Shown piece by piece: positions 1-34,734 of a stretch of DNA of 34,734 nucleotides; the first letter of the stretch is position 1, and each line of letters opens with the position of its first letter. Position numbers and translations under genes: made by a program. The stretch lies in IMG/VR virus record IMGVR_UViG_3300038701_001263, one strand, 5' to 3'. This DNA comes from a virus. The notes under the pieces are model-generated. The model was not told the origin of the DNA, made no database searches, and saw only the letters and a program-made list of their open reading frames with translations.

Positions 1-127
1 TGCCGGAGTGGTGTCGCCGCATTGTGATATGGGATTTTGGGGGAATGGTGCTTCTAGATACAGATTACTTCAACGAGGCACTGGAGCGGTTCAAGGAGTC
101 CAAGAACATCATCGGCTGGTCCCCTGC
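1..127. repeat. Terminal overlap, left copy (identical to 34608-34734)
   Basis: Base-for-base identity of the first and last 127 nt, checked by eye. Confidence 0.97.
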
Positions 128-173
128 GCCCGGCCAGCTTCCACCACGGGAGGCGGCTGACGATGGCGAATAA
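1..173 (+). CDS. 3' part of the junction-spanning 147-aa hypothetical protein (5' part at 34337-34734)
   Basis: The frame is open from base 3 to TAA 171-173 and continues the ORF that runs off the right end (..PEWCRRIVIWDFGG..AADDGE*). No recognisable domain. Confidence 0.6.
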   Translation, partial: PEWCRRIVIWDFGGMVLLDTDYFNEALERFKESKNIIGWSPAPGQLPPREAADDGE

Positions 174-179
174 TTATCA
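159..179 (+). repeat. 21-bp direct repeat GACGATGGCGAATAATTATCA, second copy (first at 34304-34324)
   Basis: Exact match read from the sequence. Covers the DDGE-stop/ATG gene junction. Confidence 0.95.
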
Positions 180-360
180 AGCAGTCCTACTGACCCGCGC
201 GACGCGGGGCGATTTTGGTCGGACGGACGCAGAGGGATTTGGCGAGGTTACGGCCGCGCTGAATTGGCTCGCGCTGCAAACGGCGCAGGCCAAAAAGGGG
301 CGCAGAGTGGTTCTGCGTGCCGAAATCATCAAACTGGAAAACAAGGAACCAGACGCATGA
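163..360 (+). CDS. Hypothetical protein, 65 aa
   Basis: The ATG at 163 overlaps the end of the upstream ORF, and the stop overlaps the next ATG (ATGA at 357-360). No recognisable domain. Confidence 0.5.
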   Translation: MANNYQAVLLTRATRGDFGRTDAEGFGEVTAALNWLALQTAQAKKGRRVVLRAEIIKLENKEPDA

Positions 361-1145
361 ATGAAGTAGCTCGGATGAACGACTTTTCGCTTGATTGGCT
401 GCAGGAAGAGACGCCACGCGCGCCAATCCTGCGATACAAACAGGGCGAATATATTTGCCCCACGCTGTTTGAAGACCGCGATTTGAAAAATGGCCTGTTT
501 GTGCCGTCTTTGCCCAGCCTGCGGGATACCGTAACGGCGTGGATCGACGGGCAGAATTACCCGGTCGAGGAACACGAGGCGTTTGTATTCTTCGGCGAGA
601 AGCTGCCGACCCAGCTCACCGCCTACCCTACCCGATCTGACGGCAAAGACGCATGGGTCAACGGGCAGAAAATCGACGGCATGCTGTTTGTCGAGGGTTC
701 GGACTGGCAACCCGTGACGCTTGTTGCCGGCACTGCGACCAGCATGATCCAAGTGAAAGAAGCGCTCAAAAAGTCGAAGCAGCAGGCGCGCAGCTATCCG
801 GTGGCGGAATGGTCGCCGGTCTGGCAGATGCGCGGCGGCAATTTTTATGAGTCCAAGGTCGCCGGCAAGGTCAAGATCCCGCTTTATGAGCTGGTTGGCA
901 TGGTTAAGAGCGACGGCACGGTCAAGGCGTTGGAGCCGGGCTTCGACATGACGCCTTGCGAAACGCTGGGCGATCGCGTTCCGACGCCGGAGGCCAGTGT
1001 GGGCATGTTTGCGCTGCCGAGCGGGCCGTCTCAGGTCGGCGGTGCCGGGGACGTGGCTGCGATGGCTGCGAGCGGTGTGGTCGTGCCGGGCAAGCCGGGC
1101 GGTGCGCCGATGGCGGCTGACGTGGATGATGATATTCCGTTTTGA
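357..1145 (+). CDS. Putative non-canonical ssDNA-binding/annealing protein with bacterial SSB-type C-terminal tip (..DVDDDIPF)
   Basis: ATG 357 (ATGA coupling) is preferred over the longer 264 start. A Gly/Pro/Ala-rich linker is followed by the terminal DDDIPF, identical to the SSB acidic tip. Lies in the recombination/replication operon. Confidence 0.5.
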   Translation: MNEVARMNDFSLDWLQEETPRAPILRYKQGEYICPTLFEDRDLKNGLFVPSLPSLRDTVTAWIDGQNYPVEEHEAFVFFGEKLPTQLTAYPTRSDGKDAWVNGQKIDGMLFVEGSDWQPVTLVAGTATSMIQVKEALKKSKQQARSYPVAEWSPVWQMRGGNFYESKVAGKVKIPLYELVGMVKSDGTVKALEPGFDMTPCETLGDRVPTPEASVGMFALPSGPSQVGGAGDVAAMAASGVVVPGKPGGAPMAADVDDDIPF

Positions 1146-1182
1146 TCGGAATTACCGACGACCGGCCGGTGTTGCCGGTATT

Positions 1183-1211
1183 GGCGGGGCTTCGGTCCCG
1201 CCGCTTTATTT
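1183..1211 (+). terminator. Rho-independent terminator candidate after the SSB-tail gene
   Basis: 8-bp GC-rich stem (GGCGGGGC/GTCCCGCC with one G-U pair), UUCG tetraloop, then GCTTTATTT. Confidence 0.55.
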
Positions 1212-1225
1212 GAGACGAGGGATTT

Positions 1226-1663
1226 ATGGTTGTTATCATTCCGCCCAGTGACGAATACCGGGAAAAACTGCTCGCGACGCGGCGCAATCCGCGTGGGCGC
1301 AAGCTGATTACCGCCGACGAGGTTGAGCTTGCGAAACGAATTGAACATCGGCGGCTGAGCCAGGGCGTGACACAGCAGGAGATCGCCGATCTGCTTGAGG
1401 TGCATCTCAACCAGGCGAACAAATATCTGCGCGGTCACAACAAATTGTCGATCAGCAAATTCGTAAAGCTGTGCGCGTTTTTGCAGGTCGCGCCGAACGA
1501 GCTGCTGTGGGGCTTGGACGACGTTAAGACGCCGGAGTTGCGCGATAGCCCAAAACGTATGCTGGCGATGGCGCAGATGTTCAACGCGATCGAGGACCAA
1601 GTGAAGCGCGATGCGATCTATTCGATGATCGCGCGCGTGTATCGCGGGGAGGTCGAACTATGA
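1226..1663 (+). CDS. XRE-family helix-turn-helix transcriptional regulator
   Basis: HTH_3-type segment LSQGVTQQEIADLLEVHLNQANKYLRGHNKLSISKFVKLCAFLQVAPNELL. ATGA-coupled to the primase-helicase gene. Confidence 0.8.
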   Translation: MVVIIPPSDEYREKLLATRRNPRGRKLITADEVELAKRIEHRRLSQGVTQQEIADLLEVHLNQANKYLRGHNKLSISKFVKLCAFLQVAPNELLWGLDDVKTPELRDSPKRMLAMAQMFNAIEDQVKRDAIYSMIARVYRGEVEL

Positions 1664-3927
1664 GTTTGGCCGGGGATTTTCTTTGCGCGCTGTGGGCCAA
1701 TGGCCTGCCCGACGACATGGCGATCGAGCTGCGTTTGATCGCTTCGCCGACGCGATCCAAATGGTTCGAGGCGGCCCACCTGCCCATGCTGCCCGATCCG
1801 GTGCGGCAGGAAGGGACGGCGACGTTTAGCGTCTGTGCGGGCGCTGTGGGGCTTCCTGGCGCTATGTCTGATGCTGATGCGGCGCTGGCTCCGGCATGCT
1901 GGATCGACATTGACTTGATTGACAGCACCTTAAAAAAATCAGGCGCGGTGCGCGATGTTACGATGGGCCAAATCCGCGAAGCGGCGGATGGTGTGGCGGA
2001 CGCATTGCGCGGCCTGCCGTTTCCGCCAAGCGCGATCGTCTATTCGGGCGGCGGCGTGCATGCGTACTGGCGGTTTGCTGAGCCTGATCGGAATTTGGAT
2101 TTAGTCGAGGCGGTGAATGCGCGGCTGGCGACGATCTGCGCCGGGGATGAAGCGGTTCGCAACAGGTCACGCGTCATGCGTCTTCCCGGCTCGATGAACC
2201 GGAAATATGCCGAACCTGTGCAAGCCGAAGTCTTGGGTCGGTTTGACGCTTGGGCGCGCGATTACGAGCTTTCGGATCTGGACGACATGACGGCGGACTA
2301 TTCGCGCCGTGACGTGGTTGTGGCGGTCGCTGAGGCGCAGGAAGCGATCGTTGCGGCCAGTGGTGCCGACTTGGCGGAACTGGCGTCTGCGGCCGTTGTG
2401 GCGACTCCTGGCGGCATGATGGACGGGCGCGGCGATTGGGCCGAGTGGGAAGCGGCGGCGCGGGCTGGCGACAATTGGAATTCGAACTGCTTGAAGCTGG
2501 TCGCGCGGTGGGTGGCGATTGGTTGGAGCAATGCGCAGATTTATGAGCGCGGGATGGCGCTGCGGCTTGAGGGATACAGCGAGGCGGAGACGCGCGCGGA
2601 GTTTGAGTATTTCATACGGTCGGCGCGGTCGAAGGGCTTCGCGCCGGTCGTGGCGGGGCGTCCGCTCGATTACGAGACCTGGCGGGATGATTGGGCGCTG
2701 ATCGAGACGAGCGGGCGGTTTGTGCGCCTGTCGACGCGAACGGAAGTGACCCAGCAGACGTGGCGGCTGACCAATTCGCACCTGTATGCGGTCGAGGTGA
2801 ACGATGCGGGCGAAGAAAAGCGCGTGCCGTTTGCGAAGCGCTGGCTGGCCGATGGCGAGGCGTTCAAATTGCACGATTACGTGATGGCACCAGACGAGCC
2901 GCTGATTACGGCGGGGAACTGCCTCAACCTGTGGCGCGAGTATCGGGCGCGGATCATTGCGGACCAGGGCAACGACCCAGCGACATCGCGCGCGGTGGCT
3001 CGGTGTTGGCAGCTTGTCCTATTTTTGTGCGGCGAGCGTGAGGACGTGGCGCTCAACGTTTTGAATTGGATCGGGCGCGGGTTGTTCCATCCGTCGGAGC
3101 GGGCGAAGTTTGCGCTATTCATTATTAGCGATCTGAAGGGCGCGGGAAAGTCGCTGCTCGGCAATCTGGTCGGCGAGCTGTACGGCCACGAGGCGAGCGT
3201 ATCGCTCGGTGGTATCGACGGGCTGATCGGGCCGTTTCCCGGCGACGTGCTGACGGGCAAGGCGTTTGTGTGCGTGCATGAAACCAGCGACCGGGGGGAT
3301 GCTGGGCGGTTTGGCGCGATGGAGCGGTTGAAAAGCATGATCACCGAGCCGGCGTTAAGTTTGAACCGTAAGGGCGTGTCGCAGATTAGCGTCGATAACT
3401 TTTGTCGGTTCTTGTTCCTGTCGAACCACGAGGACGGGCTGGTTGTTGACGACAACGAGCGTCGGCTTGCCGTGGTCAACTGCGGGGCGACTGAGGCGCT
3501 GCCGCCGGGTTTCTATGACGACTTTGTTGACGAGTGCTTCACGGCGCAGGGGCTGGCTGATCTCGCGCGTTGGCTTCGGGATGAGCACTGCGCCGAGTTG
3601 CCCAATCGGGCGTGGCGGCTCGATATGGACACGGTGCAGGACAGCCTGACGAGCGACTGGGCGGCGACGCTGAACGAGCGGGTGGCCGATGCGTATATGT
3701 TTGGGGTGAAGGTCGCGGCGGGCGATATGCAGGCCGTGTGCAACCAGATCGCAGGGACGAGACTGCCGAACCACGTACTGAAAAACGAGCTGAAGCGCGC
3801 GGGATGGAAGAATGATCGGGGCAAGCGTGACGGCAAGGTTAGGCGGTTTTACACCAATAACGCGAAAAAAAGCGATTGGGCTGATGATTTTGTCACAAAG
3901 GTCGGCGAGACGGATGTCTTGTTTTAA
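1660..3927 (+). CDS. Bifunctional replication protein: AEP-type primase/prim-pol domain fused to P4/D5-type SF3 helicase
   Basis: N-terminal motifs VYSGGGVHAYWRF and RVMRLPGSMNRK. C-terminal Walker A DLKGAGKS, Walker B FVCVHE, and a downstream LSNH block. 755 aa. Confidence 0.88.
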   Translation: MSLAGDFLCALWANGLPDDMAIELRLIASPTRSKWFEAAHLPMLPDPVRQEGTATFSVCAGAVGLPGAMSDADAALAPACWIDIDLIDSTLKKSGAVRDVTMGQIREAADGVADALRGLPFPPSAIVYSGGGVHAYWRFAEPDRNLDLVEAVNARLATICAGDEAVRNRSRVMRLPGSMNRKYAEPVQAEVLGRFDAWARDYELSDLDDMTADYSRRDVVVAVAEAQEAIVAASGADLAELASAAVVATPGGMMDGRGDWAEWEAAARAGDNWNSNCLKLVARWVAIGWSNAQIYERGMALRLEGYSEAETRAEFEYFIRSARSKGFAPVVAGRPLDYETWRDDWALIETSGRFVRLSTRTEVTQQTWRLTNSHLYAVEVNDAGEEKRVPFAKRWLADGEAFKLHDYVMAPDEPLITAGNCLNLWREYRARIIADQGNDPATSRAVARCWQLVLFLCGEREDVALNVLNWIGRGLFHPSERAKFALFIISDLKGAGKSLLGNLVGELYGHEASVSLGGIDGLIGPFPGDVLTGKAFVCVHETSDRGDAGRFGAMERLKSMITEPALSLNRKGVSQISVDNFCRFLFLSNHEDGLVVDDNERRLAVVNCGATEALPPGFYDDFVDECFTAQGLADLARWLRDEHCAELPNRAWRLDMDTVQDSLTSDWAATLNERVADAYMFGVKVAAGDMQAVCNQIAGTRLPNHVLKNELKRAGWKNDRGKRDGKVRRFYTNNAKKSDWADDFVTKVGETDVLF

Positions 3928-3981
3928 TCGCGGTTTGGTTGTGGCGCGGGACGTTTTGCGCGCAAAGATGGGCAAAAACCC

Positions 3982-4097
3982 AAAAGGTTGCCAGACGTTG
4001 CCAGACGTATATAGAGCGAAACTTTTTTAATAGATAAAATAGGAAATAACTAAAAATATTGGGGGCCAAACCGTGTGGCAACGTGTGGCAACCTTTT
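3982..4097. promoter_or_regulatory. Origin-of-replication candidate: inverted pairs of 10-bp iterons flanking a 64-bp AT-rich core
   Basis: GTTGCCAGAC x2 in tandem (3987-4006). The reverse complement of GTTGCCACAC x2 lies at 4072-4097 (24/26 arm identity). Spacer 4008-4071 is the most AT-rich stretch seen. Located directly downstream of the primase-helicase gene. Confidence 0.5.
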
Positions 4098-4151
4098 TTT
4101 AGCCGCGCCCCGTGGGTTATATGGAGTTTTACAACTGAAAGGTGTGAACCG

Positions 4152-4373
4152 ATGAAAAGACTGAAGAACGTGACGCTGCGCGTGGTTTTGACGTGCGACT
4201 GTGGGCCGTTTGACTTTGAGACCGAAGACGAGCGCGACGATTGGCACTACGAATTAGGGTGGCAGCTTGCCGAGCGCTTAGACGTGCCGGCGCACAAGTC
4301 GGACAACGTAAACATCGACCACGTGTTCCTGCCGCGCGTTGATACCAATGACAAACCGGATCCGGTTCGGTAA
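4152..4373 (+). CDS. Hypothetical protein, 73 aa
   Basis: ATG 4152 follows GAAAGG. The longer TTG-4059 version would run through the iteron arm. No recognisable domain. Confidence 0.55.
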   Translation: MKRLKNVTLRVVLTCDCGPFDFETEDERDDWHYELGWQLAERLDVPAHKSDNVNIDHVFLPRVDTNDKPDPVR

Positions 4374-4382
4374 ATTGACCGC

Positions 4383-4961
4383 ATGACCGGGAAGACCAAC
4401 AAAGAATTCGGCGCGCGCCGCAAGCTGACGGACGACGAGCTTGACCAGCTCCGGCGGCTGGCTGGGTTGCTGAACGTGGATCAGGTCGCCGACTACTTTG
4501 CGATCAGTCGGGACAATTTCGAGAAGATGCGTGCAGATGATCCCGAGATAATGGAAATTTATAAGCAAGGTAGAGCGGGGCTCGTCGGAAAAGTTGCCCA
4601 GACGCTCGTGCAAAAGGCGCTCGAAGGCGACACGCAAAGCCTGATGTTTTACCTCAAGACCCAGGGCCGCTGGACCGAGAAGCTCGACGTCGAGGTCAAA
4701 GGCGAAGTCACGCTCGCATCGGCCCTGCGCGAGATGGCGCAAACGCGGGTCATCGAGGGCGATGCGTCCGAAGTCGGACGACTTGACGAGCATCCAAAGC
4801 GAAAAGCCTTGTGCGATCAAAGGGTTAAGGACGATGGAAGTTATACCCCAGCGACAATGGACGCCGAAGCGGCGACAGATCGGCTGCTGAAAGGCGCGAA
4901 GCAGAGCGTCGCGAACCGGCGCAAGAAAGCCGCTCGACGCGCCCAGGCGGACGACACCTAG
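4383..4961 (+). CDS. terS: Terminase small subunit (putative)
   Basis: N-terminal HTH-like LNVDQVADYFAISRDNFEKM, followed by the block SLMFYLKTQGRW typical of small terminases. Lies upstream of terL. Confidence 0.6.
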   Translation: MTGKTNKEFGARRKLTDDELDQLRRLAGLLNVDQVADYFAISRDNFEKMRADDPEIMEIYKQGRAGLVGKVAQTLVQKALEGDTQSLMFYLKTQGRWTEKLDVEVKGEVTLASALREMAQTRVIEGDASEVGRLDEHPKRKALCDQRVKDDGSYTPATMDAEAATDRLLKGAKQSVANRRKKAARRAQADDT

Positions 4962-4962
4962 A

Positions 4963-5054
4963 CCCCCCCCTTCGCTCAGACACGCGGGGGCAGTTATTAT
5001 TTGATACCCCCCTTGCACCCCCCCCCTTCTCAATTTGAAAGCACTGACACCCCC
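4963..5054. repeat. Cluster of homopolymeric C runs (C8, C6, C9, C5) plus one G5 run
   Basis: C8 at 4963-4970, G5 at 4986-4990, C6 at 5007-5012, C9 at 5018-5026, C5 at 5050-5054. Confidence 0.9.
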
Positions 5055-5432
5055 ATGCCCTCCAAAAATTTCCGCAAAAACAACGCCGACAAGCCCCGCT
5101 GGTCACGCCTCGCGCGTTTGCCCGGCCACGCCTGCTTGCTCAAAGCGATGGAACGCAACGACTTCGGCGCAGCGCAATACGGCGATCAAAACTGGCGCAA
5201 CGGCACAGTCGACGCCTATCTCGACGCGCTGATGCGCCACGCGATCGCCCTGTGCAGTGGCCAAATCGCCGACGCCGACGATCCCGGCGCAATGGCCCAT
5301 TCGCTCGAACACACCGACGCGATCGTTTGGAACGCGCTCGTCCTGTCCGAATTGATCGCTGCCGAGGCTAACGCGCGCGATGCTGGGCCGGTCGAGGTCG
5401 CGGAGGACACGCTCGTTTATCCGAAACTGTAA
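5055..5432 (+). CDS. dATP/dGTP diphosphohydrolase-like (DUF5664/MazG-type all-alpha) protein, putative
   Basis: Blocks KPRWS, QYGDQNWRNG, YLDALMRHA and HSLEHTDAIVWNALVL match the family pattern as I recall it. ATG 5055 was chosen over TTG 5001, which lies in the poly-C tract. Confidence 0.5.
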   Translation: MPSKNFRKNNADKPRWSRLARLPGHACLLKAMERNDFGAAQYGDQNWRNGTVDAYLDALMRHAIALCSGQIADADDPGAMAHSLEHTDAIVWNALVLSELIAAEANARDAGPVEVAEDTLVYPKL

Positions 5433-5625
5433 TTTTGTCCTTGCCTACCGACCACCGATTTGTAACAGTCGGTTTGCCTATGGTGTGGTGTATCCGCTGA
5501 TGGTGGTCGCTTCCTCCCTTCAACTTTCGCGATCACCATCAACGCCGCGCCGGGGGCAATATCTCTCTTTCGGGTTGCCGAAAACTCGCCCCGCCGCCCA
5601 TCCTCCACCGGCGGGGCATTTTTTT
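5433..5625 (+). ncRNA. Candidate structured 3'UTR-derived/small RNA ending in a strong terminator
   Basis: 193-nt non-coding stretch. 12-bp hairpin at 5499-5540 with loop UUCCUCCCUUCAACUUUC. Terminator hairpin whose loop reads CCCAUCCUCCAC. Both loops expose anti-SD-like CCUCC. Confidence 0.3.
5588..5625 (+). terminator. Rho-independent terminator
   Basis: Perfect 9-bp stem GCCCCGCCG/CGGCGGGGC, 12-nt loop, then A + T7 run (5619-5625). Confidence 0.85.
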
Positions 5626-5636
5626 GAGGTTTCGCC

Positions 5637-5777
5637 GTGGTCGCTCAAGCCGTCGCCGAGGCATTTCAGCATAACGAAACCATGTGGCACTGCGCGCCCT
5701 GCAACGTGTTTTGGCGCTTCAAGAAAGATTGCGGACGCTGCGGCAAGCCCTGCAAGGCGGTTGGTGTAAATGACTGA
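5637..5777 (+). CDS. Zinc-ribbon-like micro-protein (46 aa from GTG 5637, or 31 aa from ATG 5682)
   Basis: ..MWHCAPCNVFWRFKKDCGRCGKPCKAVGVND carries CxxC-x9-CxxC. GAGG lies 7 nt before the GTG. The stop overlaps the methyltransferase start by 8 nt. Too short for the ORF track. Confidence 0.35.
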   Translation: MVAQAVAEAFQHNETMWHCAPCNVFWRFKKDCGRCGKPCKAVGVND

Positions 5778-6960
5778 CGCCTTCACCCTGCATCACGGCG
5801 ATTGTTTAGACGTCCTGCGCGGCATGCCCGACGCGAGCGTTGACGCGGTAGTGACCGATCCGCCGTATGGCCTCAGTTTCATGGGCAAGCGTTGGGATTA
5901 CGACGTTCCGACCGTCGCGATCTGGTCCGAATGCTTGCGCGTGCTGAAACCGGGCGGGCATCTTTTAAGCTTCGGCGGCTCGCGCACCTATCACCGCATG
6001 GCCGTAAACGTCGAAGACGCCGGCTTTGAAATCCGCGATCAGGTCATGTGGGTCTACGGATCGGGCTTTCCGAAGTCTCACAACATCAGTAAGGCGATTG
6101 ACAAGATGGCCGGGGCTGAGCGTGAGGTCCAACAATGGGACGGCTGGGGATCCGCACTCAAGCCCGCGCATGAGCCGATTGTCATGGCGCGCAAGCCTTT
6201 GGGCGAAAAGACCCTTGCCGCGAACGTGCTGAAGCATGGCACGGGCGGGATCAATGTTGATGGGTGCCGGGTTGCGACCAGTGACAGCCTTGGCGGGGGC
6301 ATGGTTAGCAAGGGGAGACCGAAGGCGCCGGAAGGTTGGGACCGCCCGTGGATGCACGACCCTGAAGTGACTGAGGCGAAAAAGGCAGAGAGCGCCGAAA
6401 AGGTTAAGCATGCCGAGGCATTGGGCCGTTTCCCCGCGAACCTGATCCACGACGGCAGCGATGAAGTGCTGGCGGGTTTTCCTCAAGCCAAGAGCGGCGG
6501 CGGTCACTCCGGCAAGGAGCCGAGCAACAAGACTGCAAATGCTTATGGCGACTATGGACGCAAAGAGTTCGAGCCACACAAGGACACAGGCTCAGCCGCC
6601 CGTTTCTTCTACTGCGCCAAGGCCAGCAAGCGCGACCGCGATGAAGGGCTTGAGGCGTTCGCAGAACAAGAGTTTGTGCAATGGCAGACCGGCAACGGCG
6701 CAAGCGGCAAGCCTAGCAGCATGAGCGAGGGGCGAGACACGCAACGGCGCAATGTCCACCCGACCGTAAAGCCGACCGACTTGATGGCCTATTTGATCCG
6801 CTTGGTCACACCGCCCGGCGGCGTCGTGCTGGATCCGTTCGCCGGCAGCGGCAGCACCGGCAAAGCGGCGATCCGCGAGGGGTTCCAATTCATCGGGATT
6901 GAGCGCGAGGCCGAATATCTAGCTATCGCGCGCGCACGAATTGAGGCCGCTCATGTCTGA
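5770..6960 (+). CDS. DNA methyltransferase, beta-class N6-adenine/N4-cytosine (N6_N4_Mtase fold)
   Basis: Motif IV VVTDPPYG lies N-terminal to motif I FAGSGSTG. GRFPANLIHD and HPTVKP blocks are also present. 396 aa with a long central variable region. Confidence 0.9.
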   Translation: MTDAFTLHHGDCLDVLRGMPDASVDAVVTDPPYGLSFMGKRWDYDVPTVAIWSECLRVLKPGGHLLSFGGSRTYHRMAVNVEDAGFEIRDQVMWVYGSGFPKSHNISKAIDKMAGAEREVQQWDGWGSALKPAHEPIVMARKPLGEKTLAANVLKHGTGGINVDGCRVATSDSLGGGMVSKGRPKAPEGWDRPWMHDPEVTEAKKAESAEKVKHAEALGRFPANLIHDGSDEVLAGFPQAKSGGGHSGKEPSNKTANAYGDYGRKEFEPHKDTGSAARFFYCAKASKRDRDEGLEAFAEQEFVQWQTGNGASGKPSSMSEGRDTQRRNVHPTVKPTDLMAYLIRLVTPPGGVVLDPFAGSGSTGKAAIREGFQFIGIEREAEYLAIARARIEAAHV

Positions 6961-8347
6961 CTGGCAATCCTACCTCGCCAAACTCCGCGACGACCCGGCG
7001 TTATTTGTCACGCAGGTCATCGGCGCGACGCCGCAAAAATGGCAAAAACAAGCGCTCGAAAACCTCCGCGACAACGACCGCGTCGCCGTCAAATCCGGCC
7101 ACGGCGTTGGCAAAACGGCTTTCCTGTCTTGGGCCATTCTGTGGTTTCTCTCGACCCGCTACCCCGTCAAAGTCGCCGTCACCGCGAACACCGCGAGCCA
7201 ATTGAATGATGTCCTGTGGTCCGAAATCCGCAAATGGCACGGGCGCATGAACGACGCCTTCGCCAGCCAGCTCGACATCAAATCCGACAAAATCACGCTA
7301 ATCGGCGGCGAGGACAGCTTTGCCGTGGCTCGAACCGCCCGCCGCGACCAGCCCGAAGCGCTCGCGGGTTTCCACGCCGACAATATGCTGTTTGTCGTGG
7401 ATGAGGCCTCTGGCGTGCCGGAAATCATTTTTGAGACGGCACAGGGCGCGCTGTCCACCGAAGGCGCAAAGATCATCATGGTCGGCAACCCGACCCGCGC
7501 GCAGGGCTATTTCTTCGACGCGTTCAACAAAAACGCCGACCGCTGGGCCAAGCAAACCGTAAGCTCTGAAGACGCCGATTACGTCCAAGACGCCTTCATC
7601 GCGGACATGGCCTCACAATACGGCGACGAGAGCAACGCCTACCGTGTTCGCGTATTAGGAGAATTCCCAACCGGCGACAGCGACAGCCTGATCCCGCGTC
7701 ACCTTGTCGAAGCGGCGCGCGACCGCGACGTCGAACCGACGCTCGGCATCAAGACGGTTTGGGGTCTCGACGTGGCGCGCTTTGGGTCAGACCGAACAGC
7801 ACTGGCAAAACGGCGCGGCAACGAATTGGTCGAGCCGGTCAAGTCGTGGCAGGACTTGGACACGATGCAAACGGTCGGCATGGTCATCCAAGAATATGAC
7901 GCCACGCCTTACAGCGACCGCCCCGCCGAGATCCTGATCGACGTGATCGGGCTGGGCGCTGGCGTGGTCGACCGCTTGCGCGAAATCGACCTCGGCCCGC
8001 AAGTCCGCGGAGTTAACGTCTCAGAAAGTCCCGCAATGGCCAGTAAGTACGCCAAACTGCGCGATGAATTGTGGGGTAAAGCGCGCGCTTTTTTCGAGGA
8101 ACGCGGCTGCACAATCCCCGACGACGAAAAGCTGATCGCCGAGCTGACCGCGCCGACTTTCACGTTTCTCAGCACCGGCAAGATGAAGGTCGAAGGCAAA
8201 GACGAGATGAAACGCCGGGGGCTGAAATCGCCCGACCTGGCCGACGCGTTCGTGTTGACCTTTGCCGGCCAAGCCGCCCGTGCCGGGTCTGCGGCTGGGT
8301 ATCGCTACGCCAAAACGATTGGATATGATGATAGCTGGATCGTCTGA
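6953..8347 (+). CDS. terL: Terminase large subunit
   Basis: Walker A KSGHGVGKTA, Walker B LFVVDEASG, GNP coupling motif, and an RNaseH-like nuclease half (GLDVARFGSDRT .. DLADAF). ATG 6953 overlaps the methyltransferase stop. Confidence 0.9.
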   Translation: MSDWQSYLAKLRDDPALFVTQVIGATPQKWQKQALENLRDNDRVAVKSGHGVGKTAFLSWAILWFLSTRYPVKVAVTANTASQLNDVLWSEIRKWHGRMNDAFASQLDIKSDKITLIGGEDSFAVARTARRDQPEALAGFHADNMLFVVDEASGVPEIIFETAQGALSTEGAKIIMVGNPTRAQGYFFDAFNKNADRWAKQTVSSEDADYVQDAFIADMASQYGDESNAYRVRVLGEFPTGDSDSLIPRHLVEAARDRDVEPTLGIKTVWGLDVARFGSDRTALAKRRGNELVEPVKSWQDLDTMQTVGMVIQEYDATPYSDRPAEILIDVIGLGAGVVDRLREIDLGPQVRGVNVSESPAMASKYAKLRDELWGKARAFFEERGCTIPDDEKLIAELTAPTFTFLSTGKMKVEGKDEMKRRGLKSPDLADAFVLTFAGQAARAGSAAGYRYAKTIGYDDSWIV

Positions 8348-8603
8348 CCTGCCCGCCTGGGCGCGCATTGACTACAAATTCTATTTCGTCGGCGAGAACG
8401 GCGACCGGGCTTGCGTGGGTGACAGCGGCGCAGCGGAAATGCTCAACCGCGACCAGCTCAAAGAACGCGCCCTGTTGTGCCGCGACAAGCTCGCCGAGCG
8501 TTTCAAGCAGAAATTCCGCACCATGCGCCCCGACGAGGTTGACCAGTACATCGCAGATCAGAAGGCCGCTGGTTTGGCAAAGCCCGCGCAAAATGTTAAA
8601 TAA
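8325..8603 (+). CDS. Hypothetical protein, 92 aa
   Basis: ATGATG at 8325 overlaps the terL 3' end. No recognisable domain. Confidence 0.5.
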   Translation: MMIAGSSDLPAWARIDYKFYFVGENGDRACVGDSGAAEMLNRDQLKERALLCRDKLAERFKQKFRTMRPDEVDQYIADQKAAGLAKPAQNVK

Positions 8604-8635
8604 CTGATCACAAATCAGTAAAGCGGGTGAATACC

Positions 8636-8743
8636 ATGCCGAGCCACTACGCCAACAAGGCCAAAAAGACCGGATCCAAAAAGATGCCACGCCAGCGCAA
8701 GACGCCGGGCGTCAACATGAAAAAGGGCAAATACTGCAAGTGA
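8636..8743 (+). CDS. Very basic micro-protein, 35 aa (tentative)
   Basis: MPSHYANKAKKTGSKKMPRQRKTPGVNMKKGKYCK. Lies in the otherwise ORF-free 267-bp gap before the portal gene. Weak RBS. Confidence 0.25.
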   Translation: MPSHYANKAKKTGSKKMPRQRKTPGVNMKKGKYCK

Positions 8744-8763
8744 ACCGACAGGTCATTTTTCAC

Positions 8764-8874
8764 ATGCCGAAGCGCGAGCCGCGCCTGATCCGCAAAAAAG
8801 CGGAGCCTGAGCCGGTCGCCGAAAAGCCAAAGCGCAAGCGCGGCAGACCCCGCAAAACGGAACAAACGAAATGA
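8764..8874 (+). CDS. Basic micro-protein with AT-hook-like KRKRGRPRK core, 36 aa (tentative)
   Basis: MPKREPRLIRKKAEPEPVAEKPKRKRGRPRKTEQTK. Its TGA overlaps the portal ATG (ATGA at 8871-8874). Confidence 0.35.
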   Translation: MPKREPRLIRKKAEPEPVAEKPKRKRGRPRKTEQTK

Positions 8875-10868
8875 TGGACAACAGCGAAATCCGCGCGCGT
8901 CTCAGCGCCGAAATTGACGCGGCTGTGGGTTACGCTGACAGCCAGCTCTCCGAGGATCGCATCGAAGCGACCGAATACTACCTGGGCAAGCAGTTCAACA
9001 CCGTTCCAGAAGGCAAAAGCTCGATTGTCGCGACCGAAGTTGCAGACGTGATTGAGTACATGATGCCGAGTCTGATGGAGGTGTTCATGCGCTCCGGTGA
9101 GGTGGTCCGGTTCCTGCCCCGGCATCCCGAGGATCAGCCCAAAGCCGAGGCCGCGACCATGTTGGTCAACAGCATTTTCCAAAGCCAGAATAACGGCTTT
9201 ACGATCCTGCACGACTTCATCAAGGACGCGCTGCTTTACAAATGCGGCGTGCTGAAGTGCTACTTCGACACCGACGTCAGCTACACGACCGAGCAATATC
9301 AAGGCTTGACCGAATTCGACGTGGCGTCTCTGACGGCTGACGACGACGTCGAAATGTTGCAATCAACCAGCGTTGACGTGACCGCGCCAGGCGAGGAACC
9401 GATTTTCGAATCCTTCGACGTATCGCTGCGCCGCGCCAAGCGGACAAGCCGGATCAAGATTGACAACATTGCGCCCGAAGATTTTTTGTTTTCGCCGCAA
9501 GCCACAAGCATCGAAGACGCCAGCTTTGTCGCGCACCGCACCTACATGACCGTGGGCGAGCTGATCGCGCAGGGCTATGACCGCGAGGAAGTCGAAGCGC
9601 GTGTCGGCTTGGGTGAAGGCTGGGACGAGCAAGAAACACAAGTCCGCCACGAGGACGTAGACGGCGGCAACGACCAAAACTACGCCATGCGCCAAAACGA
9701 ACTGGTGCGCGTGGTTGAGGGATACATGCCGCTCGACATGCACGACACCGGCATTTCGACGCTGCACCGCGTGCTGGCGATTGGGCAAGATAACTACGTT
9801 CTCGACGTCGAGCCTGTCGACCGCGCGCCATTCGTCTGCGCCAGCCCGATCCGCGTTCCGCATCGCTTGGTCGGCCGCAGCGTCGCGGAAATGGTAACGG
9901 ATATTCAGCGCATCAAATCCACGGCCCTGCGCGGCGTGCTGGATAACCTGTATTTGACCAACGACCAGCGCACCGCCGTTGTTGAAGGCCGCGTAAACCT
10001 TGACGACATGCTGCAATCTCGCCCCGGCGGGATCGTCCGCATGGACGCGCCTGGCATGGTGGAACCTCTGCCGGTTCCGCAAGTCGGCGCGCAAGGCATG
10101 TCAATCTTGAACTACATGGACGAGGTTCGCGACACCCGCACCGGCTTCAGCAAGGCGTCATTGGGCCTCGATCCCGACGCGCTGCAATCCACGACCGCCG
10201 CCGCCGTGAACGCCACCATTCAAGGCGGTCAGGCTAAGGTCTTGATGATCGCGCGCACCTTGGCCGAAACCGGCATGCGCCCGCTTGCACAGCTTTTGCT
10301 CGCCTTGGCAATCAAGCACCTTGACCAGCCCCAAAGCATCCGCGTCGGCGGTGATATGTTCCAGCAAATCGACCCGTCGCTGATCGACGCTGAGTTTGAC
10401 GTTGATATTGATGTGGGCCTTGGGTCAGGCCGCGACGCCGAGCGCAGCATGGCACTGCAACAGATCGCACAGATCCAGCGCGATATTCTGCAGCAGCTTG
10501 GGCTAAACAACCCGGTCGTTTCGGTTGAGCAATACCTTGAAAGCGTCAAGCGCGTCGCCAGCCTCGCGGGCATCAAAGACGTTGATACGATGTTTGCAAC
10601 GCCCGAACAGATCGCGGCATATCGCGACGCCGAGGCGCAGCAGCCGCAGCAGGAAGACCCCGAGATCATGCAAAAGCGCATGGAATTCGACGCCGATCTG
10701 CAGCTTCGCCGAGAAAAGCAACAGGCAGACATCGCGCTCGAACGCGAAAAACTGGAAGCCGAGCTTGCGCTTAAACAGCAGGAAATGGCCGTCGAACTTG
10801 AGCTGCGCCGCGCCAAACTGGCGATGGGTGACACGGGCGTTTCGACCAACATTCCTGGGGCGGTATGA
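8871..10868 (+). CDS. Portal protein
   Basis: 665 aa, located after the terminase. N-terminal block ATEYYLGK..EGKSSIVATEVADVIEYMMPSLMEVF is typical of portals. Charged coiled C-terminus. Confidence 0.85.
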   Translation: MMDNSEIRARLSAEIDAAVGYADSQLSEDRIEATEYYLGKQFNTVPEGKSSIVATEVADVIEYMMPSLMEVFMRSGEVVRFLPRHPEDQPKAEAATMLVNSIFQSQNNGFTILHDFIKDALLYKCGVLKCYFDTDVSYTTEQYQGLTEFDVASLTADDDVEMLQSTSVDVTAPGEEPIFESFDVSLRRAKRTSRIKIDNIAPEDFLFSPQATSIEDASFVAHRTYMTVGELIAQGYDREEVEARVGLGEGWDEQETQVRHEDVDGGNDQNYAMRQNELVRVVEGYMPLDMHDTGISTLHRVLAIGQDNYVLDVEPVDRAPFVCASPIRVPHRLVGRSVAEMVTDIQRIKSTALRGVLDNLYLTNDQRTAVVEGRVNLDDMLQSRPGGIVRMDAPGMVEPLPVPQVGAQGMSILNYMDEVRDTRTGFSKASLGLDPDALQSTTAAAVNATIQGGQAKVLMIARTLAETGMRPLAQLLLALAIKHLDQPQSIRVGGDMFQQIDPSLIDAEFDVDIDVGLGSGRDAERSMALQQIAQIQRDILQQLGLNNPVVSVEQYLESVKRVASLAGIKDVDTMFATPEQIAAYRDAEAQQPQQEDPEIMQKRMEFDADLQLRREKQQADIALEREKLEAELALKQQEMAVELELRRAKLAMGDTGVSTNIPGAV

Positions 10869-11095
10869 CCGAGGCCGAATTTGTTGCCGGAGCGCAGCAA
10901 TTAATCAACAGCCCGTTTTGGGCCGAGCTGGAAAAGCAGATGCGGGCCAAGGCGCTCGCTCGCTTTGAGGCCAGCGCCGAAGACGACGACCAAACGCGCC
11001 GCGAGGCACATGCGCAGATCACAGCAATCAAATCCATCCGACGCGAATGCGAAAACCGTATTTCTAAATTTGAGCATGATCGAAAGGCGATCTAA
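10865..11095 (+). CDS. Hypothetical head-module protein, 76 aa
   Basis: ATGA-coupled to the portal gene and TAATG-coupled to the scaffold gene. Confidence 0.6.
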   Translation: MTEAEFVAGAQQLINSPFWAELEKQMRAKALARFEASAEDDDQTRREAHAQITAIKSIRRECENRISKFEHDRKAI

Positions 11096-12129
11096 TGTCA
11101 GACCAAACACCCTTGAGCATCACCGAGGCGCTGGACTTAATTCGGTCGGCCACGCCTGATGCGCCAGAGACGGACCCAGCACCGACACAACCAAGCCCGG
11201 AAGCAGAGGCAGTCGAACCGCAGGAAGTGGCGGCAGATGAGTCAGCGGAGGCTGACGCGCCGGATGAAGTCGCTTCGGACGCTGGCGAAGAAATTGAGGC
11301 TGAAGCCGAGGAAGCCGAAACCGAAGCCGAGCCAGACGCCGAACCCGAAATGATCGAAATTCCCCAAACGCTGCGCCAGAATGAGGCGGGCGAATGGGAG
11401 ATGATGGTCAAGGTGGACGGTCAGGAACATTATGTGAGTCTTGACGAAATCCGCGAAAACCATCAAAAGAAAGAAGCAGCCGACCGCCGTTTTCAGGAAG
11501 CCTCCACCAAGGCCAAGGAAAACCGCGAGAAACAGGCTCAGATAAATGCGCAGTTGCAAGCCTACCAAGACAACTTGATGGCGATGCAACAGGAACTCCA
11601 CGCCGTCCAAGCCGCTAGTCAGCTCACACCAGAGCAAGAGGCACAGCTCGCCGACGCAGACCCCAAGGCGCTACTTCAGATCAAAGAGTTGCAAAAAGCC
11701 CGCGAGGAAAAAATCGCTGAGCTTCAGCAGCAGCAAATGGCCGCTCGCCAGCAAGAGGTTCAATTCCAGGCCCAGCGCGCGATGGAGCTTTTGCCCGAAT
11801 GGTCTGACCCCGAGACCCTAAACCGCGAACGCGAAGGTATCGTCCAGACGGCCTTGCACGCTGGTTTTACTCAAGACGAGATTATGAACGACATCACCGA
11901 CGCCCGGCTTTTGCCCGTGTTTTTGAACGCATGGAAATACGAGCAGATGCAGAAAGGCCAAAGCCAAGCCAAGGCCAAGCGCGTCCATCCGAAAAAAGTC
12001 GTTCGCAAAAAAGCCCCGGTTGCAGCCGAGCCGACAAAGCAAAAGCGACAGCGCGAAGCCATGTCGAAGCTTAGCAAGACCGGAAAATTAGACGACGCTC
12101 TGGACGTGCTGCTTAGCCGCCGGGGCTAA
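11095..12129 (+). CDS. Scaffolding protein (putative)
   Basis: Lies between portal and capsid. Acidic low-complexity N-terminus (EAEAEEAETEAEPDAEPE), Q/A/E-rich coiled-coil body, basic C-terminus. Confidence 0.7.
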   Translation: MSDQTPLSITEALDLIRSATPDAPETDPAPTQPSPEAEAVEPQEVAADESAEADAPDEVASDAGEEIEAEAEEAETEAEPDAEPEMIEIPQTLRQNEAGEWEMMVKVDGQEHYVSLDEIRENHQKKEAADRRFQEASTKAKENREKQAQINAQLQAYQDNLMAMQQELHAVQAASQLTPEQEAQLADADPKALLQIKELQKAREEKIAELQQQQMAARQQEVQFQAQRAMELLPEWSDPETLNREREGIVQTALHAGFTQDEIMNDITDARLLPVFLNAWKYEQMQKGQSQAKAKRVHPKKVVRKKAPVAAEPTKQKRQREAMSKLSKTGKLDDALDVLLSRRG

Positions 12130-12147
12130 AGCAAAGGACCACGAGCA

Positions 12148-13152
12148 ATGGCTCAGTTTACCACTTCGACCGCTATCGGTCAGCGCGAAGACCTTTCCGA
12201 CGTAATCAGCCGGATTGATCCCGACGAAACCCCAGTGCTGACCGCACTGAAAAAATCCACCAAGAACGCCATTCTTTTTGATTGGCAGGTTCAGGAATTG
12301 GCTGCTGCTGCCGCTAACGCGCAAGGCGAAGGCGACACGATCAACAGCTACAACCACACGCCAACCACCCGTCTGCAGAACCAGCACCAGATCGCTTACA
12401 AGGCGTTCAGCGTGTCTGACTCGATGGACGCGGTTGACACCGCTGGTCGCCAGCGTGAGTCCGCTTATCAAGCGCTTCTCAAAGGTATTGAGCTGCGTCG
12501 CGATATTGAATTCACCCTGACCAACGATCAGGCAAAGTCGACCTCTGGCAACCGTAAAGCCGGCACTCTGTCCAGCTTTATCGCCAACACGTCTCTGGGC
12601 GCTTCCCCAGGCAAAACCGGCACCTTCGCTGCGGACGGTTCCGACCTGCCCGTTGACGACGCTGCGACCGATGCAAACAGCGACGGCGTGGCTGATGATT
12701 ACGGCACGCCTCGCGACCTGTCCGTCGCACTGATCGAGGACATGATGCAGGCCGCTTACCAGGACGGCGGCAATCCGTCTCTTATGGTCATGGCACCGTT
12801 CCAGAAGCGTCAGTTTTCTGAAGCGACCATCACCTCTGGCGGCACCAGCACCGTGACCAATCAGGTCAACATGACGGCAACCAAAGCGGCTGCGGCTGTG
12901 GGTTCCGTTTCGGTTTACCTGTCCGACTTTGGCCAGCTCGAAACGGTGGTTGATCGCTTCATGCCGGCCGAGCGCGTTTACCTGCTTGATCCAGAGTATG
13001 CCGAATACACGACCCTACCGGGCCGTAACTTCGTCAAGCAAGACCTGGCGAAAGAAGGCGACAGCACTCGCGGCTACGTCCTGTCTGAGTTCTCGCTCGC
13101 AGTGACCGCGCCAAAGGCGCACGCGGCGATTTACGCTCTGACGACTTCCTAA
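12148..13152 (+). CDS. Major capsid protein, HK97 fold (DUF5309/SU10-like family)
   Basis: N-terminus ..IGQREDLSDVISRIDPDETPVLTALKK..FDWQVQEL matches that capsid family as I recall it. Position after the scaffold gene. Confidence 0.85.
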   Translation: MAQFTTSTAIGQREDLSDVISRIDPDETPVLTALKKSTKNAILFDWQVQELAAAAANAQGEGDTINSYNHTPTTRLQNQHQIAYKAFSVSDSMDAVDTAGRQRESAYQALLKGIELRRDIEFTLTNDQAKSTSGNRKAGTLSSFIANTSLGASPGKTGTFAADGSDLPVDDAATDANSDGVADDYGTPRDLSVALIEDMMQAAYQDGGNPSLMVMAPFQKRQFSEATITSGGTSTVTNQVNMTATKAAAAVGSVSVYLSDFGQLETVVDRFMPAERVYLLDPEYAEYTTLPGRNFVKQDLAKEGDSTRGYVLSEFSLAVTAPKAHAAIYALTTS

Positions 13153-13167
13153 ACCGAAGTAATGATC

Positions 13168-13192
13168 GGGGCGGCTTTTGGGTCGCCCCTTT
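13168..13192 (+). terminator. Weak terminator-like hairpin after the capsid gene
   Basis: GGGGCG / CGCCCC stem, 10-nt loop, then a short TTT. Confidence 0.35.
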
Positions 13193-13210
13193 CGCAACGA
13201 GGGGCAGGAC

Positions 13211-13531
13211 ATGACGACTAAAACGCTAAGCGAAACTACCGACAAAAAGACGGTAGCGCAGTTTGACGAAAAAGGTTTCGTTACCGACATTTTTTCGGTC
13301 CACAAGGCCGACAAGCTGCTGCAGGCCAACCGGGACAAGCGAAACGCCGAACAGCAATCAATGATCGGCAACACGCAGCGTCATATGAAGCACGTCGCGG
13401 ACATCCCGCAGGCGCTTTATTGGGATCTGGTGAAAAAGCACGGCACGCCGCGCGACAACCCGCGTTTCTGGAAACAATGGCTGAACGATTACGACAATCG
13501 GTTTTTCCGAACGAGTGAGGGCGCGGTTTGA
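13211..13531 (+). CDS. Hypothetical head/neck protein, 106 aa
   Basis: ATG 13211 follows GAGGGG. The stop overlaps the next ATG (TGATG). Confidence 0.6.
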   Translation: MTTKTLSETTDKKTVAQFDEKGFVTDIFSVHKADKLLQANRDKRNAEQQSMIGNTQRHMKHVADIPQALYWDLVKKHGTPRDNPRFWKQWLNDYDNRFFRTSEGAV

Positions 13532-14160
13532 TGGATAACTACACCGAGCTTAAAGCCTTCATCGCTGACTTTTTGGCCCGAGACGATCTGACGACGCAGA
13601 TCCCGACTTTTGTCAGCCTTGCGGAGCAACGCATGAGCCGCGAGCTTCAAATCGCTTTGTTGGAAGCCACTGCGCAAATCGCTGTTTCGGCCAATGCCTC
13701 AACTGCTGACCTGCCGACAGACCTCCGCAGCATCCGCGAGGTGGCGATGATAGACGCAGACAACGACCGCACGGTTTTGGAGTACGTCACGCCGAGCCAG
13801 TGGAACACGCGCGACCAAGACGCCAACCAGACAAAGACCGAGTTCTACACGATTGTCGCCAATCAAATAAAACTCATGGCAACGCCCAGCGCGGCGATCA
13901 CTTTGGAGATCACCTACAACGGCGGCGTCGCTGCACTTTCAGACGCAGCGCCGACCAACACCATGCTGACCCGGCACGGCGATGCCTATCTGCATGGGTC
14001 GCTCAAGCAAGCCTTCGACTTCCTGCAAGACGAGCAGCGGTCAATTTATCACGACGCGCAATTCACCCGCTGTCTTGCCGAGATTGACCGCGACAGCGAC
14101 AAGCAGCGTTTTGGCAATGATCTGCAAGTCCGCCGGTCCACACCAGCGAGGGCTTACTGA
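13531..14160 (+). CDS. Head-tail adaptor / tail tubular A-like protein (by synteny)
   Basis: 209 aa. Its position matches podovirus adaptors. N-terminal LKAFIADFLARDDLTTQIPTFVSLAEQRMSREL block. Confidence 0.4.
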   Translation: MDNYTELKAFIADFLARDDLTTQIPTFVSLAEQRMSRELQIALLEATAQIAVSANASTADLPTDLRSIREVAMIDADNDRTVLEYVTPSQWNTRDQDANQTKTEFYTIVANQIKLMATPSAAITLEITYNGGVAALSDAAPTNTMLTRHGDAYLHGSLKQAFDFLQDEQRSIYHDAQFTRCLAEIDRDSDKQRFGNDLQVRRSTPARAY

Positions 14161-14162
14161 CC

Positions 14163-15752
14163 ATGCCGTTTGATTTTGGCCCGTGGCTTCCCGATCAGCC
14201 TTCGCTAAACAATCCTGGCGTTCAAGTTTTGCTGAATGGCTTCCCGGCCGCGCGTGGGTTCTCTGCGGTGCCAGATGCAACAGCAACGACCTCGCCGCAG
14301 CAAGTCGTGGGCAACCCAGCGGCAGAAACGCCGATCCCGGAGATCGTTGGCGTTTACTCGACGCTTGAAGTTGCCGCCAGCAGCATAGACGTGCGCACGT
14401 ACATCGGCACGTCGACCCGGCTGCTGAAATACGACACGCTGCAAAATAAGTTTTCTCAGTTTACGACCAGCGACCCGACCTACACGTCGATCCCGCGTTG
14501 GCAGTTTGTCGAATTCGCCACCACGGGCGGCACGCGTCATATCTACGCCGCCGGCGGCACGTCTGTCGCTCTGCAGCGTTTCAACAGCGATGGCACAACC
14601 GCCCCGGCGGCAGTCTCAGGCGCGCCAAACCCGACGCACCTTTGCGTTGTCGGCCGGTTTGTTGTCTGCGCAAACACGGCAAACAGCCAAGCCGAAGTCC
14701 GATGGTCCGCCATTGATGATGGTGGCAGTTGGTCCATTGGGACGAACCAGTCAGACAGCCAGATCATCGGCGATGCCACGGAGATCACCGGATTGGCCGG
14801 GGGCGAGACGGGCACAATTTTGACCCGCGAGGGCGTGCATCGGATGTCCTACGTCGGCGCGCCTTTGGTCTTCACTTTTGATAAGGTCAGCAACCAAGGC
14901 TGCGACTTCCCTGGCAGCGTGGCGTCACGATCTGCCGACGAGGTCTACTTCCTATCCGAAGACGGCTTCCAGCGTTATGCTGGCGGCACCGTGCAAAACA
15001 TCGGCGCGCAGCGCGTCAACGATTTCTTTTTCCGCGACTTCAACCGCGAGCGCGCCTCTGAAATTGCTTGCGTCATTGACCCGGTGCGCAGTCTGGTGGT
15101 CTGGTCCTACGCGTCGCAATCAAGCGCCAGCGAAAACGACAGCTTGATCGTTTACGATTACGTTCTCGACCGCTGGGGCATGGCCCGCATTGCTCACACG
15201 ACAATCGGCACCTTGCGCCTGCCGGGCCGCAGCTTGGAAAGTCTGGACGAACTGCTTGAGCCTGCCGACATCCGCACGCGCGCGGGCGCAACGATCCTTG
15301 ACCGATCTGGGGCAACCATTTTCCTGCGCGCCGCCGAGGGCATAGACAGCCTGACCGTGTCATTTGACAGCGCGGCTTATCAGGGCGGCGCGTCAATCCT
15401 TGCGCTGTCCCAAACAACGGACGATGGCACGGTTCTTTCTACTCTGTCCGGCAATGCCTTGGATCTGACGATCCAGACCGGCGAGCAGGAAGCCATAGAA
15501 AACCGATACACGCTTGTGCGCGGCGTCTACCCGCACATTGATGGCGCAGGCCCGGTGGTTTCTTGCGCCGTCAGCGGCCGAACACGCCAGGTCGATAGCC
15601 AAATCTTCGGCCCGTTCTCTACGCTCAATGACAGCAACAAAGTGCCGCTGCGAAAATCCGGCCGCTACTTTGCCTTGAAATTTACGGCGTCGGGCAACTG
15701 GACCCAAGCGCACGGCTTCAGCTACGACGCAACGCCGCAGGGTCGCCGATGA
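14163..15752 (+). CDS. Nozzle / tail tubular B-like structural protein (by synteny)
   Basis: 529 aa, beta-rich sequence, follows the adaptor-like gene. Confidence 0.4.
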   Translation: MPFDFGPWLPDQPSLNNPGVQVLLNGFPAARGFSAVPDATATTSPQQVVGNPAAETPIPEIVGVYSTLEVAASSIDVRTYIGTSTRLLKYDTLQNKFSQFTTSDPTYTSIPRWQFVEFATTGGTRHIYAAGGTSVALQRFNSDGTTAPAAVSGAPNPTHLCVVGRFVVCANTANSQAEVRWSAIDDGGSWSIGTNQSDSQIIGDATEITGLAGGETGTILTREGVHRMSYVGAPLVFTFDKVSNQGCDFPGSVASRSADEVYFLSEDGFQRYAGGTVQNIGAQRVNDFFFRDFNRERASEIACVIDPVRSLVVWSYASQSSASENDSLIVYDYVLDRWGMARIAHTTIGTLRLPGRSLESLDELLEPADIRTRAGATILDRSGATIFLRAAEGIDSLTVSFDSAAYQGGASILALSQTTDDGTVLSTLSGNALDLTIQTGEQEAIENRYTLVRGVYPHIDGAGPVVSCAVSGRTRQVDSQIFGPFSTLNDSNKVPLRKSGRYFALKFTASGNWTQAHGFSYDATPQGRR

Positions 15753-16045
15753 CGTTACAGGCCAACAAGCTCCCACCACAAGGCGGTCAGCCGCGCGAGG
15801 TTGCCACGGCCGTCAACCAGGCACTAGACGGCAAATTGGCCTGCGTCCGAACGGCGGCAATCTCTGCAAGCCAAACCAGCCTGACAGTTACCGACAGCCA
15901 AGTATCTGAAAACTCTGCCGTCTTGATTGTCCAGAATTCTTCTGACGCGGCCAATGCCACCGTCACGATCAGCGACGGCCAGTTTGTCGTTTCTTTTTCT
16001 CCCGCAGCAAGCGCCGGCACGCTGACCTATGTTGTCTTGGGTTAG
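15749..16045 (+). CDS. Small structural-module protein, 98 aa
   Basis: ATGA-coupled. Ser/Thr/Ala/Val-rich, beta-type composition. Confidence 0.6.
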   Translation: MTLQANKLPPQGGQPREVATAVNQALDGKLACVRTAAISASQTSLTVTDSQVSENSAVLIVQNSSDAANATVTISDGQFVVSFSPAASAGTLTYVVLG

Positions 16046-16066
16046 CCGCTCGGCTTCCGAGGTGCC

Positions 16067-16540
16067 ATGTCTAGGAAAAACCCAAAAACGCCGCGTTCGC
16101 GCTCTCGCCGCCGAGCTGAACAATTTGAAATCATGCCAATCAGGCCCGATCTGGTGCCCGCAGTGTGGGAACACGTCGCGCCGCACCTAAGCGCCGCCGT
16201 CGATCAAAGCGAGGGCTTGCTAAGCCTTGAAGACGTTGCCGAGGCCGCACTTACCGGCGAAATGTTGCTGTGGCTTGTATCTCAGCCGAAAATCGGTAAA
16301 ATCACCGCAGCGTTCACAACACGCTTCATTGCCTACCCCGCGAAAAGCGCTCTCGCCGTCGACCTAGTCGGTGGCTCGGAGCTAAGTCGCTGGCACAGGA
16401 TGGCGCTCTCCAAAATCACAGAATATGCACGGTCAATCGGCTGCGACCACCTTGAGGGGTATGGGCGCGCTGCTTGGGGTCGGATCCTCAAAAACGATGG
16501 TTGGCGGACTGCATATCAAGCCTTTTATCGAGACCTCTAA
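16067..16540 (+). CDS. Hypothetical protein with possible GNAT-like fold
   Basis: The C-terminal half (ALAVDLVGG..WHRMALSKITEYARSIGCDHLEGYGRAAWGRILKNDGWR) resembles the acetyltransferase beta4-alpha3-beta5-alpha4 layout. Alternative start at ATG 16133. Confidence 0.3.
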   Translation: MSRKNPKTPRSRSRRRAEQFEIMPIRPDLVPAVWEHVAPHLSAAVDQSEGLLSLEDVAEAALTGEMLLWLVSQPKIGKITAAFTTRFIAYPAKSALAVDLVGGSELSRWHRMALSKITEYARSIGCDHLEGYGRAAWGRILKNDGWRTAYQAFYRDL

Positions 16541-18013
16541 ATGTCATTCAGAAACAAGCGCACGGGCGCGTTCCAGCCATTCGGTGGCCTGTTCAGCACC
16601 GAAAAAACCAGCGGCGTAACGCGGGAAGCGCCGGCGTTTGTGCAGAACCAGACGCAAGCCACAATCAACCTCGCGCGGAATGTGCCGTTTCAGCCCATTC
16701 GGCCCACCGTCGCGCCGTTCAGTCAGGACCAAAGAGAATTTTTCAGCACGGCTCGCGACTACGCGCGCAGCGCCATGAACCGCCAAGCGCCGACAATCGA
16801 CGTTTCTCCAATCCGAGACCAGCTCGGCCGCACCGTTGACACGGGCCGCGTGACCGACCTGATCGGCGACCGCGCGGATCTAAGCGGCGTTTTGGGGATG
16901 GTTGGTCGCCGGGTCGACACAAGCGGCCTGCGTGGCATGCTGGGCGAACGCGCCGACACAAGCGCGCTCGGCAACATCATGGGCCAGCGCATTGATACGA
17001 CCGGCTTGGAAGGCGCTGCAGCTCAGGCGGTCAGCACCGACGAACTCGGCGGGCTGATGGGCCAGCAAAACGTCGCGCGTGACATTTACGGCGATTTCAC
17101 CACGCGCGAAGTCACGCCCTACTTGCAGACGCAAATTGGAGACGCGACCGACCGCGCACTGCAAAACGTTAGCAGCCTTTACGCCAACAGCGGGCGTCTT
17201 GGGTCAACGGCTTTCGCTGACGCGGCCGCTCGTGGTGTGACAAACGCTTCGGCCCCAATTCTGCAAGCGCAGGCCAACGCCGACGCAGCTCGACAGCTCC
17301 AAGCCGCCGGCATGCTGGGTCAGGCGTTCGAGGCAGATCGCGCCGCAGACATTGGCATCGCAGATCGCCGCGCAGCGATCCAAGCGACCAACTTTGGCCG
17401 ACAGTTGCAAGGCCAAGGACTGCTTGCGAACCTTGCGCAACAGGGCGTGGCGCGCGATGCGAGCATTGCCGGTCAAATGGCATCCTTTAGCGAGTCCGGT
17501 CTTGCCCGTGACGCGGCGCTGCAAGGTCAGATCGCGAACTACAGCGCGCAAGACTTGGCGCGAGATATGGCGGCTAATCAGTTTGCCGCGCAGATGCAAA
17601 ACGCTGCGATCGGCCGTGACGCCAACCTTGCACAGTCCGCCGCACAGTTTGATGCTGCCGATGCCGCCCGAGACGCCAACTTGGCTGGGCGACTGACAGC
17701 GGCTTCGCAGCAGCAAGCGATGCTCGCCCCGACCATGCAGCAGATGGACATGGCGAACATGGGCCTTCTGGCTCAGATCGGCGCGCAGCAGCAAGCACAG
17801 CAGCAGGCGCAAAACAACGCGCTCCTGCAATACCAGCAAATGCTCAACCAGGGGCAACAACAGCGCTACAACAACATGGTCATGGCCAGCCAGCTTGGCG
17901 AGCCGTACATCGGCCAATCCAGCTATGGCGATCAAGGCATGTTCAACACGGCGCTGGGCGCGGGCGCGACGCTGCTTGGCGGCGCTAAAGCGTTTAATCT
18001 GTTCGGGCTGTAA
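16541..18013 (+). CDS. Internal virion / ejection protein 1 (putative), repeat-rich
   Basis: 490 aa. 13-aa (L/M)xGxRxDTSxL repeats, then roughly 18-aa ARDxxxxxQ repeats, and a Gln-rich C-terminus. Lies between the nozzle-like gene and the fibres. Confidence 0.45.
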   Translation: MSFRNKRTGAFQPFGGLFSTEKTSGVTREAPAFVQNQTQATINLARNVPFQPIRPTVAPFSQDQREFFSTARDYARSAMNRQAPTIDVSPIRDQLGRTVDTGRVTDLIGDRADLSGVLGMVGRRVDTSGLRGMLGERADTSALGNIMGQRIDTTGLEGAAAQAVSTDELGGLMGQQNVARDIYGDFTTREVTPYLQTQIGDATDRALQNVSSLYANSGRLGSTAFADAAARGVTNASAPILQAQANADAARQLQAAGMLGQAFEADRAADIGIADRRAAIQATNFGRQLQGQGLLANLAQQGVARDASIAGQMASFSESGLARDAALQGQIANYSAQDLARDMAANQFAAQMQNAAIGRDANLAQSAAQFDAADAARDANLAGRLTAASQQQAMLAPTMQQMDMANMGLLAQIGAQQQAQQQAQNNALLQYQQMLNQGQQQRYNNMVMASQLGEPYIGQSSYGDQGMFNTALGAGATLLGGAKAFNLFGL

Positions 18014-18015
18014 CG

Positions 18016-20013
18016 ATGGATATTTTCACCGCGCCAACGCTGAACATGCTCGCCGCTCCGGCACCGATCAACACGACGCCGCTGATGCCGCCAGAGATCG
18101 TTGAGTACCTCAACAGCGGCGACGGCTACACGCGCGCCCGCATGAGCGATGGCAGTGTTCAAACGCTGCGAGGCACGCGAGCCGACCGCAACAACAACCC
18201 CGGCAACCTGACCGGCACGCTTGCAGGCGCACAGCGACGCGGCGCAATCGCTGTCGATCACGGCGGCAACTACGTTTTTCCGACCGTCGAAGCAGGCCGC
18301 AAGGCAATGGCCGAAATGGTCCTAAGCGAAAACGCAAACAAGAGCATCGGCGACATGATCGAATTCTATGCGCCAAAGCCCAAGCGCGACCCAGAAACGG
18401 GGGAGCTAATACCCGTGGAAAACGACCCAAACAACACCAACCGCTTTTACCCTGACCTGATCGCGGGCGCTGGGTTCAACCTAAACGACCGCGTTGGCTC
18501 GCTCGCCCCAGCGCAGCAGCAGGCGCTTCTTGGCGCAATGATGGGTGTTGAAGGCTACAGCGGCGCTCCGGCGGTTCAGGCTGTATCAATGCCCTTGCAG
18601 CAGCGCGCACAAAACTCCGGCATCCTGCCGATGATCGGCGGAGGTGCGATGGCCGCAGCGCGCGGCTTTGACGATTTTGTTTTAGGCGGCGCGACTGGCT
18701 CGATGATCAATTCAGGCCGCAATTTTCTCGACAGCGCTGGCAACATGGTCGCGGTTGCACGCGGCAACATGACCGAAGACGACTTCAACCGACGCGGGCG
18801 TGACATGCTGCAGCGCGACACTTCAACCGACATCCTTTTCCCTGGCGCAGTTGGCAGGGCCGTCCCTGCGATTGCAGCGGCCGGTAAAGCCGTGCCGAAA
18901 ATGCTGCCCAAAACCGGAGCGCTGTTCGCTCCGCTGGCAACTGCGATCCCGACTGGCGGCAATGACGTCAGCGCTGATATGGTCGCGCCGAAACCTACGC
19001 CAGCAAAAGCGTCTCAGAACTACGATGACGCCCCAATGCGCGAGGCGCGCAAAATTGGTTTGCTCGGCGATCCCGACGTCGCCGCAGCCGTAGCGCAAAC
19101 GGCGTCGGCAGCAGTCGACAAAGTCGCGAGCAGCCCCAAAGAGCCAAAGCCGCTGACCAAAAGCGAGCGCAAGAAATTCAGCCCCGAGAGCCTTGGTCTG
19201 ATCGCCTTCGGCCTGTCGCTGCTGGGTGGTTCTGACATTGATGACGCAATGCGGCTGGGCCTGCAGACCTACAACGGCTTCCAAGACCGCGAGGACAAGA
19301 AAGACCGCGAAAAGCGCATCGACGAGTTCATCAGCAAGCAAGACCCCGAAACGCAGGAGCTGATGCGGTTGCTGGGCGACGACATGGGCGCGATTGCAAA
19401 CGTCGCGTTGGCGCAAAAAGAGCAGGACGCGGCTGTAGGTCAAAAAGCTGCACTGATCGAGCGCGCCGCTGCTGTGACCGGACAAGACCCCGAAACGCTT
19501 GCCGCGCTTGACGCCGACCAGCTCAAAGACGCCATTAACGACACTGTCTTCGCCGACGCCGCTGGGCCAGACGGCAAAAAGTTTACCGCCAAGCAGCAAC
19601 AAGCGGCAATGACGGCCCTGCAGATGAAGCAAGCGGGGCAACAAATTATTGATTTGTACACAGGCGACGATGCGATCACGCCTGGCATGGGCTTCCGCAA
19701 GCCGGCCAAGTCTGCCGAAGCCGCCGCTGCTGTGGACGCGTTTGTTGCGGCTTACCTGCCGTTCGTATCTGGCGCGGACGTTAAGGACTCTGAAATTAGG
19801 CGGATCAAAAACCTGATCAAGCCAAAAGGCGGTATCGGCCAAGAGCAAGCCAACATGGAACGCTTGCAGCGCATCATCACCTTGACCGACGCGGTCATCG
19901 CTCAATCTGGCGGTGCTTACGACTTCCTTGTTCAAAACCCGGCAAACTCAGGAATTAGCATCCCGTCACCTTATTCAAACCCTTATGGCGTCATCGCGCC
20001 GGGAGGGCAGTAA
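18016..20013 (+). CDS. Internal virion / ejection protein 2 (putative)
   Basis: 665 aa. N-terminal globular part with RADRNNNPGNL..FPTVEAGRKAM, a motif I recall from virion-associated proteins (unverified). Hydrophobic stretch SLGLIAFGLSLLGG. Confidence 0.45.
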   Translation: MDIFTAPTLNMLAAPAPINTTPLMPPEIVEYLNSGDGYTRARMSDGSVQTLRGTRADRNNNPGNLTGTLAGAQRRGAIAVDHGGNYVFPTVEAGRKAMAEMVLSENANKSIGDMIEFYAPKPKRDPETGELIPVENDPNNTNRFYPDLIAGAGFNLNDRVGSLAPAQQQALLGAMMGVEGYSGAPAVQAVSMPLQQRAQNSGILPMIGGGAMAAARGFDDFVLGGATGSMINSGRNFLDSAGNMVAVARGNMTEDDFNRRGRDMLQRDTSTDILFPGAVGRAVPAIAAAGKAVPKMLPKTGALFAPLATAIPTGGNDVSADMVAPKPTPAKASQNYDDAPMREARKIGLLGDPDVAAAVAQTASAAVDKVASSPKEPKPLTKSERKKFSPESLGLIAFGLSLLGGSDIDDAMRLGLQTYNGFQDREDKKDREKRIDEFISKQDPETQELMRLLGDDMGAIANVALAQKEQDAAVGQKAALIERAAAVTGQDPETLAALDADQLKDAINDTVFADAAGPDGKKFTAKQQQAAMTALQMKQAGQQIIDLYTGDDAITPGMGFRKPAKSAEAAAAVDAFVAAYLPFVSGADVKDSEIRRIKNLIKPKGGIGQEQANMERLQRIITLTDAVIAQSGGAYDFLVQNPANSGISIPSPYSNPYGVIAPGGQ

Positions 20014-21732
20014 ATGGCTAATTACCGAGTCATCGTCAACGGCGACGTCTATCAAGTCCCAAAGGCCAACGTCGGCAGTCAAGCAGAAGCCGAAGCCGCC
20101 GTCCGCGATTACATCAAAAACGTCGGCGGCGTGCAGCAGACAGGGCAGCGCAAATCGTCAACAAAAGTGCGCGACATTCTGGCCGGACTGACGCAAGGCG
20201 CTTCGCTCGGCGCGTCTGACGAAATCTTAGGCCGCGCGGAAAGTTTCATTCGCAACGTGCCGGCCGCAAACACGATCGAGCGTCGCCGCGACGATATACG
20301 CCAAGCAGCACAAAACAGCCCGCTCGCCTTCTTGGGCGCAGAAGTCGCCGGCTCCGTTATCCCGACGGCTTTGGCATTGCGCGCGACCAAGGGCAAGCAA
20401 GCCCCGGCGGCATCTAAGATCGGCGAGCTTGGGCAAAAGATCATGGCGAACCCTTACGGCCGCGCGGCAGCAGTCGGCGGCGCAGAGGGCGCAGTCGCCG
20501 GCTTCAACACCGGCGAAGGCGACGCAATGCAGCGCCTGCCTGGTGCAGCAGTCGGCGGCGCGCTTGGCGCTGGCCTTGGTAGCCTTGCCGAGTTTGCGCA
20601 GCCTCGCATTTCTGAAAAGGCGATCGAGCTTGCGAAGAAATATGCAATTCCACTTTCGCCCGCGTCTTTGGGTGACAGCGGCAAGGCGCTCGAAATGGCT
20701 GCGCGACAGGTGCCGTTTGTCGGTGGGCAATTCCGCAAGCGCCGCGAAGAAACGCTCGACGCGTTCAACACGGCGGTTGTGAACGAGGTCTTAAAAGGCA
20801 CAGGCCGCGCGGCGACGAAAATCTCGGCTGGCCGTGACGCCTACACCGAAGCCGCCGAACAGGTGGGCAAGGCTTACGACGAAATCTTAGGCTCGGTTGA
20901 CAGCATCCAGCTTGGCGGCAGCTTGGTTGATCTTGCAGCCGAAGGTCTTGAAGGTCTGCCGAAAAAAGCTGTGAAGGCGATCAATAAACGCTTGAAGGCA
21001 ATTGACGACCGGGCAAACAGCGCGGAGCCGATCAGCGGCAAAAAGTTTAAGGAAGTTGACTCGCTGTTGCGCGAGCTGATCGCGACTTATCAAAAAGGCG
21101 CATCAAACCCCGACCCGCTGACTAAGCTCGAAAGCGTTGATATTCGCGACGCCTTGATCGCTTTCCGCCAAGACATGCTGGACGCGGCTGGCGCTGCGGT
21201 TGGCGGCGACTTTGCGGCTCGTCTGCGTGGCGCGGATTTCGCTTACAAAAAGCTGCAGGTTTTGCGCAAGATTTCCGAGGGCCGAGGCACCGCAGAACGG
21301 TTTACGCCAAAGCAACTGCAGGCAGCGGTCAGCCAGCTTATGAAGAAAGAGGGCGATCAGGTCGCAAGAGGCACCGCGCCACTGCAGCAGCTCGCCGATC
21401 AGGCCGCAGACGAGCTTTCGGACCTGGAATACAGCACGGCCCGCGACACCGCAGCGATGCGCATATTGACCGAGGGAGGGCCAGCGGCTGCAGGACTGGC
21501 GGCTGTGGGTGCCGACTACGGCATTGATCAAGACCTTGAAACGCAGACCATGCTCGGCGGCTTGGGGGCAGCGGGTGGTCTGGGGCTGCTTGCTGGCCTG
21601 TCCCGTCCTGGCGTTTACCGCAACATTCCGCAAATGGCACAAGCCGCCGGTACTGGCTTGAACCGTGGCCTTCAATACAGCGCGCCTATGGCCGGCATGG
21701 CGGCTGGGTCACTGCTAAACGAGGACCAATAG
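20014..21732 (+). CDS. Internal virion / ejection protein 3 (putative)
   Basis: 572 aa, Gly/Ala-rich with hydrophobic stretches (GAEVAGSVIPTALAL; GGLGAAGGLGLLAGL). Confidence 0.45.
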   Translation: MANYRVIVNGDVYQVPKANVGSQAEAEAAVRDYIKNVGGVQQTGQRKSSTKVRDILAGLTQGASLGASDEILGRAESFIRNVPAANTIERRRDDIRQAAQNSPLAFLGAEVAGSVIPTALALRATKGKQAPAASKIGELGQKIMANPYGRAAAVGGAEGAVAGFNTGEGDAMQRLPGAAVGGALGAGLGSLAEFAQPRISEKAIELAKKYAIPLSPASLGDSGKALEMAARQVPFVGGQFRKRREETLDAFNTAVVNEVLKGTGRAATKISAGRDAYTEAAEQVGKAYDEILGSVDSIQLGGSLVDLAAEGLEGLPKKAVKAINKRLKAIDDRANSAEPISGKKFKEVDSLLRELIATYQKGASNPDPLTKLESVDIRDALIAFRQDMLDAAGAAVGGDFAARLRGADFAYKKLQVLRKISEGRGTAERFTPKQLQAAVSQLMKKEGDQVARGTAPLQQLADQAADELSDLEYSTARDTAAMRILTEGGPAAAGLAAVGADYGIDQDLETQTMLGGLGAAGGLGLLAGLSRPGVYRNIPQMAQAAGTGLNRGLQYSAPMAGMAAGSLLNEDQ

Positions 21733-22293
21733 ATGCCAAGAAACACGATCCCTGACCTGTCCACGACCGACAGCGAAAACACCGACATCAAGGGCGTCAG
21801 CGTCGCCGAGGGCATGGCCCCAAGCGGCGTCAACAACGCGATCCGAGCTATGGCCGCAATGCTGGCCGATGCGTTTTCAAGCGCTGCGCCCGGCACAAAG
21901 TTGACGGCTGTCAAAACCGCCGATCTGCAAATCAGCGACAACACCGACAAGATCACGCTCGGCACAACTGACCCGACACTGGTCCAGCACAGCAACGCGA
22001 CCAGCACGACGACTGTCGACGCCGAGGGCAACTTGATCCTTGAGGTGGGTACGCAAGCCACGCCGACGACGTTCAAGATCGACGGTTTTGACGCCACAAA
22101 CGGCAAAGTCACAGTCATCCAGGTCGGCGCAGACAACGCGATCACGCTTGGCAACACAAACGCCGCCGCGACCACGGCCGTGACAGTCAACGGCACGCTT
22201 GCCGCAACCAACCTGACAGGCGACGGGACCGGGCTTACTGGCGTGACCACCGTCGGCAAATCCATCGCCATGTCCATCGTTTTTGGAGCCTAG
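21733..22293 (+). CDS. Short tail fibre / fibre-anchor protein (cassette A, gene 1)
   Basis: N-terminal GVSVAEGMAPSGVNNAIRAMAAM block recalled from proteobacterial podophage fibre proteins. Thr/Ala/Gly-rich body. GDGTGLTGV followed by the hydrophobic tail SIAMSIVFGA. Confidence 0.5.
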   Translation: MPRNTIPDLSTTDSENTDIKGVSVAEGMAPSGVNNAIRAMAAMLADAFSSAAPGTKLTAVKTADLQISDNTDKITLGTTDPTLVQHSNATSTTTVDAEGNLILEVGTQATPTTFKIDGFDATNGKVTVIQVGADNAITLGNTNAAATTAVTVNGTLAATNLTGDGTGLTGVTTVGKSIAMSIVFGA

Positions 22294-22296
22294 AAA

Positions 22297-22659
22297 ATGA
22301 CAGCACCTAACATCGTCAGCGTTCAGACAATCACCGGCAAGACCGCAGTGGCAAACGCGATCGGTAACAGCACGGCGGTTGAAATCCTTGCCAACGGCGC
22401 AGGCAGTCACGACGTCTACAAGGTCAACGCAATCATAGTCAGCAACGTCTACGGCGCAGACACAACCGTCACCGTAGACTTCCGCCGCAGCGGCACAGAC
22501 TACAGCGTCGTCACTGCGATCGACGTGCCAAACAAGTCCACGCTCGACGTCATCAATAAGCCTGTCTACCTCGAGGAAGGTGACAGCCTGCGGATTACTG
22601 CCGGCCATGCGTCAGCGCTTGATGCAATTTGCAGTTACGAGCTGCTGACGGATCAGTAA
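22297..22659 (+). CDS. Small conserved partner protein, paralogue of 25411-25782 (cassette A, gene 2)
   Basis: Shares the blocks xPNI, YKVN-I--SNV, VP-KSTL-V and P-YL-E with the 123-aa ORF. Starts 3 nt after the fibre gene. Confidence 0.7.
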   Translation: MTAPNIVSVQTITGKTAVANAIGNSTAVEILANGAGSHDVYKVNAIIVSNVYGADTTVTVDFRRSGTDYSVVTAIDVPNKSTLDVINKPVYLEEGDSLRITAGHASALDAICSYELLTDQ

Positions 22660-22660
22660 C

Positions 22661-23479
22661 ATGACGGCAGGCTGGCACTACGGCGGACTGATCGGTGCAA
22701 ACCCGATCCCCTTTACGGGCTGGACTTGGGCTGATTGGACCCAAGAAGGCACGGGCTTTACGCTGTCCAGCGATAATTTGACCGCGACTAAAACTGTAAG
22801 CGGCGGGACAAACGGGTTTTACTTTCGGCCTTCCGACATTGGCGGAAAGAGATATTTTGAAGTCCGAATGACACAAGCGCCGGGCTACGGTTCAGGGTTC
22901 TTGGGGACTTGGTTCTCAGCACCGCCAAACACGCCAAACAACCCCGGGACGTTTACAAGCACTTATGGGCTTAATGGTGCAAGTGACGGCACGCTAGAAA
23001 CGCGACTTAATGTGTCGGGGCAATCTAGCGTCGGGTCAAATTTTGCGTTTGCGGACCCGACAGATATTGTTCTGTGCTTCGCCGTAGATTTCGGCACTGG
23101 CGACGTTTGGATGGGCGGGGCTGACCCCGGCGGAACTCGATACTGGGTTACACCTGCGCAGACCACGACGACCACAACTTTTAATCCGTCGTCACCTACC
23201 GTTACGATCCCGCTGTCAGATTTAGCTTCTGTGATGGTGCGGCATGCTCAAAGCGGAACCACTATAAGCCTTCGCTCGACAGCAGTCGAACACAGCGCGC
23301 CAAGCGGCTTTGAATTGCTCGGCGTTGACGGCGTCGGCACTGAGCTTTTGCGCACAAGCGGCGTTTTGCGGCCAACCGCTCTGTGGGGCAGGCAGATCGG
23401 CCTAAGCCCGCACAACGGCACGGCGCTCCGCAGCACCGGCATTATCTCAACCCCTGAAGCCTACCAGCTTAAACTCTAA
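22661..23479 (+). CDS. SPRY-like (concanavalin-type beta-sandwich) domain protein (cassette A, gene 3)
   Basis: LSSDNLTATK, GGKRYFEVRM, CFAVDFGTGDVWMGG and PSGFELLG are SPRY hallmarks. Lower GC than neighbouring genes. Confidence 0.6.
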   Translation: MTAGWHYGGLIGANPIPFTGWTWADWTQEGTGFTLSSDNLTATKTVSGGTNGFYFRPSDIGGKRYFEVRMTQAPGYGSGFLGTWFSAPPNTPNNPGTFTSTYGLNGASDGTLETRLNVSGQSSVGSNFAFADPTDIVLCFAVDFGTGDVWMGGADPGGTRYWVTPAQTTTTTTFNPSSPTVTIPLSDLASVMVRHAQSGTTISLRSTAVEHSAPSGFELLGVDGVGTELLRTSGVLRPTALWGRQIGLSPHNGTALRSTGIISTPEAYQLKL

Positions 23480-23490
23480 GGAAGCGAAAA

Positions 23491-25398
23491 ATGGCTAACA
23501 TTTATGACATGACGGATGTCTGGAACGACGGGGCGACGACGTTCACGTCGATCAAGATGAACGCGACCGACACGGCATCGGCGGCAGACTCCAAACTCCT
23601 CGATCTCCAAGTCGGCAGCAGCTCAAAGGTCAGCGTCGACAAGGCGGGCAAGATCACAGCCACCGATCTGCAAGTCGACAACGTCAACGTCAACAGCAAC
23701 ACAATCAGCAGCACTACCGGCAACCTCGTGTTGGATCCGTACAGCGGCGCGAAAATCAGCCTTGACGGCCTGCTGTGGCCAAACGCTGACGGCACCGCAA
23801 ACCAAATGCTGCAAACCGACGGCGCGGGCAACTTGTCCTGGGGAACGCCTGCGGCCGGGTACAGCGACAGCGACGTTGATACGCACCTGAACACCGGCAG
23901 CGCGACCAGCGGCCAGACGTTGCAGTGGAACGGTTCGGACTACGCCTGGGGTACACCCGCCAGCAGCTACGGCGACAGCGACGTAAACGCAAACCTCAAC
24001 ACCAGCGGCGCGACCACGAACCAAGTGCTGTCATGGAACGGCAGCGACTACGCGTGGGTGGCGCAAACCGGCGGCGATCTCGTCACCGACACCACCCCGC
24101 AGCTTGGCGGCGCGCTGGACGTCAACGGCAACGCAATCACCAGCACCAGTGCTGGCAATATCGCGATTACGCCCGACACCACCGGCAGCGTCGTGCTGGA
24201 TGGTCAGTCATGGCCGCAGGCAGACGGCACGGCGAACCAAGTGCTGCAAACCAACGGCAGCGGCCAACTGTCATGGGTCACGTACAGCGGCGCAACCGGC
24301 TACGGCGACAACGACGTCGATTTGCACCTGAACCGCAGCAGCGCGACCAGCGGGCAGGTGCTTGGCTGGAACGGCACCGATTACGCGTGGGTCGCTAACA
24401 GCGGCGGCAGCAGCTACACCGACAGCGACGTCGACACACACCTCAATCAAAGCAACCCGACCAGCGGCTACGTTTTGAGCTGGAACGGCACCGATTACGC
24501 TTGGGTCGCGCAGACCGCCGCCTACACGGACAGCAGCGTCAATGCGCACCTGAACCAGTCCAGTGCCACCAGCGGGCAGGTGCTTGGCTGGAACGGGACC
24601 GATTACGCTTGGGTCGCGCAGACGACTGCCTACACGGACAGCAACGTCGACACTCACCTGAACCGTGGCAGCGCCAGCAGCGGCCAAATTCTCAGCTACA
24701 ACGGCACCGATTACGCTTGGATCGCCGACGCAGGCATTGCGGACGTTGTGGACGACACGACCCCGCAGCTTGGCGGCAACCTCGACCTGAATACAAACGA
24801 CATCACCGGCACCGGCAACATCAACATCACCGGCAACGCGACGCTGACCGGCTACCTCGCTGGGCCGGCTACGTTCACGATTGACCCGTCGGCCGTTGGC
24901 GACAACACCGGCACAGTTGTCATTGCGGGCGATCTGCAAGTTGACGGCACGACCACCACGATCAACAGCGCCACGCTGACCGTGGACGACAAAAACATCG
25001 TGGTCGCATCTGGCGCTGTAAACGCAGCAGCCGCAGACGGCGCAGGCCTCACTGTAGACGGTGCCAGCGCGACATTCACCTACGCCGCAACAGGCGACAA
25101 GTGGACCGCAAACAAGCCGCTGGATCTCGGCGCAAACGACCTGCTGGCCGACCATATCAAGGCAACTGGCGACGGCACGAACAACGGCAAGATGGACCTG
25201 CAGTGCAGCGCCGGAACGCACGCCGTCACGCTGGAAGGCCCGGATCACAGCGGCGCAAGCAGCTACACGCTGAAGCTCCCGCAAACCGCCCCGACTGCTG
25301 GGCAGCTACTCGCGCAAAACAGCGCAAACAACCAACTTGAATTTGTTGATAACCCCGCCGCCGGTATTGCCGCCGCGATGGCGTTGGTCCTTGGTTAA
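23491..25398 (+). CDS. Long tail fibre with 36-aa tandem repeats (cassette B, gene 1)
   Basis: 635 aa. Six xYxDSDVDTHLNxxSATSGQVLxWNGTDYAW repeats. C-terminal GDLQVDGTTTTINSATLTVDDKNIVV block recalled from marine podophage fibres. Hydrophobic tail GIAAAMALVLG. Confidence 0.75.
   Translation: MANIYDMTDVWNDGATTFTSIKMNATDTASAADSKLLDLQVGSSSKVSVDKAGKITATDLQVDNVNVNSNTISSTTGNLVLDPYSGAKISLDGLLWPNADGTANQMLQTDGAGNLSWGTPAAGYSDSDVDTHLNTGSATSGQTLQWNGSDYAWGTPASSYGDSDVNANLNTSGATTNQVLSWNGSDYAWVAQTGGDLVTDTTPQLGGALDVNGNAITSTSAGNIAITPDTTGSVVLDGQSWPQADGTANQVLQTNGSGQLSWVTYSGATGYGDNDVDLHLNRSSATSGQVLGWNGTDYAWVANSGGSSYTDSDVDTHLNQSNPTSGYVLSWNGTDYAWVAQTAAYTDSSVNAHLNQSSATSGQVLGWNGTDYAWVAQTTAYTDSNVDTHLNRGSASSGQILSYNGTDYAWIADAGIADVVDDTTPQLGGNLDLNTNDITGTGNINITGNATLTGYLAGPATFTIDPSAVGDNTGTVVIAGDLQVDGTTTTINSATLTVDDKNIVVASGAVNAAAADGAGLTVDGASATFTYAATGDKWTANKPLDLGANDLLADHIKATGDGTNNGKMDLQCSAGTHAVTLEGPDHSGASSYTLKLPQTAPTAGQLLAQNSANNQLEFVDNPAAGIAAAMALVLG
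23857..24735 (+). repeat. In-frame 108-bp (36-aa) repeats inside the fibre gene: two copies at 23857-24072, four copies at 24298-24735
   Basis: GCTGGAACGG(C/G)ACCGATTACGCTTGGGTCGCGCAGAC recurs at 24479 and 24587, with a more divergent copy at 24695 (exact 108-nt period). Confidence 0.9.
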
Positions 25399-25410
25399 GG
25401 AGACTCAGAC

Positions 25411-25782
25411 ATGGCAACACCAAACATTCGCGGCGCGACCGGCACGATCAACGGAAACAACGGCAGTCTCGCTGTCACCAGCTTGGCGCAAAGCCTTGTA
25501 AGCAACGGCGCGACAACCAACGCGCTGTATAAGGTCAATCAAATTTACATCTCGAACGTAGACACCGCTGCGGCTGACGAGGTGACAATCACGCTGCGAT
25601 CTTCGGTGTCTACGACTCCGACCACGGCGACCATCGCCAAAAACATCTCAGTGCCAGCCAAGTCGACGCTTGAGGTCTTGTCCACGCCGTTTTACCTGCG
25701 CGAAGATCAAGACATTCAGGTGGCCGGTGTGGCTGCTTCGGGTGATCTTGAGGCGGTCGCAACCTGGGAAGAGATTAGCTAA
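25411..25782 (+). CDS. Small conserved partner protein, paralogue of 22297-22659 (cassette B, gene 2)
   Basis: Same motif blocks as the 120-aa ORF. Lies 12 nt after the fibre gene and 2 nt before the lectin-fold gene. Confidence 0.7.
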   Translation: MATPNIRGATGTINGNNGSLAVTSLAQSLVSNGATTNALYKVNQIYISNVDTAAADEVTITLRSSVSTTPTTATIAKNISVPAKSTLEVLSTPFYLREDQDIQVAGVAASGDLEAVATWEEIS

Positions 25783-25784
25783 GC

Positions 25785-27392
25785 ATGTATCGCCGCAATA
25801 GAAACGCGAGGCTCTTAAGCGGTGGCCTCGTAGGTGTTCCGCCGGGATACGGTGATGAGTATTGGACCGCTACCGCCCCACTCCTCCGAACTCGCGGCTA
25901 CCTCGGGGCGGCTCCTGCTGCTGCTGCGGGAGATGACCATTGGGATGACGTGACGCTGTTGTTGGATGGGTCTAGCCCTACGAACAACCTCAAGTCAGGC
26001 GGGGCGACCGTAACGAACCCAAACTCGGACGTTTCAACAACTACAACAGACCCCGGCAGTCACCCCTATGCGACGGACTTCCTGTCGTTCAACTCGGACG
26101 TAGCCAAAAAACTTACGATTACCAATGACGCCAACGTGGCTTTTGGAAACGATGACTTTACGATTGAGGCATGGATTTACATCGACGCTAGTGAGTCCAT
26201 CACCACTTCAGCTAGCACTTGGCCGGTGCTTCTTGATGCTCGTTCCACGAGCAACGACTCCTTTATTCTGTACATACAGAATACTGGAAGTGGGCCAAAG
26301 CTAGTCCAGAACTTGAATGGTGACAGGATAATCGGCACCACTTCTCTTTCAGTGTCTACTTGGTATCACGTCGCCCTAACCGTCGAAAACAACATTGCGA
26401 GGATTTTCCTTGATGGCACTCAGGAGGGCAGTAGCTGGGACAGTACCACCAACAGTTTTACACCAGCGACAAATATCGAGCTAGGCTTTAGGTCTTATAC
26501 CTCCGCAGCCATCAGTCGTTTCCACGGTTACATGACCGACATCCGCATCACCAAAGGCGTCGCCCGGTACACCGGACCCTTCGACCCGCCAGACGCTAGT
26601 TTCCCTACGAATGCTCCAAGCGGTTCTTCAGGCACACCCGGAGATGAGTATTGGAATGACGTGGATCTCCTAATTAGTGGTTCCGGCGTCACGGCTGGTA
26701 GCTCCGTCACTGACCTATCAACCGAAGGGAATGACTTCACCAGCGTCTCGACCGCCAGCCTGAGTACGACTGGCCCATATGGAACCACTCAAGGCGTCCT
26801 CGATTTCGATGGTACGAATGATTGGCTCCGAGAAACAACGTCTAGCGGTGACTTTAAGTTTGGAACAGACGATTTCACTATTGAGTTCTGGGCGAAGAGC
26901 GACATCACAAACTCTAACTACCCGGGCCTAATAGACCACGACCTGGCTGCGGGTACTTCGACGGATGACTACTTCGTCGTTCACTTGAGCAACAGTGAAT
27001 ATAGTTTTTGGGCGGGAGCAGGAACCAAATATCTCTCAGGGACGGTCGGCACTGTAACGGGCTGGAACCATGTCGCTATTACTCGGCAGGGAACGTCGGG
27101 CGAAATGTTTATCAACGGGTCGTCTACCAGTACCACGAGTAGTTTACCCTCCAACATGACAAGCGGCATCGCTCGCCAGCTCTACATTGGGCGGCAATGG
27201 TGGGACGACCAGCCAACCTTCCGCTGCTTTAACGGCAAGATGGCAGACGTTCGCATCACCCGTGGCGTCGCTCGGGACATCGCGGCGGACTGGACCGCTG
27301 GGCTGTATGATGATCCGCCTCTCCAGAACGTCCCGGCGGAGGCTGGCGGCATGCTCACCCTCTACGACCGCTATCTGGACAACCTCTCCTAA
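25785..27392 (+). CDS. Double LamG/concanavalin-A-like lectin-domain protein, putative receptor-binding protein (cassette B, gene 3)
   Basis: Two Laminin_G_3-type units: DDFTIEAWIY..WYHVALT..FHGYMTDIRITKGVARY and DDFTIEFWAK..WNHVAIT..FNGKMADVRITRGVAR. Sampled lines give GC of about 45-50%. Confidence 0.75.
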   Translation: MYRRNRNARLLSGGLVGVPPGYGDEYWTATAPLLRTRGYLGAAPAAAAGDDHWDDVTLLLDGSSPTNNLKSGGATVTNPNSDVSTTTTDPGSHPYATDFLSFNSDVAKKLTITNDANVAFGNDDFTIEAWIYIDASESITTSASTWPVLLDARSTSNDSFILYIQNTGSGPKLVQNLNGDRIIGTTSLSVSTWYHVALTVENNIARIFLDGTQEGSSWDSTTNSFTPATNIELGFRSYTSAAISRFHGYMTDIRITKGVARYTGPFDPPDASFPTNAPSGSSGTPGDEYWNDVDLLISGSGVTAGSSVTDLSTEGNDFTSVSTASLSTTGPYGTTQGVLDFDGTNDWLRETTSSGDFKFGTDDFTIEFWAKSDITNSNYPGLIDHDLAAGTSTDDYFVVHLSNSEYSFWAGAGTKYLSGTVGTVTGWNHVAITRQGTSGEMFINGSSTSTTSSLPSNMTSGIARQLYIGRQWWDDQPTFRCFNGKMADVRITRGVARDIAADWTAGLYDDPPLQNVPAEAGGMLTLYDRYLDNLS

Positions 27393-27455
27393 CACGGACG
27401 ACACCGCCCACGCCCAGCCAAAGACAAAAATACCAAGGACAAACAGGTAAAAACA

Positions 27456-27701
27456 ATGACCGACGACGAAATCAAAAAACTGGCGCGCGAGACAGTCGCC
27501 GAGACGCTGCGGTCACTTGGCCTTGATCCGTCGTCGCCTGACACTGTTGCCGACATCCACGACCTCAAGGGCCTGCTGGGCGCGTGGAGAGGCGCTAAGC
27601 GCACCATCGGCCAAACGGTCACGCGCATGATCACCGTCGCCATACTCGGCGCTCTGGCGGTTGGTGCGGCAATGCAAATTCGAGGCGGAGGCGGCGAATA
27701 A
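27456..27701 (+). CDS. Single-TM lysis-cassette protein (holin/antiholin-like, putative)
   Basis: 81 aa. Soluble N-terminus and one C-terminal TM (MITVAILGALAVGAAM). TAATG-coupled to the endolysin gene. Confidence 0.4.
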   Translation: MTDDEIKKLARETVAETLRSLGLDPSSPDTVADIHDLKGLLGAWRGAKRTIGQTVTRMITVAILGALAVGAAMQIRGGGGE

Positions 27702-28525
27702 TGGTCATGTTGAACCGACACAAGGTTTGTTCCGCTTACTGGCGCGAGGCTGCGCACTACGGCGGGCAGATCAACCGCGACCTGCCGCTCTACGTCATCG
27801 CGCACGACACGGCGGGACGCGACGCCGACAGCACCGTCAACTTCATCGCCAACGGCTCGCGTAAGGCCAGTTATCACGTCATCATCAGCCGCGACGGCGT
27901 CATGACGCAGATGGTCCCGCTGGATCGTCAGGCCTACCACGCCGGCGTCTCGCAGCATCCGACAAAGCCGTGGCTCAAAGGGATGAACCGCTGTTCAATC
28001 GGCGTCGCCTTCGATAACCCCGGCGAACTGTCGCGCACGACTGACGGCACTTATCGCGCTTGGTTTGGGTCGTCTTGGTCGGCAAGTGAGGTCGAGCGCG
28101 GACACCGCAAAGGTCGCGACACCTGGCATCGCCCCTATACGCCGCAGCAGCTTCGCGCGTTTGAAAAGCTCGTGCTGGCCCTCGATGCAGAATATGGCCT
28201 CGGCGGCGTTCTCAGCCATTACGACATCGCGCCAGATCGCAAAGTCGACACCTCGCCGACCCTCGACCCACTGCTGCGCGCGTTGACGCAACAGGTCGAA
28301 GACAAAGCCGAAGACATGCCAATCGGCGACCGGGCGATCGTGGCCACCGTCGGCGGTCTGAACCTGCGGCGCGGCCCCAGCATCAACGCCGAGGTCATTG
28401 AGACGATGCCCTGGAATACGGGCCTGACCGTCGAGCCGCCTATCCAGTCCAGCGGCTACGTCTTCGTCTCGACCGATGACGGGCAATCCGGCTGGGCGCA
28501 TTCTCACTACTTACAAGGAATTTGA
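27701..28525 (+). CDS. Endolysin: N-acetylmuramoyl-L-alanine amidase (Amidase_2/PGRP type) with C-terminal SH3b-like domain
   Basis: YVIAHDTAG, ASYHVIISRDG, AYHAGVS and HYDIAPDRKVDTSP. C-terminal VGGLNLRRGPSINAEVIETMPWNTGLTVE..GWAHSHYL. Confidence 0.88.
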   Translation: MVMLNRHKVCSAYWREAAHYGGQINRDLPLYVIAHDTAGRDADSTVNFIANGSRKASYHVIISRDGVMTQMVPLDRQAYHAGVSQHPTKPWLKGMNRCSIGVAFDNPGELSRTTDGTYRAWFGSSWSASEVERGHRKGRDTWHRPYTPQQLRAFEKLVLALDAEYGLGGVLSHYDIAPDRKVDTSPTLDPLLRALTQQVEDKAEDMPIGDRAIVATVGGLNLRRGPSINAEVIETMPWNTGLTVEPPIQSSGYVFVSTDDGQSGWAHSHYLQGI

Positions 28526-28528
28526 ACA

Positions 28529-28744
28529 ATGTCAGAAATGAACGCAAAACCGTGGTTCTATTCGCGCACCATTTGGGGCGTGATCGTGATGGCCGCAGCC
28601 GGCGCAGCACAGCAGTTTGGCTTGGCTGAAGTAACGCCGGAGGCTCAAGCCGCCGTGGTCGACTGGATCATCAACGTGGTCGGCGTGGGCGCTGCGGGCA
28701 TGGCGATCTGGGGCCGCGTATCGGCAGACCGCAAGATCGGATGA
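28529..28744 (+). CDS. Holin (two TM helices), putative
   Basis: 71 aa. TIWGVIVMAAAGAAQQF and VDWIINVVGVGAAGMAIWG. Lies directly after the endolysin gene and is ATGA-coupled to the next gene. Confidence 0.6.
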   Translation: MSEMNAKPWFYSRTIWGVIVMAAAGAAQQFGLAEVTPEAQAAVVDWIINVVGVGAAGMAIWGRVSADRKIG

Positions 28745-28953
28745 GCGTCGTCCTGACCCTATTGCGCGTGCTGCTGCAGACCGCCATCAATGCGGGAGTC
28801 GCATTCGATGCAGGCAGACGGCACGCGCAAGCCCAGCAACGACAAACCGATCAAAAGGCCGCAGCCGATGCACTGGAAGCTCGTCAAACTGTCCCTACTG
28901 ATCGCGACGATCTCGTTGACGAGTTGCGCGAGTCGGGAAAACTCCGAGATTAG
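28741..28953 (+). CDS. i-spanin (putative)
   Basis: N-terminal TM (VVLTLLRVLLQTAINAGVAF) plus a charged Q/A/R-rich periplasmic part. The o-spanin ORF starts inside it. Confidence 0.5.
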   Translation: MSVVLTLLRVLLQTAINAGVAFDAGRRHAQAQQRQTDQKAAADALEARQTVPTDRDDLVDELRESGKLRD

Positions 28954-29080
28954 CGCCCCGAGCCTGGCGGCGGCGTGCGTGGTTTTCGAGCCGATCACCG
29001 CGAGCCAGCAAGACACGACCGAAACGATCCGGCAGATCGTGCAGCACAACCGCGTAAGGAATTTGATCTGTGGCGATTAA
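28868..29080 (+). CDS. o-spanin lipoprotein (overlapped architecture)
   Basis: MHWKLVKLSLLIATISLTSC has a lipobox LTS|C. 70 aa. Out of frame with, and overlapping, the last 86 nt of the i-spanin gene. Confidence 0.65.
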   Translation: MHWKLVKLSLLIATISLTSCASRENSEISAPSLAAACVVFEPITASQQDTTETIRQIVQHNRVRNLICGD

Positions 29081-29279
29081 GACGGATTGGGACGGGTTTG
29101 AAGATGGTCCGATTTCGGACGACTTTGACGACGTGCCGCCCGAAATCATTCAAGCTGAGACGGTCGGGAAGATGGTCGAGGCGGCTGCCGTCATGGGCTT
29201 GAACCTCGAAATCCGCCTGAAAATCGGCGGTGAAGTGTGCAAAATCACGGTCGAGAACGACCCAGACGTGGCACACTGA
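29070..29279 (+). CDS. Small acidic hypothetical protein, 69 aa
   Basis: GTG 29070 lies 9 nt after AAGGA. 16 Asp/Glu versus 5 Lys/Arg. Last gene of the late operon, next to the putative attP. Confidence 0.5.
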   Translation: MAIKTDWDGFEDGPISDDFDDVPPEIIQAETVGKMVEAAAVMGLNLEIRLKIGGEVCKITVENDPDVAH

Positions 29280-29281
29280 CC

Positions 29282-29306
29282 AAAAAAAGACCCCGCCGAA
29301 GCGAGG
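29282..29306 (-). terminator. Rho-independent terminator for the minus-strand lysogeny operon
   Basis: On the minus strand: CCUCGC-UUCG-GCGGGG hairpin (one G-U pair), followed by UCUUUUUUU (plus-strand A7 at 29282-29288). Confidence 0.6.
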
Positions 29307-29330
29307 CCAAAGTCCATGAGGTCTAACAAT

Positions 29331-29389
29331 TACCGAACCGGCCCCATGTAAGTTGCTGTTTTCTCTAACTTTTTTACGGTTTTTCGGTA
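29331..29389. promoter_or_regulatory. Putative attP region / recombinase or repressor sites (inverted TACCGAA .. TTCGGTA)
   Basis: Perfect 7-bp inverted repeat at 29331-29337 and 29383-29389 in the AT-rich gap where the late and lysogeny operons converge. Confidence 0.3.
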
Positions 29390-29400
29390 GCGCTTGGTAT

Positions 29401-29658
29401 TTAGTGCGCGATTTCGGACAAGTCTTTGTCCAGAAGCTCGTCAGCCAAAATGTCAATTGCCTGCACCTGGCGCAGTTTCATCCGGCTTAAAGCCTGTGCG
29501 ATTTCTATGATCGCCTGCTGGTCGAGCGTAACGTCAGGAAAATGGATTTCAAAAATCCCGTGTTCCTCGTGCATGATTGCCAGGTCGGCCGCGTTCGCAA
29601 TTGCGTGCAGCCGGTGGTCAGTGCGGCGGGGAAAGTCGACAAGATTTTTATCAGTCAC
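29401..29658 (-). CDS. Small acidic hypothetical protein, 85 aa, downstream of the integrase gene
   Basis: GTG start preceded by GGAGG (10-nt spacing). No recognisable domain, and not basic as typical excisionases are. Confidence 0.6.
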   Translation of the reverse strand: MTDKNLVDFPRRTDHRLHAIANAADLAIMHEEHGIFEIHFPDVTLDQQAIIEIAQALSRMKLRQVQAIDILADELLDKDLSEIAH

Positions 29659-29704
29659 AGTTTTTAATCCTCCGTAATTAGTGATGTTGGCACGTTACAA
29701 ATGT

Positions 29705-30976
29705 TCACACTTTGTTTACAAGCCCTAAAGCGTGGTCGGGACGGAAAACAGCGTAAGTTTTTTCAATCTGCTCGGCGCTGTTTCCGGTGATCTTTCCGAT
29801 GACCCAAGGCGAAAAACCTTCGGCCGCAGCCCAGGTCGCAAATGACCTGCGGAAAGCGTGGCTGTGAATGACCGGCGCAAGTTCGCGCATCCGGTCGTTT
29901 TCTGATTTCGACATCGCCTTGCGAAGACTTTCAATGATCGTGTCGAAGTTAACGCGCTGCCAAAGCACAAACGGCGATCCGTCGCGCTCGGCAAAAGCCC
30001 GCAACATAATCGGCATCAATGCGTCAGAAATCGGAACGTGCGGGCGGCGCTTTGTGGAATAGCTCTGACCCACGACGGCAAAATTGATCGTGCGGCGGTC
30101 CAGATCAACGCGATCCCATCGCAGGTCAGCGTAAAACGACCGTCGCCCGCCCGTGTATCGGACCATGTGCAAATAGATTTCCAAGTCGCTCAGACGCCCC
30201 GTGCGGTTGGATCCGCGCGGCATGTCCGCCGCAGCGCCCAAAACGTCGGCCCAGTCCTGTTTGGTCAGGACGAGGCGTTGCACTTCGGGTTCCGCGACGC
30301 GCTGCCAGGTTGGCGGCTTTGCGTCGATCACACCGTCGCGCGCGGCTTGGTTGATGATCGCGTTAAACGTCTTGGCCTCGTTGTTTCGCGTCGAGGTCTT
30401 CACGCGCGGCCGCGTCGCCTCGTACACGGCTTGGTCGTCACGAGTGAATGAACTGACCGGTTTGTCGTGGGTAAAACAAGCCAGCAATTTGGTGCAGACG
30501 GACACGCGGCTCTTATGGCCGGGACGGTCACGGCGCTTAGCCAGGTATTGGTCGACAACCTGCCCGAACGTGGCGCTTGCCTCAACGCCCTCGGCCCATC
30601 CCATTTCGATCATTTTGCGCGGCACTTTCTGCAGCGCGAGGTCGTGGTCTTTTTCGCTCAGACCGACGCGCCGCGTCCGCCCGTCGATCTTGACGTGGAG
30701 CTGATAGCTGTTCTTCGACTCGCACCAAACGACGCGCGGCTGCTGGTCCTGCACGGTCTTTTCGAGCCGACGCAGCCTTTCGCGCGCTAGCTTCGGAGTG
30801 GCCGACTTGATCGAGTCGCGCGCGTTGACCGTTTCGCCGTCAATCTGATCGAGCCAGACGACGCGATGCGAACCGTCGTCGCGCACGACGCGAAAGCCTA
30901 CGGCGTGCCGGGTGGGTTTCTTAAAGTTCAAGGTCTTCAAAGTCTTCCTCCATTCTGCGCGTCTCAAATCGCGCAT
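29705..30976 (-). CDS. int: Tyrosine integrase
   Basis: RYTGGRRSF (Arg I), HAFRRSFATW (H-x-x-R) and EKTYAVF (catalytic Tyr). The start is uncertain: ATG 30976 overlaps the repressor gene by 56 nt, and an in-frame TTG at 30940 follows GGAGG by 6 nt. Confidence 0.9.
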   Translation of the reverse strand: MRDLRRAEWRKTLKTLNFKKPTRHAVGFRVVRDDGSHRVVWLDQIDGETVNARDSIKSATPKLARERLRRLEKTVQDQQPRVVWCESKNSYQLHVKIDGRTRRVGLSEKDHDLALQKVPRKMIEMGWAEGVEASATFGQVVDQYLAKRRDRPGHKSRVSVCTKLLACFTHDKPVSSFTRDDQAVYEATRPRVKTSTRNNEAKTFNAIINQAARDGVIDAKPPTWQRVAEPEVQRLVLTKQDWADVLGAAADMPRGSNRTGRLSDLEIYLHMVRYTGGRRSFYADLRWDRVDLDRRTINFAVVGQSYSTKRRPHVPISDALMPIMLRAFAERDGSPFVLWQRVNFDTIIESLRKAMSKSENDRMRELAPVIHSHAFRRSFATWAAAEGFSPWVIGKITGNSAEQIEKTYAVFRPDHALGLVNKV

Positions 30977-31322
30977 TTGCGGCCAGCACGTCGTCGAGCA
31001 TGGCCTTGTCCACCGGCATGCGGCAGTTCAGGACATACCAGTCCGGCCGACCCAAAATCGGTGAAAAAGTTACGTTGCTGCGCGCGAGATTAACGGCCGT
31101 TTGGTCGTAAGCCTCTGGGCAAAGCTCGCGCGGTTTTATCTCAAGGAATTCAGCCAAGACGGCCAGCCGACGGCCTTTCGGAATGTGCGAACCACGAACC
31201 CAGCCGCTTATGGACTGCTGCGCGAGGCCGGTTTGCCGGGCCATTTCTTGTTGCGTTAGCTCGCGATCCTGCATGATCGCTTTAAGGCGACGGCCGAAAT
31301 CGGCGTATCTGTCAGAAGCCAT
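30921..31322 (-). CDS. CI-like XRE-family repressor (no S24 peptidase domain)
   Basis: HTH_3 segment LTQQEMARQTGLAQQSISGWVRGSHIPKGRRLAVLAEFLEI. Adjacent to int on the minus strand. Confidence 0.75.
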   Translation of the reverse strand: MASDRYADFGRRLKAIMQDRELTQQEMARQTGLAQQSISGWVRGSHIPKGRRLAVLAEFLEIKPRELCPEAYDQTAVNLARSNVTFSPILGRPDWYVLNCRMPVDKAMLDDVLAANARFETRRMEEDFEDLEL

Positions 31323-31336
31323 GATTTGATGATCCT

Positions 31337-31362
31337 TATGGTTTTATGCGATATGGTTTTAT
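31337..31362. promoter_or_regulatory. Two 11-bp direct repeats TATGGTTTTAT in the leader of the repressor gene
   Basis: Copies at 31337-31347 and 31352-31362, immediately upstream (minus sense) of the AAGGA RBS of the CI-like gene. Confidence 0.4.
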
Positions 31363-31389
31363 CCCCATTTTTGACCTTTATTTAATTTG

Positions 31390-31416
31390 TACCGATAAAT
31401 CAAGCGTTATACCGAT
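31390..31416. promoter_or_regulatory. Two TACCGAT (rc ATCGGTA) sites 20 bp apart; candidate operators
   Basis: Sites at 31390-31396 and 31410-31416, overlapping a plus-strand TTGACC (31371) -N17- GATAAA promoter-like element. Confidence 0.35.
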
Positions 31417-31440
31417 CAGTCTGCGCGTGTGCGCGTAATG

Positions 31441-31842
31441 CTAAAGCGTCACCCCACACGGATAGGCCCACGTAAACGCGCCGACAGCAGCGATTTCGAG
31501 CGACGCGCGCTCGTCTCCGACCAGGTTGGCCGCAACCAAGTATTCGAGAATGAGGTTCGCGGTCGCATCAATGTCGGTCAGGCTGTGCATCTGGCACGCG
31601 ATGGGCTGACCGGACGCCAAGACCGCGCCGATGTTCGCGCCCGAAACAACGCCCGCAATGTACGCCCAGAGCGGGCTGTTTGGGTCCACGCGCTCGCTGT
31701 TCAGAAGCGGCAAGTAAAAGTCTTGCGACGTGTGCTGCTGCATTTCGACGTGGCCCACGTCTTCGGCCCAAGCGTCGCTGTACGCCCCGATCAGGCTTGC
31801 CAGCGCGAAACAGACCGCGCCGATTGTAAGGTGGCGGTTCAT
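31441..31842 (-). CDS. Secreted (Sec signal peptide) small protein, Rap1a/Tai4-like periplasmic immunity-protein pattern (tentative)
   Basis: Signal peptide MNRH-LTIGAVCFALASLIGA-YSDAWA|ED. The mature part has two Cys (IACQM, AYPCG) and a YIAGV motif. ATGA-coupled to the upstream ORF. Confidence 0.4.
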   Translation of the reverse strand: MNRHLTIGAVCFALASLIGAYSDAWAEDVGHVEMQQHTSQDFYLPLLNSERVDPNSPLWAYIAGVVSGANIGAVLASGQPIACQMHSLTDIDATANLILEYLVAANLVGDERASLEIAAVGAFTWAYPCGVTL

Positions 31843-32177
31843 GACTTCGTCTCCTCGCCCATCGCCTTGCGGCGGCGCAGATCCATCGACGCCGAGTAAG
31901 CGCGCTCCATTGCCATCAGCGCGCGTTCTTCGATGATGTTCAGGCCGCGATGGTCGCGCCAGGAACGCAAATCGTCGATGCGGTGTTTCGCTTCGTTCAC
32001 GTGGTAATAGACGCCTCGATAGATGACGCCGCTCAGCATGGGCGTCGCGCCGTCCAGTGGGCCATCCATCGTCGCCTCGACCCGGTCGAGATAGGCCTGA
32101 CGGATCTTGCGTTTGCGATCAGGGAGAGCAACTGCCGTAACGGTAGGTTGTCGGTAGAGTCGAGAATAAGCTTTCAT
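31839..32177 (-). CDS. Hypothetical basic protein, 112 aa, first gene of the minus-strand lysogeny operon
   Basis: ATG 32177 lies 9 nt after GAGG. No recognisable domain. Confidence 0.6.
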   Translation of the reverse strand: MKAYSRLYRQPTVTAVALPDRKRKIRQAYLDRVEATMDGPLDGATPMLSGVIYRGVYYHVNEAKHRIDDLRSWRDHRGLNIIEERALMAMERAYSASMDLRRRKAMGEETKS

Positions 32178-32241
32178 ATGAAAGAACCTCTGTCGAAAAT
32201 TTCAGGTGAAAGAATGTCTGTTCCTCCCTGCTACCAATATT

Positions 32242-32291
32242 TTTTCGGTATTACAAGTGGAATATCAACTTTTCGGTTGATCTCGGTATTT
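32242..32291. promoter_or_regulatory. Operator-like TCGGT(A/T) triplet in the divergent control region, with a candidate early promoter
   Basis: TTTTCGGTA at 32242-32250, TTTTCGGTT at 32270-32278, TCTCGGTA at 32281-32288. TTGATC (32277) -N17- TTATGC reads toward the early operon. Confidence 0.4.
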
Positions 32292-32329
32292 GTCTCGGGT
32301 TATGCGTCGAAAAAATTTTGGAGACAGAC

Positions 32330-32695
32330 ATGGTTTCGGGCCGAGGCGCCAAACAGAAAGGCGACAATTTTGAACGCCAAACAGCAGCTTATCTCAACGA
32401 GCGGATCGACGGACTCGACGCCTACAGGACGCCGCTTTCCGGCATGCGAGGCGGACGCGAGACGGCAACGCCCGATTTGAGCAACACGCCGGGCGTGGCG
32501 ATTGAGTGCAAACGCACCGAAACGATTTCTGCGCGCAAATGGATGAAACAGGCGGTCGAGGCGGCAGGCGACAATGCGCCGGTCGTCATCACGCGCCAGA
32601 ACCGCGACAGCATGGACGACGCTTTGGTCATCATGCGGCTGGGCGATTGGGTCAAGTTTTACGGCGCGGTGGTGGAGGCTGAAAATGCGGCCTGA
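32330..32695 (+). CDS. PD-(D/E)XK Holliday-junction resolvase-like (Hjc-type) protein
   Basis: KGDNFERQTAAYLN .. RTPLSG .. PDL .. VAIECKR layout. ATG 32330 lies 8 nt after GGAG. Confidence 0.55.
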   Translation: MVSGRGAKQKGDNFERQTAAYLNERIDGLDAYRTPLSGMRGGRETATPDLSNTPGVAIECKRTETISARKWMKQAVEAAGDNAPVVITRQNRDSMDDALVIMRLGDWVKFYGAVVEAENAA

Positions 32696-33053
32696 GCGGA
32701 TCACCGAAACGCAAGCGCGACAAATCATTGAGCGAGCAGCAGCCGGCGAGGCGCGCAAGGTCTTGGCTTATGATTTTGGCGTCTCTTACAGCGCGATTTG
32801 CGACGTGCTGGCTGGGAGACGCCACGCCGACGCTGCGCCGGAACTTCTTGATCGGGTCCGCAGACGACCGAGCAAAAAGACAAAGCGCGAGGTGGGCCTG
32901 TACGTCGCTGCGGGCGGCAAAAGGAAAGACGCCGCGCGGATCTTTGGCCTGTGCCGAGCCACTGTGACCAAATACGTGCGCGAGTATCAGGCGCAAGAGA
33001 CGAACAACCATCAAACCAACAAAGGAGAAAACCATGTCCACATTTACTCGTGA
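32685..33053 (+). CDS. DNA-binding protein with two HTH-like segments
   Basis: ARKVLAYDFGVSYSAICDVLAGR and RKDAARIFGLCRATVTKYVREY. ATG 32685 follows GGAGG. Confidence 0.55.
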   Translation: MRPERITETQARQIIERAAAGEARKVLAYDFGVSYSAICDVLAGRRHADAAPELLDRVRRRPSKKTKREVGLYVAAGGKRKDAARIFGLCRATVTKYVREYQAQETNNHQTNKGENHVHIYS

Positions 33054-33270
33054 CCAATCGGTAAGTTCGGAGGCTGATCGGTTTTTCATTCTCAAGCCGT
33101 CGGGCGAGCGTTTGCCGATCGTTGGCGTTTTGAACGAAGACCAAGCCCGCCGCGTCTTTTTCGGCCCCTGGCGCGAAGACGGCGACAAACTCGTCTGCGA
33201 ACGAACCTGCGCCACCTGGTGCTGGGAGCCAGAGGAAGACTGGTCGGAAAGGCATGCTGCAAATGGATAA
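33034..33270 (+). CDS. Hypothetical protein, 78 aa
   Basis: ATG follows AAGGAG. Overlaps both neighbouring genes. Confidence 0.55.
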   Translation: MSTFTRDQSVSSEADRFFILKPSGERLPIVGVLNEDQARRVFFGPWREDGDKLVCERTCATWCWEPEEDWSERHAANG

Positions 33271-34318
33271 TGTTGCGGACTTTGTCACCGATCTGATCGG
33301 CCTCTACGGCTACCAGCCCAAGGAATGGGCGCACCGGCGCGAGCAGTACGTCAGCGCCAGCCAGATCGGGCTGTGTGAGCTGCGTCAGTATTTCATGCGC
33401 CAGCGCGGCGGTGTGGAGCTGGACGCGTCGGCACCGGCCGCCTGGGGCGTCTTTGCGCGTGGCGACACGGGCGAGGAATGGGTCGCGGCGGTTCTAGATC
33501 GCGCGCAGCTTGCCGAGCATGGCGGGCCGAGGCTTGGTTTGGCGTTCTCAGCGACGGGCAAAAATCAGGTCACGATCATTGACGAGGATCGACGCCTCGC
33601 CGCGACGCCGGATGGCATCATGTGGCTTGGGTCTGACCCTGTTTTGCTGGAAATCAAAACCATCGACCCGCGCGTAAGCCTCGATGCGCCCAAGCCGGCG
33701 CACTGGCGGCAGGTCATGTTTGCGATGGCGCTCATGGCGCAGGTGCATTCGATCAAGCCGAAGCGCGCGGTCATCCTGTACGTCGATTGCAGCAATTACG
33801 CCAACGTGACGGCCTTTGACGTGGCCTTCGATCCGATCGAGGGCGGCGCGCTGATCGACCGGGCGCTGCGGATCCATGCGTCAGGGCCGGACGACCTGCA
33901 GGCCGAGGGCGTTCTCGATGGCGGCGGGGAGTGCAAGACCTGCGATTTCGCCGCGCAGTGCAAGGCGTATCAGGTTGAGCGGGTCGAGCGCGCTGCCGCA
34001 ACCGGGCCGATTGATGACGCCACGGCTGGCGAGCTTGACGATCTGGCGGCTCAGCGCGAGGCGGCGACGCAGATGGAGGGCGAAGCCAAGCGCATCAAAG
34101 AGAGCGCGACCAACCAGATCCGCATGCTGATGGACGACCTAGGCATCAGCTACGCCAAGACGCCGGGCTATTCGATCCGGCAGAGCGTGACCAAGGGGCG
34201 CGAGACGTGTGATTGGCGGCAGGCGATCGAGGATGGCGTCGATCTGTCCGATTACGTCAGCGTCGGCAACGGCTATCCGCGCCTGACTATCAGAAAGGCG
34301 AAAGACGATGGCGAATAA
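33254..34318 (+). CDS. Cas4/RecB-like PD-(D/E)XK nuclease with 4-Cys Fe-S cluster motif
   Basis: ATPDGIM and LLEIKT nuclease motifs. N-terminal Cys (IGLCELRQY) plus CKTCDFAAQC (C-x2-C-x5-C). An extra C-terminal extension of about 110 aa. Confidence 0.7.
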   Translation: MLQMDNVADFVTDLIGLYGYQPKEWAHRREQYVSASQIGLCELRQYFMRQRGGVELDASAPAAWGVFARGDTGEEWVAAVLDRAQLAEHGGPRLGLAFSATGKNQVTIIDEDRRLAATPDGIMWLGSDPVLLEIKTIDPRVSLDAPKPAHWRQVMFAMALMAQVHSIKPKRAVILYVDCSNYANVTAFDVAFDPIEGGALIDRALRIHASGPDDLQAEGVLDGGGECKTCDFAAQCKAYQVERVERAAATGPIDDATAGELDDLAAQREAATQMEGEAKRIKESATNQIRMLMDDLGISYAKTPGYSIRQSVTKGRETCDWRQAIEDGVDLSDYVSVGNGYPRLTIRKAKDDGE

Positions 34319-34324
34319 TTATCA
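34304..34324 (+). repeat. 21-bp direct repeat GACGATGGCGAATAATTATCA, first copy (second at 159-179)
   Basis: Exact match. Here the embedded ATG opens only a 9-codon remnant (34308-34337, MANNYQEAA*). Confidence 0.95.
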
Positions 34325-34336
34325 GGAGGCTGCGTG

Positions 34337-34734
34337 ATGCCGATCAAGCTAACGCCTAAACACGTTGGAAACCGAGTGCTGCTGGATAACGGCTGCATTG
34401 GAGTTGTCACGTCGTACTTTAAGACAATGGCGGGGCCGCGTTTTGAGATCGCGTTTGGCATCGTCTCTTTGCCGTACTCAATGGCGATCTACGATGATGA
34501 CGGCATCTTTGAGAGAGACGAGGACCACGAAGAATACAAGCGCGGTAATACGGACCAATGGCGCGTAGTCTTATCGCTCGACGCCCCCAACCCGCTGGAC
34601 GTTGAGGTGCCGGAGTGGTGTCGCCGCATTGTGATATGGGATTTTGGGGGAATGGTGCTTCTAGATACAGATTACTTCAACGAGGCACTGGAGCGGTTCA
34701 AGGAGTCCAAGAACATCATCGGCTGGTCCCCTGC
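34337..34734 (+). CDS. 5' part of the junction-spanning 147-aa hypothetical protein (continues at 1-173)
   Basis: ATG 34337 lies 7 nt after AGGAGG (34324-34329). The frame is open to the window end. Confidence 0.6.
   Translation, partial: MPIKLTPKHVGNRVLLDNGCIGVVTSYFKTMAGPRFEIAFGIVSLPYSMAIYDDDGIFERDEDHEEYKRGNTDQWRVVLSLDAPNPLDVEVPEWCRRIVIWDFGGMVLLDTDYFNEALERFKESKNIIGWSP
34608..34734. repeat. Terminal overlap, right copy (identical to 1-127)
   Basis: Base-for-base identity with the first 127 nt. Confidence 0.97.

Follow-up and report, generated by a model that had tools for sequence, protein, structure and literature searches.

The window, that is the whole stretch of DNA analysed (34,734 nt), is the genome of a temperate podovirus from a marine setting, assembled as a circle. 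Two genes lie on its minus strand between a divergent intergenic region and a repressor-like gene: ORF112, and downstream of it a gene for a 133-aa precursor, here called the Rap1a-like gene. They are joined by an ATGA overlap, in which the start codon of the second gene overlaps the stop codon of the first. An earlier note on this DNA had described the pair, its overlap and its position on the strand of the repressor, and these observations are confirmed (Table 1). Downstream stand the HTH_3 gene and an integrase gene, and on the other side a PDDEXK_15/RusA-like gene is transcribed divergently. The 3' end of the HTH_3 gene overlaps the integrase start by 56 nt, and the two genes adjoin each other in relatives too, as a matter of synteny. 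A blastn search of positions 29000-34734 against cultured phages gave no match, and no relatives turned up in 185,579 species genomes, scanned once with the family patterns and once with the portal protein.

Table 1. Features in and around the two-gene locus, in window coordinates
Feature	Position	Strand	Basis or remark
Phage endolysin, Amidase_2 zinc amidase	27701-28525		
Tyrosine integrase, 423 aa	29705-30976	(-)	Pfam Phage_integrase 4e-10
HTH_3 (Cro/CI-type) repressor-like protein, 133 aa	30921-31322	(-)	Pfam HTH_3 6.4e-11; PHROG transcriptional repressor/regulator families
AT-rich spacer, 118 nt, Rap1a-like gene to HTH gene	31323-31440		Short direct repeats
Rap1a-like gene, 133-aa precursor	31441-31842	(-)	Stop codon 31441-31443
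Mature domain, 107 aa, acidic, helical	31444-31764	(-)	Motifs W59-x-Y61-I-A-G, S67-G-A-N
Codon of C129	31456-31458	(-)	
Codon of C83	31594-31596	(-)	
Predicted Sec signal peptide, codons 1-26, MNRHLTIGAVCFALASLIGAYSDAWA, cleavage before E27	31765-31842	(-)	Hydropathy, -3/-1 rule
ATGA stop/start overlap, ORF112 / Rap1a-like gene	31839-31842	(-)	Sequence
ORF112, 112 aa	31839-32177	(-)	Lineage-specific
Divergent AT-rich intergenic region, ORF112 (leftward) vs PDDEXK_15 gene (rightward)	32178-32317		
PDDEXK_15 / RusA-like resolvase, first gene of rightward early operon	32318-32695	(+)	Pfam 1.9e-9; phrog_244 5e-22

Putative control elements are found on both sides of the pair. The divergent region contains a leftward promoter-like site (32268 to 32239, promoter scan), an operator-like 22-nt direct repeat (32172-32193 and 32200-32221, and again, inverted, at 32324-32337) and the inverted repeat I3 (32234-32247 / 32308-32321). 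The spacer that separates the HTH gene from the Rap1a-like gene holds the repeat TATGGTTTTAT twice (31337-31362), as well as TACCGAT-containing repeats (31387-31421) of which an inverted copy lies at 32245-32254. No minus-strand terminator is predicted in this spacer, which is possibly a separate promoter and operator for the repressor-integrase pair.

Both genes are real, as the codon changes between relatives demonstrate. In a comparison with the 89%-identical relative L035, ORF112 differs by 25 synonymous and 12 non-synonymous codon changes (dN/dS 0.12) and the 133-aa gene by 34 and 7 (dN/dS 0.05), while ORF112 against L036 shows 19 and 1. The substitutions cluster at third positions of the minus-strand frames, a pattern that marks both ORFs as genuine genes under purifying selection and not as chance ORFs of GC-rich DNA. 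Plus-strand ORFs across the locus (31429-31899 and 31950-32480) were rejected, since the changes sit on minus-strand third positions. A GAGGAG Shine-Dalgarno motif (31851-31856) lies within ORF112, 8 nt before the start of the 133-aa gene, and the ATGA overlap fits translational coupling between ORF112 and the Rap1a-like gene.

The 133-aa protein and its relation to Rap1a

The 133-aa protein is predicted to carry a Sec leader of 26 residues and to be periplasmic. The heuristic features of the leader (R3 and H4 in the n-region, a Kyte-Doolittle hydropathy of 2.5-2.7 in the h-region, A-W-A at -3/-1 before E27) agree with the signal peptide and AWA|ED cleavage site proposed in the earlier note, and a hydrophobic leader is kept in divergent homologues although its sequence differs. 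The mature part has 107 residues, against the roughly 105 of that note, whose count of exactly two cysteines holds for the mature part (C83 and C129) and fails for the precursor, which has a third, C11, within the leader. A lipoprotein reading of this C11 was rejected, as no lipobox precedes it and it lies too early and is not conserved. The pI of the mature protein is 4.1, and the homologues all fall between 4.1 and 4.9. C83 and C129 are invariant in 31/31 aligned homologues, and the residues invariant in the family are C83, D90, T94, E116, P128 and C129.

The family is small, with 18 close and about 20 distant homologues, and comes from phages and metagenomes only; the window family itself is marine and known from metagenomes only. 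A tblastn search of the window protein against cultured phages gave no match, nor did one of its relative P0039 against phages and plasmids. It is P0039 that provides the link to a named family. This relative shares 38% identity with the window protein across 100% of its length (BLASTP 4e-18; family profile 3.6e-33), and it scores 37.0 bits against PF18602, the Rap1a family of Pfam, over the curated gathering threshold of 27.7 bits. Another eleven family members (P0010, P0011, P0014, P0022, P0023, P0027, P0030, P0032, P0033, P0042 and P0043) give sub-threshold PF18602 matches of 12-22 bits, and their alignments are co-linear, running from about profile position 21-28 to 90 and ending at most two residues from the C-terminal Y-P-C cysteine. 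Other Pfam families appear in two family members at most. By sequence comparison, the family of the 133-aa protein thus joins PF18602 transitively. The window protein itself has no match in Pfam (E<=1, E<=10), NCBIfam or PHROGs, and is for this reason filed as a divergent relative and not as a formal Pfam member; the profile similarity that the earlier note anticipated belongs to the relatives. Searches of PDB sequences, with the profiles A1, A4 and A5 and with P0039, Bp4 orf70 and P0023 as single queries, retrieved no Rap1a or Tai4. Antibody light-chain matches of P0023 in the same sequences were set aside as chance.

A first AF2 model, built from an 18-sequence full-length alignment, was unusable (pLDDT 49) and was replaced by one from a 31-sequence alignment of the mature domain, which predicts a compact bundle of four helices (mature residues 14-26, 31-51, 65-78 and 89-100) at pLDDT 89.6 and pTM 0.82. 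C83 falls in the loop after the long helix 57-77 and C129 four residues from the C-terminus, at a spacing of 46. Foldseek against BFVD gave, as the three best matches, two phage proteins named "Rap1a immunity protein domain-containing" and one unnamed entry, with probability 0.96-0.99 and query TM-score 0.49-0.60 at an E of only about 0.06. Against the PDB (E<=10) it gave no Rap or Tai chain, the best E being 3.7.

The same model bears on the idea of a small inner-membrane protein, a holin, antiholin or Imm-type factor held by an uncleaved N-terminal anchor and a second helix at 58-78. The attraction of this idea is the Gly/Ala-rich helix LWAYIAGVVSGANIGAVLA (58-76), which is borderline in hydrophobicity (Kyte-Doolittle 1.6 over 19 residues) and gives weak, chance-level matches to hydrophobic peptides of bacteriocins, pilins and apisimin. 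The helix is less hydrophobic in many homologues (1.0-1.4), where it contains N, T, S, K, Q and H; the invariant cysteines and the Y-P-C terminus would become cytoplasmic; the bundle is compact and confidently modelled, and the Pfam and BFVD links favour Rap1a. We therefore hold a membrane protein to be most improbable.

Rap1a of Serratia marcescens Db10 (also "Tai4a") is the immunity protein to Ssp1, a DL-endopeptidase of a type VI secretion system (T6SS) (PMC3533786, PMC3852654). It is a small, highly acidic protein of five helices with a 26-residue leader (PMC3852654, PMC3533786), and its disulfide C78-C122 ties a cysteine of the alpha2-alpha3 loop to one 44 residues on, in the C-terminal region (PMC3852654). 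The window protein is like it in its 26-residue leader, as predicted here, in being a small, acidic, helical protein and in its cysteine topology, C83-C129 with a spacing of 46 against C78-C122 with 44; it is unlike it in that the model has four helices and not five. The fold of Rap1a is distinct from that of conventional Tai4 (PMC3852654), represented by Rap1b, Rap2a, Rap2b, EcTai4 and StTai4, in which the disulfide runs from alpha2 to alpha5 with a spacing of 60-66 residues (PMC3695027, PMC3533786). Conventional Tai4 proteins are likewise small helical bundles, acidic and dimeric, with a single structural disulfide; they reside in the periplasm and neutralise Tae4 amidases, but their fold is a different one and their cysteine spacing of 60-66 is not the 46 of the window protein; no conventional Tai4 was matched by PDB sequence or fold search. 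The label "Rap1a/Tai4" merges two structurally unrelated families. Of the likeness claimed under this label, the part concerning Rap1a ("Tai4a") is supported through P0039 and BFVD, and the part concerning conventional Tai4 falls with its distinct fold (PMC3852654). The evidence supports the description of the 133-aa protein as an acidic, helical protein with a Sec leader and two cysteines, related to Rap1a.

Homologues in other phages and the upstream neighbour

Proteins with a Rap1a domain or the name "Tai4" are already annotated in phages, among them A0A6J5KWX0 and A0A6J5LJN0 (uncultured Caudovirales), orf70 of Escherichia phage Bp4 (X2KQV6), phrog_11132 and phrog_3870, and 57 phage records contain homologues of Bp4 orf70, for the most part from N4-like Escherichia phages, Gamaleyavirus among them. 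These proteins have the same layout of leader, Gly-rich helix, cysteine, some 44-46 residues and a C-terminal A-Y-P-C. Like the window gene they are phage-borne without an effector, and they are the best structural matches. To them the window family adds divergent marine relatives whose sequence similarity to the Bp4 type is marginal (A4 profile against Bp4 orf70, E 0.004 in a six-sequence search); the carriers of the Bp4 type are lytic coliphages, whereas the window family comes from marine metagenomes. A search by title or abstract found no paper that takes phage-encoded Rap1a or Tai4 proteins as its subject.

The genomic context of the gene varies widely. In the closest relatives on large contigs (77% identical), the Rap1a-like gene stands first, with no upstream partner, and is followed by a C5 methylase gene or a 165-aa ORF. 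Some relatives carry it on its own ahead of the HTH gene and integrase, and across relatives the cargo of the slot may be the C5 methylase, ORFs of 165, 206 or 84 aa, or nothing. Elsewhere, homologues (one of them 57% identical) lie directly after DNA polymerase A in the replication module of lytic T7-like marine podoviruses. Others follow the PDDEXK gene in the rightward early operon, one of them overlapping an early HTH gene by 4 bp, and further homologues are found near terminase genes. In N4-like coliphages, a protein of the same layout is encoded in the early region, with an Imm-like gene a few kb away. The earlier note had taken the orientation of the pair as a sign of expression in the lysogen; as a family property this is not supported, because homologues in other transcription units argue against a lysogeny-specific use.

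The Rap1a-like gene, on sequence searches, recurs in many phages, and its upstream neighbour ORF112 does not. ORF112 is a genuine, lineage-specific gene for a cytoplasmic protein of 112 aa, whose basic character (pI 9.9) and want of a recognised domain were rightly described before, as no match was found in Pfam, PHROGs, NCBIfam or PADLOC. Among 5.8 billion proteins it has only two homologues, both near-identical, and tblastn found none in 34 related loci; in further loci beyond those 34 the upstream gene is different or absent.

These counts weigh on the view that the pair is an obligate two-gene system, in which ORF112 and the secreted protein would cooperate, for example as regulator or chaperone and effector. 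The ATGA overlap, with the ribosome-binding site of the second gene inside the first, and the purifying selection on both genes fit such a system. So does a distant lineage (L009/L010), in which a basic 107-aa gene lies directly upstream with a 4-bp overlap and shows weak similarity to ORF112: the two proteins have in common an N-terminal L[YF]RxPTV motif (BLASTP 0.008), and shuffled sequences give a z of 3.2 for local alignment (32/2000) and 4.3 for semi-global alignment (5/2000). Against it stand the two near-identical homologues as the only ones, the 34 loci without a tblastn match, the 77%-identical relatives that lack an upstream partner, and the loci elsewhere in which the gene is alone or between unrelated genes. 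The cargo module that the earlier note had seen in the pair is thus not borne out as a system, since ORF112 is confined to near-identical relatives and absent from every other locus. A conserved two-gene system is not supported by these comparisons, and we judge obligate cooperation to be very unlikely.

Candidate functions of the exported protein

The explanation that we put first, and to which we give about an even chance, treats the 133-aa gene as a phage accessory ("moron") gene whose product, an orphan inhibitor in the periplasm, would counter an incoming peptidoglycan endopeptidase. Its slot would be a variable cargo site that extends from the divergent early promoter region to the repressor-integrase pair. 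ORF112 would be co-transcribed and probably translationally coupled, and the Rap1a-like protein would act independently of it. Sec would export the product and the 26-residue leader would be removed after AWA, whereupon the 107-aa acidic domain could adopt its fold in the periplasm, a small helical bundle pinned by a C83-C129 disulfide as Serratia Rap1a is by C78-C122. By homology, the most likely mode of action would be that of Rap1a, in which a dimer binds a papain-like (Ssp1/Tae4-type) peptidoglycan DL-endopeptidase as it comes in and blocks its active site sterically; here this would serve as protection for the lysogen or for the infected cell. Unlike Rap1a, the window gene has neither an Ssp1/Tae4 effector beside it nor a T6SS cluster, and its family is carried by temperate and lytic phages. 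Its neighbours are ORF112, the HTH gene, the integrase and the PDDEXK gene, with no Tae4/Ssp1-like effector or T6SS gene near it, and no Tae4 or T6SS family was found in the related loci examined. As no effector gene lies alongside, a Rap1a-like protein here would be a stand-alone ("orphan") immunity factor. Exposure to Tae4/Ssp1-like effectors is conjecture.

The distribution of the homologues also bears on superinfection exclusion or envelope protection, in which the protein, made early in infection and in lysogens, would inhibit the muralytic enzyme of a second incoming phage. T4 offers the functional parallel: Sp (Spackle) is a periplasmic inhibitor of a muralytic enzyme and blocks the gp5 tail lysozyme. 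The likeness to Sp is one of concept; to lambda rexAB/sieB and T4 imm/sp in general it is one of position, as an accessory gene beside an immunity region, and no sequence relationship connects these to the window proteins. Exclusion would account for homologues that lytic phages carry in their early and replication modules, a setting in which lysogenic conversion makes no sense: the 57%-identical one after DNA polymerase A, those in the rightward early operon, and the N4-like coliphage counterpart in the early region near an Imm-like gene. A purely lysogenic-conversion immunity gene does not predict its homologues in the replication modules of lytic T7-like phages, and their presence there counts against the explanation put first. 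On the other side, T6SS effectors are what the only characterised relatives neutralise, Pfam finds no peptidoglycan-hydrolase domain in the tested structural proteins of the window phage, and its endolysin is an Amidase_2 zinc amidase and not papain-like. The protein matches no PADLOC model, and neither window protein matches an exclusion or defence family in PADLOC, Pfam or PHROG. We regard exclusion as unlikely.

The endolysin leads to a last alternative, that of lysis control, in which the protein would act in the periplasm to inhibit either the endolysin of the phage itself or an autolysin of the host, and would delay or prevent premature lysis. A predicted periplasmic protein related to an inhibitor of cell-wall hydrolases would suit this role, and the temperate window-like relatives with the lysis region in view (L001-L004, L013, L014, L019) encode an Amidase_2 endolysin. 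However, the papain-like targets of Rap1a have no structural relationship to Amidase_2, the gene is never within a lysis cassette in the loci examined, and in temperate phages it belongs to the leftward operon with the integrase. Lysis control is accordingly a role to which we assign hardly any weight.

Returning to the orphan inhibitor, a broader form of it can be sketched, which we offer as speculation and consider rather improbable. Rap1a-fold proteins may be a phage-wide class of exported periplasmic inhibitors, made early in infection by temperate and lytic podoviruses (marine T7-like phages and N4-like coliphages), which shield the wall of the infected cell from endopeptidases of T6SS or of competing phages, and which would not be, or not only be, T6SS immunity by lysogenic conversion. 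A small basic cytoplasmic partner (ORF112, the 107-aa protein of L009) would have been recruited in a few lineages.

The present result is a plausible annotation of one accessory gene and its ORFan neighbour, and no new system. If the homology-based reading is true, phages, with abundant marine podoviruses among the carriers, would hand round among marine bacteria a ready-made periplasmic immunity to toxins that degrade the cell wall. Its occurrence in lytic phages of the T7-like and N4-like kinds suggests that this fold has a use during infection, a question that cultured coliphages with an analogous "Tai4" gene make experimentally accessible. The name "Tai4 protein" is the one that some GenBank depositors use for the gene of N4-like coliphages.

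The gene pair and its setting in the phage genome

Bases 1-127 of the window are identical to bases 34608-34734, and this 127-bp terminal overlap means that the window is a circular assembly, and thus holds an entire phage genome of ~34.6 kb. The phage, a temperate podovirus, has an integrase and a portal of the T7 type, and it also encodes a primase, a DNA methyltransferase, a large terminase, a major capsid protein, an Amidase_2/SH3 endolysin and a RecE-like exonuclease. The closest cultured relatives of the portal belong to podoviruses of varied hosts, including Sinorhizobium, Pelagibacter, Methylophilales, Microcystis and Vibrio, and no relatives were found in 185,579 species genomes searched with family patterns and with the portal protein. 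A 535-aa late protein (25785-27392) carries a strong Laminin_G_3/concanavalin-like lectin domain (1.3e-32) and is probably a receptor-binding tail fibre or spike. Further along, a 189-aa ATG ORF (27389-27958, minus strand) overlaps the Amidase_2 endolysin gene (27701-28525, plus strand) over its first 258 nt; it has no family match except a chance-level one to BrxD and is probably spurious.

Coordinates of the gene pair, its neighbours and the similar coliphage genes
Feature	Position	Strand	Remark
Tyrosine integrase	29705-30976	-	downstream of pair, same strand
HTH_3 repressor-like gene	30921-31322	-	downstream of pair, same strand
Rap1a-like gene	31441-31842	-	ORF; 133-aa product
ORF112	31839-32177	-	ORF; basic 112-aa product
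PDDEXK_15/RusA-like gene	32318-32695	+	opens rightward early operon
HTH gene	1226-1663		continues rightward early operon begun at 32318
Primase	1660-3927		continues rightward early operon begun at 32318
Bp4 gene	L038 12806-13135 = KJ135004 62806-63135		108-109-aa exported protein (predicted), early/middle region
Phage PBM-2 gene	L039 2429-2755		108-109-aa Rap1a-like layout, early/middle region

The earlier note had described two minus-strand ORFs overlapping by ATGA, placed between the divergent region and the repressor-like gene in the repressor's orientation, and both the structure and the placing hold. The four shared bases lie at 31839-31842, and GAGGAG (31851-31856) stands within ORF112, 8 nt 5' of the start of the 133-aa gene, an arrangement under which the two genes are probably translationally coupled. 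Since GC-rich DNA yields many spurious ORFs, selection was tested on both. Against the related locus L035, in which ORF112 is 89% identical, codon differences number 25 synonymous and 12 non-synonymous for ORF112 (dN/dS 0.12) and 34 and 7 for the 133-aa gene (dN/dS 0.05); ORF112 differs from that of L036 by 19 synonymous changes and one non-synonymous change. Substitutions in both genes are concentrated at third positions of the minus-strand frames. Because of these ratios and this bias, sequence comparison identifies both as real, expressed-looking genes under selection. Plus-strand ORFs overlapping the pair were rejected, as the third-position differences follow the minus-strand frames. The ORF112 product is a basic, cytoplasmic protein.

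An AT-rich gap of 140 nt separates ORF112 from the PDDEXK_15/RusA-like gene, and leftward transcription of the pair would start from this divergent region, which has a promoter-like site (32268-32239). Around it are found a 22-nt direct repeat, TTTCATATGAAAGAACCTCTGT and TTTCAGGTGAAAGAATGTCTGT (32172-32193 and 32200-32221), with an inverted copy at 32324-32337, and a 14-nt inverted repeat (32234-32247/32308-32321, 93% complementary). These operator-like repeats within 32172-32337 are possible repressor or Cro sites. Repeats also occur (within 31337-31421) in the 118 nt that separate the Rap1a-like gene from the repressor-like gene, namely TATGGTTTTAT twice at 15-nt spacing and two TACCGAT-containing 15-mers at 20-nt spacing. 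One of the 15-mers recurs in inverted form within the divergent region (32245-32254), which suggests that a single regulator may bind both places. The repressor-like and integrase genes overlap by 56 nt (30921-30976) in different frames, a feature shared by the Tara relatives (59 nt in locus L001).

Probable kinship of the 133-aa protein with Rap1a

Residues 1-26 of the 133-aa protein, MNRHLTIGAVCFALASLIGAYSDAWA, form a leader in which a charged n-region precedes a hydrophobic core (Kyte-Doolittle 2.5-2.7), with A-x-A at -3/-1, so that the Sec signal peptide proposed earlier is backed by this heuristic. The mature part is acidic (pI 4.1) and does contain exactly two cysteines, C83 and C129, as had been claimed, but it measures 107 residues instead of about 105; C11 lies within the leader. 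A minority alternative is that the product is a small membrane protein, as residues 58-76 are borderline hydrophobic (Kyte-Doolittle 1.6), but most homologues lie well below this value in the same segment.

A search of 5.8 billion proteins returned 18 homologues, none with an informative source name (one 'hypothetical protein') or a precomputed Pfam domain. A profile search of 1.8 billion representatives and a third search with a broader alignment brought the family to some 40 proteins (118-135 aa), with a common order of a leader, W-x-Y-I-x-G-x-x-x-G-A-N, a cysteine, D-x-x-x-T, L-E and a C-terminal A-Y-P-C. Four residues, C83, E116, P128 and C129, never vary in either alignment; D90 and T94 are likewise constant in the 31-sequence alignment.

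Neither Pfam nor NCBIfam gives a match for the window protein itself. The link to Rap1a, the Serratia marcescens immunity protein, comes through P0039, a homologue of the window protein (38% identity over the full length, 4e-18), which scores 37.0 bits against PF18602 (cut-off 27.7). Eleven more family members match this profile at 12-22 bits, their alignments running from profile position ~21-28 to the last, 90, which falls at or at most 2 residues from the C-terminal cysteine. Any other Pfam family is matched by two members at most. An AF2 model of the mature domain from 31 sequences (pLDDT 89.6, pTM 0.82) folds into four helices (mature residues 14-26, 31-51, 65-78 and 89-100); a shallow first alignment had given no usable model (pLDDT 49). 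In a Foldseek search of BFVD, two of the three best matches were uncultured-phage proteins annotated 'Rap1a immunity protein domain-containing' (best matches at probability 0.96-0.99, TM-score 0.49-0.60, E ~0.06). The PDB yielded no meaningful Foldseek match and no chain of a Rap or Tai protein, and sequence searches of PDB chains gave no Rap1a or Tai4 match; this failure is the main weakness of the assignment.

The fold of Rap1a is distinct from that of the conventional Tai4 proteins (Rap1b, Rap2a, Rap2b, EcTai4, StTai4), and the name 'Tai4a' was proposed for it (Srikannathasan et al. 2013, PMC3852654). In Rap1a the leader comprises 26 residues; the protein has five helices and dimerises mostly through alpha2, and its one disulfide joins C78 (alpha2-alpha3 loop) to C122 (C-terminal region) at a spacing of 44 (PMC3852654). 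The leader of the window protein is also 26 residues long, C83 lies in the loop after a long helix (57-77) and C129 four residues from the end, at a spacing of 46, whereas its model has four helices and not five. In conventional Tai4 the disulfide joins alpha2 to alpha5 at a spacing of 60-66 (PMC3695027, PMC3533786), which does not fit. The window protein is probably a distant kin of Rap1a/Tai4a; it belongs neither to the conventional Tai4 proteins nor, formally, to the Pfam family. Of the Rap1a/Tai4-like identity given earlier, the Rap1a half is supported and the conventional Tai4 half is not.

Neighbours of the gene in relatives

ORF112 has two homologues, 99% and 89% identical, both on short contigs with the same two-gene arrangement. 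By tblastn it is absent from 34 related loci, and further loci have no comparable upstream gene. In the distant lineage L009/L010, which encodes P0039, the Rap1a-like gene is directly preceded by a gene for a basic 107-aa protein, the two overlapping by 4 bp. This 107-aa protein shares an L[YF]RxPTV motif with ORF112 (BLASTP E 0.008; local alignment z 3.2, score reached by 32/2000 shuffles; semi-global z 4.3, 5/2000), and this likeness is suggestive of a remote homologue, insufficient for a conserved pair.

The nearest large contigs, from Tara Oceans, are otherwise syntenic; their Rap1a-like protein is 77% identical and its gene comes first leftward, followed by a C5 DNA methylase (4-bp overlap) or a 165-aa ORF, then the HTH gene and integrase. 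Temperate relatives further removed have the Rap1a-like gene either alone ahead of the HTH gene and integrase (L014, L043) or followed by 206-aa and 84-aa ORFs (L013). With such varied neighbours, the slot is a cargo hot-spot of variable contents. The C5 DNA methyltransferase (PF00145) follows directly, with the 4-bp overlap, in L001, L003, L004 (6399-7655) and L010 (1408-2718), so the same slot holds anti-restriction-type and envelope-type accessory genes in different phages; in the window phage the methyltransferase gene lies elsewhere (5770-6960) and runs into the start of the large terminase gene.

Other homologues have quite different settings. In T7-like lytic podoviruses (L011, L031, L040-42), which carry PhoH, ThyX, RNR, exonuclease or T7 RNA polymerase genes, the gene lies directly 3' of DNA polymerase A, and one such homologue is 57% identical to the window protein. 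It also occurs 3' of a PDDEXK early gene on the same strand (L021, L027-30; in L028 overlapping an early HTH gene by 4 bp) and between the small and large terminase genes (L005-8). The earlier picture of a two-gene, lysogeny-oriented module is not sustained by these relatives, as ORF112 is confined to the 99% and 89% relatives, partners vary elsewhere, and the orientation is not conserved.

Possible targets and the N4-like coliphages

The 133-aa protein would be exported by Sec and cleaved after A26, would form the C83-C129 disulfide in the periplasm, dimerise, and sterically inhibit an incoming papain-like peptidoglycan DL-endopeptidase, as Rap1a does Ssp1. Our best guess is that this enzyme is a T6SS effector of a neighbour, the gene being an orphan immunity gene. 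Orphan genes of this type are an established idea, exemplified by the 'orphan' Rap-like proteins of Cronobacter (PMC3852654). That lytic phages carry the gene among their early or replication genes speaks for a use of the protein in infection as well as in lysogens, and keeps alive a second target, the muralytic protein of a competing phage, against which the product would act as a Spackle-like exclusion factor. No peptidoglycan hydrolase was found by Pfam among the structural proteins of the window phage that were scanned, its endolysin is an Amidase_2 enzyme, and PADLOC models match neither the ORF112 product nor the 133-aa protein.

Rap1a-domain phage proteins are already annotated in UniProt, BFVD and GenBank, and no study of a phage-borne Rap1a/Tai4 protein was found in the literature, judged by titles and abstracts. 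The 133-aa gene is a divergent addition to these known proteins, in a phage cargo slot beside an ORFan. Of most interest is the spread of the Rap1a-like fold across lytic and temperate podoviruses, including N4-like coliphages, which are cultured and hence testable. Their protein has the same layout, orf70 of phage Bp4 comprising a leader, NCVPEG, 44 residues and AYPC, with 14.6 bits against PF18602. Homologues of orf70 stand in 57 records of cultured phages, where some depositors call it 'Tai4 protein', and it corresponds to phrog_11132, 'unknown function'. In Bp4, an Imm-like superinfection-immunity gene (59060-59263) lies ~3.5 kb from orf70.
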